Part shown: positions 1 through 64,000 of the stretch, one piece after another
Layout: each line of letters begins with the position of its first letter
How positions within the stretch are numbered: position 1 is the stretch's first letter
Source of the DNA: Myxococcota bacterium
GTDB lineage: Bacteria; Myxococcota_A; SURF-8
Length of the DNA stretch: 64,000 bases
Direction: 5' to 3'
NCBI GenBank assembly: GCA_965140415.1
Contig: OZ223209.1
Location: forward strand, 1,312,001 to 1,376,000
Made by a program: the position numbers and the translations under genes
Notes under the pieces: model-generated
Seen by the model: the letters and a program-made list of their open reading frames with translations, nothing else
What the model was told of the DNA's origin: nothing
The model's database searches: none

Positions 1-3000
1 TCATTCTTTTACTTCCCCGATCCTGCTGACGAGGTAAACCTGGCCAATCACGATTGCCAACGTGATGCGGATATCGAAATCGATCAGGACATGGAAACCA
101 TGGAAATCGATGTGACTGTTACGGCTCGCGGTGCTTGTGCTGAAGTGTTCAAGCAGTGGGAAGCCGGAGCGGCAAACATCACGGTCAATCCCTACTGGCT
201 TTGTGATGGCGGTGAAGATGTGTGCGACAATCCCTGGGATCGTCGCGCGGATAAAATATTCTATGATTTATCCGTAGAACCGGACCGTGTAGCGCTGCCG
301 CAATTGGATACCGCCGTTAACGATGCCTTCCGCTATAAAACCGCCTTCCGCAACCGGTCGGGAAAGAACATCGGATTTGCCCCCGAAATCTGCATTGAAG
401 GCTCGACGACGGCTCCCTATTGCTATGCGCCGTGGTTGATCGAGGAAAACCAGGAACGCGTCGATTGTGCTCTGTCGCTCTATCTCGACGAATTCAATAC
501 GCCGGGAGACGAGACAGCGGATCTGCTGCGGGGATATCTGGCTCGTAACTTCTCTTCTCGCTGCTTCGATGAAAATCTGGGAGCGGAAGCCTGTAATCGT
601 CCCGAAAACCGGATCGACGGCTTCGAGGCGCTCTCCAGCGAATTGCTGGTCATGCTGGGCGATGAATCCTATACCCGCGCATTCGCCAGTCGTTTCGATC
701 TGGCGGGAACCGGCAAAGCGGCTTTCGAGGGATCTCTTTTCGAGCCGGGCGGCATCAACCTGTCCGGGGTCGCCGGATACGAAATGTACAGCCTGTATCA
801 GGCAACCCAGTATTACCAACTTGCATTGGATCGCTTCTATCGCCTGCTGCCCGCGATTGCCGAATCCGTGGCTGCCGCAGACGGTGCTATCATCAGTGCG
901 GAAACCGTTACAAATTATCTCGATCGCCTGATCCGCGCCAGCACGCAGAAGTCGCGAGCCTGGAGTGAAGTGGCTACGCGCTACCAGAGCTTCAACCGAC
1001 CGGATCTGGCAAGGCGTGTCGTGCGCAGGGCTTATACCGCCACTTACCTGGAATCGGCGTTGATTACCCGCGTGATGCACAACATCATCGATGCCGTACC
1101 GCCAGAGAACGAAGCCCAGATTCTGGCTATCATCGATCAAGCCCAGATGCTTTACAAAGCGGCTCTGTTGGCTATGCGCGATGTGAATAAGGACATCACC
1201 GACGACGTGAACTATTTCGGCTTCTCGCCGGATTACATCCCGTTTTTGGCAACGGATTCCAGTAACTCCAATGCCTTTGAAAAACTCATGGATAGCGCCT
1301 GGAGTAAAGTCGAATTCGCGGCGGCAAAAGAGGACAAGGCGCTTAGTTCCAATCGTGATTACGAAACCGATTCAGCCTCTTTCCAGGCGGAACTGGTCAA
1401 AATCCGCAATTCCTATGAAACGCAGTTGATCGAGTATTGTGGTACATTTATTGGAACCGACGGTGCTACCTATCCGGCTATTGTCGAATACGCCGCCTAT
1501 CATCCCAAGGCTAAAATCCTGGCGGACCCCTGCGGCCTTGTCGGGAACGGCGCGATTTACGAAGAAATGGTTGGTATCGAGCAGGCTTCGATGGAACTGG
1601 ATCAGAAGATCCTGGAGCGCTCCAACATCATCGAGCGCATCAAGATCGAAGTCGATCGGCGCAACCAGGTTTGTGATGCAATCGAAGAATTGAAAGATTT
1701 CACCCTGAGTATGCATGACACCAAGATCGGCCTGCAATCGGCAATCGATTTGGCCGACATCATCGTCAACACGATTAAGCGTTCACAGGACTCGATTACC
1801 AACATCGCGGATTTGTCCAAATGCTCCGTCGGTACCAGTACTGACTGTCCTACAGCGGCCTGGTCCATTTCGATGGTAGCAGGAACGAGTATCGCCGCCA
1901 ATATTGCATTGACTTCGGTTGAAGCGGGAAAAGCGCTGGCGCAAAAGGGAATGATGGTGGCCGATAAGGAAATCGTGCGCATGGAGATGGATACCCAGTG
2001 CACCCTGGCCGAAATCGACTCCGATGCGGTGATCCGCAACCTGGCTTTAGACATGCTGACGGCGGATGTGGAAATCCACAAGGCCGCGCTGGCATTGCAA
2101 CTGGCGTATTCCCAGCTTGAAAAGCAGGTGAATACAGCGACGTTGACACGGGCGGAGTATTCGGAGATTCTTCAGCAGGCGATCAACGTCGAGGCGGCGC
2201 GCAACGATCCCAACGTCCGTATCTACAAGAACGACGCCGTCATCAATGCCGACCGTTCCTTCCAGACCGCTCTGCGAGAAGCGTACAAGGCGACCAAGCT
2301 GTTCGAGTATTACACCAGCCAGAGTTACGAGCATCTTGTGGATCTCTTTCTGGTGCGCATGGTTTCAGCCGGAGACTATAACCTTGAAAATTATCTCATG
2401 GAGCTAGACGGTGCGTTCTATGATTTCCAGGAGCAGTACGGCAACCCCGATCTCCGGTTGAGCATCGTGTCGCTGCGTGATGATGTGTTTAAGATTCCAT
2501 TATACGACGAACAGAATCCCGGTGTCGCTTTGCCGCAGAGCGAGCGTAACCGCTTGTTCGTCAATCGGTTGATGGAAGGAATGCGCTATGGGGAAGGCGG
2601 ATATCTTGTAAGCTTCAATACCCAGCTCGATCACATTTCCCCGTTGACTCGCAATCACAAGATCAATTACATCGAAGCCGAATTCCAGGGGGAAAACCTT
2701 GGAGATGAAGTCGGTAGACTTTATCTGATTCAGCGGGGAACGGGCACTGTTCATGCGGTGAGTGGAGATAAGGTATACTATCGTTTCCCGCCGCGTGCCG
2801 CCGTTATCAATACCTTCTTCAACGGCGATCGCAGTTTGCGTGTCGATGTCAACAGTAACGACATCTATGCAAACAGAAACTTGCGGGACCGGCCATTGAT
2901 CAACACCGAGTGGCAGTTAATCTTCGATCCGATTGCTGAGTGGGTCAACCAGGATATCAATCTCGATGGTATCAGCGATATCCGGCTGTACTTCTATTAC

Positions 3001-3021
3001 AACGACTACACCAGTCTCTGA
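1..3021 (+). CDS. 5'-truncated large protein with a TcA-like C-terminus (long helical hairpin plus TcB-binding-domain-like beta region)
   Basis: The frame is open from base 1 (SFFYFPDPADEV...), so the true start lies upstream. Long coiled-coil segments flank an apolar stretch (AAWSISMVAGTSIAANIAL). C-terminal motifs AYKATKLFEY, IVSLRDD, HKINYIE and TEWQLIFD...ISDIRLYFYY follow the order of TcA C-terminal motifs. Confidence 0.6.
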   Translation, partial: SFFYFPDPADEVNLANHDCQRDADIEIDQDMETMEIDVTVTARGACAEVFKQWEAGAANITVNPYWLCDGGEDVCDNPWDRRADKIFYDLSVEPDRVALPQLDTAVNDAFRYKTAFRNRSGKNIGFAPEICIEGSTTAPYCYAPWLIEENQERVDCALSLYLDEFNTPGDETADLLRGYLARNFSSRCFDENLGAEACNRPENRIDGFEALSSELLVMLGDESYTRAFASRFDLAGTGKAAFEGSLFEPGGINLSGVAGYEMYSLYQATQYYQLALDRFYRLLPAIAESVAAADGAIISAETVTNYLDRLIRASTQKSRAWSEVATRYQSFNRPDLARRVVRRAYTATYLESALITRVMHNIIDAVPPENEAQILAIIDQAQMLYKAALLAMRDVNKDITDDVNYFGFSPDYIPFLATDSSNSNAFEKLMDSAWSKVEFAAAKEDKALSSNRDYETDSASFQAELVKIRNSYETQLIEYCGTFIGTDGATYPAIVEYAAYHPKAKILADPCGLVGNGAIYEEMVGIEQASMELDQKILERSNIIERIKIEVDRRNQVCDAIEELKDFTLSMHDTKIGLQSAIDLADIIVNTIKRSQDSITNIADLSKCSVGTSTDCPTAAWSISMVAGTSIAANIALTSVEAGKALAQKGMMVADKEIVRMEMDTQCTLAEIDSDAVIRNLALDMLTADVEIHKAALALQLAYSQLEKQVNTATLTRAEYSEILQQAINVEAARNDPNVRIYKNDAVINADRSFQTALREAYKATKLFEYYTSQSYEHLVDLFLVRMVSAGDYNLENYLMELDGAFYDFQEQYGNPDLRLSIVSLRDDVFKIPLYDEQNPGVALPQSERNRLFVNRLMEGMRYGEGGYLVSFNTQLDHISPLTRNHKINYIEAEFQGENLGDEVGRLYLIQRGTGTVHAVSGDKVYYRFPPRAAVINTFFNGDRSLRVDVNSNDIYANRNLRDRPLINTEWQLIFDPIAEWVNQDINLDGISDIRLYFYYNDYTSL

Positions 3022-3066
3022 TTCTGATATACGGGTGGATTCCATTTCGCTGGAAACGAGGACGTG

Positions 3067-6000
3067 ATGAAACGCTTGAATGTCTGTTGGATCTCGATGC
3101 TTATGCTTTCTTTATTGCTGTTCACGGCTTGTGGCGGTTCAGGTGACAGCAACAATACCCCGCCCGATGGGGATGCCGATCAAATCGACAAGGAGATATC
3201 CGAAGATGGCGATGCGGATGTTGGTGATGGTGATATCGAGGAAGATGGTGCGACAATCGATGCCGATATCGATGGCGATATCGATGGCGATGCAGATGAA
3301 GAGTTGCCGGATGGAGATCTGGAAGTGGATGCCGATGGCGACACGGAGGGGCTTGTAGAAATCGATTGTGTGGCGTTGTACGGAGAAGGTTGGGCGTTCA
3401 ATCCTTCCGCTACGGAAGGCGATGGTTGCAAGGACTGTTCCACGAAAGTCTGCCCTGCCGAAAGTTCCGTCGGTATTTATCGCATCACCACTCTGGGAGG
3501 CCGATGTGTTTGTGAAACAGTAGACGACTATTTCTTCTCGGATACGACCTATCTTCCCACGCATTGCGACAGAGATCATGATGGTTGGGTGACGATCACC
3601 GCCCAGGAATTCGTTGAAAGCGACGATCCGGCGTTGCGGGAGAATGCTCGCTGTGATGTACGAACGGTGGAGCAGTTCTGGCTGCATCCCGAAGAGGAAA
3701 CCTACCCTGATGTCGAGGTCGATGTTGAACCGACCTCGCTTTACGAGCCGAACAACCGCGACGACCAGAACCAGCTCGATCTCGATGCCAGCCGCGCTCC
3801 GGAATACGGCAATGGTCGCCGACTTCGTGCTGATGAGTTGAACAGCCTGACCAAGTTCTGTGTAAACACCTTGGCGGATTATAACGGTAATGGCGTGGGT
3901 GATGTAGCGGAGTGGTCCGGGCATGAAGAACTGGACTCGACTTTTTCCGTATATGCACCTTTTGCATATTTCGCAGAGTTGAACCACGGATGGTACGATC
4001 CGGAAGATGGTGCGTATCATATCGCCGAAAACGGTCGTTTGAGTGATGAATTTCAAATGAGCGTTCCTGTCGTCACGGACGGTGGCAGCGAGTATTGGCG
4101 GCAGTGCCAACGTTTGACCGATGCCGCCTATGATCCCGAAGAACCGACGATCGGAATGGATTTTGCGACCTATGAAGGCATGTTCCATCATAGTCAGTTC
4201 AAGTGTCTGCATGTGGTGGAAGCTTCCGAACTGAGTGACCGCGAACCGCAAAAAGTTTCCGTAGATCAGGTGGCGGCTGGTTGGCGCTTGAATGAATGTC
4301 GGGTGCCGGATGATACGCCGATGGATGGAGATATCGATAACGAGTCTCTCCTGGACGGCGATCTGGAAGAAGAAATCGAGCTGTCCAGTCGAGGCGGCGG
4401 TGGTGACATAGACGGCGATGGGAGTGACGACGAAATCGAGTTCATTGACGGTGACGATGAGGGGAGCGTAGATGAGGACGAGCCCAATCCGTCTTATCCC
4501 GTGGTGGAATGCGAGGAGCGCGCAACAGTCAATGTCGGGGATGTCGGTCTGGCCGTGAGTAACTACATCGATTATTCGGCTGAGGGAGGCTATTCGCGTG
4601 GGTGCGTGAATGAATGCGTTGAAGGTTGGGGTGGTCTCGTCGACTGCAATGGCTACGAGGCAGGAACGGCGGATTGCGACACCGTTACTTCCGAATACGG
4701 CGCGGGTACTTGTGGCTGCGCTGGTAACTACGCCTATCCGGATTGCACCTCCTGCATCAACCATTATTCGTCGGAAAGCAACTGCACCGCCTGTTATGAC
4801 AATTCGGAGGAAGGTCACTGGAGTGGTGCGAATTGCGATGTGTGCCAGCAAAACTGGAACATCAATTCAGATTGTACCACCTGCATCAACCATTTTACTC
4901 CAGGTTCCGATTGCACCAGTTGCTACGACAACGACAATCGGGGGCACTGGACTGGTGACGAGTGTAATATTTGCAAGAATCAGTACACTCTGGCCTCCAA
5001 CTGCAAGCAATGCGAAACGAATTACACCTTGGAAAGCGCGTGTACGGAATGTTCCGGCAACTTCGATGTAGAGCAGAGCTGTGCTGAATGTCTGGATAAC
5101 GATACGGATGGTCACTGGACCGGATCGAGTTGCGATACCTGCCGGGAGAATTATTACAGCGGAGAGTTCGAGTCGGACAATCTGGTGATGACCGCTAACG
5201 GCAGCCAGACGATGGCGTATTGGGAAGATATGACGCCATCAAATTATGGTATTGAAGGTGGGGTAGGGTACATTCGGATAGACGTCAACCCATACATTCC
5301 GTATGTTACCTCGACCCACCAGATCATTCCTCTCGATTACGCACTTCCGATCATTGCGGACACGCAGTATCAGAACGTCAAGTTCTCCGTTCAAGCCTCC
5401 ATGAAATCCGTCGGTAACGTTCCGCTTATGGTTCAGTTCGTATACTACAATCGCGCTTACAAGAGTCTCGGAACAACGACATTTCAAAGTTCCGCTGCTT
5501 CATGGACCACAGCTGGACCGGAGACGTTTACTCTGACTACTGCCCAGCGGGAAATTCGTTTCGTCGTCGTTCGACTTATGACTTTTGGTGGAATCGGAGC
5601 GGGTTATTTCCGAGGCATAACCCTGACCGTTACTTCACCGAAAGTAGACAGCCAGCAATGCCGTTTCTGCGAAGCCGGGTATGCGGATGATCCGGATACG
5701 GAAGGCGATGACTGTCTGAATTGTCCTTCCGGTGTGATGAGCGAGGAACACTGGAACTCGAACGGCTGCTATAAGTGTGCGGATGACAATACGAACGGCC
5801 ATTGGGAAATGCCGGACTGTTCGGAATGTAAATTCCTGTGGAGCGGGCTTGGCTGTAATGTCTGTCAGGAAGGATCTTTCGCCAAGGATTCATCCGATCA
5901 ATGTACCAAGACAGCCAATCAGGCTTCCAATGGAGGTGCGGAATCCGCTGATATGAGCGCCTGGAACTCGAACATTCCTTTAACGCGCCACACCTCGCTG

Positions 6001-6423
6001 CACGATATCGATGCTGCCGCCAAGGGGCAGTACTTTTACTCGATGACGGATGCAGGAGGTGAAAACAATCCCTATGCCGAACAACGCATTACGGTGAGCC
6101 AGACGATTCGCGACGCCATTTCGGCAGGAAAGATCGGATATTTGAATGTGTTCGCATACCTTGCCGCTCACAATGAGTCCGATTCGCCGACCTTGAAAGT
6201 GTATCAGGTTACAAACGTTGGCGGCTCGGGAAGTCTGTGCAGCACTTCGCTCTCGACGGATAGTCCAACCTGGACTCAAATATCCAGATCCTGTTCGGTG
6301 AATAGCTCGGTCAAAGAGATTCGCATACGCCTGGAAGGCGAAAACGACAACGGCGGAGCCTGCAACGCATACTGGGACGACATCCAGGTGTTTTTCTCTG
6401 CCAAGACGAAAGATCTGTTGTAA
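3067..6423 (+). CDS. Large Cys-rich lipoprotein: DGD tract, Ca-binding-like loops, laminin-EGF-like repeats, two carbohydrate-binding-like jelly-roll domains
   Basis: Lipobox LLLFTA-C and GAGGA SD-like site upstream; GTG at 3064 or ATG at 3067. Contains DRDHDGW and DYNGNGVGD loops, four CxxCxD(N/D)xxxGHW repeats, and a C-terminal NGGAE...W...IRIRLEG...AYWDDIQV segment. Confidence 0.8.
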   Translation: MKRLNVCWISMLMLSLLLFTACGGSGDSNNTPPDGDADQIDKEISEDGDADVGDGDIEEDGATIDADIDGDIDGDADEELPDGDLEVDADGDTEGLVEIDCVALYGEGWAFNPSATEGDGCKDCSTKVCPAESSVGIYRITTLGGRCVCETVDDYFFSDTTYLPTHCDRDHDGWVTITAQEFVESDDPALRENARCDVRTVEQFWLHPEEETYPDVEVDVEPTSLYEPNNRDDQNQLDLDASRAPEYGNGRRLRADELNSLTKFCVNTLADYNGNGVGDVAEWSGHEELDSTFSVYAPFAYFAELNHGWYDPEDGAYHIAENGRLSDEFQMSVPVVTDGGSEYWRQCQRLTDAAYDPEEPTIGMDFATYEGMFHHSQFKCLHVVEASELSDREPQKVSVDQVAAGWRLNECRVPDDTPMDGDIDNESLLDGDLEEEIELSSRGGGGDIDGDGSDDEIEFIDGDDEGSVDEDEPNPSYPVVECEERATVNVGDVGLAVSNYIDYSAEGGYSRGCVNECVEGWGGLVDCNGYEAGTADCDTVTSEYGAGTCGCAGNYAYPDCTSCINHYSSESNCTACYDNSEEGHWSGANCDVCQQNWNINSDCTTCINHFTPGSDCTSCYDNDNRGHWTGDECNICKNQYTLASNCKQCETNYTLESACTECSGNFDVEQSCAECLDNDTDGHWTGSSCDTCRENYYSGEFESDNLVMTANGSQTMAYWEDMTPSNYGIEGGVGYIRIDVNPYIPYVTSTHQIIPLDYALPIIADTQYQNVKFSVQASMKSVGNVPLMVQFVYYNRAYKSLGTTTFQSSAASWTTAGPETFTLTTAQREIRFVVVRLMTFGGIGAGYFRGITLTVTSPKVDSQQCRFCEAGYADDPDTEGDDCLNCPSGVMSEEHWNSNGCYKCADDNTNGHWEMPDCSECKFLWSGLGCNVCQEGSFAKDSSDQCTKTANQASNGGAESADMSAWNSNIPLTRHTSLHDIDAAAKGQYFYSMTDAGGENNPYAEQRITVSQTIRDAISAGKIGYLNVFAYLAAHNESDSPTLKVYQVTNVGGSGSLCSTSLSTDSPTWTQISRSCSVNSSVKEIRIRLEGENDNGGACNAYWDDIQVFFSAKTKDLL

Positions 6424-6453
6424 GTCGATCTCTTACCGAGAAGAGGGGGGAAG

Positions 6454-7080
6454 CTAGCCCAACTGCGCCAGCAGCAGCGATTTCAGCCGCTCCAGGTCGA
6501 CCGGTTGCGGCTCGATGGGAATGCCCATCCAGTCGGAGAACTCGAAGATCTTTTCCGGGTCGTTCATTGCGACATCGTTGAACGAATCCAGGGGGCATAG
6601 CAGGCAGGCCTTGCCATGCTTGGGAAAGGTTTCGTTATTCATGCCGGCATCCCAGTTCGCGAAGACGGCCTTCCAGTACAGGAACCAGCCTGGTGTCAAC
6701 CAATACCGTTCCTGGCCTTCATACATCGTTTTGCGCTCTTCCACAGAGGCCAGAAAATCGAAGCAGTTGGCGGCCTGTAGCCGAGTCACTCCCGGTCCGT
6801 ATTCACCCATAATGCTTTCTACGCTCTTTTCCGGCTGTTTCATATCCAGGTAGCAGCGTTTTCCGTACAATACGATCACTCGCTCGGACTGCGCCGTCGC
6901 CTTTTCCAGTTGTTTGCGAAGCTGGCTTTCCAGTTCCGTCGGTTTGTCGTGTAGGCCGGGGGCGGTGTAGTAGATCTGGTCGGCATCGAGCCAGCCTTCT
7001 TCCTGCAACTTCGTCAGCTCCGGGCGCATGACTCCGCAGGATACGAGAGAATATCCTTTAAAGCTGTGTGTATCGGACAT
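6454..7080 (-). CDS. DUF1638-family protein
   Basis: SCGVMRPEL, PGLHDKPxEL, VLYGxxC and YWLTPGW motifs; AAGGAG SD. Confidence 0.8.
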   Translation of the reverse strand: MSDTHSFKGYSLVSCGVMRPELTKLQEEGWLDADQIYYTAPGLHDKPTELESQLRKQLEKATAQSERVIVLYGKRCYLDMKQPEKSVESIMGEYGPGVTRLQAANCFDFLASVEERKTMYEGQERYWLTPGWFLYWKAVFANWDAGMNNETFPKHGKACLLCPLDSFNDVAMNDPEKIFEFSDWMGIPIEPQPVDLERLKSLLLAQLG

Positions 7081-7172
7081 GTGATCTCCTTGCCTGGATG
7101 TAGGTGGTTCAGCTAGTAAGTTGAAATATTTATTTGTGATGCCTCAAGTCTAATGTCATTCTTCTGATCGTT

Positions 7173-8174
7173 TTATGTTGTTTTTAGTATGATGCCTTTA
7201 TCGAAGTAGCAAGTGTCCAGCCCTTCTGTGCCAATAAAGCTAGCTTCATTAATATTTTCCGCTTCTCGGAAATCTGCGTTATGGAGCAAGCATCTGTCGA
7301 AAACTGCACCTCTTAGATCGGCTCCGCTGAAAGCGGGTTTATAAATTGGAATGATATCGATTTCCTTCAAGTTTTCATCTCGTTCAATTTCTTCCCAATC
7401 TGCGGGGTCCGCCTTAACTTGGTCTTCATCCCATACGAGTTCTGAATTGGTAAAATTAGCTTTGCACAATCTCGAACAATGAAAAGAGCAATTTTCAAAT
7501 TCAGCAAAGGATAATTTTCCAATACCAAACTGAACCGCTTCACAATCAACAACTGAGAAGTCGACATTCACCAATTTGCTAAAATTATTCCTATGACTGA
7601 AACCATTTGAGAATTTACTTTCCTTCAATGAGCTAATGTCTATATCAAAAAAGGAAAAGTCTTTTACTTTCCACCCGCTGAAATCGATGTCCGTAACTCC
7701 ATAAGATGCAAGTTCTTGTAAAGCCGAGCCGATCGTCGCCTTTGCAAGCTCGTTATCTACGTCCTTGTAATCATCGATCTGACGACGAAGATGCTCGATT
7801 CTATTTTGCTGTTTTTGTTTGTGTTCGAAGATTCCAAGAATAATGACCACAAGAAAGATTTCCATGGTCACACCGACCATTTCAACAGCAACTCCTTGCC
7901 AATAATCGTTTAACAAATCCGTAAAATGACATAGAATTCCCAAGCATACCGTAAATAAGAATATGATGAGAAAGACTATAAGGCCCGGTTTCAGCCACGT
8001 TTTATTTTCACCGTAATACGTTTTGATTTGGATCGAATGTTTCGAGTAGATAGCAATCAGATCACGAATCCATTTGGCATAATAGACGTTCTGTGTTCGT
8101 GCCATATTCAAGAATTTCCTTAGCTTACAACCACTTTGATAACGTTTCCTCAATGATAGTATTATTAAAATCAT
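7173..8174 (-). CDS. Membrane-anchored pentapeptide-repeat protein (AT-rich; start uncertain)
   Basis: Two N-terminal hydrophobic helices; repeats such as FSGADLRGAVF and HNADFREA; visibly lower GC than the flanks. Confidence 0.75.
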   Translation of the reverse strand: MILIILSLRKRYQSGCKLRKFLNMARTQNVYYAKWIRDLIAIYSKHSIQIKTYYGENKTWLKPGLIVFLIIFLFTVCLGILCHFTDLLNDYWQGVAVEMVGVTMEIFLVVIILGIFEHKQKQQNRIEHLRRQIDDYKDVDNELAKATIGSALQELASYGVTDIDFSGWKVKDFSFFDIDISSLKESKFSNGFSHRNNFSKLVNVDFSVVDCEAVQFGIGKLSFAEFENCSFHCSRLCKANFTNSELVWDEDQVKADPADWEEIERDENLKEIDIIPIYKPAFSGADLRGAVFDRCLLHNADFREAENINEASFIGTEGLDTCYFDKGIILKTT

Positions 8175-8271
8175 TTTACAAAGGAAAAGGCAGTGTTTTC
8201 CGTGAGTTCAATACTGTATCGTCTCAATTACACCTGCGACATATTCTGTCCTACTTGTTTCGCACCTTATA

Positions 8272-10779
8272 ATGATGGAACGCGTTTCTCCCATGTTTGT
8301 GACCCTGCGCGAAAAGCTACAGGGCCTGGCGGCCAGACCGCTGCTGCTGGTCGTTACCGGACTGATTGTCGGGCTTTGCCTGGCTCATGCCGAGATGGCC
8401 TGCTGGTGGCAGTTCGTTCCGGCGGGAATGCTGCTTGTTGTCCTTTGGCGCTCTCATAGTCGCTATCTATTCAGTATTACACTGCTATTTGTTGCCGCAA
8501 TGCTATTGGGTCTGCGGCTAATACCGCATAAGGCGGAGTCATCGATTCCACCGGATCACCTGTTGTACGAGTATGCCAACCGACCTATGCTGTTAACCGC
8601 CATCGTGCAAGAAGCTCCCGAACGGGGCGCGCGCGCCAGTCATCTGCTGCTAAAGGCGCAGAGCTGTCGTCTTCCGGAGAGTGGACGAGCAAAGCAAGCC
8701 TGTCAGGGGCTCGTGCTGCTTTACATTACGGATCGATCCATGCCGTGGCGAGCCGGGGATCGTGTACAGGCGCGCATCATGGCTCGACCCACCCGCGATG
8801 AAGGCATCCCGGGTGCTTTCGACTACGCCACCTATCTCAATCGGCGCGGTATCTATGCGACCGCGTATGTAAAGAGTAGTCGCAGCGTGCGCATCGTGAA
8901 CGGACCGGAGAATCCGGGATGGATCGTCCGTATCGAACGGATGCGCAGTGAGTTGGCTTATTGGTTGGAGCAGCAGGCTCCTCCGCAAACGGCGGAGGCG
9001 TTGAAGGCGCTGGTGTTAGGGATGCGCAAGGGGCTGGACGGGAGCGTGTCGCAGATTTTTCAGCAGGCCGGGACGGCGCATTTGCTGGCGATTTCAGGGA
9101 TGCACCTGGGAGTTTTGACGCTATGGATTTACCACCTGGTTGCGATTTTGTGGCGGCGTTCGGAAATGCTGCTGCATTACGTTCGTGCCGAGCAGGCGGC
9201 CAGCTTTGCCGCCCTGCCTGCCATGTGGCTATACGCCTGTATGGCCGGACTGCGGGTGGCGACCTTGCGTGCGGGACTGGTTATCAGTATCTATCTGTTG
9301 GGACGTTTGCTGTGGCGTCGCTCGGACGCCATTAACAGCTTGTGCATTGCGGCGCTGATTATACTGATCGCCACTCCTTACGCCCTGTTTGAAGTCGGGT
9401 TCCAGTTGAGCTTTCTTTCGGTGTTGGCCATCGTGCTGGCCGTGCGCCGCATTCAGGCCGCGTTACCGCTGGCGCTGCGCCGCATTCTTTTCGAGAAGCG
9501 CTGGCGGGGGCGCATAATCGACTACCTCCTGTTAGTGACCATCACCAGTCTGGTCTGTTTTCTGGCCACCGCACCGGTAATTGTTTCCTCTTTTCATCGC
9601 CTTTCGCTGGTAGGACCGCTGGTCAACGTACTGGTCGTGCCGGTTTTTGCGCTGGGGATTATTCCTTTATTGGGACTGGTGACCGGGTTCTGGCTATTGG
9701 GATTCGATCTGCTGGCCGGATGGCTGGTGTCAGTTCCAAGCAGGCTGTTTGACATCATGGTTGCATGGCAAGGGTGGCTGGTAAAGCCGAGCTTCAGCAG
9801 TTTGGCCCTGCCGGATCTGCCGGTGTGGATTTTGGGTTTGTATTGGTTGGGACTGTGGTTTCTATTGCAGTCCATCCCGCCGCTGCACGGGCAACGCGGA
9901 CAGCCGGAAAGTCGTTTATGGTCGGCTTGGAGTGGACGTAAAACCTTGGCCTGTGCAAGCCTGTTGTGTCTGTTGCTGGCGTTTCTGATGACAGTGTGGC
10001 GTTATTTCTATCCGCCGCCATGGCTGGAAGAATGGACCGCGCTGATTCCGCCCATGTCGCAAGGCAGCACCGTATTCGTTCATCAGGATGACGGCGGTGT
10101 GCAACTGGTGTCTCCTGGTAGGCTTTCGGAAAATCGCTCGGATCCGGTAAAACGGGTCATCGCTCCGGTGCTGTGGAATACAGGACAAAGTCGTGTAACG
10201 CGTTTGTGGCGCAGCACGTTTAATGATCAGGAGCAGGCGGCGCAGCAGGCGCTGGAGTCGCTGTTTTCTGTTGAAGAAGTAGAATTCCTTTGGCGGGCGG
10301 GGACATGCCGTCGGGATGGTCCCCTGCGGCGTTGTATGCTTAAGGAAGGTACACGGCAAAGCGTTGTCTGGCTGTTCGAGAAAGAGGGGGGACGTCGTTC
10401 TGCGCCACGGGCTCGGCTGTTAGATATGCCTGCCGGGAAGGGACGTTTGCTGATTGCAGTGCAGCCGCATCGGATGACAAAAACCGATTGGCAGCAATTG
10501 GCAGCCCGATTGCCGGATGCGCCACTGGCGGTCGTCTGCTTTGGACCGGGACGCGTGGAGACACTGGCCGCGATGGGGCAGGAGTTGAAGCCGGAGTCCG
10601 TGGTGTTGGCGATGAATCGGCGTCTGGCGCGTTATCTCTCGGATACAGACTGGCAACGCATGCGTGAGCAGCTACCCGGCATATTGCGCACGGATCGTCA
10701 CGGAACGGTGGTTCTGGATGCGGCTTTACAGGCAAACACATTGGCCAAGCCTTCCTCGTTCTCAAGAAATCCCGAATAA
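8272..10779 (+). CDS. comEC: ComEC/Rec2 DNA-uptake channel with a degenerate beta-lactamase-like domain
   Basis: OB-domain motif PGAFDYATYL, competence-domain motif GTAHLLAISGMHL, GFQLSF, and terminal RTDRHG. Confidence 0.92.
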   Translation: MMERVSPMFVTLREKLQGLAARPLLLVVTGLIVGLCLAHAEMACWWQFVPAGMLLVVLWRSHSRYLFSITLLFVAAMLLGLRLIPHKAESSIPPDHLLYEYANRPMLLTAIVQEAPERGARASHLLLKAQSCRLPESGRAKQACQGLVLLYITDRSMPWRAGDRVQARIMARPTRDEGIPGAFDYATYLNRRGIYATAYVKSSRSVRIVNGPENPGWIVRIERMRSELAYWLEQQAPPQTAEALKALVLGMRKGLDGSVSQIFQQAGTAHLLAISGMHLGVLTLWIYHLVAILWRRSEMLLHYVRAEQAASFAALPAMWLYACMAGLRVATLRAGLVISIYLLGRLLWRRSDAINSLCIAALIILIATPYALFEVGFQLSFLSVLAIVLAVRRIQAALPLALRRILFEKRWRGRIIDYLLLVTITSLVCFLATAPVIVSSFHRLSLVGPLVNVLVVPVFALGIIPLLGLVTGFWLLGFDLLAGWLVSVPSRLFDIMVAWQGWLVKPSFSSLALPDLPVWILGLYWLGLWFLLQSIPPLHGQRGQPESRLWSAWSGRKTLACASLLCLLLAFLMTVWRYFYPPPWLEEWTALIPPMSQGSTVFVHQDDGGVQLVSPGRLSENRSDPVKRVIAPVLWNTGQSRVTRLWRSTFNDQEQAAQQALESLFSVEEVEFLWRAGTCRRDGPLRRCMLKEGTRQSVVWLFEKEGGRRSAPRARLLDMPAGKGRLLIAVQPHRMTKTDWQQLAARLPDAPLAVVCFGPGRVETLAAMGQELKPESVVLAMNRRLARYLSDTDWQRMREQLPGILRTDRHGTVVLDAALQANTLAKPSSFSRNPE

Positions 10780-10985
10780 TGACGGCTAGATAGAGGTGCC
10801 TGTTCGCAGGTGAACCAATCAAGCAGCCGGTTGTTGCCTTATTCCTCCGCTTCTGTATATTGTCTGCCTAGGATTGCAGCCATGAAAATTCTTGCCATTT
10901 GTTGTCCGATCTGTAACAGTAGCGAATGGTCGGGCGGAAACACGACCGGGATAACACGTAAATATTGGGGCAGAACGAGGGCATC

Positions 10986-12500
10986 ATGGTCGATACGCTT
11001 TTGGGGACGGGATTACCGTTATTACTGTTGCTGGTGGCTTTCATCTTTCCGCTGCTTGGATTGTGGGCGGAAGGTATGGATCGGCGCGGGCGCAGGTTTC
11101 TGATCGCCGTTCTTTTGCTGGATTTGCTGGCGGTCGTGGTGGTAATGCTCTGGTCGAATCTTCACAGCGGCTTGATGATCGGGCTTTTTGCCGTGTGTCT
11201 GTCCTTGGCCGTGGTGCATCTGAGCCGATCGAAAACTCAACCGGAACAGCAGAGCCAGAAAGCGTTGGATGACAAGATCGACTATGCCGAGGCGACCCGC
11301 AACATCGCGCTGTTTTCCGTATTCAATAACCTGCACGATCTGGTGCTCGTGACCAATCTCGACGGTATGGTGGTGTTCATGAACATGGTGGCGATCCGGC
11401 GCTTCGGTGACGGCGTCGGCTTTCCCTGTCATGCCGTGCTGGGCTGCGATACCGAGCAATGCAAAACCTGTTCGGTACGTATGGAAGGCGAAGAACTACG
11501 CCTGCCGCAGAATCGTGAGATGGTGGTCAAAAACCGGCAATACGATTTTTCGATCACGCCGATTCGCAACGATTCGGAAGGGCGCTGCATCCAGATTGCC
11601 CGGGACATCACGGAAAAGAAACAGCTTGAAACACAGATTCTCATGAACGAGAAAATGGCGTCATTGGGGCAACTGGTGGCGGGTGTGGCCCACGAAATCA
11701 ATAACCCTGTGACGGTATTGACCAACAACCTCGAAATCTGGGAGATGCTGCAAGGGAATCTGTCCGAGCAACTGAATTCCATGGAAAAACTGCTTGGAGA
11801 GATTCGCAGCGAAGGTAAAACCGGGTTGTCCTCTCGCATTGATGAGCTATTGCCTAGCGGCGAAGAGAATCCCATTCGTGAAATGCAGGCCCAGCTTCCC
11901 GATATGGCGCAGGACATGTTGGATGCAATCGGGCGGGTGCGCATGATCGTGCGCGACCTGAAAGAATTTTCGCATCATGGCGGCGAGCAACCCTACGAGG
12001 AAAACCTGAACAAGTTGATCAAGCAGACTCTGCGCATCAGCCACCACGAACTCAAGCGCAACATAACCGTGGTCGAAGAATTGGACGAAAAGCTACCTCC
12101 CTTTATTGGCTATCCGCAACAGATCAAGCAGGTGTTGTTAAATCTGATCGTCAATGCGGCGCATGCGATGCAGGAAAAAGAACAAGGAGAGCTGTTGATT
12201 CGCACCGGTGCGGATAACGGACAGGTGTTTATTACCGTAGCGGACAACGGTTCCGGTATGCCCGAAGACGTGCGGGAGCATATCTTCGAGCCGTTTTTTA
12301 CCACGAAGGAAGTGGGCACCGGAACCGGCCTGGGGTTGTCGGTGGTTTACGGTATCATCCAGCGTCATGGCGGAGAAATCAAGGTGGAGAGCGAACCGGG
12401 CAAAGGGACGCGCTTTTACATTGTGCTCCCGCGTATCATTCCATCCGAGCGGGAACGCTTGATTGAAGAAAGCAAGCAGTTGATTGCCGAGCAGCAGTGA
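10986..12500 (+). CDS. Membrane PAS-domain sensor histidine kinase (NtrB/AtoS-like), no adjacent response regulator
   Basis: H-box [16 protein letters not shown]-box [33 protein letters not shown] at 10986 follows GAGGG; a TTG at 10965 is the alternative start. Confidence 0.93.
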
Positions 12501-12630
12501 CAATACCCGTTGCTACAGGGTAGGGAATCTCCAAATCGTAGTGAATTCACAAAAAACGATAACAGGTGCGTTGCCGTCGCACCTGTGTACATGATAGTAT
12601 CGGAACAAATCCGAACCATGGGAGGCTGAT

Positions 12631-13866
12631 ATGTTTGATCATCTGTTAACCGACCGGGAACGCAACGTTCGTGATCGCGTTCGTACATTCCTAAAAGAAG
12701 ACGTTCCCCCGCAATTGATTCACGACATGGAAGCGGAGAAGATTCACTTTCCCAAGCAATACCTGGTGGCAGCGGCCAAACGCGGCCTGCTTGGCCTACG
12801 TTTCGATCCGAAATACGGTGGTGGCGGGCTGGACTGGCGTGCGGAAGTCTGTGCGCTGGAAGAACTTGGCACTTTGGGAGCGCCGCTCAGTTGCCTGTAT
12901 TCGCTGGTGAGCATCGTAGGCGAAGCCATCAACGTATTCGGTACCGAGCAGCAGAAAGAGAAATACCTGCTGCCGACATTGAAGGGTGAAAAATTTGTGG
13001 CCGAAGCGTTGACCGAGCCACGTGGCGGGTCGGACTTTTTCGGCGCAACGACTCGCGCTGTTGAAACCGAGGGTGGCTTTTTGTTGAACGGGCAGAAGCG
13101 TTTCATCGTCGGAGGGGAAGGCGCGGACTATTTCCTGGTTTACGCTCGCACGAACTTCGATGAGGACAAGAAACCGCATCAGCAGATTTCCGCATTATTG
13201 GTGGATCGCGACGATACCGTGCAGGTGGAGCACTTGTTCGGCTTGATGGGCGCCAAAGGTGGCGGAACGGCGCGCATCGCGTTTCACGATACCTTCGTAC
13301 CCAAGGAAAACGTGATTCTGGGTCTAAATCGCGGAGCGGAAGTGTTCAACCGCATGATGGTCCCGGAACGTATGACGACCTCTGCCGGTGCGGTGGGGCT
13401 TGGTCGGGCGGCTTTGGAAGTGGCAACGCGCTACAGCACCAAGCGGCGTGCCTTTGGCCAGACGATTCAGAAGTTCCAGGCGGTCAGTTTCCATATCGCC
13501 GAAGCGGTTGCCAAACTCGATGCTGCCCGCGCGCTGGTGTGGACTACGGCCATCTTGGCAGACAGCGGACAGGATCCGCGCCGTATGGTTTCCGAATCCA
13601 AGAAAATCTGCACCGAAGCCTCTTGGGAAGCCGTCAATCGTGCCATGCAGGTGATGGGCGGTATCGGTTATTGCGATGTTTACCCGGTGGAACGCCTGCT
13701 GCGTGATTCCCGCCTGATGATGATCTGGACCGGCACCAATGAAATCATGAACCTGTTGATCCAGCACGAATGGTACAAAGAGCACGGCAAGAATCCGGTA
13801 GCTGGCCGCGACGTTGAACCGGACGCTATCGGAGCCGAGCACGAAGAAGAAAAACACTTCGGCTAA
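12631..13866 (+). CDS. Acyl-CoA dehydrogenase
   Basis: ALTEPxGGSD, LNGQKRFI, RxAFGQxIxxFQ, QVMGGIGY, GTNEI. Confidence 0.95.
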   Translation: MFDHLLTDRERNVRDRVRTFLKEDVPPQLIHDMEAEKIHFPKQYLVAAAKRGLLGLRFDPKYGGGGLDWRAEVCALEELGTLGAPLSCLYSLVSIVGEAINVFGTEQQKEKYLLPTLKGEKFVAEALTEPRGGSDFFGATTRAVETEGGFLLNGQKRFIVGGEGADYFLVYARTNFDEDKKPHQQISALLVDRDDTVQVEHLFGLMGAKGGGTARIAFHDTFVPKENVILGLNRGAEVFNRMMVPERMTTSAGAVGLGRAALEVATRYSTKRRAFGQTIQKFQAVSFHIAEAVAKLDAARALVWTTAILADSGQDPRRMVSESKKICTEASWEAVNRAMQVMGGIGYCDVYPVERLLRDSRLMMIWTGTNEIMNLLIQHEWYKEHGKNPVAGRDVEPDAIGAEHEEEKHFG

Positions 13867-13891
13867 GCAAGTTTCATCGTTCAGCGATTTT

Positions 13892-13928
13892 AAGCGGAGT
13901 TCCAACTGTCTGGAACTCCGCTTTTTCT
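13892..13928 (+). terminator. Rho-independent terminator
   Basis: AAGCGGAGTTCCA-actgtc-TGGAACTCCGCTT followed by a T-run, between convergent genes. Confidence 0.85.
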
Positions 13929-13959
13929 GTGGTGGGTAGAAAAATGATGACTAAACTCA

Positions 13960-15597
13960 TTATCCCAAGCGTCTTTTTCTATCTCGCTGAAACAAACAGC
14001 TTAGCAGCATCGTAAGCAGCAAGACGGTTTCTGTTGACGTCGAGTTGTCGCCACTGTGCGAGCAGCCGCTACCGGAACCGGAGGGATTCGTTTCGCCATT
14101 ATTTCCAACCGGATACAACAGGTCGCCGTCTGTATCGGTTGGATATTCTGGGGTATTGGGATTCGACGTGGTGTTATCTCCATCTGCGGGATCTACTACG
14201 GAATTATCACCATCGATTTGGTCGCCGTCCGGTTGGGGTTTGTCGCCATCGGGGGATGATGTATCCCCGTCTGCGGGAAGTTCATCGCCATCCGTGATGC
14301 TGTCTCCATCCGTGACATCTACACACATACCACCTTTACAGACTTGCCCGTTGCCGCAATTCTGCAACCACACCCATTCACCGGAGGGATTGCAAATTTC
14401 CACCGAGTCGGTTCCATTGCAGCGAAACTCGTTGAACGTGCAGCCGCTATCTCCATCGATGACATCTCCATCTATGCTATCGCCATCGACCGGCGTGCCG
14501 CATTGGGAGGAAACTTCTCCTGGGCAGGTGTCCGTCCCTGTGCCACAGCCGTCCAGCCGCGTGTCCAAAGAGCCGCGCAGATCGGTGCCTTGCGGCCACC
14601 AGTTTTGGAGTTCGGTGCGATAGGAATCCACTTTGGCGATGTCGAAGTTCGTCGGAGGCGAACCCGGTTGATAGAAAATGGCGAATCCGGCTTTCAAGTG
14701 GCAGTTTTCCAATTCCGGCACACGCGGGCCGTTGGCGCGGATGATATCCTCGATGGGGAAATTGACGCGAGTTCCTTCATGCACCCATTCTCCGCCTGGC
14801 CGGTTGGGCATCGATGGGCAACCTTCCGTGGTTCCATCTACATCGACGTACCACATGTCGTCTACTTCATCTGCCGTGCGCAAGCCCATCAGGTATTGAT
14901 CGAGCTGGCTGTATTTACGGCTGGAACCGGTATCGGTGAATGTGCCGTCGCCGTTGTCGGTCAGGTTGCCACCGTACATCACCGAGCCGTGATTGTTGAA
15001 CCAGCAGGACCAATGACCGTTGGGACTGTCGCTTTCCCAGCCACGCAGGATGGGAATTGATCCGCGTCCGTCGTTGTGATCCACGGTGATCCAGGCCATC
15101 CATTGATGACCGATTTCATGAGCCAACAACTCAATTCCGGTGATTGGTGGCATGGTGTATAAGTCATTAGGATTATTAGGCAAGTCGGGTAGAGAACCCA
15201 TCTTTACGCATTGCCTCAGGCGACCGTCCGATCCGAATTGGCCGGGATTGAACAAACTGGTGCTCTCCAGTCCGATGCCTTCGGCGGCGATTTGCACGGG
15301 AAAACCCATTTTGACATCGAACAACGCACCCAGAATCTTCGGAGTGAAGAAAACCAGGATATCGTAATTGTCGGGATGAGCAGTGTAGAAGGCTTGCGCG
15401 GCGTGATTGACGCAGAGTCCCTGCGCGAAAAGCATGTTATCGCACATGCCGCTTTCAGGCAGAATGTTGCCGTGGATATCTTCGATAATGGCGATCTGAC
15501 CGACGTCGTAATTGCCTTGGGCGTTGGCGTTGGTAGAAACAACGCAGAGCATACCGGCAACGATAGCCAGAATAATCAGCAGGGTATGATTTCGCAT
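13960..15597 (-). CDS. Secreted zinc metallopeptidase-like protein with DGD tract and MYXO-CTERM-like tail
   Basis: Signal peptide (MRNHTLL...ANA), ELLAHEIGHQW (HExxH), GHWS, YSQLDQYLMG; ends GSGC...hydrophobic stretch...RDRKRRLG. Confidence 0.8.
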   Translation of the reverse strand: MRNHTLLIILAIVAGMLCVVSTNANAQGNYDVGQIAIIEDIHGNILPESGMCDNMLFAQGLCVNHAAQAFYTAHPDNYDILVFFTPKILGALFDVKMGFPVQIAAEGIGLESTSLFNPGQFGSDGRLRQCVKMGSLPDLPNNPNDLYTMPPITGIELLAHEIGHQWMAWITVDHNDGRGSIPILRGWESDSPNGHWSCWFNNHGSVMYGGNLTDNGDGTFTDTGSSRKYSQLDQYLMGLRTADEVDDMWYVDVDGTTEGCPSMPNRPGGEWVHEGTRVNFPIEDIIRANGPRVPELENCHLKAGFAIFYQPGSPPTNFDIAKVDSYRTELQNWWPQGTDLRGSLDTRLDGCGTGTDTCPGEVSSQCGTPVDGDSIDGDVIDGDSGCTFNEFRCNGTDSVEICNPSGEWVWLQNCGNGQVCKGGMCVDVTDGDSITDGDELPADGDTSSPDGDKPQPDGDQIDGDNSVVDPADGDNTTSNPNTPEYPTDTDGDLLYPVGNNGETNPSGSGSGCSHSGDNSTSTETVLLLTMLLSCLFQRDRKRRLG

Positions 15598-16162
15598 ATT
15601 GGTTACCTTCGAGAATGGATCGATTTTACGCACGTGTCAGTTCTGCATACAATTCATTTCACTCTAAAAGCGGTAAAATGTCAAGAGTTGCCGTTTTGCC
15701 GGGAAAACCGAGAAAGTAATTCAGAAAGTTAAACAAGCGCCGATTAATGCTTAAGAGTGGCTTGTTTGCCCATTTGCTTGGCTGAATACTTTTGTGGTAG
15801 TGCTTTGTAACCTGGTTAAATAAAAACTGGATACGGCAATATGGGAATACTTCTTTTCATGGTTTTCTCATACATAATATCCTTCTATTTTTACCTCCGA
15901 AGCGCCTGCTGGTTGTGCCTCAAAAATGCATAGTAATTACAGTGTGGTAAACTTTGATTAGCCCTAAAAGCAAAATGAATGAAGACACAAGAAAATTTCA
16001 TCAATGTGGAATTACTGTTATTTGGTAAATTTTCTCGTGACAATTTGCCTGTTTGCTGATATGCCTATAGTGTCTTTTGGGATTGGATAACGCAGTAATA
16101 AATAAACCGGCGCAAGCCGAAAAAGTACGCTACGCAGAATTGCATAAATCAAGGAGGGAGAC

Positions 16163-19100
16163 ATGCGGTTGGGAAAACGAATGGTATGGGTTTTCTTGGT
16201 GTTGGCGCTGGTTTGTTTGTCCGCGCCGTTATGGGCGGCAACGAAAACGACCACTATCACGGTCGATTATGCCATTGATTATCCGGATCCAGATTGCGTC
16301 TGTTCTCACGGGTATTCAGATCCTCCTGTTTGGGGTGGTAGTGCGGGTCTGGCTCAATACTTTAATGATCCTCTTCCGAGCTCTGCGAAAGTTCTCAGTT
16401 TCGAAGCGACAGCGTATGGAACGACTTGTGGCAGCAATGTAAATGTTACGATCGAGATTCAAGGGACCAGCATCGGTTCGCTCACAATGACAGGAGCCTG
16501 TGATTGTGCAGATTGCTATAATGAAATTGTAACTTCCTCCACCTATACGGATTTTCCTGGTTACAACCACGGCGGCCAGAACAGCTTCCAGTTTACAAGC
16601 TTCAGTGGTGAATTTTACCCTTCTTACGTAGAACTGGAAATTACGTACAACGACGAATGCGGAAACGGAACGCTTGAAGCCGGTGAAGAATGCGACGACA
16701 ACGGTAACGACGACGGCGACGGCTGTGCAGCCGACTGCACAGTGGAAAGCGGCTGGCTCTGCAACAACACGCCCATGCCGACGGTTTGCATCGATTACGA
16801 TGAATGTCTGGGTCAAAATGGCGGTCACAATTGCGATACCAACGCCACCTGCACCAATACGCCGGGTAGCTTTACCTGCGCCTGCGATGCGGGTTATTAC
16901 GGTGACGGTACCAGTTGCACCGCTTGTCCTGTTGGAACGTATAACGCGTTGACCGGCCAGACATCCGTTGCTGCCTGTTTGGATTGTGCCGCCGGTTACT
17001 ATGCCGATTCTACCGGGCAAACGGAATGCTCCGCCTGTCCGGAAGGCAGCTATGCTTCAGGCACCGGAAACGATTCTTGCACCCTTTGCGCAACCGGAAC
17101 CTATAATGGTTCAACAGGGCAGAGTTCCTGTACAGTTTGTCCAACTGGAGAATATGCGGATTCAACCGGAAGTACGGCCTGCACGAACTGTCCTGCAGGA
17201 ACCTATAACGCACTTACCGGGCAGACATCCATTACTGCTTGCTTGGATTGTGCGACGGGATATTTTGGTAGTTCTGCTGGACTGGCTTCCTGCACCGCTT
17301 GCCCGAGCGGCACCTATGCTGCAAGTACGGGAAGCACGGCCTGTGATGACTGCGCTGCGGGAACCTACAACAATATACCCGCGCAAGCATCTTGTGTCGT
17401 TTGTCCGATGGGATCTTACCAGGCCAATACCGGCCAGACGGCTTGCACCGACTGTCTGGCAGGCAGCTATGCCGATTCTACCGGAAGCACTTCCTGTGAT
17501 GACTGCCCTGTGGGGTCATATACCGACTCAGCAGGCCAGAGCGAATGTATTCCCTGTTCGGTTGGATATTTCGCTTCCAGCAGCGGCGGCACCTCCTGTA
17601 CGGCTTGTCCGACCGGCACCTATGCTGATAGTACGGGAAGCATGGCCTGTGATGATTGTCCCGCCGGAACCTACAACGATCAGACGGCGCAGAGTTCGTG
17701 CACGAATTGTCCCGCCGGATACTACAACCCAAGCACGGGTGAGGCCAGTTGTACCGAATGTCCGTTCGGTTTCAATTCGGATGAAGGCGCCACAACCTGT
17801 TACAACGTATGCGGCGACGGTAACGTCGTTACGGGCGAAGAGTGCGATGATGACGACACCGACGACGGAGACGGGTGCTCCTCCACCTGTACGGTGGAAG
17901 ATGGCTACGCTTGCGATGCGAATCAGCCCTCCAACTGCGCGGATATCAATGAGTGTACGGAAAACACGGACAACTGTGACGATAACGCCACCTGCACCAA
18001 CACGGTGGGAAGCTTCACCTGTGCATGTGATACCGGGTTCTACGGGGATGGCGTAACTTGCACGGCCTGTCCGGCGGGAACCTACAATGCTTTAACCGGT
18101 CAAACTACGTCGGATGCCTGTGTGGCTTGCGACGCCGGAACCTTTGCCAGCGGTACAGGAAATACTACTTGTATCGCCTGTGCAGCGGGTTCCTATACCG
18201 ACTCTACGGGTCAGGCTTCCTGCGTGGCTTGCGACGCCGGAACCTTCGCCAGCGGCACGGGAAATACGTCTTGTACTGACTGCGCGGCGGGTTCCTATAC
18301 TGACGCTACAGGTCAAGCTTCCTGCGTGGCTTGCGACGCCGGAACCTTTGCTAGCGGCACGGGAAATACGTCTTGTACTGACTGCGCGGCGGGTTCCTAT
18401 ACTGACGCTACAGGTCAGGCTTCCTGCGTGGCTTGTGACGCCGGAACTTATGCCAGCGGCACAGGAAATACCTCCTGCACCGACTGCGCCGCGGGTTCCT
18501 ATACCGACTCTACGGGTCAGGCTTCCTGCGTGGCTTGCGATGCCGGAACCTTCGCCAGTGGAACCGGGAATACTTCCTGCACCGACTGCCCGGTGGGTAG
18601 CTATGCCGAATTGACGGGTCAGACTTCCTGCTCCCTTTGTGCGGCTGGAACATACAATGATCAGACAGGCCAGGTCTCCTGCACCGAATGTGCTGAGGGT
18701 CGCTATACTGCCTTGCCTGGCCAAATTTATTGTCTTGCTTGTGACGCCGGTACCTTTGCCAGCGGCACAGGAAATACGTCTTGCACCGACTGCGCCGCGG
18801 GTTCCTATACTGACGCTACAGGTCAGGCTTCCTGCGTGGTTTGCGATGCCGGAACCTTCGCCAGCGGCACAGGAAATACCTCCTGCACCGACTGCGCCGC
18901 GGGTAGCTATACCGACGCTACAGGTCAGGCTTCCTGCGTGGCTTGCGACGCCGGAACCTTTGCCAGCGGCACAGGAAATACGTCTTGCACCGACTGCCCG
19001 GTGGGTAGCTATGCCGAATTGACGGGTCAGGCTTCCTGCGTGGTTTGCGATGCCGGAACCTTCGCCAGTGGAACCGGGAATACGTCTTGTACCGATTGCG

Positions 19101-22100
19101 CTGCGGGAACCTTTGCCAGTTCCACCGGACAGGATTCCTGCACCGCTTGCCCGACCGGCACCTATGCTGCTGGCACGGGAAGTGTGGCCTGTGATGACTG
19201 TCCCGCTGGCTTCTTTAACGGCCTCACCGGGCAGGCTTATTGCACCAGTTGTCCGCCGGGAACCTACCAAGACATTTCCGGCGCAACAACTTGCAATGAT
19301 TGTCTGGCAGGGAGCTATGCCGATACCTCCGGAAGCACTTCCTGCTCTGCCTGCGATGCGGGTACTTATGCCAGTAGTACCGGTAGTGCTGAATGCTCTG
19401 TCTGCGATGCCGGAACCTTTGCCAGCGGCACGGGAAATACGTCTTGCACCGATTGCGCTGCGGGTAGCTATACCGACGCTACAGGTCAGGCTTCCTGCGT
19501 GGCTTGCGACGCCGGAACCTTCGCTAGCGGCACGGGAAATACCTCCTGCACCGACTGTGCGGCGGGTTCCTATACGGATTTGACAGGGCAGGCTTCCTGC
19601 ATGGCTTGCGATGCCGGAACCTTCGCTAGCGGCACGGGAAATACCTCCTGCACCGACTGTGCGGCGGGTTCCTATACGGATTTGACAGGGCAGGCTTCCT
19701 GCGTGGCTTGCGACGCCGGAACCTATGCTAGCGGCACGGGTAATACTTCCTGCACCGCCTGCGCGGCGGGTTCCTATACTGACGCTACAGGTCAGGCTTC
19801 CTGCGTGTCTTGTGACGCCGGAACCTTCGCCAGCGGCACGGGTAATACTACTTGTACCGACTGCGATGCGGGTACTTATGCCAGTAGTACCGGTAGTGCT
19901 GAATGCTCTGTCTGCGACGCCGGAACCTTTGCCAGCGGCACCGGGAATACTACTTGTACCGACTGCGCTGCGGGTTCCTATACCGATTCTACAGGTCAGG
20001 CTTCCTGCGTGTCTTGTGACGCCGGAACCTTCGCCAGCGGCACGGGTAATACTACTTGTACCGACTGCGATGCGGGTACTTATGCCAGTAGTACCGGTAG
20101 TGCTGAATGCTCTGTCTGCGACGCCGGAACCTTTGCCAGCGGCACCGGGAATACTACTTGTACCGACTGCGCTGCGGGTTCCTATACCGATTCTACAGGT
20201 CAGGCTTCCTGTGTGGCTTGCGACGCCGGAACCTTCGCCAGCGGCACAGGGAATACGTCTTGTACCGACTGCGCAGCGGGTAGCTATACCGACGCTACAG
20301 GTCAGGCTTCCTGCGTGGCTTGCGACGCCGGAACCTTTGCCAGCGGCACAGGGAATACGTCTTGTACCGCCTGTGTGGCGGGTAGCTATACCGACGCTAC
20401 AGGTCAGGCTTCCTGCGTGGCTTGCGACGCCGGAACCTTTGCCAGCGGTACAGGGAATACGTCTTGCACCGACTGCGCCACGGGTAGCTATACCGACGCC
20501 ACGGGTCAGGCTTCCTGCGTGGCTTGCGATGCCGGAACCTTTGCCAGCGGCACAGGAAATACGTCTTGCACCGACTGCGCTGCGGGTTCCTATACCGACG
20601 CTACAGGTCAGGCTTCCTGCGTGGCTTGCGATGCCGGAACCTTTGCCAGCGGCACGGGAAATACGTCTTGCACCGACTGCGCGGCGGGTAGCTATACCGA
20701 CGCTACGGGTCAGGCTTCCTGCGTGGCTTGTGACGCCGGAACCTTTGCCAGTGGTACAGGGAATACGTCTTGTACCGCCTGTGCGGCGGGTAGCTATACC
20801 GATCTGACAGGTCAGGTGGCGTGTGTGCCTTGTGCTGTAGGCAGTTATGCGGCAAGCACGGGTTTGACGGCCTGTGTGCTTTGCCCGGCTGGACTGTTTG
20901 CGAGTGAATTGGGAAGCGATAGCTGCCAGCAATGTCCCATTGGAACGATTGCAGCAACAGAAGGTAGTTCGGAATGCACACCTTGTGCTGCGGGGACGTA
21001 TATCGGTGAGGCTGGTCAGAGTGCATGTCTGTCCTGCCAGCCGGGTGAATATTCCACTGGCAGTGGCAACTCTGTCTGTACGGCCTGTCCCATTGGATAC
21101 TACAACGATCAATCCGGTCAGTCGGAATGTATCGCCTGTGATGAAGGATTTAATTCCGGTGAAGGCGCTACCAGTTGCTTCTCGGTTTGCGGCGATGGTC
21201 TGGTTGTCGGCGATGAAGAATGCGACGATCAAGATACCGATAACAACGATGGCTGCTCGTCGGTCTGTACGATCGAGGACGGCTATCTGTGTCCGACTCC
21301 GGGTGCGGATTGCGTGGTTGCCTGCGGTGGTATTGCCTACTACGATTCCACGGTTTGCAGTGAACACGGCACTTGCGTCGCTCCCAATGAGTGCGAGTGC
21401 GAACCCGGATTTGTAGGTGACAACTGTGGCTTGGCCGATACCGATGAAGACGGTGTGGCGGATATCGTCGATGTCTGTCCCGATAGCGCCGATGACGATG
21501 CCGATGAAGACGGTTACTGTGCGGGCGAACGCTACAACGAGCCGAAGCTTGGTGGTGATGATTGCGACGACGATCCGGGTGCCTGCGGTGAAGACTGCTA
21601 TCCCGAGGCGGATGAATGGTGCGACGGATACGACAACAACTGCAACGAAGAAACCGACGAACTCTACGAAGACCTGGATGACGTTTGCTATGTGGGTGTC
21701 GGTGCCTGCGAAGCGGAAGGCGTGATGGTCTGCACCGTCGATGGAATCACCACGGAGTGTGATGCGGTTGCGGGTGAGCCTGCGGCAGACGATGTTACCT
21801 GCGACAACGTGGATGACAACTGCGACGGTTCCACAGATGAGGGTTACGTCAGCCTGGAGACCGACTGCGGCGTGGGAGCCTGTGCGGCTACCGGTTCCAC
21901 AAGTTGTGAAGATGGCCAGGTGCTGGATAGCTGTACACCGGGTCAAGCGGCAGCGGACGATGTCACCTGCGACAGCGTGGATGACAACTGCGACGGCTCC
22001 ACCGATGAAGGTTATGTCAGCTTGGATATCCACTGCGGCGTGGGAGCCTGTGCGGAGGCGGGTTATACTAGCTGTGAAGATGGCCAGGTGGTGGATATCT

Positions 22101-23395
22101 GCACGCCGGGTGAGCCTGCGGCAGACGACGTCACCTGTGACAATGTGGATGACAACTGCGATGGCTCCACCGATGAGGGTTACGTCAGCCTGGACACCGA
22201 CTGCGGCGTGGGAGCCTGTGCGGCGACCGGTTCTACTAGTTGTGTGGAAGGTCAGGAAGTAGATAGCTGCACGCCGGGAACTCCTTCGGATGAACTCTGC
22301 GACGGCGTGGACAGCAACTGCAACGGCGTAGCCGATGAAAACGAACAGCTCGACAGCCTGTGTATGGAATATGCCAGCTGCCAGGTGGATGGCGAAACCT
22401 ACGCCTGTATCTGTGACGATGGATACGAAATGGAAGGCGAAGTCTGCGTGGCGCTGCCCTGCACCGGTCAGGACGACTGGACGGCCTGTGCGATTCTCGA
22501 AGGGGATGCGGATATCGAAGGCGGTTGCTTCGATCAAGCCTGCGAAGCGCTTGCGGTCGGTGATGGCTGCTTTAACACCGAGGAAATCTTCGTGGACGAT
22601 CTGTATGAAGCGGACTTCGGTGGTGCGCACGCTTATGCCGCTATCGAATCTCCCTGTGTCGACGGGGCAGCCGTATCCGGGCTGGATCTGTTCCTGTTCG
22701 CTTCATTGGAAGCGGAACACAGCTACAAGCTGAGCTTCTCCAACAATAGCGGTTCCGCACTGACAGCAGCCTTCATGCTCGATTGCGACGACTCGGAAAC
22801 CTGTCAGGGAACGGCAATCGAGATTCCGGCGGATGCCCAGGCTCTCGGCTTCGATCTCCCTGAGTATATGGAAGAGACTGCACTGTTCTTCCACATCGTA
22901 TCGAACGCTGCGGATAAGGATGCCGCCGGATTTACGGTTCTACTGGAAGATGTCACCCCGGTCGTTGATGGTGATGGTGTTGACGGCGACATGCCCGATG
23001 GTGACATGCCTGATGGCGACATGCCCGATGGTGACATGCCTGACGGCGACATGCCCGATGGTGACATGCCTGACGGCGATATGCCCGACGGTGATATGCC
23101 TGACGGTGATATGCCTGACGGCGACATGCCCGACGGTGACATGATCGATGGTGATTTAGTCGACGGCGATCTGGTTATCGACGGCGATGGAACCGATGGA
23201 GACGGTGTCGTCGATGGAGATGACGCGGACGGCGACGACGCCGATGGCGATGAAAGCACCGACGGCGACGGCTTCGATGATGACGACGATGGCTGCCATC
23301 AGACGGAATCGACTTCGGCTATGTGGTTATTCGCCGGATTGCTTCTGGCACTGACCGTACGGCGAAGGCGTTTTCAAATTGTAAAAGTTAAGTAG
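16163..23395 (+). CDS. 2410-aa Cys-rich surface protein: myxobacterial Cys-rich repeats, Ca-EGF, many 17-aa GCC2/ephrin-receptor-like repeats, MopE-like repeats, DGDMP tract, MYXO-CTERM-like tail
   Basis: AAGGAGG SD and signal peptide; three CG(N/D)G...EECDD...DGC units; DINEC...C...C.NT.GSFTC; CxxCxAG(T/S)(Y/F) repeats; CDxxDxNC repeats; ends DGCHQ...LLLALTVRRRR. Confidence 0.9.
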   Translation: MRLGKRMVWVFLVLALVCLSAPLWAATKTTTITVDYAIDYPDPDCVCSHGYSDPPVWGGSAGLAQYFNDPLPSSAKVLSFEATAYGTTCGSNVNVTIEIQGTSIGSLTMTGACDCADCYNEIVTSSTYTDFPGYNHGGQNSFQFTSFSGEFYPSYVELEITYNDECGNGTLEAGEECDDNGNDDGDGCAADCTVESGWLCNNTPMPTVCIDYDECLGQNGGHNCDTNATCTNTPGSFTCACDAGYYGDGTSCTACPVGTYNALTGQTSVAACLDCAAGYYADSTGQTECSACPEGSYASGTGNDSCTLCATGTYNGSTGQSSCTVCPTGEYADSTGSTACTNCPAGTYNALTGQTSITACLDCATGYFGSSAGLASCTACPSGTYAASTGSTACDDCAAGTYNNIPAQASCVVCPMGSYQANTGQTACTDCLAGSYADSTGSTSCDDCPVGSYTDSAGQSECIPCSVGYFASSSGGTSCTACPTGTYADSTGSMACDDCPAGTYNDQTAQSSCTNCPAGYYNPSTGEASCTECPFGFNSDEGATTCYNVCGDGNVVTGEECDDDDTDDGDGCSSTCTVEDGYACDANQPSNCADINECTENTDNCDDNATCTNTVGSFTCACDTGFYGDGVTCTACPAGTYNALTGQTTSDACVACDAGTFASGTGNTTCIACAAGSYTDSTGQASCVACDAGTFASGTGNTSCTDCAAGSYTDATGQASCVACDAGTFASGTGNTSCTDCAAGSYTDATGQASCVACDAGTYASGTGNTSCTDCAAGSYTDSTGQASCVACDAGTFASGTGNTSCTDCPVGSYAELTGQTSCSLCAAGTYNDQTGQVSCTECAEGRYTALPGQIYCLACDAGTFASGTGNTSCTDCAAGSYTDATGQASCVVCDAGTFASGTGNTSCTDCAAGSYTDATGQASCVACDAGTFASGTGNTSCTDCPVGSYAELTGQASCVVCDAGTFASGTGNTSCTDCAAGTFASSTGQDSCTACPTGTYAAGTGSVACDDCPAGFFNGLTGQAYCTSCPPGTYQDISGATTCNDCLAGSYADTSGSTSCSACDAGTYASSTGSAECSVCDAGTFASGTGNTSCTDCAAGSYTDATGQASCVACDAGTFASGTGNTSCTDCAAGSYTDLTGQASCMACDAGTFASGTGNTSCTDCAAGSYTDLTGQASCVACDAGTYASGTGNTSCTACAAGSYTDATGQASCVSCDAGTFASGTGNTTCTDCDAGTYASSTGSAECSVCDAGTFASGTGNTTCTDCAAGSYTDSTGQASCVSCDAGTFASGTGNTTCTDCDAGTYASSTGSAECSVCDAGTFASGTGNTTCTDCAAGSYTDSTGQASCVACDAGTFASGTGNTSCTDCAAGSYTDATGQASCVACDAGTFASGTGNTSCTACVAGSYTDATGQASCVACDAGTFASGTGNTSCTDCATGSYTDATGQASCVACDAGTFASGTGNTSCTDCAAGSYTDATGQASCVACDAGTFASGTGNTSCTDCAAGSYTDATGQASCVACDAGTFASGTGNTSCTACAAGSYTDLTGQVACVPCAVGSYAASTGLTACVLCPAGLFASELGSDSCQQCPIGTIAATEGSSECTPCAAGTYIGEAGQSACLSCQPGEYSTGSGNSVCTACPIGYYNDQSGQSECIACDEGFNSGEGATSCFSVCGDGLVVGDEECDDQDTDNNDGCSSVCTIEDGYLCPTPGADCVVACGGIAYYDSTVCSEHGTCVAPNECECEPGFVGDNCGLADTDEDGVADIVDVCPDSADDDADEDGYCAGERYNEPKLGGDDCDDDPGACGEDCYPEADEWCDGYDNNCNEETDELYEDLDDVCYVGVGACEAEGVMVCTVDGITTECDAVAGEPAADDVTCDNVDDNCDGSTDEGYVSLETDCGVGACAATGSTSCEDGQVLDSCTPGQAAADDVTCDSVDDNCDGSTDEGYVSLDIHCGVGACAEAGYTSCEDGQVVDICTPGEPAADDVTCDNVDDNCDGSTDEGYVSLDTDCGVGACAATGSTSCVEGQEVDSCTPGTPSDELCDGVDSNCNGVADENEQLDSLCMEYASCQVDGETYACICDDGYEMEGEVCVALPCTGQDDWTACAILEGDADIEGGCFDQACEALAVGDGCFNTEEIFVDDLYEADFGGAHAYAAIESPCVDGAAVSGLDLFLFASLEAEHSYKLSFSNNSGSALTAAFMLDCDDSETCQGTAIEIPADAQALGFDLPEYMEETALFFHIVSNAADKDAAGFTVLLEDVTPVVDGDGVDGDMPDGDMPDGDMPDGDMPDGDMPDGDMPDGDMPDGDMPDGDMPDGDMPDGDMIDGDLVDGDLVIDGDGTDGDGVVDGDDADGDDADGDESTDGDGFDDDDDGCHQTESTSAMWLFAGLLLALTVRRRRFQIVKVK
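18060..21180 (+). repeat. Intragenic tandem array, 51-nt unit (102-nt doublet)
   Basis: Near-identical copies of ggtcaggcttcctgcgtggcttgcgacgccggaacc; includes a 204-nt perfect duplication at about 19786-20211. Bounds are approximate. Confidence 0.95.
21776..22279 (+). repeat. Three 168-nt (56-aa) tandem repeats
   Basis: AADDVTCDxVDDNCDGSTDEGYVSL...CGVGAC occurs three times; units 1 and 3 start at 21776 and 22112. Confidence 0.9.
22982..23146 (+). repeat. 15-nt tandem repeat encoding (DGDMP)10-DGDMI
   Basis: GAYGGYGAYATGCCY units, varying only at synonymous positions. Confidence 0.95.
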
Positions 23396-23421
23396 GGAAG
23401 TCTCCTTGCTGAATGGAACAA

Positions 23422-23451
23422 AAAAGGCCGGGGCAATCGCCTCGGCCTTTT
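23422..23451 (+). terminator. Rho-independent terminator (possibly bidirectional)
   Basis: AAAAGGCCGGGGC-aatc-GCCTCGGCCTTTT. Confidence 0.8.
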
Positions 23452-23551
23452 ACTTATACAAATTCAGATGGTGGGTACCTTGGTTTTGATTGTGTGTCCT
23501 TAAATAGCCTCGCTTCCCGTTTTGCTTCATTATTCGGAGAAGTAGATAAAA

Positions 23552-23578
23552 CAAAACCGGGGAGGTGGTCCTCCCCGG
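23552..23578 (-). terminator. Terminator of the peroxiredoxin gene
   Basis: CCGGGGAGG/CCTCCCCGG stem followed by TTTTG on the minus strand. Confidence 0.75.
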
Positions 23579-23631
23579 CTTGACCGGATCAAAGTTGAAA
23601 GATCAAGGTGCCCGGTAATTTCTAACGGAAA

Positions 23632-24330
23632 TTACGCTTTCAGTTTCTTGAAGCACATGAACCAGTCCAGGCAGTACTGATCGTCGCTCTGGCTTTCCAT
23701 ACGCTCGGCGGCCTGTCCGCAGGATCCCGGAGGAGGAATGATTACGTCGTCGCCGGGACGCCAGTCCGCCGGAGTGGCAATTCCGTGTTTGTCCGAAGTC
23801 TGCATGGCGACCAGCAGGCGCTTGATCTCGTCGAAATTGCGGCCATTGGCCAGCGGATAGTAAACCAGCGCGCGAATCTTGGCTTCCGGATCGATAAAGA
23901 AGACCGCACGAACGGCCTGGGTGTCGCTGGCGTTAGGCATCACCATGCCGAAGCTTTTAGCGACATCCATTTTCAGATCCGCGATCACCGGGAATTTGAC
24001 TTCCACATTTTTCATGCCTTTGTATTCGATCTTTTCCTTGATCGTGCGCAGCCAGGCGATATGTGAGAAATGGCTGTCGATAGAAAGACCGATCAGTTCG
24101 GTGTTCAGTTCGCGGAATTCATTCTGCATTTTTGCGAAAGTCATGAATTCCGTGGTGCAGACCGGGGTAAAATCCGCCGGGTGGCTGAACAGGATGGTCC
24201 ATTTTCCTTTGTAATCTTCGGGGAAATTGATTACGCCCTGGGTTGTCATGGCGGTGAATGACGGAGCGGTTTCGCCGATAAGAGGAATACGGGGAGCAAC
24301 TTCCTGGGTTTCAATGTCGTGATGGCTCAT
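23632..24330 (-). CDS. Peroxiredoxin (AhpC/TSA, Prx6-like with extra C-terminal Cys)
   Basis: FSHPADFTPVCTTEF, ATPADWxPG, YCLDWFMC; ATG at 24330 follows AAGGAG. Confidence 0.95.
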   Translation of the reverse strand: MSHHDIETQEVAPRIPLIGETAPSFTAMTTQGVINFPEDYKGKWTILFSHPADFTPVCTTEFMTFAKMQNEFRELNTELIGLSIDSHFSHIAWLRTIKEKIEYKGMKNVEVKFPVIADLKMDVAKSFGMVMPNASDTQAVRAVFFIDPEAKIRALVYYPLANGRNFDEIKRLLVAMQTSDKHGIATPADWRPGDDVIIPPPGSCGQAAERMESQSDDQYCLDWFMCFKKLKA

Positions 24331-24598
24331 AGTTTTTTCTCCTTGCGTTTCAAGTTTTGGTATATGAATCGTACAATGATGTGTCGAGCAATGTTGTATC
24401 ATGAACGATCGTCCGAGTGAATACATGGGGAACGCGAGTTAGCGACCGTTCATGCATTGAGATGCGGGAAGAGGAAAAATTATTCCGTTCCTAAAGAAAA
24501 ATAATTTCAAATAAAAAAACGGGATGGAACGAGTAAAAGTTAGAAACGGAGTTTCACAGAGTGATGTGCTGCCTCGTGTTGTAACGTGATGCGATACG

Positions 24599-24627
24599 AA
24601 AACGGCCTGCCGATAAGTGGCAGGCCG
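24599..24627 (-). terminator. Rho-independent terminator
   Basis: CGGCCTGCC/GGCAGGCCG stem then TTTT on the minus strand, downstream of the stop at 24663. Confidence 0.75.
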
Positions 24628-24662
24628 CAGAAGTTTACAGATAGGAATATAAGACCGAAAAA

Positions 24663-26546
24663 TTACCTGGTCATTTCGACGATCTTGACTTGCAAGGATT
24701 CACCCGTTTTTCCCTGGAAGAGATCGCCCGTGGCATGAGAATTTCCGCCCGGTCCGCCGAAGCCCACCTGAATGTCGTTGTTTTCCACGTAAGTGCTGCT
24801 GTCCTCCGGTGGCTGGTAAACGAAAACTCCGTAGCTGACGCCACCACCGCCGCCGCCGCCATGACCGCCGCGACCGCCGTTGCCACCGTTGCCGCCATTG
24901 CCGCCAGAGCCGGAGGCATCGCCGTTGCCCTGCCAGAATGCGCCGCCAGCGCCACCAGCGCCGCCTGTGCCGCCCGTGCCGCCCTCGCCGCCGTCGCCGC
25001 CAGCGCCGCCGTTACCGACGACGATTTCATTCGCGAATGCGGATGCCGTAGAACGATAGTAAAAGATACCGATCGAACCGCCGCCCGGCGCACCGCCGCG
25101 ACCGCGCGTACCCATGCAGCCCGCCGAGCCGCCGCCGCCGCCGCCACCGCCCCAACCGGCAGAGTTGTACCATGCGCCGCCATCGGTGCCGCCGCCACCG
25201 CCACCGCCGCCGCCACCGGTGCCGTTTTTGCCGTCTCCGCCTTGCAGCCCCGCAGAACCGATCCACATGCCCGCCTGCGTGACCAAGCCGGTTTCGTTTC
25301 CGCCAAGGCCGTCCGTACCGGCCTGACCGGGATCGCCGGGTTGACCGACTCCGCCATCGCCGATGCTGGAGCCTAAGCCGTAGTTGCCGCCATCGGGCGG
25401 GGTGGTTCCGTTTTCGCCATTGGTGTCGTTGTCTCCCGCACCCCATCCGGCTTTTCCGCCTTTGCCGCCGTAGGTTTCACCACAAACGGCTCTTGCGCCG
25501 TTGCCGCCTTGTGGGCGATCGCCCCAGCCGGTCAGGTCGCGATAACCATTTTCGCCGGGATTGCCGGGAGTGCCATTGGCTCCGCCGACACCATTTTCCC
25601 CATCGGTACCGGATGCGCCGTCTCCGATGAACAGGCGGCAGTGATGCACCCTCACGGTCAGGCAATCCTTGATCCAGACACCGAAGTTGGAGCCGGATGG
25701 TGCGTTATAGTTGCTGGTGGTGCGAATGGTTACGAAAGCCAATTCGGTGGTGCGGGTCAGATCCTCTGCGAGTACCGCACGCAAGTTGCTGGTATCATCG
25801 ACGTTATCGACATACAACTCCGTGCCTGTTGCTTCGCGGGCCCAGCCGTTGGCCGGGTTGAAGCCGCCGTATACGCTCACACCGTCTTGCAGGCTGATCT
25901 GGCCGGGATATTGGCCGATGGCCAGATAAACGTCTTTATCCTGCTCGACTGCCAGAACGAACGCGCGTTCGATGGTCTTGACCGGTTTTTCGGCGCTGCC
26001 ACTGTAGAGCAGATCGTTTCCGTTGACCGGATCTACAAAGATCGCTCCGGAAAGGGAACCGTCGATGCCGTCGCAGTCGTTGTCGATGAACTCCGGATCG
26101 GGAAGATCCGGGTTGCCGTCGTAGTCGGGGCAGGGCAGATCACCATCAACCGGCGTATCGCCATCTACTGGGGAGTCTCCGTCAACGGGTGTATCGCCAT
26201 CCACCGGAGTATCGCCGTCTACGGGAGTGTCTCCGTCCACTACCGTGTCCCCATCCGTTTTGTCACCATCGGCAGTGGTATCGCCGTCGGGAGCGTCTCC
26301 ATCTGGTGTGTCGCCATCTGGTGTGTCGCCATCTGGAGAGTCGCCGTCTGGTGTGTCGCCATCGGGTGTATCGCCGTCGGGCGTGTCACCGTCTGGAACG
26401 TTGCTGGTTTCCTTGTCGCCGTCGATGAGGAAGTCGTCCGTCGATCCACCGCCTACGGCACAACCGGATATCGAAAGAAGGCTTAGTACGAGGTACGAAA
26501 TCAGAACCCATCCTAACAAACCGATACCATACTGCTTTTTAGCCAT
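24663..26546 (-). CDS. Lipoprotein with DGDTP tract, DUF1565/beta-helix-like domain and PGRS-like Gly-rich region
   Basis: Lipobox LSISG-C; DNDCDGIDG; IFVDP...G...PVKTI; GVSVYGGF; long GGxG repeats. Start taken as MAKKQY. Confidence 0.8.
   Translation of the reverse strand: MAKKQYGIGLLGWVLISYLVLSLLSISGCAVGGGSTDDFLIDGDKETSNVPDGDTPDGDTPDGDTPDGDSPDGDTPDGDTPDGDAPDGDTTADGDKTDGDTVVDGDTPVDGDTPVDGDTPVDGDSPVDGDTPVDGDLPCPDYDGNPDLPDPEFIDNDCDGIDGSLSGAIFVDPVNGNDLLYSGSAEKPVKTIERAFVLAVEQDKDVYLAIGQYPGQISLQDGVSVYGGFNPANGWAREATGTELYVDNVDDTSNLRAVLAEDLTRTTELAFVTIRTTSNYNAPSGSNFGVWIKDCLTVRVHHCRLFIGDGASGTDGENGVGGANGTPGNPGENGYRDLTGWGDRPQGGNGARAVCGETYGGKGGKAGWGAGDNDTNGENGTTPPDGGNYGLGSSIGDGGVGQPGDPGQAGTDGLGGNETGLVTQAGMWIGSAGLQGGDGKNGTGGGGGGGGGGTDGGAWYNSAGWGGGGGGGGSAGCMGTRGRGGAPGGGSIGIFYYRSTASAFANEIVVGNGGAGGDGGEGGTGGTGGAGGAGGAFWQGNGDASGSGGNGGNGGNGGRGGHGGGGGGGVSYGVFVYQPPEDSSTYVENNDIQVGFGGPGGNSHATGDLFQGKTGESLQVKIVEMTR
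26136..26393 (-). repeat. DGD(T/S)P and DGDTPV coding repeat (15/18-nt units)
   Basis: 16 consecutive DGD units read from the translation. Confidence 0.92.
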
Positions 26547-26609
26547 AATCTTCCTCTGCGCTGATTGAAATGATTCGACAACTTTGTTCATGATTCATTG
26601 CTATTATAT

Positions 26610-26639
26610 ATTGTAACGAGCTTGACTCGAAACTGTCAA
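26610..26639 (-). promoter_or_regulatory. Sigma70-like promoter overlapping a TTGAC-N8-GTCAA palindrome
   Basis: TTGACA-N18-TACAAT on the minus strand. Confidence 0.55.
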
Positions 26640-26785
26640 CAAGGGATTGAAAGAATACGAGAAATGTGACCATTTAAAATGGGTAACAAGCCGAATCCGT
26701 TGGCTTGCGGTTGGATGATGCTTGTGCTACAACCTGCTGAGGTTCGAAACAACTTAGGAAGCCATTATTTGCATTGGAGGAAAAC

Positions 26786-27550
26786 ATGCTGGATAAAATG
26801 AGCATGAAAGGGAAGGTTGCCATCGTAACCGGAGCGAGTCGCGGAATCGGAAAAGAGATCGTTTTCGGGCTGGCCTCGCTGGGCTGCGATGTGGCTCTGG
26901 TTTCGCGTAAGCAGGAAATGCTGGATCAGGTGGCGCAGGAAGTCAAGGACAAGTACGACGTTCGCGCCTTCCCGATTGCTTGCCATTGCGGCAAGGAAGA
27001 CCAGGTACAGGCGATGGTCGCCCGCGTATCCGATGAACTGGGGCGCATCGATGTGCTGATCAATAACGCCGCCACCAACCCGCATTTCGGTTTGGCCATC
27101 GACGGCGACACGAGTATGTTCATGAAAATACTCGAAACCAACGTTGCGGGATATTTCTCGGTAATAAAAGCCGTTGCTCCGCACATGGACAAAGTCGGCG
27201 GCGGTGCGATCGTCAATCTGGCGAGTATCGCCGGGTTCAGCCCCATGCCGTTTATCGGCCTGTATTCCGTTTCCAAGGCCGCCGTCATTTCCTTGACCAA
27301 ATTGATGGGCAAGGAGTTGGGACCGCGTAACATTCGCGTCAATGCGGTTGCACCGGGCCTGATTAAAACGGACTTTTCGCGTGCGCTGTGGACCAACGAA
27401 ACGATCTTGAATGAGGCGCTCAAAGACAATGCCATCGCCCGTATCGGCGAAGCGGACGAGCCTGCAAACGTGGCCGTGTTTTTAGCGACTCCGGCGGCAT
27501 CGTATGTAACCGGCACGACCTTTACGGTCGATGGCGGTGCGAGCATCTGA
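26786..27550 (+). CDS. SDR-family oxidoreductase (DHRS4-like)
   Basis: TGASRGIG, NNAATNP, YSVSK, RVNAVAPGLIKT; GGAGG SD. Confidence 0.95.
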   Translation: MLDKMSMKGKVAIVTGASRGIGKEIVFGLASLGCDVALVSRKQEMLDQVAQEVKDKYDVRAFPIACHCGKEDQVQAMVARVSDELGRIDVLINNAATNPHFGLAIDGDTSMFMKILETNVAGYFSVIKAVAPHMDKVGGGAIVNLASIAGFSPMPFIGLYSVSKAAVISLTKLMGKELGPRNIRVNAVAPGLIKTDFSRALWTNETILNEALKDNAIARIGEADEPANVAVFLATPAASYVTGTTFTVDGGASI

Positions 27551-27619
27551 TTTGTAGCAATCCGATTCGATTGGTAAAGGGAGGACGCCTCGCTCGAACG
27601 CGACCCGTACCAGATCTTT

Positions 27620-28429
27620 GTGGGCAGCGAACATCCGGCTGCGCTGTACGCCCGTCGTCACTGGATGGGCGAACGCAGCCGGGCGCTGGGGGCGCGTGTG
27701 CGGGATCTGTTGGAACTGCGCCGTCAGGATCAGCACAAAGATGGCTCCTTCGGTGATCTGCGGGTGACGATTGAACGCCTGTTCGAATTGCTGCTTTTGG
27801 ATGCCGGTCATACGGAGATGGCGCAGCAGGGTGTGAATTTCCTTATGGAATTGCGCAATCCTACCCGCATCGACTCCCAACCCAAAAGCGGAGCAACACA
27901 ACACCTGTTTTTGCAGGTGCATTCCGCCGACCGACGCAGCCTGGTCGATCTGAATTCCTGTCCTTTCATTCATGGGGATGCGGGCCTGCTAAAAAGCAGC
28001 GCGGCCTTGTTTTTTGCGTCGCATTTCGGGCGCGTCTCGGATCTGCGAGTGGTACTGGCGTTCAAGGATTTGGATGCCTTGGCCAAGCAGGGCGATCCGC
28101 TCTGGTGTGCCCCGAGTTGCGCGGTCAATGTGCTGCAAGCCTATGCGGCACATCCCAAATGGCGGCGGGGTCGTTTGGCCTGGCGGGTGTCGGACTGGTT
28201 TCGCACCCAGCAAAGCGACAATGGCCGCTGGAAGGCGGGGATTCCCTTTCTACGAAGCCTGTGGGCCTTGTCGCACATTCCCGGTCGTCCGGCCCGGGAC
28301 ATCCTGCACAAAGCGACGCCTTCGTTAGTGCGGTCTCAACGTGAGGACGGTGCCTGGGGGCGCAAATATGCGGAGTTCAACACCTGGCTGGCGCTGTCGA
28401 TCATGAAGCGCGAAGGGATGATTCCGTAA
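27620..28429 (+). CDS. Hypothetical protein with QW (prenyltransferase/squalene-cyclase-type) repeats; start uncertain
   Basis: QQSDNGRW and QREDGAW motifs. Confidence 0.6.
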   Translation: MGSEHPAALYARRHWMGERSRALGARVRDLLELRRQDQHKDGSFGDLRVTIERLFELLLLDAGHTEMAQQGVNFLMELRNPTRIDSQPKSGATQHLFLQVHSADRRSLVDLNSCPFIHGDAGLLKSSAALFFASHFGRVSDLRVVLAFKDLDALAKQGDPLWCAPSCAVNVLQAYAAHPKWRRGRLAWRVSDWFRTQQSDNGRWKAGIPFLRSLWALSHIPGRPARDILHKATPSLVRSQREDGAWGRKYAEFNTWLALSIMKREGMIP

Positions 28430-28467
28430 AGGGGAGGGGAGAACAAGACTAAAAGCAGAGAAACACT

Positions 28468-29031
28468 TCAAATATCAGAAATCCATAGTTTTAAGTCTTT
28501 AAGAGGAGGTAGTTTCACAGGAATAGTTTCTACGCAATAGGGTAAAGGAGGGGAAATTTCTGTAACTTTGTCAATAGGGTGATCTAACAAATTACGATCT
28601 TTAGTGATCATGATAGCCAATTTTAAGTATCGTCGTAACAATAATATGGGCGGAAATTCTTTTCTTTTGTTTGCATACCAAACAATTAAATCAGAAGAAC
28701 CTTTTGAGCTATTACAATGCTTACAAGCAAATACCATATTGTCAGCACTATCAGGTCCCCCATTATGTTTCGGAATCAGGTGGTCGATCGAAATGTTCTC
28801 TTTTGATCCGCAATAACAGCAGGTGCCTGGCGATATGTATTTTAGTTGTTCATCTTTCAATACTGACGAAATAGACATATTTCCTTCGCTAAGCCCCTTG
28901 AAAAGCTTCGCACGGATCATGTGGTGAGTTTTACTAAAAGATTTTGCACTTTCTTTCAATGCAGCATCCGCACGACCCATATTTGCGTATGCCCAGTAAA
29001 GACGAGAACCAATGGTCTTGAATTCTTTCAT
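28468..29031 (-). CDS. HNH endonuclease (AT-rich)
   Basis: CCYCG...IDHLIP...GG...NMVFACKHCNSSKG; ATG at 29031 follows GGGGGAG. Confidence 0.88.
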   Translation of the reverse strand: MKEFKTIGSRLYWAYANMGRADAALKESAKSFSKTHHMIRAKLFKGLSEGNMSISSVLKDEQLKYISPGTCCYCGSKENISIDHLIPKHNGGPDSADNMVFACKHCNSSKGSSDLIVWYANKRKEFPPILLLRRYLKLAIMITKDRNLLDHPIDKVTEISPPLPYCVETIPVKLPPLKDLKLWISDI

Positions 29032-29057
29032 CTCCCCCTGTCTTCTTATGCTTTTTT

Positions 29058-30065
29058 CTAGAACGTAAACCGTGTGTCGAGCGTCATACCCCATTGTTCG
29101 CGGCGGTCGCGTTGTGTCACGGCCACGAAGAAGCCCAGTCCACCCTCGTAGAAACCTACGTTCCAGTGGTAGCCGCCGCCGATATTCAACAGGTGATTGG
29201 CGTAATACCGGAGATCGACCTGGTCTTTTAGCGAGGTGATACCGGCCTGATTGCGCAGGATCTGGCGGATGTCCTCTTTGCGCTGAGAATCCATGGTGTG
29301 GAAATAGTAGGTGTCTTCGATCTGGATGCCCAGGAAATGCACTCCGACGATGCGGAACAGCAGGTTCAGGCGTGCATACGCGCCGTGCACCAGCTTGCGG
29401 TCTTCTTTGACATCCTCGCCTGCGGCGGTGGTGTCTGAGCCGATGGCCTGTGGGTCTACTACGTTGAACAAGTAGGCGGCATCCAGTTCCATACCGAACC
29501 ATTGTGCTAGATTGAAGTAAAACTGCAAACCGGGGTTCAACTCGTATACCTGGCCTTCGCGGTAGCTCTTGGAAAGCGGAATCTCGAAGTCGATGGCGAA
29601 GGAACCCCAGAACATGTCGGTGTTTAGGAAACGGTATTTGGGAGTCAGACCGATGGTGACCTGGGTCGCCTGGAAGTTGCTGCTTTCAACGGCTTCGCCG
29701 CCGCAGATCGTGCTGTCGTAGCTGTCCTGAACGACGGTGGTGCCATCGCTACAGCGATATGTCACGACTTTTTGCCGGGTGCTGCTTAAATTGGTCTTCA
29801 ATTCGAAGGAAAACGAGTCTTCCATGGCCAATTCCAACGAAAAAATCCCACCGAATGTCGGTTTGGCGATGTTTTCCACTTCGCCGTATTCATTGAACAG
29901 GCTGAAGCGGACCGCATTTTCTACGCGGGCATTGGGAGCCGAGCCGAAAGGCGGGGCATACATGGAGTTAAAGGTCTGTTTTTCCTTGGCCTGTGCCGGA
30001 AACGAGAGCAACAGTAGGACGCAGGCGCATAGCAGCGAAACGCTAGCCAAAGGCTTTCTGACCAT
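29058..30065 (-). CDS. Putative outer-membrane beta-barrel protein
   Basis: Signal peptide (...PAQA), alternating beta-strand pattern, C-terminal LDTRFTF. Confidence 0.65.
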   Translation of the reverse strand: MVRKPLASVSLLCACVLLLLSFPAQAKEKQTFNSMYAPPFGSAPNARVENAVRFSLFNEYGEVENIAKPTFGGIFSLELAMEDSFSFELKTNLSSTRQKVVTYRCSDGTTVVQDSYDSTICGGEAVESSNFQATQVTIGLTPKYRFLNTDMFWGSFAIDFEIPLSKSYREGQVYELNPGLQFYFNLAQWFGMELDAAYLFNVVDPQAIGSDTTAAGEDVKEDRKLVHGAYARLNLLFRIVGVHFLGIQIEDTYYFHTMDSQRKEDIRQILRNQAGITSLKDQVDLRYYANHLLNIGGGYHWNVGFYEGGLGFFVAVTQRDRREQWGMTLDTRFTF

Positions 30066-30208
30066 CTTCGATCTCCCATCACTGAGGTCTTTTACAGAGG
30101 GTTGCAACATCATTGCATGTGAGCCCACTACCTATCCCATTTCCCTGTTAGTGTCAAGATTTTTCTTGAATGACGGGTAGTTACCGCATGTTGGGGCCGA
30201 CAAAAAGC

Positions 30209-30238
30209 TTGACAGTGGAGCCTTATTAGTGCTATGAA
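30209..30238 (+). promoter_or_regulatory. Sigma70-like promoter
   Basis: TTGACA-N18-TATGAA with an extended TG. Confidence 0.45.
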
Positions 30239-30314
30239 TCCGACCTGAATCCATAGCCGCGTTGAAGACGATCAACCCGGTGCATGCACAATCACCGGTC
30301 ATAGGGAGGCCTAG

Positions 30315-32435
30315 ATGAAAGGGTGTTTCACGTGGTGCGTCACGGTTTTTGCGATGTTGCTGCTGGCTGCTCCGTTGTGGGCGCAAACGCAGGCGGATCA
30401 AACCGAACCGTCGCCGACGGCTGAAAGTCCGGCAACTGCACAACAGGATGCTCAACCTGTTGAAACTACGCAAGAAACTTCACCTACTGCCGAAGCTCCG
30501 GCAGTAACTGAGACTCCGGCTGAAACTCCGGCTGCTGCTGAGCCCCCGGCTGAAACGCCAGCCGTTACGGAGAAGCCGGTTACGGCACCGCCTCCCGCGC
30601 CAGTGCCTCCGCCTCAGCCCGAACCCGAAGTCAAAGCGGAAGAAATCGGTGAACTGGAAAGCATCGACAGTTTGGAAGAACTGGAAGAGCTGGAGCAACT
30701 TGAAAAGCTGGACGAGGCCGAACTGGCGGAAAAAGAGCAGCTTAAGTTCTTTGAATTAAACGGCTATTATCGTTTGCGAGCCGACCTGTTCCACAACCTG
30801 GACATCGGTGTATTCAACGATCTGCGTCCCCTGGGCGACATCGACACCCTTAACAGCAGCAAAGACAAGCGCAAGGACAACACCATCGGCACCGCCAACA
30901 TGCGTCTGCGCTTGAGCCCGACTTTGAATGTCAGCGAAGACATCAAAATCATGATGGATATCGACATTCTGGACAATGTCGTACTCGGTTCCACCCCCGA
31001 CACCTACCTGCGTGGCGGTCCTGGTGCGATGGCTCCCGGCATCAGCGGCTTTTCCTCCTCGCAGGTCGTGCCGCGCGCGGGTGCAAACTCCGATGTGGAT
31101 TCCATTCAGGTGCGGCGCGTCTGGGCTGAAGTGCGTACGCCTTTCGGTCTGTTGAAATTCGGTCGTATGCCCTCGCATTGGGGTACCGGAATGTTCATCA
31201 ACGACGGCAACAGCATCGACAGCGACTACGGCGACACGGTGGACCGCATTCTCTTCGGCACCAAGTTGTTCGAGCATGTGCTCTTTGCCGGAATGGACTT
31301 CGTGAACGAAGGCGTCACCAACGACACCACCTTCGAGTACGGCGGCCAGGACGTAGACGCCACCCAGTTGGACGATGTGCAGCAGGTGGTTTTCGGTTTC
31401 GCACGCAAGCACAGCGATGCCGAAGCACAGGAGATGATCGAGAACATGGACGTGGTTATCGATTACGGCTTTTACAACGTCGTGCGCTGGCAGTCTTATG
31501 CGCTGGAGCAGTCGACGATCGGCAGCAGCGAAATTCCCTACGGCTACACGGCGGCGGGCGATTTCGAGTCGCGCATCAACAAACTGCGTCCCAACCTGAT
31601 CGAGCGCAACCTGCGCATGTGGATCGGCGATCTGTGGTTCAAACTGCTTTACGAAAACTTCCACCTGGAAGCGGAAGGCATTTGGATCATCGGTTCGATC
31701 GGCGATGCCGCTAAAGATGCTGCCGAGCAGATTTCCATGCGCGGCAAAGGTCTGAGCGACAACTCGCTGGATATCAACCAGTGGGGTTACGTGCTCAAAC
31801 TGGATTACACCTTCATGGACGACACGCTGTTCATCGGCCTGGAGCATGGTATCGCCAGTGGCGATCCGGCCCCTGGTTTCGGTGTGTATCCTTACGAAGA
31901 GAAGCAGTTCAGCGACGAAGCCTACCGCCGCACGGCGAATGGCCCGTTGAAGGAAGACCGCGCCGTTACCAACCTGCGCTTCGACCCGGACTATCACATC
32001 GATATGATCCTGTGGCGCGAGATCATCGGCACGATCACCGACGCCATTTACGTCAAGCCGACCTTGCAGTACAACATTACGCCGTCCATCGGTGCGCGCC
32101 TGGACGCCATTTTCTCCTGGGCCTACGAAGCGGACTCCACGCCGTCTTACGATCACAAGAAATACGAAACTTGGTCGGACTTCACCAACAATCCCAACGA
32201 GCCGACCAGCCGTCAGACTTCGCGCTGGCTGGGTGTGGAGTTGGATGTGGAAGTCTTCTACAAATCCTTCGACGGCTTCGGCACCGGGTTGGCCTACGGC
32301 GTCTTCTTCCCCGGTTCGGGCTTCGGTTACTGGGATCCCAGCTACGTGCAGGACGACGGCACGACGATGCCGACCTGGTTCAATGCTCCCAACGTGGCGC
32401 AGACCCTGCAATGGCGGCTGTCCATCGAGTTCTAA
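30315..32435 (+). CDS. TIGR04551-like outer-membrane beta-barrel protein
   Basis: Signal peptide and Pro/Ala/Glu linker, then GYYRLRADLFHNLD, ANMRLRLxPTLNVSE, DILDNVVLGSTPD, FGRMPSHWG, FDPDYHIDMILWREI; terminal Phe. Confidence 0.85.
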   Translation: MKGCFTWCVTVFAMLLLAAPLWAQTQADQTEPSPTAESPATAQQDAQPVETTQETSPTAEAPAVTETPAETPAAAEPPAETPAVTEKPVTAPPPAPVPPPQPEPEVKAEEIGELESIDSLEELEELEQLEKLDEAELAEKEQLKFFELNGYYRLRADLFHNLDIGVFNDLRPLGDIDTLNSSKDKRKDNTIGTANMRLRLSPTLNVSEDIKIMMDIDILDNVVLGSTPDTYLRGGPGAMAPGISGFSSSQVVPRAGANSDVDSIQVRRVWAEVRTPFGLLKFGRMPSHWGTGMFINDGNSIDSDYGDTVDRILFGTKLFEHVLFAGMDFVNEGVTNDTTFEYGGQDVDATQLDDVQQVVFGFARKHSDAEAQEMIENMDVVIDYGFYNVVRWQSYALEQSTIGSSEIPYGYTAAGDFESRINKLRPNLIERNLRMWIGDLWFKLLYENFHLEAEGIWIIGSIGDAAKDAAEQISMRGKGLSDNSLDINQWGYVLKLDYTFMDDTLFIGLEHGIASGDPAPGFGVYPYEEKQFSDEAYRRTANGPLKEDRAVTNLRFDPDYHIDMILWREIIGTITDAIYVKPTLQYNITPSIGARLDAIFSWAYEADSTPSYDHKKYETWSDFTNNPNEPTSRQTSRWLGVELDVEVFYKSFDGFGTGLAYGVFFPGSGFGYWDPSYVQDDGTTMPTWFNAPNVAQTLQWRLSIEF

Positions 32436-32466
32436 GCCGCACTTCTACAATCCGACATGCTTTCCC

Positions 32467-32493
32467 AACGGGCGCAACAAGCGCCCGTTTTTT
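32467..32493 (+). terminator. Rho-independent terminator
   Basis: AACGGGCGC-aacaa-GCGCCCGTT followed by TTTT. Confidence 0.85.
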
Positions 32494-32717
32494 CGTGTGG
32501 GGGGAGGGGGTATATTTTAAACGAAAAGGGGTCGGTTGGATGAATTCACCCAACACTATATGATGGTTCAAGGCTCCTGTCTTGAACCATTGGTTTGTCT
32601 TGACAAAATGAAGATAAAAGAGAGGACAGGAAGGGAGCCCTGGCCCAACGTTTATGCACTTGCACGTTTACGAGAACAAGTGGCCGATCTAAGAGAGTAA
32701 GTTTTCTCTCCCCCCCC

Positions 32718-34844
32718 TTACACCATTTCTTCCGTGGCGATGGTGGCGATGTCGGTGATACGGCGGTTGACGGTCAGCAGGGCGTCCATGATGCTCAGGT
32801 GGCCTTCGCTGGAAGTGACGGTATCGCTTAATCCCATATGCAGCCGTTCCACGTGCGCGGCGCGCAGCTTGCGGGCGTACCATTCTTCCTCTTCCGCGCG
32901 CTCAAGCAGTTGCCTGATGCCGTCGAGTTTCATGTCGCGGGCGGAATCGAGCACGATATCCAGGCGCGAGATCACCCGTTCTAAGAAGCGCAGCAATTCT
33001 TCTTCGCCCTCTTCGGAGAAACGCAGTTTCTTGGCCGCCATCTTTTCCAGTGCGTGCAGCATGGATTTGGTGATGATGTCCCCGATGTTCTCCAGCGTAT
33101 CGGCGATATACAAAATAGCCCGCTCGCGCTTGGCCAAGGTTTCGTTCAGGTCCATGCGACCCACCTGCGCCAGAAACGGTCGGATGGCGCGCTCCAGGGT
33201 GTCGATTTCATCATCCTTGGCGGCTGTCATGTAAATGTCGTGTTCCTTCGGGTCCAGAATCAGGTTACCCACACTAACCAACTGACCGCGCACCAATTCG
33301 GCCATGCGCATGGTTTCGCGATAGGCCTGCTCAATTGCGATATCCGGGAAGGAGAGGGAGGACTCTTGCAGGTATTTCGGCTTGAACGGTTCCGGCTTCT
33401 CCAGGCTGGGAACGATTTGGACCGTCAGCCAGCGCAGCACATTGGTAAACGGCAGAAACAATAGCGCTGCAACCAGTGTGTATAGCGAGTAGCCGTTGGC
33501 GATCTGGCGCACGATGTCGGTGTCGCCGGTCCAGTTGCTGAACACGCGTGTAGCCGCGACCAGCGGGTCCAATAGCGGCAGCAGCACCAGCATCGACAAC
33601 ACGGAATAAATCAGGTGTCCCAGCGCAACCTGCTTGCCTTCCCGGTTCGATCCCAAACTGGCCAATACCGCCGTGGCGCAGGTGCCCACCGCACTGCCCA
33701 TTGCCAGCGGAATACAGGCTTCCAGCCCGAGCATCCCCTGTACCGCCAGGGCCATCGCCAAACCGATGGTGGCGCTGGAGCTTTGAATCACCGCCGTAAA
33801 GATGGTGGCAAAGCCGATCGCCAATAGCGGGCTGCCACCCAACTCGATCATCATGGCGGTGAATTCCGGTTCGGCGCGTAGCGGGCTCATGGCGGTGGAC
33901 ATGTAGCCCATTCCGAAAAAGAGGAAGCCGAAGCCGATCACCACCTTGCTGCTGCGCTTGACGAACTTGCTTTTGCTGAGCATTTTCAGCACGAGCCCCA
34001 AGCCGATAATCAATAGCGAATATTGGCTGATATTAAAGGAGATGATCTGCACGGTCAGGATCGTACCGACCTTGGCACCGATAATCACACCCATCGCCTG
34101 GCTTAGCGTCAACAGTGTGGCGCTGACCAGACCGACCAGCATGACGGTGCTGGCGCTGGAACTTTGCAGCAAAAAAGTGGCCAGTGCGCCTAGCAGCGCG
34201 CCGGACCACTGGTTGCGCGTCATGGTGCCCAATAGCTTCCGCATCTTGTCGCCTGCAATGCGTTGCAGGTTGCGTCCGGCAAGCTCCATGCCGAAAAGGA
34301 AAAGAGCCAAACCGCCGATCATGTTGATGATCAGTTTCAACAGCCAGTTGGAGGCCAGCACCTCGGCGTAAATGCTGGTACTGATGGTTTCGCCCTCATT
34401 GGTAGCCGTACAGGCTCGCACCACGCAGGGGCCTTTGCCCTCGATTGCCATCAGCTTGGAGCGCGCCATGCCCTGCTGATCCGTAAGTGCGATCTTCGGG
34501 TTCAGAGTTGCTCCACCACCCGCTTTGCCTGGATCAAGTACGATATCGAAGCTTACTTTCGCCTTGGGGAGAGGTTTGCCGTCTTGCAGCACCTGAACGG
34601 TAAGAAGCTGTGCTTCTTCGCTTCCCTGAACGAGTCGAAGCTGGTCCGTTCCGGGAGCATAGGACAAATTACGGATCTGTACCTTGGCCGGGGGAGCTTG
34701 TTGCGTAATTTCAGGATGATCCTGAACCGGAGCAATGGCCCGACTGCTTGCAATCGGGAATCCCCCCAATATCATCATGCAAGCAATCGCTACGGCGATT
34801 GCCAGTCGATGCGATGCGTTTCGATTGCGATCCGATAGAAACAT
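32718..34844 (-). CDS. Na+/Pi cotransporter family protein with PhoU-like C-terminus and N-terminal Ig-like extension
   Basis: GGLALFLFGM, two QSSSA repeats, helical PhoU-like tail. Confidence 0.92.
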   Translation of the reverse strand: MFLSDRNRNASHRLAIAVAIACMMILGGFPIASSRAIAPVQDHPEITQQAPPAKVQIRNLSYAPGTDQLRLVQGSEEAQLLTVQVLQDGKPLPKAKVSFDIVLDPGKAGGGATLNPKIALTDQQGMARSKLMAIEGKGPCVVRACTATNEGETISTSIYAEVLASNWLLKLIINMIGGLALFLFGMELAGRNLQRIAGDKMRKLLGTMTRNQWSGALLGALATFLLQSSSASTVMLVGLVSATLLTLSQAMGVIIGAKVGTILTVQIISFNISQYSLLIIGLGLVLKMLSKSKFVKRSSKVVIGFGFLFFGMGYMSTAMSPLRAEPEFTAMMIELGGSPLLAIGFATIFTAVIQSSSATIGLAMALAVQGMLGLEACIPLAMGSAVGTCATAVLASLGSNREGKQVALGHLIYSVLSMLVLLPLLDPLVAATRVFSNWTGDTDIVRQIANGYSLYTLVAALLFLPFTNVLRWLTVQIVPSLEKPEPFKPKYLQESSLSFPDIAIEQAYRETMRMAELVRGQLVSVGNLILDPKEHDIYMTAAKDDEIDTLERAIRPFLAQVGRMDLNETLAKRERAILYIADTLENIGDIITKSMLHALEKMAAKKLRFSEEGEEELLRFLERVISRLDIVLDSARDMKLDGIRQLLERAEEEEWYARKLRAAHVERLHMGLSDTVTSSEGHLSIMDALLTVNRRITDIATIATEEMV

Positions 34845-34913
34845 TATTCTCTGCCTGCCGCCAAACCGCAGCTTTTCGTTACTCGCTAGATGATCGAGTC
34901 GGACTTGCTGCGC

Positions 34914-36164
34914 TTATTGTACGAAGCGTTGTGCCAGGTTGAGCAGCACGCAAACTGCCTGTGCCATTACGCGGGTCGAGACCCACTCGCGGGGACCGTG
35001 GAAGTTTACGCCGCCAGCGAAAATGTTCGGGCAGGGCAGCCCCTTTTCCGTCAGCACGGAACCGTCGGTGCCACCACGAATGGGAACGAGGTTCGGCTCG
35101 ATATCGGCGTCCTTCACCGCCTGAATCAGCCGTTCGGTGACTTTGGGTTTTTCCTGTAGCCACAGACCCATGTTGCGATAGGTTTCCGAAATCGTCACTT
35201 CGGTCTTCAAACGCGGCTCTTCGGCGTTGATCTCGGCGACAAGTTTCTTCAAGCGTTCTCCTCGCTGGGCGAGTTGATCCGGATCGAAGTCGCGCAGGAT
35301 CATCGACACCGTGGCCTCCGATGCGCCACCCTCCACGCCGGTCGGATGGTAAAAGCCTTCTCGCCCTTCGGTGCCTTCCGGGCTCTCCTCGTTCGGCAGC
35401 CGGTCCAGTAGTTTACCTGCATAGCGCAGCGCATTGACTAGTTTCCCTTTGGCGTAGCCGGGATGCACCATGACACCGGTAAAGGACACGCTGGCGGCAT
35501 CGGCGCAGAAGGTCTCGCTATTGACTTCACCACTGAAACTGCCATCCACCGTGTACGCCAGTTCCGCGCCGAAGCGCTTCAAGTCGAACAGGCTGGCACC
35601 TTGCCCGATTTCTTCATCGGGAGTAAATCCGATGCGCAAGGTCGGGCGTTTGATTTCAGGGTTTTGTTGCAAGATGTGAATGGCCGCCAGGATTTCTGCG
35701 ATACCGGCTTTGTCATCCGCACCCAATAACGTGGTGCCGTCCGCCGTGATGATCGTATCGCCTTTGCAGGACAATAATTCCTTGGACTGCTCCGGCGAAA
35801 TCACGACGTCGTTTTTCAGTTCCAGATCCTGTCCCTGGTAATTTTCGTGCAAAATCGGCTGGATGTTTTCACCGCTGAAATCCGGTGCCGTATCGATATG
35901 TGCGAGCAGACCGATTGTGGGAGCCGAATCGACATTACCCGGCAGGCTTGCAAATAAATAGCCGTTTTCATCCAATTCCACATCGGTCAGTCCCATTTCC
36001 AGCAACTTGTCTTTCAGTCGCTTCAGCGCGTCTATCTGACGGCTACTGGAAGGATGCGTTTCCGATTTCGGATCGGAGGTGGTGTGCTGGCGCACCAGCC
36101 ATAAGAAAGTATCCACCAGCGGCGTCTGTTCTAAAATCATAGCAGGGTCGTTGAAAGTCTTCAT
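34914..36164 (-). CDS. pepT: Peptidase T (M20B tripeptidase)
   Basis: AHIDT, DGTTLLGADDKAG, FTPDEEIG, HPGYAK, PIRGGTDG, PCPNIFAGGxNFH. Confidence 0.95.
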   Translation of the reverse strand: MKTFNDPAMILEQTPLVDTFLWLVRQHTTSDPKSETHPSSSRQIDALKRLKDKLLEMGLTDVELDENGYLFASLPGNVDSAPTIGLLAHIDTAPDFSGENIQPILHENYQGQDLELKNDVVISPEQSKELLSCKGDTIITADGTTLLGADDKAGIAEILAAIHILQQNPEIKRPTLRIGFTPDEEIGQGASLFDLKRFGAELAYTVDGSFSGEVNSETFCADAASVSFTGVMVHPGYAKGKLVNALRYAGKLLDRLPNEESPEGTEGREGFYHPTGVEGGASEATVSMILRDFDPDQLAQRGERLKKLVAEINAEEPRLKTEVTISETYRNMGLWLQEKPKVTERLIQAVKDADIEPNLVPIRGGTDGSVLTEKGLPCPNIFAGGVNFHGPREWVSTRVMAQAVCVLLNLAQRFVQ

Positions 36165-36235
36165 CCTCGTACACTCCTTACCATCAGGCAATTTGTTCGA
36201 TCGTGTATTTCATCGTTCCCAAATCGCAGTTTGTT

Positions 36236-36580
36236 CTAACTACTGTTTTTAAGAAGCACCTTGACCAAGTTGGTGGCAATGGGATGCGTAACCGTGTAGT
36301 GCATCGTGTTGCCCTTTCGCGAACCGGTTACGACTCCCCGGCTGCGCAGAATACCCAAATGCTGCGAAACCGTCGTCTGTGGAATGCCAAGCGAACTCCA
36401 AAGCTCTTTTACCGTTGCACTCTTCTCCTGTAGCATGACAATCAGTTGCAGCCGCAGAGGATGAGCGAGAACTTTAAGCAGATCCGCTTCCAGGGTGAAA
36501 CGGTTGGTTGCGTTGTATGGTTGGGATTTCGGGGACACGAAACCTCCTTGTGATTCCGGCGGGCTGCTTTGATATGTCAA
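36236..36580 (-). CDS. ArsR/SmtB-family transcriptional regulator
   Basis: LKVLAHPLRLQL...VSQHLGILR...G...Y; start uncertain. Confidence 0.9.
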   Translation of the reverse strand: MTYQSSPPESQGGFVSPKSQPYNATNRFTLEADLLKVLAHPLRLQLIVMLQEKSATVKELWSSLGIPQTTVSQHLGILRSRGVVTGSRKGNTMHYTVTHPIATNLVKVLLKNSS

Positions 36581-36656
36581 AGCGATGCCCGAGCCTCATC
36601 AGTATACGCAAGGGGCGGTGTTTCTGGCAAATTATTATAGGAGTTTTACAGGCTTT

Positions 36657-39600
36657 TCAATAACTGATCATCGGATCCTGGTTGTCCATGATGTCTTGCA
36701 GGGCGTTGGGAAGAATGTTGCGGATCGCCAGAACCAGTTTCTTTTCAAGCACCGGCTTGGAAAGGAAAGTGTCCGCTCCCATACTCAAGGCGCGTTGACG
36801 ATGCTTGGCTCCACCACGGGACGTGAGTACCACGATGGGCAATTGGGAAAACTCAAGCGAATTACGCACTCGCTCCATCAATTCGAACCCATTGAGATTG
36901 GGCATTTCCAGATCGACGATCATCACGTGCGGGCGGATGCCGTGCAGCTTTTGCCATGCGGCAAGGCCATCTTTGGCGGTATTGGCCTTGAATCCATGCC
37001 GTTCCAGCATGAGTTTGATCGTTTGGCGAACCGACAGGCTGTCATCGGCGATGAGCACCTTGATCTGTTGTTGCTGTTCGCTTGCGCGTTCCGTCGATTC
37101 CGGCAGGTCGAGGCTCTGTTCGAAAATAAAGGGAATGTTCAGCACCAGGCGCACTTCACCTTGCGGCGTAATGGTCGATCCCAGGAAATGAATGCAGGAA
37201 TCCAGAATCGGCGACAAAGGCCGGACGATGACGTCGTCGCGTCCCATGACCGCATCGACCATCAACGCCATGCGCTGATCACCGTTTTTCAGCACCACGA
37301 CCGGCTTTTCCAGGGACTCCACTTCTTGCCCGGTATGGAAAAAGCTTTTCAAGTGGCGCAGCGGTATCGGCTGGTCTTCGTGGATCATCCAGTCGCCAAG
37401 ATCGTTGGTTACGATTTCCGCGCGATCCGTATCGTAAATTTCTTCCACATAGCTCATTGACAGGCAGAGTACGTCCGTATCCGCCATGACCGAAATGATC
37501 GATTGCAGCGCCAGGGTCATCGGCAATTTAACAACATAGCGTGTACCGATTCCCAATTCGCTTTCCACCTGAATACTGCCATAGCTTTCGGAGATCGCGT
37601 GCCTTACGGCATCCATGCCGACACCGCGACCGGAAATGGAATCGACCGAGGAACGCGTGGAGATATTTGGGTGGAAAATCAGATTCAGAATCTCATCGTG
37701 CGTCAAACGATCCAGTTCATCCTCGGGCATCAGGTACTGTTTGCGCGCTTCTTCCAGGATGCGTTTGGTGTCGATGCCGCGTCCATCGTCGTCGATGCGC
37801 AGCACTACATGCTGCTTTTCCGCCATGGCGGAAAAGCGGATGGTGCCAGCCGAATCTTTTTTTTGGGTTTCTCGTTCACCCGGTGGTTCGATGCCGTGAT
37901 CCAGGCAGTTCCGGATAATGTGCACCAGCGAGTCCGCCAGTGTGGTGACAATCGCCTTATCCAGTTCAGTATCGCCACCATAGGTTTTGACTTTGACTTT
38001 CTTGCCCAGCATGCGCGCCAGGTTGTAGGTCTGAAATTCCAGTACGTGAAAGAGGGTGGAAACGGGCACCATGCGTACTTTGACCATCTCATCCTGAATC
38101 GAACTGACGAGTTGGTTGAAAGAGGAGCCTTCTTCGGTAAAACGTCCCAGCATTTCTTCCAGCAACTTGAAAACCGAACTGATTTTAAAGTCCAGTTCTT
38201 CCATGTTGCGAGCGAAAATAGCGAGTTCGTTGTACCGGTCGAATTCCAAATCGCTGAAGCCGCCCATGCTGGGACCAGACGTGTTAGATAACGGCAGATC
38301 CCATTGATGCTTGCGCTGAAATTCGCGAATGACCTTGTTCAGGTTTTTTCGTTCCCACTTGAATTTTTTGCTGACTCCGGCAAACGTTCCCACCAGTTCA
38401 TCCATGCGGGATCGATGGATACGCAACTCGCTCATCAGATTCATCAACAAATCGAGACGTCGCATGGAAACGCGAATCGTTGTAGAGGAACTTAGAGAAT
38501 CCTTCCCCGGTTCGGGGGATGGCATCGGCTCGGTCTGTTTTTCCTGGCTTGGTTCGGATTCCTGTTCCGTTTGCTGGTGTAGACCGATTTGACCGATCGA
38601 TTCTTTCATGGCGCGTTCGATCGAAGTGACCAGTTCCGCTCGTATTGCCGCCGCCTCTTCTTCATCATGTAGTGAGGCATCTAAAAGCAGCCGAAAGCCT
38701 TTGCCTGCTTCATAGAGCAACCCTAGTACCGTTTCATCCGGTCCCAGATTGGCTTGTTTATATTGGTCCAGAAAGTTTTCAAGCTGATGGGCGGAGTCGG
38801 CTAACAGGTGGAAACCCACAGTGGCTGCCGCACCTTTCAGCGTATGTACGACACGGAACAACTGATGAATCAGGTCTGGATTGTCCGGGTTCTTTTCCGC
38901 CTTCATAATCAAGGCGCTCAGATTGGCCAGATGTTCCTCGCCTTCGGTATGAAAAACCTTTTGCAGGTGGCTTTGGATGTCCTGTTGGCTGAGATTTGAA
39001 ATCTCCAGGGTCGGATCATCCATCACCGGTTTCGATTCGGGCGGCGGGCGGCGCCGTCTGAACAACTCCGGCAAACGCGTATCCGCTTCCAAAAAGAAAC
39101 CGCGTACCTGCTCGGAATGATGGGAATTGCCTTTCGATAGCTCCAATAAGGCTTCGGAGATCGAGGAAATACCAAGGCGGAACAGGACGACGGCGTCCTG
39201 ATTGAAATTTAGTTTGCCTTCATCGATCTGATCCAGAATGGTAATCAAAGCATCGATCAGGCGGATGATATCCACCAGTTCGATCATGCCCGCCGAGCCT
39301 TTGAGGTTCATCAGGTAGCGGAACAGGTTGCCGCGTTCGATACCGCTTTCAGGATGCTCGATCAGTCGTTCCAACGCTGCGGTCATTTCCGGTATCAGTT
39401 CCTTGGACTCCTCCAGAAACATGCGCAGCAGTTCGGTATTGAAATTGGATGGCAGCTCGAACGATGGGCTTGAGGCGCTGCGGTCGGCTTTGATATGCTC
39501 CCACAACTCCTCCAACTCATCCCATTGATGCTCTTCGATCAGCACCAGCATTTCATCAAGTACCGCCCGTATCGATGCCGAACGATTCGCGAAATCCTCA

Positions 39601-39851
39601 CCGGTCAAGACCGTGCTGGTAGCGGCCTGCTTGAACATGGTGTGAAACATTTCGCAGGCTTTGGCCATCGGGTCGCAACCGACCATACCGGCAACGCCTT
39701 TGAAATTGTGGATGGTGTCGCTGATAAGGGCGACATCTCCTTCCGCCATGGGACGATCGGCATATTCCTTTAAAAAGGCGTCTACCCGATTCAGGTAGCC
39801 ATTCGCCTCCGAAAGGAACATTTCAACCAGTTCTGGCTTGATTTCGCTCAT
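36657..39851 (-). CDS. cheA: CheA-CheY hybrid kinase (ChpA/PilL-like) with three Hpt-type domains
   Basis: HNFKG, MNLKG and HTLKG Hpt motifs; HIIRNCLDHGIE, DDGRGID, SGRGVGMD; CheW and REC domains. Confidence 0.93.
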   Translation of the reverse strand: MSEIKPELVEMFLSEANGYLNRVDAFLKEYADRPMAEGDVALISDTIHNFKGVAGMVGCDPMAKACEMFHTMFKQAATSTVLTGEDFANRSASIRAVLDEMLVLIEEHQWDELEELWEHIKADRSASSPSFELPSNFNTELLRMFLEESKELIPEMTAALERLIEHPESGIERGNLFRYLMNLKGSAGMIELVDIIRLIDALITILDQIDEGKLNFNQDAVVLFRLGISSISEALLELSKGNSHHSEQVRGFFLEADTRLPELFRRRRPPPESKPVMDDPTLEISNLSQQDIQSHLQKVFHTEGEEHLANLSALIMKAEKNPDNPDLIHQLFRVVHTLKGAAATVGFHLLADSAHQLENFLDQYKQANLGPDETVLGLLYEAGKGFRLLLDASLHDEEEAAAIRAELVTSIERAMKESIGQIGLHQQTEQESEPSQEKQTEPMPSPEPGKDSLSSSTTIRVSMRRLDLLMNLMSELRIHRSRMDELVGTFAGVSKKFKWERKNLNKVIREFQRKHQWDLPLSNTSGPSMGGFSDLEFDRYNELAIFARNMEELDFKISSVFKLLEEMLGRFTEEGSSFNQLVSSIQDEMVKVRMVPVSTLFHVLEFQTYNLARMLGKKVKVKTYGGDTELDKAIVTTLADSLVHIIRNCLDHGIEPPGERETQKKDSAGTIRFSAMAEKQHVVLRIDDDGRGIDTKRILEEARKQYLMPEDELDRLTHDEILNLIFHPNISTRSSVDSISGRGVGMDAVRHAISESYGSIQVESELGIGTRYVVKLPMTLALQSIISVMADTDVLCLSMSYVEEIYDTDRAEIVTNDLGDWMIHEDQPIPLRHLKSFFHTGQEVESLEKPVVVLKNGDQRMALMVDAVMGRDDVIVRPLSPILDSCIHFLGSTITPQGEVRLVLNIPFIFEQSLDLPESTERASEQQQQIKVLIADDSLSVRQTIKLMLERHGFKANTAKDGLAAWQKLHGIRPHVMIVDLEMPNLNGFELMERVRNSLEFSQLPIVVLTSRGGAKHRQRALSMGADTFLSKPVLEKKLVLAIRNILPNALQDIMDNQDPMISY

Positions 39852-39857
39852 GCCCGC

Positions 39858-42122
39858 CTATTCATCCGTAGAGGAAGTAGGATCCGTTTCATCATCGTTG
39901 GAAGCGCGCTCTGAATTCGAATCGGATGGTGCGTTTTCGGCGGCAAAATCGGATTGTTCGAAAATACCCACCACGCGATCGCGTTCTTCCATAGACGGAC
40001 CCGGAATCATCCAATCCAGCCCCGAGTTACGTTCCAGTTCGCTGCGCAACCTGAAATTACGAATGACGACGTTCAGCGTATTCAAGGGAGACATCAGGTT
40101 GGTGGTTTCATTGGTGGTGCGATAAATACCCTCAGTCGTTTCCTTGGAAACCTGGTAGATCGATTTGATTTCCTCCACCATTTCGTCCATCTGCGTCACC
40201 ATGGTGCGCGAGACTTTGGAGATTTCCAGAATTTTTTCTGCGGCGGAAAGAATCACGGATTCGATCTGTTTCAGTGTGTTACCGGCTTGATCGGTCTGTG
40301 ACCAGCCCTGTTCGACATCATGCGTAACTTCCTCCATCGACAGCACGGCATCGTTGGTTTCGATCTGGATGTCTTCGATCAACGACGAAATCTCTTTGGT
40401 TGCGTTGGTCGTGCGTTCCGCCAACTTGCGGATTTCATCCGCCACGACGGCAAAACCCTTACCCTGCTCACCGGCCTTGCTGGCTTCGATGGATGCATTT
40501 AACGACAGTATGTTCGTTCGTGCGGAGATGTCGTTGATCAGTTCGACGATGGCGTTGATTTCCAGGCTGCGGTCGCCCAGCATTTTAATGGTCTTGGCGG
40601 TGGACTGCACGTTACTGCGCATGCGCAACATGTTCTGAATGGTGTCGTTCACGCGCGAAGCGCCGTCTTTGGCCGAAACCGTGGCGCGCTGCACTTCCTC
40701 GTTGGCCATATCCGCCGAAATGGATACGCGCTGCATTTGACGAGTGGCCTGTTGCGCCAGACTGGTGATGTGGTGAATTTCCCGGCCTTGTCGTTTGGCA
40801 TCCACCGCGATTTTACGGGAGGCATCCATAATCGAGTTGGAGGCCATCGAAATCTTTCTGCCGGATTCCTTGACCTGGGCGATGACTGTGGACATGCTTT
40901 CCAGAAGCATGTTCAGACCATCTACAACCGCGCCCAACACTCCAACGGTCACCGGGCTGCGTTGCGTCAAATCGCCTTCACTGGCTTTACTGACGATGTT
41001 CAATAACGACATGATGTTTTGTTGCAGCTTTTTGCGGTCTTCTTCGCTCTGGATGAGTACCGTGATGTCTTCGAGCATACGGTTGATTTCGCTTCCGAGT
41101 TCCATGAAATCGTCGCTCATCATCGAAAGTCTCACACGGCGGCTGTAGTCACCGCCGCGAATGGCGTATGCGGTTTTTTTCAGTTCTTTGACCGGAGTTA
41201 AAATGCGACGATTGGTTATTCGGAACAGTAAGTACATGATCATGATGCCGAACAGCGTACTAAAGAGCAGAATCCAGTAGCTGGTATTCGTTACCCGCAG
41301 GGATTCTTCATCGATTTGCAACAATGTCTTATTGATGCCGGCCAGTGAATCTTGAACTTCTTCCAGCACCGATGCCGTCAGTCCACCCATGGAAGAGACA
41401 ACCGACAGCGAGTAGGGGGTGCCCTTTATCGGGGTTACGACGATGAATTTTTCCTCGGACTCTCCAGGAGTTGTTCCCGGACGGGCGTTTGGGGAAGTGT
41501 TTTCGTCAACCGGAATATAGGCGCTTCCGTCTTTCCCCTTCACTTCGCGATAAACTTCCGATACCGTACCGATGTTGCCCTGCACGGAGGGATTCTCCCG
41601 AAGTTGTCCCAGTATACGGAGATAGTCCTTCTGCTGAATGACGCGTACTACCAACGGCAGGCTATGGCTCAGATTTTCACCCGAATCGATAAACTTATCC
41701 AGCAGCACTTTGTCCAGAATCGGATTGATGATGGAAATCTGGCTGTCCTGACCGATGCGTTCCGTTTGCACCATTTCCAGCAGGTGCGGATCGGAAGGGA
41801 TTTCACTTTCGATCAAGTTGCGTAGCGAAACGATCATAGCCGCCTCGCCAGCCAGGGTTTCCGCTTTCTGAATCGCGGAAAGTTTGAACATCTTCTCCGT
41901 GGTGGCCAGTGCGATACTGAGCGAATCGTTGGTGTGGGAATACGTTGCGTTCGTTCTTGTTTTAATGGTCAACAGCCCACCATTGACGATCAGAATCAGA
42001 GAGATCATGCAAAGATAGGGGACGGCAAAAGCCAGCAGAATAACCACGGCCAGACGTTTTCGAAGGCCATGCAGCCAGCCCTGTCGCTGTTCTTGTGATT
42101 TTTCTTGATCCGAATACGTCAT
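39858..42122 (-). CDS. Methyl-accepting chemoreceptor (PilJ-like)
   Basis: Two TM helices, [51 protein letters not shown]. Confidence 0.95.
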
Positions 42123-42150
42123 GAGTTTCCTCGATTCCTATCGGAGGTGT

Positions 42151-42666
42151 TCATGTTGCAATACCTGATTTCTTGATTTCGCGCCGCGTAATGACTCGTA
42201 TCAGATGTACCAGCTTCTCCGCATCCAACTCTACGCGCGGGATGTCATCGACTACGAATGCATGGCAACTGATTTCGGAATCCATCGTGGTTTTTGATTC
42301 ATCGGCGACAGAGACAATAGCCCCGATTTCGTCGGCCAGAATACAAAAACCGTACTCTTCGGTTTGCACCAGCAAGCTGCGTTTTCCCTTGGCTCTCCAA
42401 ATCACGGTGGGTTTTCCGAATAGCGCACCGATATCGAGCACCGGCAGCGCCACGCCGCGAATATTGGTCAAACCCAAAATAATTGTGGGGGTCAATGGGA
42501 TCGGAGTGATGTTGTCCAGGTAAAACGCCTGTACCAGGATATCGGTCGGAATCGACCAGAACCGTGTTCCCGTGCGGAACAGCAAGTATTCCTTGCGTAC
42601 TTCCGTTTCTCGTCCCATTTCCGACAAGGGCCAGGGGACCGGTTCGGTTTTATCCGCAGCGCTCAT
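42151..42666 (-). CDS. cheW: CheW-like adaptor (PilI-like)
   Basis: ITPIP...ILGLTNIRGxxLPVLD. Confidence 0.9.
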   Translation of the reverse strand: MSAADKTEPVPWPLSEMGRETEVRKEYLLFRTGTRFWSIPTDILVQAFYLDNITPIPLTPTIILGLTNIRGVALPVLDIGALFGKPTVIWRAKGKRSLLVQTEEYGFCILADEIGAIVSVADESKTTMDSEISCHAFVVDDIPRVELDAEKLVHLIRVITRREIKKSGIAT

Positions 42667-42808
42667 AATAGCCCTGTTCGTAGTTGGTTGTGTTTCGATC
42701 GGTTAGACTTTGAGAATGCAGTGAATCCGATCGTACCTTTGCCTTGTCCGACAAACTCTGGTTCGGAACGATCGTGACCTGACAGTGTCTTGAAGCGGGA
42801 AGTGGAAC

Positions 42809-43192
42809 TCATGCTTCGGAGCCGGATTGTTTAAGCAGGAAACTTTCCACAGCTCGAACCAGTTTTTCCATGCTGAACGGTTTGGCGATATATTTATCGG
42901 CGCCCTGTTTCAATCCCCAGTAGCGGTCGCTTTCTTCTTTCCGTGCGGAAATCATGATGATCGGGATAACCCGGTAACGATCGTCCGACTTGATTGTTCG
43001 ACAGAGCTGGTAGCCGTCCTTGCCCGGCATGACCACATCCAGAATCAGCAGGTCGGGAGTATCCTCATCCATCAGCCGTTCCACTTCAGGACCGTCGCCG
43101 GCTTCAATCGTTTCGAATCCGGCCTTCTGCAATGCATCGGCCATCATGCGCCTTTCCGTAGGTGAATCGTCGGCAATCAAGATTTTTGCCAT
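42809..43192 (-). CDS. Single-domain response regulator (PilH-like)
   Basis: ILIADDSPTE, LDVVMPGKDGYQLCR, DRYWGLKQGA, KPF. Confidence 0.92.
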   Translation of the reverse strand: MAKILIADDSPTERRMMADALQKAGFETIEAGDGPEVERLMDEDTPDLLILDVVMPGKDGYQLCRTIKSDDRYRVIPIIMISARKEESDRYWGLKQGADKYIAKPFSMEKLVRAVESFLLKQSGSEA

Positions 43193-43446
43193 GTTTTCCT
43201 TCCCAACTCGCAGACGGATTGTCCACGCCTTTTAATTGAGTTCACGCCCTTGTAATTACTAGCATATTATTGTTTACGAGTCAACATGGCGAATCTACTT
43301 AAAATACAGCATCTTGCCGCTATGATTGGCTGAAAGAGGGGAGTAGGAAAATGCTCACCCTGGCTTTTACCTTGCATTTCCATTGGTTTAACCCTATAAA
43401 AGTGACCGAACGATGGACCTACTTTAATTGATGGGGACATGTGGAT

Positions 43447-44322
43447 ATGCTAGCTGCTCTGCTCAGTTCCATGAGGCCGAAACATTGGGTGAAAAACTTC
43501 ATTATTTTTGCACCCTTGGTGTTTTCGAACAACCTGTTCGTTTTGCAACCGGCGTTGCGTGCGTTGGCGGCTTTCGGGATTTTCTGTTTGTTGGCGGGTT
43601 CCGTATATCTGCTGAACGATCTGTTCGATATCGAGAAGGATCGCCAGCATCCGGTCAAATGCAAGCGCCCGCTGCCGTCCGGCAAGCTTAAACCGCAGAT
43701 CGCGATTGTCGTGCTGATCGCGATGAGCCTGGGTTCATTGGCTGCGGCCTTTACGATTGACCTGCTGTTTTTCTCGTTTGCGCTGGCCTACTTCGTGAAC
43801 AATCTGGCATATTCGACCTATGTGAAGCACATCGTGATTGTCGATGTCATGTCGATCGCCTTTGGCTTTGTGCTTCGGGTGCTGGCCGGTGCGGCGGCAA
43901 TCGACGTGCCCACCACGCCCTGGTTGTTGATGTGCACCGTATTGCTGGCGTTGTTTTTGGGCTTTGCCAAACGCCGTCACGAACTGGTCCTGCTAAACGA
44001 TCATGCGGACTCGCACCGCAAGGTTCTGGTGCACTACACGCCGTATTTCCTGGATCAGATGATCATGATTGTCGCGGCTTCGACGGTCATGAGCTATGCG
44101 CTCTATACGATCTCTCCCGAGACGGTGGCACACTTCGGTACCAAGAACCTGATCTACACCATTCCCTTTGTCCTTTATGGTCTGTTTCGCTACCTTTATC
44201 TGGCGCACCTGAAAGACGAAGGCGGCAGTCCTACCCGCGTGTTGCTGACCGACAAGCCACTGATGTTCAACATTTTCTTGTGGCTGGCCAGTTGCGTGTT
44301 GATCGTTGAAGGTGTGTTGTAA
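43447..44322 (+). CDS. Decaprenyl-phosphate phosphoribosyltransferase-like UbiA-family protein
   Basis: MRPKHWVKN, YLLNDLFDIEKDRQHPVK.KRPL, KRRHEL. Confidence 0.9.
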   Translation: MLAALLSSMRPKHWVKNFIIFAPLVFSNNLFVLQPALRALAAFGIFCLLAGSVYLLNDLFDIEKDRQHPVKCKRPLPSGKLKPQIAIVVLIAMSLGSLAAAFTIDLLFFSFALAYFVNNLAYSTYVKHIVIVDVMSIAFGFVLRVLAGAAAIDVPTTPWLLMCTVLLALFLGFAKRRHELVLLNDHADSHRKVLVHYTPYFLDQMIMIVAASTVMSYALYTISPETVAHFGTKNLIYTIPFVLYGLFRYLYLAHLKDEGGSPTRVLLTDKPLMFNIFLWLASCVLIVEGVL

Positions 44323-44329
44323 CAGGTTG

Positions 44330-45889
44330 CTATTGAATCACCTTGAGCGGGCTGATCGGGTTATTTTCATTTGAATTTGCCTGTTCCGATTCGGAATCGG
44401 ATTTTCGAACGTAGACTTTCTGGCTGTCGATGCGGAAACCGTCCTTTTTCTGCCAGCGGATAACCGACATCTGCTGCTCGCTTTTTTTATAGCGTTGCTC
44501 CACTTCCCCACGGCAGAAATCCGGTAAAGCGTTTAAATCTCCCACAATCGTTGAATATTCTTCGCTCAGGATCGGTTCGAGCAATTTCTTCTTGTGCAGT
44601 TTGGCATTGCGTCGGTCGCGCATGAGATCGTCGATCAGGCTCAGGTGAGCCACGTTGTTCTTGTGTAATCGCGAGGTCAAATTCCCACTTTTCATCACCC
44701 AGACTTTCCCTGGCGTATGCTGCAACAGTTGCAGCGATTCTTCCCCGCTGCGGCGCATCTTCTCTGTTGGAATGAAGTTGCCTGGATTGTAGACGAGCAT
44801 GCCGAGTTGAAAGAGAAAAATGAGCAGCAGAAAATGAAGCGGCTGCCACTTGATCGTGGAATCCTCTATTTGTTCTTTCGCCATTCCGATGGCCAGTCCG
44901 GCTCCAATGGCCAGAGCGGCGTGCAGGGGAATCAAGGTGTTTAGCGCTCCGCCGATTTTAATGCGACCAAGAAAGGCCGCTGCGAGCGAAGCGCCGAACA
45001 GAATGAGATAAAACAGGCGCTCTTTGCACGATCCGTCCTTGTTGCCTGCGCAGAAATAGCTGATCGCCAGTACCGTTGCCAAGCCCATCGGCCATAGCCA
45101 GTCCTGTTGCCAGAAGCTTTCCAAGCGACCATGGATCATCCCGTGCCGAGCAGGGACGGTGACTGTGTAATAGAAAAACAGATCGCCGTACATCAGATAC
45201 ATGGTCAGTAGCGAAAGCGCAGCGAAACCGAAAAAGGAGCCGAGCAGCCAGCTCCAGCCGTTTCTGCGCCGCAATATGGCCCAAAGCAACAGCGCTCCCG
45301 CAAAACCCAGTGCCGTCTGTTTTGCGAGAACGGCAAGAACCAGCAGGCCGCCGGCAACGATCTGATCCAAAGGCCGTTTGGCAAAGCGCACCCATACCGC
45401 TGCCCATAATATCAGTGCCATGCACAGCATGTCTACGCGCGCCAGATCCAGCCAGTAGGCGTTGATCGAGTAGGACGCGGCAAAGAGTCCCGCTCCCAGA
45501 ATCCCGGCTCCGTGCTGCCCGGTTTCCCGTTGGATCAGGCGGTAGATCGCGCCGAAACAGGCCAGTGTGGACAGAATACTGATCAGGCGCAAAGGGAGCA
45601 GGCCGACTCCGAAAATCAGGCTCAATACGCCGGAGAGGTAGTAATACAGCGGAGTGTAAGGGAAGGGGATGTATTCCAGTGAAGGTTCGGCGTAGAGGTT
45701 GCGCCCTTCGAGCAGCCAGCGTACCTGATCGACCATGGCTCCTTCGACCCATTCCAGATCGTACGGAAATCCTGCCCGCCAGAGTGCGAGCAAAACGAAT
45801 GCCAGGATAAACCAAACGGCGGCCAACAGGCTTAAAGCGTATAGGGGGGACCACCACGGAATAGAGATCATGCGATGGGGCATGTACAT
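44330..45889 (-). CDS. GT-C fold membrane glycosyltransferase (ArnT/PMT-like)
   Basis: DLEWVEG loop, YTPLYY, ARVD, LAKQT, many TM helices. Confidence 0.8.
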   Translation of the reverse strand: MYMPHRMISIPWWSPLYALSLLAAVWFILAFVLLALWRAGFPYDLEWVEGAMVDQVRWLLEGRNLYAEPSLEYIPFPYTPLYYYLSGVLSLIFGVGLLPLRLISILSTLACFGAIYRLIQRETGQHGAGILGAGLFAASYSINAYWLDLARVDMLCMALILWAAVWVRFAKRPLDQIVAGGLLVLAVLAKQTALGFAGALLLWAILRRRNGWSWLLGSFFGFAALSLLTMYLMYGDLFFYYTVTVPARHGMIHGRLESFWQQDWLWPMGLATVLAISYFCAGNKDGSCKERLFYLILFGASLAAAFLGRIKIGGALNTLIPLHAALAIGAGLAIGMAKEQIEDSTIKWQPLHFLLLIFLFQLGMLVYNPGNFIPTEKMRRSGEESLQLLQHTPGKVWVMKSGNLTSRLHKNNVAHLSLIDDLMRDRRNAKLHKKKLLEPILSEEYSTIVGDLNALPDFCRGEVEQRYKKSEQQMSVIRWQKKDGFRIDSQKVYVRKSDSESEQANSNENNPISPLKVIQ

Positions 45890-46131
45890 AACCCTTTGCG
45901 TTTACGATGATCTTTGTCCGTAGCGTGTTTGTATATTACTCAGGAACTAGTCACATTGCAAGCATAAAATTCACTTAATTGGAGTAAAAAATAGCGATTG
46001 TTTTTTTGTAAGAATTGCTTTCTGTTTTTGCTTGATTGGGCAAAGTCCGAATGTCACGGATGCAAGTGCAAGAGTCGTTGCAGGCAGGTCTATGCAACGT
46101 CTCCTAGAGTTTCATGTTGTCTCACGCTGTT

Positions 46132-46725
46132 TTAGAAGTTGAACTGCAACCCGCCCATGCCATGCACCATGTGGAGGCCGCCGCCCTGATCGCCGTCGAC
46201 CAGATACTTGTATTGTCCCATCAACAGCAGATCCAGGTTGGAGATTACGCGGTAGGAAAACCCGAACGAGCCACCGGCATGAAACTGCACCTGGTCGTCT
46301 TCGATGAAATGACCGTTGGATACGCCCATCAGCGCGGCGATAAAGATTTTCCAGCCCGGCAGCGGAATGACGAACTTGAAGTTGATCGAAATATCGGTGA
46401 TACCCGCATTGTCGGGCGGTTCGGCGTCGCTGTCCCAGGCGGACTTATTATCCCCGCCTTTGTAATCCAGCCGGTAGAGAATTGTCTGGGGCGAGATGTG
46501 AAAAGTGCTGATGACCGGAATGTCCACGTAAAACCCGTAGGATTCCGTGATTTTGTAGTTGTACTTGTTTTTAAAGGGGAACATGGCTCCGGCGATGACG
46601 CCCAAACCCACCTGTCGATTGCCCGGTCCGATGCCGCCGTCTTCTTCCTGTGCCTGAGCCAAAGGCAACGAAAGCATAAACACAAACACTACGATCGCCA
46701 CCCGGATCAGCATGGTCCGCATCAT
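46132..46725 (-). CDS. Small outer-membrane beta-barrel protein
   Basis: Signal peptide (AQA), beta-strand pattern, C-terminal GLQFNF. Confidence 0.7.
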   Translation of the reverse strand: MMRTMLIRVAIVVFVFMLSLPLAQAQEEDGGIGPGNRQVGLGVIAGAMFPFKNKYNYKITESYGFYVDIPVISTFHISPQTILYRLDYKGGDNKSAWDSDAEPPDNAGITDISINFKFVIPLPGWKIFIAALMGVSNGHFIEDDQVQFHAGGSFGFSYRVISNLDLLLMGQYKYLVDGDQGGGLHMVHGMGGLQFNF

Positions 46726-46758
46726 CCACCTCTTCGTTTTGACGCCACCGGTCTAGAA

Positions 46759-48075
46759 CTATTGAAGCTTACAGACTTTTTCGTTAGACAACGATAGCGG
46801 AACGTTGTAGCAGTAATAGCCTGCGGGACATTCACTATCGTCTACACAGTGTATTGTACAATAGCTGACCATATCTGTCAATTCGAGGAAATAGAAGCAG
46901 ACGGCATCGTCGATTATGAGATCGGCTCTGTCCGAGCCGCATTGCGCTTCGTTATCCGGTATGCGCCAGGAGCAGGGGGCGCCCATATCCAGCATACCGC
47001 CGCAGGTGGCATACAATTCCAGGTTGTCGTTGTCCGGATGTCCTTCCGGTTTTTTTCCGTACTTGGGAACGCATTGAAAGCCGGTGGCGTTGTTGCCGAG
47101 GTTGCGCTGCTTGCAGTGATACCCGCGCTCGCAATCCTCATCGGTGGTGCAGTTGGGGGCGCAGGCATACTCGATAACACCCTCCGGTCCCTGGAACTCC
47201 ACGCATCCGGCATCGGGACCGCAGGCGAAGTTGTCCATGGGGTTACAGGACTGGCAGGTGTTGGTGTCCGCCAGGCGCTGAACCGCCACCACGAATTCTC
47301 CCGCGCCTTGGGGAGAGTCCGTCTGGAAAATGGAATCGATCACCAGATAATAGGTCTTTCCGGTATCGGAGTGGAATTGGAACACATCCTGCTCGTTGGC
47401 GCGCCCGCTGTCGTCGCCTGCCAGGCAGTTGGGAAGAGGATCGCTGCAATCCGGCAGCAGATACACCGCCGGGTTGAAGTTCGAAGTGATCGGCACGACC
47501 GTGATTTTGACGTCGTCGCCCGCTTGCAGATCCAGCGAATAGACCACATCCCGGCCTGCGAACGGTGTGCTCATGCAGTCACCGGCGTCGAAATCGTTGC
47601 TGGCGGCGAAGGTGTAGCCGGATGTCGGAATGTCCAGTGGTATCGGAATCACGGTGTCGCAGGCATTTCCAGCGGGGACTTCATACTCGATTTCCGGCTC
47701 GCTTTCGATTTCCGGTTCCGATTCTTCATCAAGGTCGCCATCTGAACTGTCTACTTGTTCCACGGTATCCAGATCGCCGTCCGTGCTTTTGTCGGAGTCT
47801 AAATCGGCAGGGATTACATCGCTTTCCGTCTCATTTTCCTCAGAATCGACAGCATCTTGATCGCCTGTCTGCTCGGAATCGAGATCCGCATCGCCGTCGG
47901 GGATCGTATCCCCCGCGACGCATTCTCCCTGCCAGCATACCTGATTGCTCGTGCAATCCGCATCCTGTTTGCACTCGCCGGAAGAAAGGCTGGAGCTTTC
48001 GCAGCCAAGCAGCAGTCCGAGAACGAAAGACAATGAAATCATTGACAAAAGAAACTGTAAGCGCATCGATTGCAT
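46759..48075 (-). CDS. Cys-rich lipoprotein with acidic DGD linker and PPC-like domain
   Basis: Lipobox LLLG-C; CKQDADC; GNACD...DVVY...YYLVID; CTTDEDC repeats. Confidence 0.8.
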   Translation of the reverse strand: MQSMRLQFLLSMISLSFVLGLLLGCESSSLSSGECKQDADCTSNQVCWQGECVAGDTIPDGDADLDSEQTGDQDAVDSEENETESDVIPADLDSDKSTDGDLDTVEQVDSSDGDLDEESEPEIESEPEIEYEVPAGNACDTVIPIPLDIPTSGYTFAASNDFDAGDCMSTPFAGRDVVYSLDLQAGDDVKITVVPITSNFNPAVYLLPDCSDPLPNCLAGDDSGRANEQDVFQFHSDTGKTYYLVIDSIFQTDSPQGAGEFVVAVQRLADTNTCQSCNPMDNFACGPDAGCVEFQGPEGVIEYACAPNCTTDEDCERGYHCKQRNLGNNATGFQCVPKYGKKPEGHPDNDNLELYATCGGMLDMGAPCSWRIPDNEAQCGSDRADLIIDDAVCFYFLELTDMVSYCTIHCVDDSECPAGYYCYNVPLSLSNEKVCKLQ

Positions 48076-48296
48076 GGTACATCCCTTTCCATGTGCCTGT
48101 GTGATCCAAAATATACTCGAATCGGCAACGCGAGTAAAGCTTGAAATGTCAGTGAGATTCATGAATCCGGCCAGATGTGAAGATTTGTCCTGTTCGCACT
48201 CGCTTGAATGGGAGTCGGAAAACCGAATCGAACCCGGAGGCTTTCCAAACGAGGTTCGTTCAGGCTAACTCTTTGAAAAAGCATAGAAAGTGTTAC

Positions 48297-48325
48297 TTGA
48301 CAATCCCCCGTTTTCGCGGTACTGT
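48297..48325 (+). promoter_or_regulatory. Sigma70-like promoter of the nuo operon
   Basis: TTGACA-N17-TACTGT. Confidence 0.6.
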
Positions 48326-48430
48326 CGCTATCCAATATGGCTCACTGCGAATGGGTCATCTATCCCAACCCCGCAGAAAAGCGGATGATCAGGCGTCAGG
48401 TATAACCATATCCATAAGGGAGAGTGATAG

Positions 48431-48787
48431 GTGTCTACCGAGTATATGCCCGTTCTCATCATGCTGGTCGTGGCCTTTGGCGTAGGCGGAGCCGCCTGGC
48501 TGGTCGCTACGATCTTCGGTCCCAACCACAAGTCGCCCGTCAAGGATGCGCCGTTCGAATGCGGCAATCCCTCCTACGGAACCCAGGGAAAACGCTTCAG
48601 TATCAAGTTTTTCATCGTGGCGATTCTATTCCTGGTGTTCGATCTGGAGATTGTGTTCATCTACCCCTGGAGCGTATTGATGCGCCAGCTGGGTCTGTAT
48701 GGGCTTCTGATCATGCTGCCATTCATCACGGTGCTGGTTGTCGGCCTGGTGTATGAATGGAAAAAAGGAGCACTCGAATGGGAATAG
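48431..48787 (+). CDS. nuoA: NADH-quinone oxidoreductase subunit A
   Basis: PFECG, FLVFDLE, YEWKKGALEW. Confidence 0.96.
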   Translation: MSTEYMPVLIMLVVAFGVGGAAWLVATIFGPNHKSPVKDAPFECGNPSYGTQGKRFSIKFFIVAILFLVFDLEIVFIYPWSVLMRQLGLYGLLIMLPFITVLVVGLVYEWKKGALEWE

Positions 48788-49293
48788 AAAAAGCGCTCGC
48801 CGGAAAAGAGGGCTTTGTCACCACCACGGCTGAAGCCGTGCTTGGCTGGTCGCGCAAGTTCTCGCTCTTTCAGTATCCGTTCGTCACGGCCTGCTGTGGC
48901 ATGGAATACATGTCGGTCATGAATTCGCACTATGACCTGGCGCGTTTCGGGGCCGAAATCCCGCGCTTTACGCCGCGTCAGAGCGACGTGCTGTTCGTGG
49001 TCGGCACCGTCAACCACAAAATGGCACCGGTTCTTCGACGGGTCTACGACCAGATGGCCGAGCCGCGCTGGGTGATCGCTTTCGGTGCTTGCGCCTCGAC
49101 CGGCGGTGTGTACGACAACTACGCGGCGGTGCCTGGAATCGATCATATCGTTCCGGTGGATATCTACATCGCCGGTTGCCCTCCGCGTCCCGAGTCGGTG
49201 ATGAAGGGCCTGATGAAGTTGCAGGAAAAAATCGCCAAACGCAAATTGACCGACGACTACCCGGAAGTCCTGTCGGCGTCTACGGAGGAATAG
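48778..49293 (+). CDS. nuoB: NADH-quinone oxidoreductase subunit B
   Basis: TACCGME, TPRQSD, GACASTGG, GCPPRPE. Confidence 0.96.
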   Translation: MGIEKALAGKEGFVTTTAEAVLGWSRKFSLFQYPFVTACCGMEYMSVMNSHYDLARFGAEIPRFTPRQSDVLFVVGTVNHKMAPVLRRVYDQMAEPRWVIAFGACASTGGVYDNYAAVPGIDHIVPVDIYIAGCPPRPESVMKGLMKLQEKIAKRKLTDDYPEVLSASTEE

Positions 49294-49298
49294 GCCAG

Positions 49299-49850
49299 AT
49301 GCTGGACAAAGTCGTAGCGGCGCTTGAAAAGGCAGCCAAAGACGCGGTGTTGGAGCAGATTCCGGTGGCGGAGGACGATCGCCTGATCGTCGATGCCAAG
49401 CAGATCAAGACAATCTGCAAAGCCTTGAAAACGGACGCCGGGCTTGCTTTCGATTTGTTGGTGGAGTTGACTTGCGTGGATTATCTGGGTGAAGAACCGC
49501 GCTTCGAAATGATCTACCAGCTTTATTCGATGAAGAACAATTACCGCCTGCGCTTGAAGGCGCGTCTGCCTGAAGGCGAGGAAATCGATACGGTCAGCGA
49601 TGTCTGGCGGGTGGCCAATCCGCTGGAGCGCGAAGTCTGGGATATGTTCGGTGTGCGTTTCACGGGCCATCCCAACCTGAAGCGTTTGCTGATGTACGAA
49701 GAATTCGAGGGGCATCCGTTGCGCAAGGATTATCCGCTGAAAAAGCACCAGCCGATCATTCCGCTGATCAAGCCGATCGAAGTGCAGGACGATCCCCCTT
49801 ACATGTGGACAGAGGCGAACCGGCAGAGCCGACTCGCGGATGAGGATTGA
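49299..49850 (+). CDS. nuoC: NADH-quinone oxidoreductase subunit C
   Basis: EREVWDMFG.RF.GHP, GHPLRKDYP. Confidence 0.95.
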   Translation: MLDKVVAALEKAAKDAVLEQIPVAEDDRLIVDAKQIKTICKALKTDAGLAFDLLVELTCVDYLGEEPRFEMIYQLYSMKNNYRLRLKARLPEGEEIDTVSDVWRVANPLEREVWDMFGVRFTGHPNLKRLLMYEEFEGHPLRKDYPLKKHQPIIPLIKPIEVQDDPPYMWTEANRQSRLADED

Positions 49851-49894
49851 TACCCCGTAGACCATCGGGTTCCCTAACAGACTGAGGGTAACAC

Positions 49895-51100
49895 ATGAGC
49901 GATATCAAGAAGGATCCGGAAGTCAAAAAGCTGCCGTTCGATGTCATGGACATCCAGATCGGACCGTCACACCCGGCGATGCATGGAATCGTCAAATTCC
50001 AGACCAAGCTTTCCGGCGAAACGATCCTGGATATGGATGTTGAAATCGGCTATCTGCATCGCGCGTTTGAAAAGATGTGCGAGCATCGCAACTGGAATCA
50101 GAACATCGTGTTCACCGACCGGTTGAATTACTGCTCGGCACCGGCCAATAACGCGGCCTACGTTTCGGCGGTGGAGAAGCTCTGCGATTTCGAAATTCCC
50201 GAGCGCGCCAAGTGGGTCCGGCTGATCGTCACCGAAATCGCGCGCATCACCGACCATCTGGTGTGTACCGGCGCGACCATTATGGAATTGGGCGGTTTCA
50301 GCGCATACATGTATTTGGTGCAGGCTCGTGAAGAATGGTGGTTCATTCTCGACAAGCTCTGCGGGTCGCGTTTGACGACCAGCATGTCGCGCGTCGGCGG
50401 GCAGGCTTACGATTTGTACGATGGCTTCGAAGAAGACGTGGAAAAGGTGATCGCCTTCACACGCGAGAAAATGGACGAAGCCCATGTCATGCTTACGCGC
50501 AACCGGATTTTCTACGACCGCATGCGCGATACCGGCGTGATCACCAAAGAAGACGCCATCGACCTGGGTATTACCGGTCCCTTGTTGCGCAGCACCGGGT
50601 GCGACTATGACGTGCGCAAGGCCAAGCCGCACTGGACCTACGATCAGGTCGAGTTCGACGTGCCCACCGGTACCCATGGCGACAACTACGACCGCTTCCT
50701 GATCCGTTTCGAAGAGGCGGAACAGTCGATGCGGATTCTGGAACAGGCCATGAACAAGATCCCCGAAGGGGAAGTCTTCGTGCAGGACGACAAATTCTTC
50801 CTGCCGCACAAGGCCAAAACCTACAATCACATCGAAGGACTGATTCATCACTTCAAGGTGATCATGAACGGTCCTCCGGTTCCCAAGGGCGAAGCCTACT
50901 TCGCCATCGAATCGCCAAACGGAGAACACGGTTATTACGTCGTATCCGACGGCACCGGCACTCCCTATCGCGTGCGGGCGCGTCCTACCTGCCTGCCAGC
51001 GACCATGGCGATGCCCTTTATCTGCAAAGGCGGCATGGTGGCCGACATCATCCCGACCTTTGGATCCATTAACATGATCGGCGGCGAGTTGGAGCGATAA
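49895..51100 (+). CDS. nuoD: NADH-quinone oxidoreductase subunit D
   Basis: GPSHPAMHG, GYLHRAFEK, DRLNY, terminal GELER; no NiFe CxxC motifs. Confidence 0.96.
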   Translation: MSDIKKDPEVKKLPFDVMDIQIGPSHPAMHGIVKFQTKLSGETILDMDVEIGYLHRAFEKMCEHRNWNQNIVFTDRLNYCSAPANNAAYVSAVEKLCDFEIPERAKWVRLIVTEIARITDHLVCTGATIMELGGFSAYMYLVQAREEWWFILDKLCGSRLTTSMSRVGGQAYDLYDGFEEDVEKVIAFTREKMDEAHVMLTRNRIFYDRMRDTGVITKEDAIDLGITGPLLRSTGCDYDVRKAKPHWTYDQVEFDVPTGTHGDNYDRFLIRFEEAEQSMRILEQAMNKIPEGEVFVQDDKFFLPHKAKTYNHIEGLIHHFKVIMNGPPVPKGEAYFAIESPNGEHGYYVVSDGTGTPYRVRARPTCLPATMAMPFICKGGMVADIIPTFGSINMIGGELER

Positions 51101-51103
51101 GGC

Positions 51104-52201
51104 ATGGAACCTATCTGGCAAGTGGTAGCGGCATTGGTCAAGATCGGCGTGATTTTCGCTTTTGCCATGACGATTGCGGCCATTCTGACCTGGCAGGAAC
51201 GCAAGGAATCGGCGGCCATTCAGGACCGCATCGGTCCCAACCGGGCGCAAATTCCGGGTATCCCCTTTAAATTGTGGGGCTTATTGCACCTGGCGGCGGA
51301 CGGCGTCAAGATGATCTTCAAAGAAGACTTCACTCCGGCCAATGCGAACAAATTCCTGTTCCAGATCGCTCCGGTGATCGCCATCGTCCCGCTGATCTTC
51401 GCCCTGGCGGTGATTCCCTTCGGCGGCACGGTTACGATGTTCGGTTATCCGATCGAAATGCAGATCGCCAACGTCAATGCGGGTATCCTGTTCATCTTCG
51501 CATTCGGAGCGCTTTCCGTATACAGCTCCGTACTGGGCGGCTTCGCTTCGGATAACAAGTTCGGTCTGATCGGCGCGATCCGTACCAGCGCCCAGATGAT
51601 CTCTTACGAAATTACCCAGGGGTTGACCCTGGTCGGTATTTTCATGATCTTCCAAACGGTCATGTTAAACGAAATCGTAGCGTCTCAGGCCGGATCGCTG
51701 CTCCATTGGGGCGTGGTTGTACAGCCGATCGGCTTTTTGCTGTTTTTGGCGGCGGCCATTGCCGAAACCAAGCGGGCTCCCTTCGATCTGCCCGAGGGTG
51801 AAAGCGAGATCATCGGGTATTTCGTGGAGTATTCCGGCTTGAAATTCGGCTTGTTTTTTATTGGCGAATTTATGGAAGTTGTCATCGCGGGCATGCTGAT
51901 CACTGTGTTATTCTTCGGTGGACATCACATCCCGTGGCTGGACTGGGCGGTGGTGGAAAACTGGCTGAATGCCGTAGTCGGCACCAGCTGGCTGCCGGGA
52001 TTGATCGTGGCGTTATTGATGTTCGCGGTTTTCGCGGTCAAGGTGCTCTTTTTCTGCTTCTTCCAATTGCTGGTGCGCTGGACGCTGCCGCGTTTCCGCT
52101 ACGATCAGCTCATGGCGTTCGGCTGGAAGATGCTGCTGCCGCTCTCATTGGCCAACATGGTCGTAACGGCCATCATCCTGGTTATTTACGATCTGGCCTA
52201 A
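51104..52201 (+). CDS. nuoH: NADH-quinone oxidoreductase subunit H
   Basis: QDRIGPNR, ADGVKMIFKE, RAPFDLPEGESE, LPRFRYDQLM. Confidence 0.96.
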   Translation: MEPIWQVVAALVKIGVIFAFAMTIAAILTWQERKESAAIQDRIGPNRAQIPGIPFKLWGLLHLAADGVKMIFKEDFTPANANKFLFQIAPVIAIVPLIFALAVIPFGGTVTMFGYPIEMQIANVNAGILFIFAFGALSVYSSVLGGFASDNKFGLIGAIRTSAQMISYEITQGLTLVGIFMIFQTVMLNEIVASQAGSLLHWGVVVQPIGFLLFLAAAIAETKRAPFDLPEGESEIIGYFVEYSGLKFGLFFIGEFMEVVIAGMLITVLFFGGHHIPWLDWAVVENWLNAVVGTSWLPGLIVALLMFAVFAVKVLFFCFFQLLVRWTLPRFRYDQLMAFGWKMLLPLSLANMVVTAIILVIYDLA

Positions 52202-52211
52202 GGAGGAATCG

Positions 52212-52814
52212 ATGGCCTTCAAATACATGAATCACAACCACGAGCTGACTTTTTTAGAAAAGATCTATTATCCAGAGATCGCCAAGGGGCTTGCGGTTAC
52301 GTTCAAGCATTTCGTGCGCAACTGGATCGGCAAGCGTGATGTCGTCACGGCGCAATATCCCGAAGAGAGCTTCCCGCTTTCCTATCGGGCGCGCGGGCGT
52401 CATTATCTGACCAAGCGTTCCGACGGGCGACTGGCTTGTGTGGCTTGCATGATGTGCGCCATGGCCTGCCCGGCCAACGTCATCAAAATCGAAATCGGTG
52501 AAATGAAGAAACCCTTCTACACCGACCGTCAGAAGATCGACCGCTATCCCAAGTCCTTTACCATCGATCAACTGACTTGTATTTACTGCGGAATGTGCGT
52601 GGAAGCCTGTCCGGAAGACGCGATTCGCATGGACAGCGGCCAAACGATGATGGCGGTGTACGACCGCAAAGATGCAATGATGACCATCGATTTGCTCTCG
52701 GAGGAGCCCAAGCCGGAAGCGGAGAAAATCTTCAATCCGTTGCCGGGGCAGGAACCCGTCCCCGCTCCGCACGAGATTTTGAATCCCAAACCGTTCAAAG
52801 AACGGGAGTATTAA
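52212..52814 (+). CDS. nuoI: NADH-quinone oxidoreductase subunit I
   Basis: Two CxxCxxCxxxCP motifs; QYPEE. Confidence 0.95.
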   Translation: MAFKYMNHNHELTFLEKIYYPEIAKGLAVTFKHFVRNWIGKRDVVTAQYPEESFPLSYRARGRHYLTKRSDGRLACVACMMCAMACPANVIKIEIGEMKKPFYTDRQKIDRYPKSFTIDQLTCIYCGMCVEACPEDAIRMDSGQTMMAVYDRKDAMMTIDLLSEEPKPEAEKIFNPLPGQEPVPAPHEILNPKPFKEREY

Positions 52815-52855
52815 GCCGAAATTTCGATCGATTTCGACTCGAAGGGACACCCATT

Positions 52856-52894
52856 CAACGGGTAGGCGCATGGCTTGCCCGTTGTTTTTCTTTT
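52856..52894 (+). terminator. Terminator after nuoI
   Basis: CAACGGGTAGGC-gcatg-GCTTGCCCGTTG followed by TTTTTCTTTT. Confidence 0.8.
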
Positions 52895-52924
52895 ATGACG
52901 CGTGGGTTTAACGAGTAAGCAAGC

Positions 52925-53698
52925 ATGAACGAGACCGAAGCGAACATCTGTGAATTGAAAGGCGTGACGAAGCGCTTTTTACGCCGCGAAGGCTGGCGCG
53001 GCTGGCTGCCTGGCAGCGAGGCGGTGGAAGTCGTGGCGCTGGATCGTGTGGATCTGGCGGTTCGCAAGGGGGAAGTTGTGGGGCTCGTCGGCAAAAACGG
53101 CAGCGGAAAAAGCACCCTGCTTCGTTTAATCGCCGGTTTACTCGAATGCGAGGCGGGAACCACACGTGTTTTAGGCGTCGATCCGGTCAAGGAACCGATT
53201 GTTGTAGGCGTCGATGTCTCCTATGTCCTTAGTAACGACCGCAGCTTTTTCTGGCGCTTGAGTCTGCAACGCAACCTGGAGTTTTTCGGCATCCTGAACG
53301 ACATGCCGGGCGATCTGCTCAAACGTCGGGTGCAGGAATGCATCGACCTGTTGGGACTGCGTCAGGCGGCACGGCAGCCGTTTCGCGAATTGTCCGATGG
53401 CATGAAGCAGCGCGCGGCGATTGCACGCGGTTTACTGGCCGAGCCTCGTCTGTTGCTGGTCGATGAAGCGACGCGCAGCCTGGATCATGGACACGCGCAG
53501 AACGTGCGCCGCATTCTGCGAAAGCTGGCGGATGAGCGCAGTGTCGGCATTTTGTGGGCCAGTCACAATCTGGAGGAAGTCGAGGCGGTCTGCGATCGTG
53601 TAATTTTATTGGAAGCGGGTCATGTGGCGCTAGAGGGCGCACCGCTAGAGATTGGCGCGGAGATCCGTCGCCGCCTGGAACTGGAGGCGGCGTCATGA
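52925..53698 (+). CDS. ABC transporter ATP-binding protein
   Basis: GKNGSGKS, LSDGM, LLLVDE, SH. Confidence 0.93.
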   Translation: MNETEANICELKGVTKRFLRREGWRGWLPGSEAVEVVALDRVDLAVRKGEVVGLVGKNGSGKSTLLRLIAGLLECEAGTTRVLGVDPVKEPIVVGVDVSYVLSNDRSFFWRLSLQRNLEFFGILNDMPGDLLKRRVQECIDLLGLRQAARQPFRELSDGMKQRAAIARGLLAEPRLLLVDEATRSLDHGHAQNVRRILRKLADERSVGILWASHNLEEVEAVCDRVILLEAGHVALEGAPLEIGAEIRRRLELEAAS

Positions 53699-54534
53699 TG
53701 GCTTCTCGGAGCGCGGGTGTCAGCGGATTTCTGCGCAAGGCGTTTGCCTGGATTCGTAAGGACTTTTTAGAGGAGACCTCCTATCGCTTCGCCTTTTTCT
53801 TTTCGTTGTGGGGTATTCTGTTTGCGGTGGTGGTTTTCTTTTTCCTCTCGCGCGTGATGCCCGAGGCCACAAACGAAATGCTTGCCCGCTATGGCGGCGG
53901 CTATTTTCCCTTTGTGCTGGTGGGTTTTTCATTGGCGCATTATGTGGATCTGGCGTTGAACGGCATGTCCCGGCGTATCCGCGAAACGCAGATTCTGGGC
54001 ACCTTGGAAGCCTTACTCGCAACGCGCACCCCGGCCTGGCAGATTCTGTTGCTGTCGATTCTCTATCCGCTGTTGTCGATGGCGTTGATCGGCTTATTGT
54101 ATCTGTTTGTAGCCTGGCTCTTTTTCGGTCTGGACCTGTCGAAAGCGGTGTGGGGCTCGGCCTTCCTGTATCTCATTCTGACGATTTCCTCCCTGCTGCC
54201 TCTGGGCATCGTTTCCGCCTCGATCACCCTCGTTTTCAAGCGCGGCGATCCGGTAGCGTTCGCGTTGACGGGCTTGACCTACCTGCTTAGCGGCGTGTTC
54301 TATCCTGTGGCGGTGATGCCCGCCTGGTTGCAGACACTGGCCCAGTTCTTCCCGCTGACTCACGCACTGGAAGGCATGCGGAGGGCGCTGTCGGTCGGTG
54401 TCGGTGTGTTGCAGGAACCAAAACCGTTTCTGTTTCTTGTAGCGTTTACGGTCGTGCTGCTGCCCTTGTCGATCGTCCTGTTTTCACGCGCGCTGACCTA
54501 TGCTCGCCGCAGCGGTGGGCTACACCATTATTAA
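53695..54534 (+). CDS. ABC-2 type permease
   Basis: ATGA overlap with the ATPase; GTLEALL, LSGVFYP, PLTHALEGMR. Confidence 0.92.
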   Translation: MMASRSAGVSGFLRKAFAWIRKDFLEETSYRFAFFFSLWGILFAVVVFFFLSRVMPEATNEMLARYGGGYFPFVLVGFSLAHYVDLALNGMSRRIRETQILGTLEALLATRTPAWQILLLSILYPLLSMALIGLLYLFVAWLFFGLDLSKAVWGSAFLYLILTISSLLPLGIVSASITLVFKRGDPVAFALTGLTYLLSGVFYPVAVMPAWLQTLAQFFPLTHALEGMRRALSVGVGVLQEPKPFLFLVAFTVVLLPLSIVLFSRALTYARRSGGLHHY

Positions 54535-54598
54535 ACGTTCAACATTACCGGATAATGGGGCGGGTATTAGATGAAATGCACTGAACATCTTGACAGAT

Positions 54599-54669
54599 GG
54601 GTGGCGCGGGCTAAGCCGCAGGCTTGCCCGTGATCGGCATGGGCAAGCTTCGCTTTGCCCCTGGCACCC
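54599..54669. repeat. REP-like inverted doublet of GC-rich hairpins
   Basis: GGGTGGC-GCGGGCTAAGCC-gca-GGCTTGCCCGT and an inverted partner GGGCAAGC-ttc-GCTTTGCCC-CTGGCACCC. Confidence 0.55.
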
Positions 54670-54821
54670 TTTCACAATAGAAGCTTGGAATTGGACATCG
54701 TGACGATAGCTTCAAAACTTCCCCACATTTATTAGGTCTTCTTGACAAGCGCCGAACACTTGCGGTAGAGATGATATGGTATTAATGGCGGGGGTGTGCC
54801 GTCCGCCGAAGGGATGTCCAC

Positions 54822-56954
54822 ATGGATGGCTTTTTCAATAGTGAGTCGATTGTGGTTGTCGGGGTTTCCTCGTCGCCTACCAATCTTGCCAAGCGAATTC
54901 TGTTCAATCTCCAGCGTTTCCGCTACGAGGGGAACGTCTATGCCGTCGGTCCGCGAGAAGAGGAAGTCGAAGGCTACCCGGTCGTTCGCTCGATTCTGGA
55001 TATCGAAGAAGAGATCGACCTGGCGGTGCTGCTGGTTCCGGCCAGCAATATTCCCGAAGTGGTTGAAGACTGCGGAAAGAAAGGCATCAAGCGCCTGATC
55101 ATCGAATCCGGTGGTTTTCGGGAATTTGCCGGAGATGCCTCCGAGCACGAACGCCGCATGCTGGAAATCTGCCGTAAATACGGAATCCGTTTTATCGGTC
55201 CGAACTGCATCGGCGTGATCCATCGTGACAACGGGCTGTGTACCGCCTTTTCCAGCTTTGTGACCCCGTTTAAAAGGGGTGGAATTTCCGTGTTGTCCCA
55301 GTCGGGTGGCGTCGGAATTTCTTATATCGGCGATCTGACCAGCGAAAACGTGGGAATCAACAAGTTCGTCAGCTACGGCAACGGCCTGGATATCGACGAA
55401 GTGGAAGTCATCGAGTACCTGGGGCAGGATGAGAAAACCAGTTTGATTTCCTGTTACCTGGAGGGTATCTCCAATGGTCGGGAGTTCATGCGGGTGGTGT
55501 CGCGACTGGATAAGCCGGTGGTGGTGCTTAAAAGCAACACCCAGCAGATCGCGCATCGTATCGCGACGTCGCATACTGCGGCTGTGGCCGGGGATGAAAC
55601 GGTTATGGACGCCGCCTTCCGGCAGGTGGGCGTGTTGCGGGTAGATAACACCCTGGTATGGACGAACGTTACCAAGGCGTTGACTCTGCCATTGATGCGA
55701 GGCAACCGGATCGCGATCTTGTCACATTCGGGTGGGCATTCGGTCCTGGCGGCGGATGCTGCGGCCAAATGCGGCTTCGAATTGCCACGCTTCCCCGCCA
55801 GTTTCTTCGAAGCCTGCGAACAGTATTTCAGGCAATCGGTGGCGCGCCTGCAAAATCCCTTGGATCTGGGGCAGATTCTATACGACACCGTGTTGTCTCA
55901 CATTCTAGAGGAAACCCTGAAACTCGATGAGTTCGATGGCGTGGTGCTTTTCCATAGCTACGATGCCGAACAGGACAGCGACGAAACGCGCTCGTTCATT
56001 TCGCAGATCCGCCCCCTGATGGAGCGCTATGGCAAACCGGTGCTGGCGGTATTGTCCACCCAGCGCGACGAGCGCCAGTATATTCGCGAAAACTATCAGC
56101 TTCCACTGTTCCGCTCTCCCTATCACGCGGTTCAGGCTTTGGCATACAGCCGCGATGCCTTCCGTGTATCGCAGCAAAGACGCCCCTTCGACCGGGTTCC
56201 GATTCCCAAAGGTGGAGAGAAGGCACGGACTTACCTGACCGAAGCTGTTATACACGGGCGACATCCGCGCTGGGAAGAGGGCTTACAAATGATGGAAGCC
56301 TACGGCTTCCCGATTGCACCCTTTAAAGTTGTACATTCCAGGGAGCAGGCGTTACAGGCCGCCGACGAAATCGGCTATCCCGTGGCCATCAAGATCATTC
56401 ATCCCGATGCCCCGAAAAAGACGGCAGTTGGTGGCGTCGAATTGAATCTGAAAAACGAATACGGCATTGTGACCGGTTGGGACGAAGTCGCTCATGCCGC
56501 CAAGCACGCCAATTTGTGCGACGACATGAATTGCGCCATCGTCCAGCGCATGGCCGATACCGGCTGGGAATTGTTCGTCGGCGCCAAGCGAGATCCGATT
56601 TTCGGACCTGTCGTGATGGCGGGCAGCGGCGGCGTCCTGGCGGAAGTCGTCGAGGATCTGGCGGTGCGTGTTGCGCCTCTTTCGGAAGAAGATGTGCTGG
56701 ATATGCTTTCCGAAACCAAGGCGGCAAGGCTCCTGGAAGGTTTTGCCGGATCGGGTAAAGCCGATACCAAGGCCCTGGTGAATCTGATCATGACGGTGTC
56801 TCAATTGCTGATCGATCTCGATGAGGTTGAAGAGTTGCGCCTGAATCCGGTGGTCGTGCATCCACGCCATCAGGGAATCACGCTGGTCGATACGCGCATC
56901 GTTTTCCGAGAAGATTACCTGGAACAGCAGCGGCAAAAGGCGGAACAGTCGTGA
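54822..56954 (+). CDS. ADP-forming acyl-CoA synthetase (acetate--CoA ligase family, fused alpha/beta)
   Basis: IGPNCIG, SQSGG, SYGN, SHT phospho-His, NPLDL, ATP-grasp IGYPVAIK and FGPVVM. Confidence 0.92.
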   Translation: MDGFFNSESIVVVGVSSSPTNLAKRILFNLQRFRYEGNVYAVGPREEEVEGYPVVRSILDIEEEIDLAVLLVPASNIPEVVEDCGKKGIKRLIIESGGFREFAGDASEHERRMLEICRKYGIRFIGPNCIGVIHRDNGLCTAFSSFVTPFKRGGISVLSQSGGVGISYIGDLTSENVGINKFVSYGNGLDIDEVEVIEYLGQDEKTSLISCYLEGISNGREFMRVVSRLDKPVVVLKSNTQQIAHRIATSHTAAVAGDETVMDAAFRQVGVLRVDNTLVWTNVTKALTLPLMRGNRIAILSHSGGHSVLAADAAAKCGFELPRFPASFFEACEQYFRQSVARLQNPLDLGQILYDTVLSHILEETLKLDEFDGVVLFHSYDAEQDSDETRSFISQIRPLMERYGKPVLAVLSTQRDERQYIRENYQLPLFRSPYHAVQALAYSRDAFRVSQQRRPFDRVPIPKGGEKARTYLTEAVIHGRHPRWEEGLQMMEAYGFPIAPFKVVHSREQALQAADEIGYPVAIKIIHPDAPKKTAVGGVELNLKNEYGIVTGWDEVAHAAKHANLCDDMNCAIVQRMADTGWELFVGAKRDPIFGPVVMAGSGGVLAEVVEDLAVRVAPLSEEDVLDMLSETKAARLLEGFAGSGKADTKALVNLIMTVSQLLIDLDEVEELRLNPVVVHPRHQGITLVDTRIVFREDYLEQQRQKAEQS

Positions 56955-57835
56955 ACAAGCGGATTCTGTTGCGTATTGTACGAAGTACATTGTTGATATT
57001 ACTGATACTTTCGTTCGCAGTACCGGTCGTGTTCTTTTACAAGCTGGCAATCGACATGCATAGCCCGGTCGAGTCGCCGGAACAGTATCTTGGTTGCCGA
57101 GTCACCCCATTTTCTGTAAAAACCCAGGATGAAGTAGAAATCAGTGGCTGGTTCTTACCCGGCAAGCCGGGGCAGGCGGCGGTGGTGCTGTTGCATGGTA
57201 TCGGTGCCAGTCGCTTGCAGATGCTCGAACAGGCGAAGTTCCTGAATCATCATAAATATCCAGTAGTTCTCTTCGATTTCCGAAATCACGGCATTTCCGG
57301 CGGCAGGCGCACCACCTACGGCGCGCGCGAGCAACTGGATGTCGCGGCGGTGGTCGAGAAAACCCGGGAACTGGCTCCCAGTGCCAAGGTTGTATTATGG
57401 GGGCTTTCCATGGGAGCATCTACGGCGCTTTTAGCGGCTAAAGGAGTCGAGGCGGACGGTGTAATCGCCGAAAGTCCGTTCGATTCGTTAGATGGCACCT
57501 TTACTCATCATGCCTGGCTTTATTTCAGGCTTCCACGTCTTCCCGTGGTCCCCTGGACGTTGGCGCTGATCGGCTGGGATGCGGATTTCGACCCGGATCT
57601 GGTCTCACCCATCGAAGCGGTAAAAGCCTCCGGCGCGATTCCGATGCTGTTTGTCACCAGCAGTGAAGACGAGCGCATGACGCCTGCTCTGGTGCGCCAC
57701 ATCGCCAAAGCGCATCCGGGACCGACCCGCCTTTTTCCCGGTAAAGGCGAGCATGCTCTGATTTTCCATGCAACCGGATCACCGTATAAGCAGGAAGTTT
57801 TGCAATTCCTGCAACAGGTCGATTCCCAGAAATAA
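56951..57835 (+). CDS. Membrane-anchored alpha/beta hydrolase
   Basis: LHG, DFRNHG.S, GLSMG nucleophile motif, late Asp and His. Confidence 0.9.
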   Translation: MNKRILLRIVRSTLLILLILSFAVPVVFFYKLAIDMHSPVESPEQYLGCRVTPFSVKTQDEVEISGWFLPGKPGQAAVVLLHGIGASRLQMLEQAKFLNHHKYPVVLFDFRNHGISGGRRTTYGAREQLDVAAVVEKTRELAPSAKVVLWGLSMGASTALLAAKGVEADGVIAESPFDSLDGTFTHHAWLYFRLPRLPVVPWTLALIGWDADFDPDLVSPIEAVKASGAIPMLFVTSSEDERMTPALVRHIAKAHPGPTRLFPGKGEHALIFHATGSPYKQEVLQFLQQVDSQK

Positions 57836-58306
57836 CTGCTCCAGAATGCTTCTTGCGAGCATCGAATTTCTTTCCCCTCGAAAAAAAATACGGAACTTTT
57901 TTTTATTGGAGGATGTTTTCCTATCAATTTTGTGTACGAATCTCATTTTTTTAGAAAAAGCGGCAAAATTTCAAAAAGACTGTCTAACAGTCGTATTCTA
58001 CGAACATGTGGTAGGATTTCATGATTGGCATACAATATCTGGTGTTAGCAAATGCGACAATACATATCGCAATAGGAGACGGTTTTTAAAAAAATAAAAA
58101 AAAGCGTGAAATTGTGAAGGTTTTCCTTGCATTTTGTTTCAGCCATCGTTATCATCCGAGCAGTTACATGGTAAAGGGTCAAGGCTTTGAATACCGGTTA
58201 CGTTAGATTCTGCAAATCACGAATATTTCCCACCGACATTTACTGCTCCTTGCCTGTCCGGGAATGGTCCCGGAACCAAAATTAAGATTCTGAAAGGATA
58301 CGTAGC

Positions 58307-58594
58307 ATGAAGAACAAACTTTACGTTGGTGGCTTGGCTTGGGCGACGGACAATGCAGGGCTGGAAAATGCCTTCTCGTCCTATGGTGACATCGATGAAG
58401 CAAAAGTCATCACGGACCGCGAGACGGGTCGTAGCCGTGGTTTCGGTTTCGTCACGTTCGCCAGTGAAGATGCCGCACAGGCCGCTTTGGCGATGGATGG
58501 CACCGAGCTGGACGGACGCACCGTACGCGTCAACTTCGCCGAAGACAAACCGCGCCGCACGGGTGGTGGCGGTGGTGGCGGTCGCCGCTGGTAA
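58307..58594 (+). CDS. RRM RNA-binding protein with Gly-rich tail
   Basis: RNP2 LYVGGL and RNP1 RGFGFVTF. Confidence 0.96.
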   Translation: MKNKLYVGGLAWATDNAGLENAFSSYGDIDEAKVITDRETGRSRGFGFVTFASEDAAQAALAMDGTELDGRTVRVNFAEDKPRRTGGGGGGGRRW

Positions 58595-58668
58595 GCGACG
58601 ACCCCTTGTTCGATTCTTTTCCTGACGGGGATAAGCCCTCGAGGAAAAGATCGAATCCCCTAGTAAGC

Positions 58669-58704
58669 AAAAGCATGGAAAGCATCTGTTTTCCATGCTT
58701 TTTT
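58669..58704 (+). terminator. Rho-independent terminator
   Basis: AAAAGCATGGAAA/TTTCCATGCTTTT followed by a T-run. Confidence 0.75.
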
Positions 58705-58907
58705 CGTTTTATGCCTATCTCCTTTTTGGGGGTATCATTAGCTGGGTGCCCGGGTCTTCGATTCGTTACGAATCGATGGCCCGGAATTGTCGTATTTACA
58801 CGGCCATTCCTTAGTTAGGTTGTCCAAAGAGTTTTTCCCGAAACTGTGGAGTTTACCAGGGGATTATGGTATTCTAGCGCGGCATACACACCAGGGAGGA
58901 GCGTACG

Positions 58908-59636
58908 ATGAAAGGGGTAATTCTTGCAGGCGGACTGGGCACCCGGTTGCATCCGTTGACGAAAATCACCAACAAGCATCTGTTGCCTGTATATGACAAG
59001 CCGATGATCCACTATCCGATCCAGGCGCTCATCAACGCCGGAATTCAGGATATCCTCATCGTGACCGGTGGCAAACATGCCGGAGATTTCTTGGAATTAT
59101 TGGGAAACGGACAGGAATTCGGTCTGAAGGATATCAATTATACCTACCAGGAAGGTGAGGGCGGTATTGCCGATGCTCTGCGGCTGGCAGAACATTTCGC
59201 CGAGCGCGAGTTGATCTGTGTCATTCTGGGCGACAATCTGATCGAAGGTAACGTCAAGCAGGCGGCGGCCCGGTTTCGTCAGCAGGGTGATGGAGCCAAG
59301 ATTCTGCTCAAGCAGGTTCCCGACCCGGAACGCTTTGGTGTGCCGCGCATTGAAAATGATCGAATCGTAGAGATTATCGAGAAACCGAAGGAGCCGCCTT
59401 CAGAGTATGCCGTAACCGGTATCTACTTCTACGATCATACGGTCTTCGATTTTATCCGTACGTTAAAGCCTTCCCAGCGGGGCGAACTGGAAATTACCGA
59501 CGTCAACAACATGTACCTGGGGCGTGGCGCGTTGACCTACGAAATTCTCGACGGCTGGTGGACGGACGCCGGTACGTTCCCTTCGTTATTGAGAGCCAGC
59601 AATCTTGTGGCGGAAACCGGCGCAAACAAGCTGTAA
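58908..59636 (+). CDS. rmlA: Glucose-1-phosphate thymidylyltransferase (short RmlA/SpsI type)
   Basis: GVILAGGLGTRLHPLT, KHLLPVYDKPMI, RGELEITD, WTDAGT. Confidence 0.88.
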   Translation: MKGVILAGGLGTRLHPLTKITNKHLLPVYDKPMIHYPIQALINAGIQDILIVTGGKHAGDFLELLGNGQEFGLKDINYTYQEGEGGIADALRLAEHFAERELICVILGDNLIEGNVKQAAARFRQQGDGAKILLKQVPDPERFGVPRIENDRIVEIIEKPKEPPSEYAVTGIYFYDHTVFDFIRTLKPSQRGELEITDVNNMYLGRGALTYEILDGWWTDAGTFPSLLRASNLVAETGANKL

Positions 59637-59652
59637 TTGGAAAGGATCAATC

Positions 59653-60144
59653 ATGGAGCGCATAGCAGGCAGCGCGGTTAAATCGCTGCGCGTAATTCCC
59701 GATGAACGCGGACGCTTGATGGAAATCCTACGCAACGACGACGATCTTTTCGAGCAATTCGGCCAGGTGTACATGACCACGGTCAGTCCGGGAGTCGTCA
59801 AGGGCTGGCATTATCACAAGATTCAAAGCGACCATTTCGCCGTGGTGCGCGGTATGCTCAAACTCGCCCTTTACGATGTGCGCGACCCGAAACTGGGATT
59901 TGGATACGAGGGGCCGGTCTCGGAAACGGCAGGTATGGTGAACGAGTATTTTCTCGGCGAGCACAATCCCATTCTGGTTAAAATCCCTCCCTTCGTGTTG
60001 CATGGCTTTAAAGGAATCAGCACACAAGAAACCATCGTGATCAATATCCCGACCGAAGTATATCGCTACGATCAACCCGACGAGCATCGGGTTGAGCCGC
60101 ACAGCGAGCGCGTACCCTACGATTGGGCGCTGAAAGAAATGTAA
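59653..60144 (+). CDS. rmlC: dTDP-4-dehydrorhamnose 3,5-epimerase family protein
   Basis: DERG, VVKGWHYH, IPPFVLHGF. Confidence 0.82.
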   Translation: MERIAGSAVKSLRVIPDERGRLMEILRNDDDLFEQFGQVYMTTVSPGVVKGWHYHKIQSDHFAVVRGMLKLALYDVRDPKLGFGYEGPVSETAGMVNEYFLGEHNPILVKIPPFVLHGFKGISTQETIVINIPTEVYRYDQPDEHRVEPHSERVPYDWALKEM

Positions 60145-60170
60145 GACTTTTGGATTCGGAGAAAACCGCT

Positions 60171-61415
60171 TCAGAGTGTGTTTGTTTCCGAGAGGATCTT
60201 TTCGTAAAGTTCCAGGTGATGCGCCAGAAAGTGCGGCAGGGTAAAGCGTTCTTCGATACGCTTTCTGGCGTTGGTGCGCCACTGTATCCGCAACTCTTCG
60301 TTTTCAAGTGCATCGCATAACGCTTCTGCCAATACAGAGCGGTCGCCGGTCGGTACCAGCTTTCCTGCCTCGGCCTCTCCCAGAATTTCGGGAACGCCGC
60401 CCGTGGCATAGCCGACGATGGGAACGCCGCAGGCCATGGCTTCCGCCGTGATCAGCGAAAAGGTTTCCGCCAATGGTGTGTTCAGCAGGACATCCGCACA
60501 ACAGAACCACTCGGCGAGTTGTTCGGGTGATTTGATCAGCCCTGCGTGATGGTGAGGGATTCCATCGAGAGCGTTTTCCGGCAGGGATTCGGTTCGGCCT
60601 ACCGTAAGAACGAACATGCGTTTCTCTTTCAGTCGATGTAAAACCTCCAAAGAATCCTGCACGCCTTTATAGGGAATCGTCAAATCCGCTGCGGTCATCA
60701 GCACGATGGGAAGATCCGATGGAAGACCGAGTTTCCGCTTGAGTTCGGATTTGTCCCGCAGTTGGAAGCATTCTGCGTCGATTCCATTTGGGAGCAATGC
60801 GGGAGGAACCTGGCAGAGTCCTGAATCCATGGCGCGCGCCTGCATCCATTCCGATGGAGCCGCTGCATGGATGTTGGGATGAGAAAGCACACGGCGTTTC
60901 ATGTCCTGCATGGCGCCGGTGCGGTCGATGTCGGTTGTCAATGGCCAGCGGCCCAGTTGTGGGCAATCACCGCAGCGCGTTTTGTAGCGCTCGCAGTCCA
61001 GTGGATACAGGCAGCCCCCGGTAAAAGGAGAGGTGTCGTGGAAGGTCCAGACAACCGGTTTTTCTCGTGCGACCAATTTCAGTGTAATCGGTGAAATCGC
61101 CGAAGATAGGTCGTGGAAGTGAACGAGGTCGCATTCCCTGAAAGCGGGGTTGCCAATCAAGCTCAAATATTCCAACGGCAGCAGATCTGGCCAACCCAGA
61201 AAGCGGGTGGCACGGCTTAATACCCGGACCGGAAAGGATGCGACTGGCGGAATCAGCGGTTTCGTCCATGGATGACGATGCTGGCCATAGCGGAACCAAT
61301 GATGAACACCGTGTCCCTGCTCGTGCAGCAGCCGTGCAAGCGTTTCCGCCATGGCTCCTGCTCCGCCGCCTGAACGATCCGATTTGCTTACGATGGCGAT
61401 AGTGAGTTTGCGCAT
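60171..61415 (-). CDS. Glycosyltransferase family 4 (WcaC-like)
   Basis: VWTFHD..PFTGGC, CGDCPQL, E.F....AEAMACGVP. Confidence 0.92.
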   Translation of the reverse strand: MRKLTIAIVSKSDRSGGGAGAMAETLARLLHEQGHGVHHWFRYGQHRHPWTKPLIPPVASFPVRVLSRATRFLGWPDLLPLEYLSLIGNPAFRECDLVHFHDLSSAISPITLKLVAREKPVVWTFHDTSPFTGGCLYPLDCERYKTRCGDCPQLGRWPLTTDIDRTGAMQDMKRRVLSHPNIHAAAPSEWMQARAMDSGLCQVPPALLPNGIDAECFQLRDKSELKRKLGLPSDLPIVLMTAADLTIPYKGVQDSLEVLHRLKEKRMFVLTVGRTESLPENALDGIPHHHAGLIKSPEQLAEWFCCADVLLNTPLAETFSLITAEAMACGVPIVGYATGGVPEILGEAEAGKLVPTGDRSVLAEALCDALENEELRIQWRTNARKRIEERFTLPHFLAHHLELYEKILSETNTL

Positions 61416-61418
61416 GAT

Positions 61419-63791
61419 CTATTTGCGTTTGTCGAAGAAAGAGAGACCATCGAAATAAAAGTGGCGATGGTTTCGCCCGACAAGGACGTTGGCTGCCAGT
61501 CTGGCGCTTTCGAGTGCGCGCCAGTCCGAAACGGACAAGGGTAGCGAAAGCGCATCCAGGCTTTGCAATGGTTCATTGCGTTCGTATTGCTCGCAGAGTT
61601 TTATGTGCCGCGTTTCAAGCCGTTTTAACAATGCCTGGCTCCAGCCATCCACTTCGAACTCTTTTGCCACAGAAGAATTCTGTAGCACCACATCGTGCCT
61701 TTCCTGTTCCATAGCGGCGCTATCACTGTTCTGCAATAGTCGTAGCGAACTTCCAAGCGAGTAGGCATAGCCCAAAAGTGGCAACTCGTAGGTGGCCAAT
61801 ACGCCGCGTCCCCAGGAGGCGTTGCGGTAGCCACGCTGCAACAGGTCTGTCAGTCGTTTTGTAAGCGGTGCGCCGCGCAGACTGTGACCGATGCTGTTTG
61901 TCTGGCCTTCACCATAGCTTTCGGAAAACATCAATCGAAGCAGTCTTTCGGCTTCTTCCGCGCTGGGACGCCAGGCCATGCGCGCCAGCAGGCTGCGGGC
62001 CAATGGCAGCGTTTGCTCCGCTTTAAAATGCATAAGCGAGATAGTCGCTGCATAATGCGCTGCATAGGCCAGCACGCCGTTTTGAATTCGGAGAATGCAG
62101 GCTTCATTTTTTCGCTCTGCCAGTCGCAAGGGATCTTTTTCGTCCATCAGTTGCGGATCGCCGTTGTCGGCGAAGGATTGGACCGTGCCGTGCGGAGCAG
62201 GGCTGAAGGCTTCCAGGGCATGCAGGAAAGAGAAGGCCGAAAAACCGTAATATCCCAGGTGGCGGCGGTCGGCCAGAACGCCCGTGCACAGACTTTTCCC
62301 GCCCAGATACTGGTTCCGCTCGCCTTTGAATGCAAGGTACAATCCTTGCAGCGAGGGGAAGTCGGGCTGTTGTCCGAATAGTTCGCCCAACAGGCGTTGT
62401 GTGGTTCCGGCCCAGCCAATGTCCACTAAGCCCACGCGACCACCGGCTAAAAATCCGGTGCGTTTAAGGTATCGTTGCAGGGCGCTACGCCTTGCCGCAG
62501 CAGTCTCGAAAAGTTTCTGTTGCAAGTCCTTGTCGGTCAATAGATCAAGGAATTCCGGGGACTCCAGGTCGTCTTCCGTCAGCGGCTGGCTGGGAGACAA
62601 CTTCACTCGGCGGCAGGCATCGTCGATGACTTCCCCAGGCAGGCCATAGCGGTATAGCGCAGAGCGCAACGTGAGCGGATTGGAAGCGAGCCAGTGCGAG
62701 AAATCTTTTTTCACCAGCCGGTTGCGGGAAGCCGGAAAGACGGCTGCCCGGCTAAGCGCCAGATAGTTGGAGGCCACACAGTCCATTCCGGGCAGCGTCG
62801 GAGCGAGAATATCGTAGATGCGCTGATACAGGTACCCATCGCGCGCCATGAAATATAGCCGGTCCAATCGCTGTTCGCGGCTGATCTCGCAAACGCGATG
62901 CACGAAGGGCAGAAGCACCGGTCCCAGTTGCTCGTAGCCAAAGGCCATGTCGCGACTCATGTTGAGTCGACTATCCTGCTTTGCGGCGACGGCAACGAAA
63001 ACGCCGCTCCAGCGCTCGTTGGTCTGGCTGTGACGGTATTGGCGTTGCAGAAAGTCGCGCCGTTTTATGTCGCGTTTGTCGGACCAGATGAAGGCTCTGA
63101 TTCCCTGCCGTGCCGGAACGCGGCCATCGGAATATACGTTGTCGCCGATGTGCAACAGGTTGGCGGCTTGCAAGCCTTCCGCTTGCAGCAGACGGCGAAA
63201 GAGCTTTCCGCTCCATTTATAGGCTCTCCAGTCGCTGGAGACATATCCGGTCTCGAAGCAATTTCCATAACCGTTTTTAGTCAGCAGTCGTTCGATTGCA
63301 GAGCGTCCCAGGTACATATCGGAGGCGAATAGCAACCTGACTCCGCGTTCGGCCAGCGAGCGAACGAAGTTAAGCATGGGGGTATTGGAGAAAGACGAAT
63401 CATACTCCTGCTGAATTTCGAACTCCACGATCTGCTCGGCGAAAAGGCGGCTGCGCTCGTCGTCTGTGCCAAGGCAGCGTGCCGTCCAGACCGGAGCGAA
63501 TTCGGCCAGGGTGCAGTCGGCATCGCCGTCTGCGGGACGTTTCTGACTGGCAACCTGTTGATACGCCTGCTCTCTGGCTTCGTGAACCGAAAGCAGGGGA
63601 GGGCGTCCGGCTTGCTGGCACAACTCTTCCAACTTCCGACAGGTGCCGTCGATGATGGCTTCCGCCGGGACGCGACGATGAATCAGGGTGTCGAACACGT
63701 CGAACGAAACCGCGCGAATATCTCCCCTGCGCCTGGCGCGATCCACGTGCCTGGCGAGTGAATCCAGGTGGGTGATTTTCTGAGCCATCAT
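61419..63791 (-). CDS. HAD-superfamily hydrolase of the polysaccharide-locus type
   Basis: SFDVFDTL, SDMY, HIGDN..SD, FMARDG, VDIGWAGT.Q. Confidence 0.88.
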   Translation of the reverse strand: MMAQKITHLDSLARHVDRARRRGDIRAVSFDVFDTLIHRRVPAEAIIDGTCRKLEELCQQAGRPPLLSVHEAREQAYQQVASQKRPADGDADCTLAEFAPVWTARCLGTDDERSRLFAEQIVEFEIQQEYDSSFSNTPMLNFVRSLAERGVRLLFASDMYLGRSAIERLLTKNGYGNCFETGYVSSDWRAYKWSGKLFRRLLQAEGLQAANLLHIGDNVYSDGRVPARQGIRAFIWSDKRDIKRRDFLQRQYRHSQTNERWSGVFVAVAAKQDSRLNMSRDMAFGYEQLGPVLLPFVHRVCEISREQRLDRLYFMARDGYLYQRIYDILAPTLPGMDCVASNYLALSRAAVFPASRNRLVKKDFSHWLASNPLTLRSALYRYGLPGEVIDDACRRVKLSPSQPLTEDDLESPEFLDLLTDKDLQQKLFETAAARRSALQRYLKRTGFLAGGRVGLVDIGWAGTTQRLLGELFGQQPDFPSLQGLYLAFKGERNQYLGGKSLCTGVLADRRHLGYYGFSAFSFLHALEAFSPAPHGTVQSFADNGDPQLMDEKDPLRLAERKNEACILRIQNGVLAYAAHYAATISLMHFKAEQTLPLARSLLARMAWRPSAEEAERLLRLMFSESYGEGQTNSIGHSLRGAPLTKRLTDLLQRGYRNASWGRGVLATYELPLLGYAYSLGSSLRLLQNSDSAAMEQERHDVVLQNSSVAKEFEVDGWSQALLKRLETRHIKLCEQYERNEPLQSLDALSLPLSVSDWRALESARLAANVLVGRNHRHFYFDGLSFFDKRK

Positions 63792-63807
63792 GGCGACGCC
63801 TGTTTCG

Positions 63808-63999
63808 TTAGCTCGGGCGTTTGCCCAGTTCCTCCAGTTTCAGTTGCAGTTCCTTGTTTTGCCGTTCGATACGGTACAATTCCCGCCGATTGGTAACAAT
63901 CAGCATGGATAGCAGTCCGAATGCGATCAGTTGCATACCGCCTAAAAAGAGCAGTACCAATAAGGTCATGGCGGGACGGGTCGGGTTGAGTGCGGCCAG
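63808..63999 (-). CDS. 3' end of a membrane protein entering from beyond the window, probably a GT2/polyprenol-phosphate glycosyltransferase
   Basis: My translation: LAALNPTRPAMTLLVLLFLGGMQLIAFGLLSMLIVTNRRELYRIERQNKELQLKLEELGKRPS*. Confidence 0.55.
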   Translation of the reverse strand: MAALNPTRPAMTLLVLLFLGGMQLIAFGLLSMLIVTNRRELYRIERQNKELQLKLEELGKRPS

Positions 64000-64000
64000 T

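Follow-up and report, generated by a model that had tools for sequence, protein, structure and literature searches.

The locus at the start of the 64,000-nucleotide window analyzed here, a stretch of a Myxococcota genome, raises the question whether two neighboring genes encode a Tc-toxin-like channel that dispenses with the usual TcB/TcC partners. Our preferred reading, to which we assign a probability of roughly 0.7, is that the product of the first gene (ORF1, the A-like protein) is an outer-membrane-type lipoprotein from an unannotated, miniature TcA-like family that comes with a partner lipoprotein (L, the product of ORF2), and that the pair is, in this genome, either cargo-less or provided with some other cargo.

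Within the window, ORF1 (1..3021, plus strand; P0001) comprises the C-terminal 1006 codons and the stop codon of a gene whose 5' part lies outside the window. The sequence-only reading had treated it as the first ORF, and the features noted there are indeed present, but the frame is incomplete: retrieval of the upstream sequence places the start codon 2313 nt before the window (G000:C1:1309688), and the full gene (G000:C1:1309688-1315021) encodes a 1777-aa lipoprotein (P0003). The L gene (ORF2, 3067..6423, plus strand) follows on the same strand at essentially the distance first described, about 45 nt, that is, 45 nt when translated from ATG 3067 (1118 aa, P0264) or 42 nt from GTG 3064 (1119 aa, P0002). 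The short spacer (3022..3066, plus strand) contains an AGGA Shine-Dalgarno-like site, and no promoter-like or terminator-like site was found in it; the two genes are probably co-transcribed. Each is present in a single copy in the genome. Immediately upstream of the pair lies a low-GC island (33-40% GC), in the position that is occupied in many relatives by a fused TcB-TcC gene (hereafter BC).

The full-length A-like protein carries a lipobox, as do its homologs. Its N-terminal ~1000 residues combine an acidic tether and Cys-rich modules with a PapD-like Ig domain, a beta-barrel, and a helical bundle. A model of residues 200-990 (pLDDT 90.4) matched PapD/MSP-like sandwiches and small beta-barrels exclusively, with no TcA among the rows of the structure search, and a Pfam search detected none of the VRP1, neuraminidase-like, and receptor-binding (RBD) domains; the N-terminal half as modeled differs from canonical TcA. 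In the window, this non-TcA-like part ends with a predicted alpha/beta domain (1..429, plus strand; P0003 772-914), followed in the AlphaFold model by the helical bundle (430..1200, plus strand; P0001 144-400). The latter is a candidate for a reduced shell; some VIA alignments extend it to TcdA1 1774-2008, albeit at rmsd >28 A and with designed helical repeats scoring equally at Z 14.1.

The remainder of P0001 is TcA-like in its predicted fold. In the AlphaFold2 model of this 1006-aa segment (mean pLDDT 82.4, pTM 0.71), the channel-like region, delineated by AlphaFold, Foldseek, and VIA (1273..2439, plus strand; P0001 425-813), contains an antiparallel pair of very long helices (518-602 and 620-734), in agreement with the coiled coil, apolar tip, and returning coiled coil proposed from the sequence. 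The tip between them (P0001 584-651, nucleotides 1750..1953, plus strand) is modeled with low confidence (pLDDT <50) and consists of a conserved KC...DCP loop and an apolar Ala/Gly/Ile/Val stretch, with the best 19-aa Kyte-Doolittle window at or above 1.0 in 58 of 68 family members. The C-terminal beta domain, delineated by VIA and Foldseek (2440..3018, plus strand; P0001 814-1006), resembles the TcB-binding domain. In a Foldseek search of the PDB, the first 21 matches listed (ranks 1-22) were all TcA chains (XptA1, TcdA1, TcdA4, XptA2, YenA2, and TcaA-TcaB; E 2.7e-12 to 1.4e-7, probability 1.00), including the two proteins, TcdA1 and YenA2, named as comparators at the outset; the next row, ALIX, had E 3.2e-4, which leaves a gap of at least roughly four orders of magnitude. 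The TcB-binding-like domain itself appeared at rank 24 (E 5.7e-4, TMt 0.49). Global TM-scores to TcA were low (0.19-0.28) and the rmsd large. VIA-align superimposed model residues 404..1003 on TcdA1 2006..2516 (Z 14.2, rmsd 8.9 A, 433 residues aligned) and 815..1003 on TcdA1 2327..2516 (6l7i_A; Z 9.0, rmsd 4.4 A, 143 residues aligned), so that channel hairpin and TcB-binding domain match in the same linear order, up to the C-termini of both proteins; the Z scores for TcA (12.6-14.2) are no higher than that of designed helical repeats (14.1), the stated background of the tool for helical models. A search independent of Foldseek placed TcA representatives at ranks 2, 4, and 27, and these were the only rows that covered both the hairpin and the beta domain (359-520 residues aligned).

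Sequence comparison tells less. All six strings on which the TcA assignment was originally based are present in frame 1 (P0001 761-770, 796-806, 822-828, 885-892, 964-973, and 991-1000; window nucleotides 2281-3000), four of them inside the beta domain and two just upstream (2281-2418). The TcA motifs cited at that stage do resemble a consensus built here from the C-termini of six canonical TcA proteins of myxobacteria. The motif resemblance by itself, however, is not above chance because hhalign of the family against these six C-termini aligned only the last 30 columns (E 0.029 and 0.0097, probability 1.7-4.2%). Neither ORF was assigned to a family by Pfam or NCBIfam or identified by PDB sequence searches, and phmmer and profile searches of the PDB found no TcA up to E 10. 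Unlike the motif resemblance alone, both the match in fold and the context of the genes exceed chance.

The family of A-like proteins is large within Myxococcota, comprising 533 clusters at 50% identity, and is represented in 28 of the 201 sampled genomes. The conserved N-domain of L is encoded downstream of the A-like gene in 16 of the 19 fetched loci and is present in 27 of the 28 family-positive genomes, domain and family each occurring once without the other across the sample; conservation of the gene pair, which had been raised as a check, is thus borne out, and L is a near-obligate, very tightly conserved partner of the A-like family.

ORF2 is, as originally described, a Cys-rich lipoprotein, with Cys at 55 of its 1119 positions, including the lipobox cysteine at position 23. 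Along the plus strand, a signal peptide and lipobox (FTAC; 3067..3132, Cys codon 3130-3132), recognized in the sequence itself, precede an acidic low-complexity linker (3133..3375; D+E 0.40), the conserved N-domain that travels with the A-like gene (3376..4308; residues 105-415), and a second acidic linker (4309..4488; D+E 0.45); C23 is nearly invariant in the alignment of L homologs (A5). Next come a Cys-rich repeat region with 27 Cys, common to the closest homologs only (4489..5160), a Cys-free beta-rich domain without a family match (5161..5649; residues 700-862), a second Cys-rich segment with 10 Cys (5650..5883), and a C-terminal beta-rich domain (5884..6420; residues 941-1119), for which a jelly-roll or galactose-binding-like fold is a lead only. 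The D/G-rich stretches that had been taken for Ca-binding loops are the acidic linkers (D+E 0.40-0.45). Sugar binding by the two Cys-poor beta domains, which produced no Pfam or PDB sequence match, is suggested by weak Atlas leads alone (0.83-0.86 for the C-terminal domain, short of the 0.9 level); Expansin_C reached no better than E 0.14. The proposal that this lipoprotein anchors the channel calls for revision: ORF1 carries a lipobox of its own, so ORF2 is not needed as an anchor.

The gene context of the relatives provides the second line of evidence. A fused TcB-TcC gene adjoins the A-like homolog in 10 of the 19 fetched loci; the nine of these proteins that were scanned with Pfam consist of SpvB, an FG-GAP propeller, TcdB_midN, and an RHS cocoon, followed in two by pretoxin-HINT and, in one of these, by an HNH domain. 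The BC proteins of relatives begin with Sec signal peptides. TcdB_midN is found in 19 of the 28 family-positive genomes vs 35 of the 173 others, and in 13 genomes the two matches share a contig and lie at most 10 kb apart; 31 BC-positive genomes have neither the A-like family nor canonical TcA. The expectation that homologs would lack SpvB/RHS genes is accordingly contradicted. Conversely, BC is not obligatory because 9 of the 28 family-positive genomes have no TcB-type gene. In the genome under study (93.7% complete), there was no match to PF18276, PF03534, or PF12256 and no SpvB or TcdB_midN gene anywhere; hence no tcB/tcC lies immediately upstream of the pair, and the originally noted absence downstream extends to the whole genome. 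The lack of TcB/TcC characterizes this lineage rather than the family as a whole.

Could the pair then be an evolutionary leftover, decaying without a present function after the lineage lost its cargo gene? The missing TcB-type gene, the low-GC island at the site of BC, and the placement of this clade in a quick tree (the present locus with L003 and L004, SH-aLRT 99) as the sister of a BC-adjacent clade (support 94) are all compatible with such a loss. We nevertheless consider decay unlikely: the two ORFs, of 1777 and 1118 aa, are intact, no family-invariant residue has been lost, and, in comparison with the L003 ortholog, pN (0.15-0.30) is far below pS (0.69-0.75, synonymous sites saturated) in every domain, including the TcB-binding-like one (0.278 vs 0.691, likewise saturated). 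Moreover, the nearest sampled relative (G054), a member of the same family from another genus (65% identical), also keeps A and L with no TcdB_midN match, and nearly a third of the family-positive genomes (9/28) are BC-negative. It is similarly improbable that ORF1 resembles TcA by analogy or to a very limited extent only, being instead a surface adhesin or an envelope structural protein in which a coiled-coil stalk carries a beta-sandwich head, with the RHS link reflecting shared conflict islands and not one machine in common. Such a protein would account for the absence of significant sequence similarity to TcA, the VIA scores inside the helical background, and the adhesin-like Ig and Cys-rich modules of the N-terminal half. 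It would not account for the separation of the TcA chains (E 1.4e-7 or better) from the next Foldseek row, for the collinearity of the match over two different domain types up to both C-termini, or for a neighbor that is specifically a TcB-type fusion rather than any RHS protein and lies at a fixed, same-strand spacing in 12 genomes.

A further possibility is that the machine works inside out, that is, that the lipid anchor keeps the A-like oligomer on the inner, periplasmic side of the outer membrane of the producing cell; BC exported by Sec would dock there, and the channel would pierce this same membrane to release the toxin. Sec-type signals on A, L, and BC are in line with this topology, most Gram-negative lipoproteins face the periplasm, and no route is known for a folded cocoon of ~2000 aa across the outer membrane. 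Against it, an extracellular role in recognition is suggested by the appearance of the variable Cys-rich and beta-sandwich modules in L and of the Cys-rich modules in A, and the present genome has no BC to export; we give a secretion conduit, as opposed to a free or surface-tethered injector, little credence.

Among known systems, the closest are the TcA subunits of Tc (ABC) toxins (TcdA1, XptA1/A2, TcdA4, YenA1-A2, and TcaA-TcaB), which share the long hairpin, the apolar tip, and the C-terminal TcB-binding-type beta domain and, like the relatives of the A-like protein, are encoded beside TcB/TcC-type genes. The differences are substantial: sequence similarity is not detectable by Pfam, PDB searches, or hhalign; the A-like protein has 1777 aa, whereas, among six canonical myxobacterial TcA frames, four have 2796-3626 aa and the shortest, located on a 2.4-kb contig, has 665 aa; and the present system has a lipoprotein signal, an acidic tether, Cys-rich modules, an N-terminal half with a PapD-like Ig domain, a beta-barrel, and a small helical bundle, and a near-obligate separate partner lipoprotein, and is in this genome without BC. 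Type 3 ABC toxins, described as a single TcA without RBDs/CBDs plus a fused TcBC (PMC12705794), are similar in that the A-like relatives pair a single A-like gene with fused TcB-TcC and canonical RBDs were not found. Judging from excerpts of that account, a neuraminidase-like domain was required for inclusion and all members carry Pfam VRP1 (Fig. 5 legend), whereas the A-like protein has neither by Pfam, and the same excerpts make no mention of lipoproteins or an L gene. The myxobacterial Sec-dependent large Rhs proteins and teneurin-like proteins, as outlined in the available parts of the reports, combine Sec or lipoprotein export, RHS/YD cocoons, and polymorphic C-terminal toxins with T6SS-independent delivery by unknown machinery (PMC10433427; PMC13018210). 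They share the phylum and the export route with the A-L system but represent cargo or shell with no channel component assigned, in contrast to the A-like protein, a channel-like component that here has no TcB-type partner. The chitinase subunits Chi1/Chi2 that decorate YenTc (PMC12705794, in part) offer a possible analogy for ORF2 as a separately encoded accessory of the A component for carbohydrate or target interaction, although ORF2 contains no chitinase or other Pfam domain, is a lipoprotein, and is only putatively attached to ORF1.

Taken together, the two genes probably encode a reduced relative of the injection channel of Tc toxins, lipid-anchored and so far without annotation, along with its partner lipoprotein. 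In the proposed mechanism, the last ~600 residues of ORF1 would provide the helical hairpin with its apolar tip and the TcB-binding-like domain, the N-terminal modules would replace the large shell and receptor-binding domains of TcA, and the A-like parts would oligomerize into a funnel and a channel inserting into the target membrane. The conserved N-domain of L probably docks on the A-like protein, and target recognition in trans is the probable role of the variable C-terminal part of L with its Cys-rich and beta-sandwich modules. In most relatives, the Sec-signal-bearing TcB-TcC fusion encoded beside the A-L pair would be the cargo; in this bacterium, the pair most likely functions as a cargo-less membrane-attacking or membrane-permeabilizing device, or else delivers a cargo that is yet to be recognized.

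The reading frame that is open from base 1 of the window (frame 1; stop codon at 3019–3021) is the 3′ part of a gene whose true start lies 2313 nt 5′ of the window, in a genome assembled as one contig of 5.98 Mb; the full product of this A-like gene (P0003) is 1777 aa long. As read from the sequence, the protein begins with a signal peptide and a lipobox (…LALTSGC), followed by an acidic Gly/Asp/Glu linker (D+E fraction of 0.42 in residues 26–70) and a Cys-rich stretch (20 Cys within residues 70–210). The next gene, denoted L (3067–6423, plus strand), starts 42–45 nt after the A-like stop codon on the same strand, with the likely start, ATG 3067, behind an AGGA site and with no promoter-like or terminator-like site in the spacer; it likewise encodes a lipoprotein (…LFTAC), with 55 Cys in all, two acidic linkers (D+E 0.40 and 0.45) and two Cys-poor, beta-rich segments. 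Both genes are present in a single copy in this genome. The sequence-only reading was largely right in its observations: the six motif strings that it quoted are located at nt 2281–3000 of the window, the two genes are co-oriented, and ORF2 encodes a lipoprotein. Its proposal that this lipoprotein anchors or targets the channel needs adjusting as to the anchor, a role for which ORF2 is not required, the ORF1 product being itself a lipoprotein, with a lipobox of its own.

A TcA-like module is suggested by the predicted fold of the C-terminal 1006 aa encoded within the window (P0001), modelled with AlphaFold2 from a 68-row family alignment (mean pLDDT 82.4, pTM 0.71). The model comprises a helical bundle (P0001 residues 144–400), a long helix (425–480), a hairpin of two very long helices (518–602 and 620–734) with a low-confidence tip (584–651, pLDDT below 50), additional helices (737–813) and a beta domain (814–1006). 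In a Foldseek search of the PDB, TcA components alone fill the 21 rows at the head of the list (ranks 1–22), namely XptA1, TcdA1, TcdA4, XptA2, YenA2 and TcaA-TcaB, as prepores and as pores (E-values 2.7e-12 to 1.4e-7, probability 1.00, 541–926 columns), the next row being ALIX (E 3.2e-4). The global TM-scores against TcA are low (0.19–0.28), as the long hairpin has a different relative orientation from that in TcA. VIA-align placed model residues 404..1003 on TcdA1 2006..2516 (5lki_A; Z 14.2, rmsd 8.9 Å, 433 residues aligned), a Z-score at the background level for helical models, designed helical repeats reaching Z 14.1, equal to the TcA values, on the 124–400 bundle. The beta domain was aligned separately, with model residues 815..1003 on TcdA1 2327..2516 (6l7i_A; Z 9.0, rmsd 4.4 Å, 143 of 179 residues), and produced a Foldseek match at rank 24 (E 5.7e-4, probability 1.00, TMt 0.49). 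The TcdA1 ranges matched are reported to be the pore-forming and TcB-binding domains of this toxin (Meusch et al. 2014). A Foldseek-independent search recovered TcA representatives at ranks 2, 4 and 27 (Z 12.7, 12.6 and 9.9), which are not above background by Z; in this search, the TcA rows alone extend over hairpin and beta domain together (359–520 residues aligned). Within the tip, a conserved KC…DCP loop is accompanied by a run of apolar residues: in 58 of the 68 family members, the highest-scoring 19-aa hydropathy window there reaches 1.0 or more, and the median of the best window is 1.34, compared to about 0.6 in the hairpin arms. By its model, P0001 is thus predicted to end in a domain with the TcB-binding-domain fold, directly preceded by a long alpha-helical hairpin of the pore-forming type that carries a hydrophobic, low-confidence tip.

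The front half of the protein is different. An AlphaFold-type model of P0003 residues 200–990 (pLDDT 90.4, pTM 0.80) is matched by PapD/MSP/ASH-like Ig sandwiches at model residues 26–153 (Z up to 11.6) and by small closed beta-barrels at model residues 152–476 (Z about 11); neither Foldseek nor the VIA-wide search, which together covered model residues 19–476 well, returned TcA, neuraminidase or RBD rows. A search of the whole P0003 against Pfam-A with hmmscan produced no families, and hence none of the VRP1, neuraminidase-like and RBD domains; a front half of the TcA kind, that is, a large alpha-helical shell with VRP1 and neuraminidase-like domains, is therefore not recognized by Pfam in this protein. 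On these two results, the likeness to TcA appears to be limited to the last 600–800 residues of P0003, and the A-like protein would, from the models, be a miniature form that differs in its front half.

Sequence comparison does not detect the relationship. Pfam returned no family for P0001 at E-values up to 1 and none for P0003 at E-values up to 0.01; Pfam and NCBIfam together yielded nothing meaningful for the ORF1 and ORF2 products or for the full 1777-aa protein. PDB sequence searches started from the single protein or the 68-sequence family profile recovered no TcA at E-values up to 10, and those run with single sequences and two profiles (A1 and A3) matched neither TcA nor lectins. PF18276 (TcA_TcB_BD) has no match in this genome, so that a TcB-binding domain recognizable by this family is lacking at the sequence level. 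For direct comparison, six canonical myxobacterial TcA-like genes were aligned over their C-terminal portions (A4, A7); the consensus of this set (…AERAYxFE…, …RMExAYLEQ…, …HxSLAQLDP…, …RRIRSVALSIP…, …SxWRLELP…, …TISDVVLHLRYTA…) agrees with the TcA motifs that the initial analysis had cited. When the family was compared to the canonical set with hhalign, either as whole alignments (A1 against A4) or as the domain only (A6 against A7), only the last 30 columns aligned (T.WELV…DIRLY.YYT versus S.WRLELP…SDVVLHLRYT), and the scores were non-significant (E 0.029 and 0.0097, probability 1.7% and 4.2%). A 1230-aa relative, P0290, was considered as a bridge to TcA and rejected: in hhalign comparisons, it matched the family (probability 99.9%, E 1.6e-32), but canonical TcA only at a probability of 3.1%. 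No fused forms longer than 3110 aa were found in a search that constitutes a weak test. Common descent of the family with TcA is plausible, although sequence cannot demonstrate it; because the sequence comparison is non-significant, the case for TcA-likeness rests on the fold and the gene context.

Homologues of the A-like protein form a sizable family in Myxococcota. A word-indexed search retrieved 498 relatives (E up to 5e-262), the 120 listed of which are 42–64% identical to the query over the last 628 aa; where the matches listed carry a name, it is that of a hypothetical or EB-domain protein from Myxococcota, Vulgatibacter incomptus among them, and this species encodes homologues of both genes on one 4.35-Mb contig. 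An exhaustive search yielded 533 clusters (50% identity), with E-values up to 1e-30 for 263. When 201 genomes were sampled evenly across the phylum, 28 (the present genome included) contained the family, some in up to four copies. Among 19 homologue loci fetched from species-representative genomes (16 bearing the label of a Myxococcota group or of Deltaproteobacteria, one that of Proteobacteria and one no more than 'bacterium'), tblastn detected similarity over residues 71–1777 in 16, and lipoboxes are present in the homologues too. The ORF1 product shares with this family the full-length similarity, the lipobox, and the predicted module consisting of a channel and a TcB-binding-like domain.

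Several individual loci deserve separate mention. The protein P0290 is encoded at L039:2322-6014 (G053:C2) and is a still smaller lipoprotein, homologous over the channel and the C-terminal domain; the end of its gene overlaps the start of a 2044-aa ORF that contains the TcdB_midN match of this genome. In G011 (C231:4704-27729), four A-like matches are arranged in tandem with L-domain matches between them, and this genome has no TcdB_midN match. At L021:5-4010, the A-like gene is matched in two pieces meeting at query residues 1078–1080, which reflects a frameshift or an assembly error. Canonical, PF18276-positive TcA genes are rarer than the family (6 of the 201 Myxococcota genomes) and reside on contigs other than those of the family, so that Myxococcota hold both classical and miniature TcA-like types. 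The canonical contigs are G026:C114, G050:C123, G108:C170, G149:C54, G160:C132 and G073:C349, with open frames reaching 3626 aa; five of the six genomes have a fused TcB-TcC gene (hereafter BC), and in four (G026, G050, G108 and G149) TcdB_midN is found on the same contig as the canonical TcA.

The L gene is the first conserved neighbor of the family. In 16 of the 19 loci, a tblastn search with ORF2 placed its N-terminal domain (residues ~105–415) immediately 3′ of the A homologue; in one locus (L018), L follows BC. The three loci without an L match are L006, which ends inside A, L016, with only 1.2 kb downstream, and L020, with 5.8 kb downstream. In the 201-genome sample, the L N-domain occurs in 28 genomes, 27 of which are among the 28 A-positive ones (the mismatches are G053, with A only, and G052, with L only), and the two genes are usually adjacent on the same contig. 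The lipoprotein thus is a conserved neighbor, and the A-L pair shows as tight a two-gene linkage as this sample can show. The rest of ORF2 is common to only 4–6 homologues; of the 26 ORF2 matches, the remaining 20 or so cover 22–45% of the query and differ in their C-terminal parts. No recognizable CBM or lectin domain was found in ORF2 by Pfam, NCBIfam or the PDB profile search, and the Atlas feature matches to DUF642, GalBD-like and CBM_4_9 clusters score 0.83–0.86, below the 0.9 level. The MopE-type motif PF11617 has no match in the ORF2 product at E-values up to 1 and an Atlas score of only 0.75; some L homologues carry this motif in their own variable parts.

Clustering of the ORFs of the 19 loci revealed a second conserved neighbor, a protein of about 2000–2250 aa in which Pfam identifies SpvB, FG-GAP repeats, TcdB_toxin_midN and RHS repeats, and which, by this domain content, is a fused TcB-TcC. 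A TcB-type N-terminus was detected by tblastn in 9 of the 19 loci, and L020 is the tenth BC locus, with the RHS part of the gene cut by the contig end. BC lies upstream of A in five loci and downstream, after L, in the other five; the proteins start with Sec-type signal peptides, and some of them end in pretoxin-HINT and HNH domains, others in another C-terminal end. TcdB_midN is present in 54 of the 201 genomes overall, including 19 of the 28 family-positive genomes versus 35 of the remaining 173 (Fisher's p 1e-6, with the caveat that related genomes do not count as independent observations). The family and TcdB_midN matches are located within 10 kb on one contig in 13 genomes, on the same strand in 12 of these 13 pairs, with the midN match 7–9 kb 5′ of the matched C-terminal portion of A, a spacing that fits the order BC, small gene, A, L. 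The small genes between BC and A are variable.

In the present genome (93.7% complete, one contig), neither SpvB nor TcdB_midN has a match, and the genome-encoded TcB and TcC with which TcA typically works are thus present only at the level of the family, in 19 of the 28 genomes and 10 of the 19 loci. Two RHS-repeat lipoproteins are encoded megabases away from the A-L pair, at C1:4448802-4454435 (minus strand; 1877 aa, with a CarboxypepD_reg-like domain) and C1:2145771-2151971 (plus strand; 2066 aa). Both have lipoprotein-type N-termini and were considered as hidden BC equivalents; they were rejected, having only the RHS repeats in common with BC and lacking SpvB, the propeller and midN. The absence of BC extends beyond this genome: 9 of the 28 family-positive genomes are BC-negative, among them G054, from the same taxonomic family as the present genome but another genus, in which A (65% identical) and L are present and TcdB_midN is not. 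In a quick, unrooted tree, in which row L021 is to be disregarded as translated across a frame break, the query sequence groups with L003 and L004 (SH-aLRT 99), and the available flanks of all three lack BC; the sister of this clade is a BC-adjacent one (support 94). The sequence-only reading of a TcA-like protein paired with a lipoprotein and lacking BC stands in its core for this locus, by predicted fold as far as TcA-likeness is concerned, but the absence of BC is specific to the lineage and is not a trait of the family, and the lectin, Ca-binding and predation elements of that reading are putative. The pair does not look decayed because both reading frames are intact, every family-invariant residue is retained in the query, and, in the comparison with L003, pN (0.15–0.30) is below pS (0.69–0.75) in every domain, including the TcB-binding-like one, the synonymous sites being saturated, so that these values give no exact ratio.

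The surroundings of the pair include several features of separate interest. Directly upstream of the A-like gene, in divergent orientation, lies a gene for a 1131-aa membrane protein (L002:9995-13390, that is, G000:C1:1305995-1309390, minus strand), in the position occupied by TcB-TcC in many relatives; this protein belongs to no Pfam or PADLOC family, and its gene is found within a low-GC island (33–40% versus 52–58% around). On the other side, a pentapeptide-repeat protein gene (window 7173-8174, minus strand) falls within another region of low GC (0.40 at 7001–8000), so that the A-L pair is flanked by two low-GC segments; PADLOC found nothing among the low-GC genes. Further downstream, genes for a ComEC-type competence protein (8272-10779) and a PAS histidine kinase (10965-12500) have no evident link to the pair. 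Farther upstream, a cluster of genes for HdrA-like flavoprotein, FlpD/MvhD-like and CCG/4Fe-4S (HdrD-like) proteins (L002:4971-9667, that is, G000:C1:1300971-1305667) hints at metabolism of the anaerobic electron-bifurcation type.

Tc toxin complexes have a mass of about 1.7–2.4 MDa. According to the accounts in PMC10847048 and PMC10847046, these (ABC) toxins are soluble complexes without signal peptides that are released by cell lysis. Song et al. (PMC7861908) recorded them chiefly in Gamma- and Betaproteobacteria and Firmicutes, and neither 'Myxococc-' nor 'Deltaproteobacteria' appears in the main text of that study; its supplements, like those of PMC12705794, might list canonical myxobacterial Tc loci. 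The closest described class is the Type 3 ABC toxins, which, as outlined in the text of PMC12705794, consist of a single TcA without RBDs or CBD plus a fused TcBC. Relatives of the A-like protein resemble this class in the fused TcBC encoded beside them, but the TcAs described there have neuraminidase-like and VRP1 domains that Pfam does not find here, and BC is absent from the present genome, so that, judged by its genes, this locus would not belong to the class. The presumed role of L resembles in principle that of the chitinases decorating YenTc in the same account (PMC12705794). In a search of the full-text literature that covered main texts, neither a lipoprotein TcA-like family nor its partner was found to be described. 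On the strength of the model, the A-like protein would work like TcA in its C-terminal module but departs from TcA in its sequence-defined and N-terminal features.

By analogy to TcA, A may oligomerize into a channel, on which L would dock via its conserved domain, bringing variable recognition modules that might replace the receptor-binding domains carried in cis by classical TcA. In the relatives, the exported BC cocoon would dock on the C-terminal domain of A, and its C-terminal toxin would cross the channel; the machine may face outward or lie on the periplasmic side. An immunity function is conceivable for the variable small genes that separate BC from A and, taken with the pretoxin-HINT and HNH ends, would point to conflict among bacteria and not to insect toxicity. 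In the present genome, the A-L pair could be a cargo-less membrane-damaging device or the user of an unrecognised cargo. We tentatively propose, with a probability of about 0.3, that an envelope-tethered, Sec/lipoprotein-routed Tc-like machine, in which a mini-TcA channel (A) is combined with a recognition lipoprotein acting in trans in place of RBDs (L) and an exported TcB-TcC cocoon, is the missing T6SS-independent route for myxobacterial Rhs-type polymorphic toxins, and that, in BC-less lineages such as this one, A-L is an autonomous, contact-dependent pore-forming weapon.

The channel and the TcB-binding module would, with this family, also exist at about half size, in a family that is common in the phylum (28 of the 201 sampled Myxococcota genomes, 533 clusters) and invisible to Pfam-based surveys, and the export route, lipid-anchored and Sec-dependent, would differ from that of Tc toxins. 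L would represent a new kind of accessory subunit. For myxobacterial Rhs and teneurin-like toxins, delivery is reported to be T6SS-independent, or no delivery machinery is evident, in the texts of PMC10433427 and PMC13018210; the family would provide a concrete candidate for how such large, Sec-dependent toxins reach their targets without T6SS. The BC-less pair described here is a natural experiment on the action of a predicted TcA-like channel that has no cargo.
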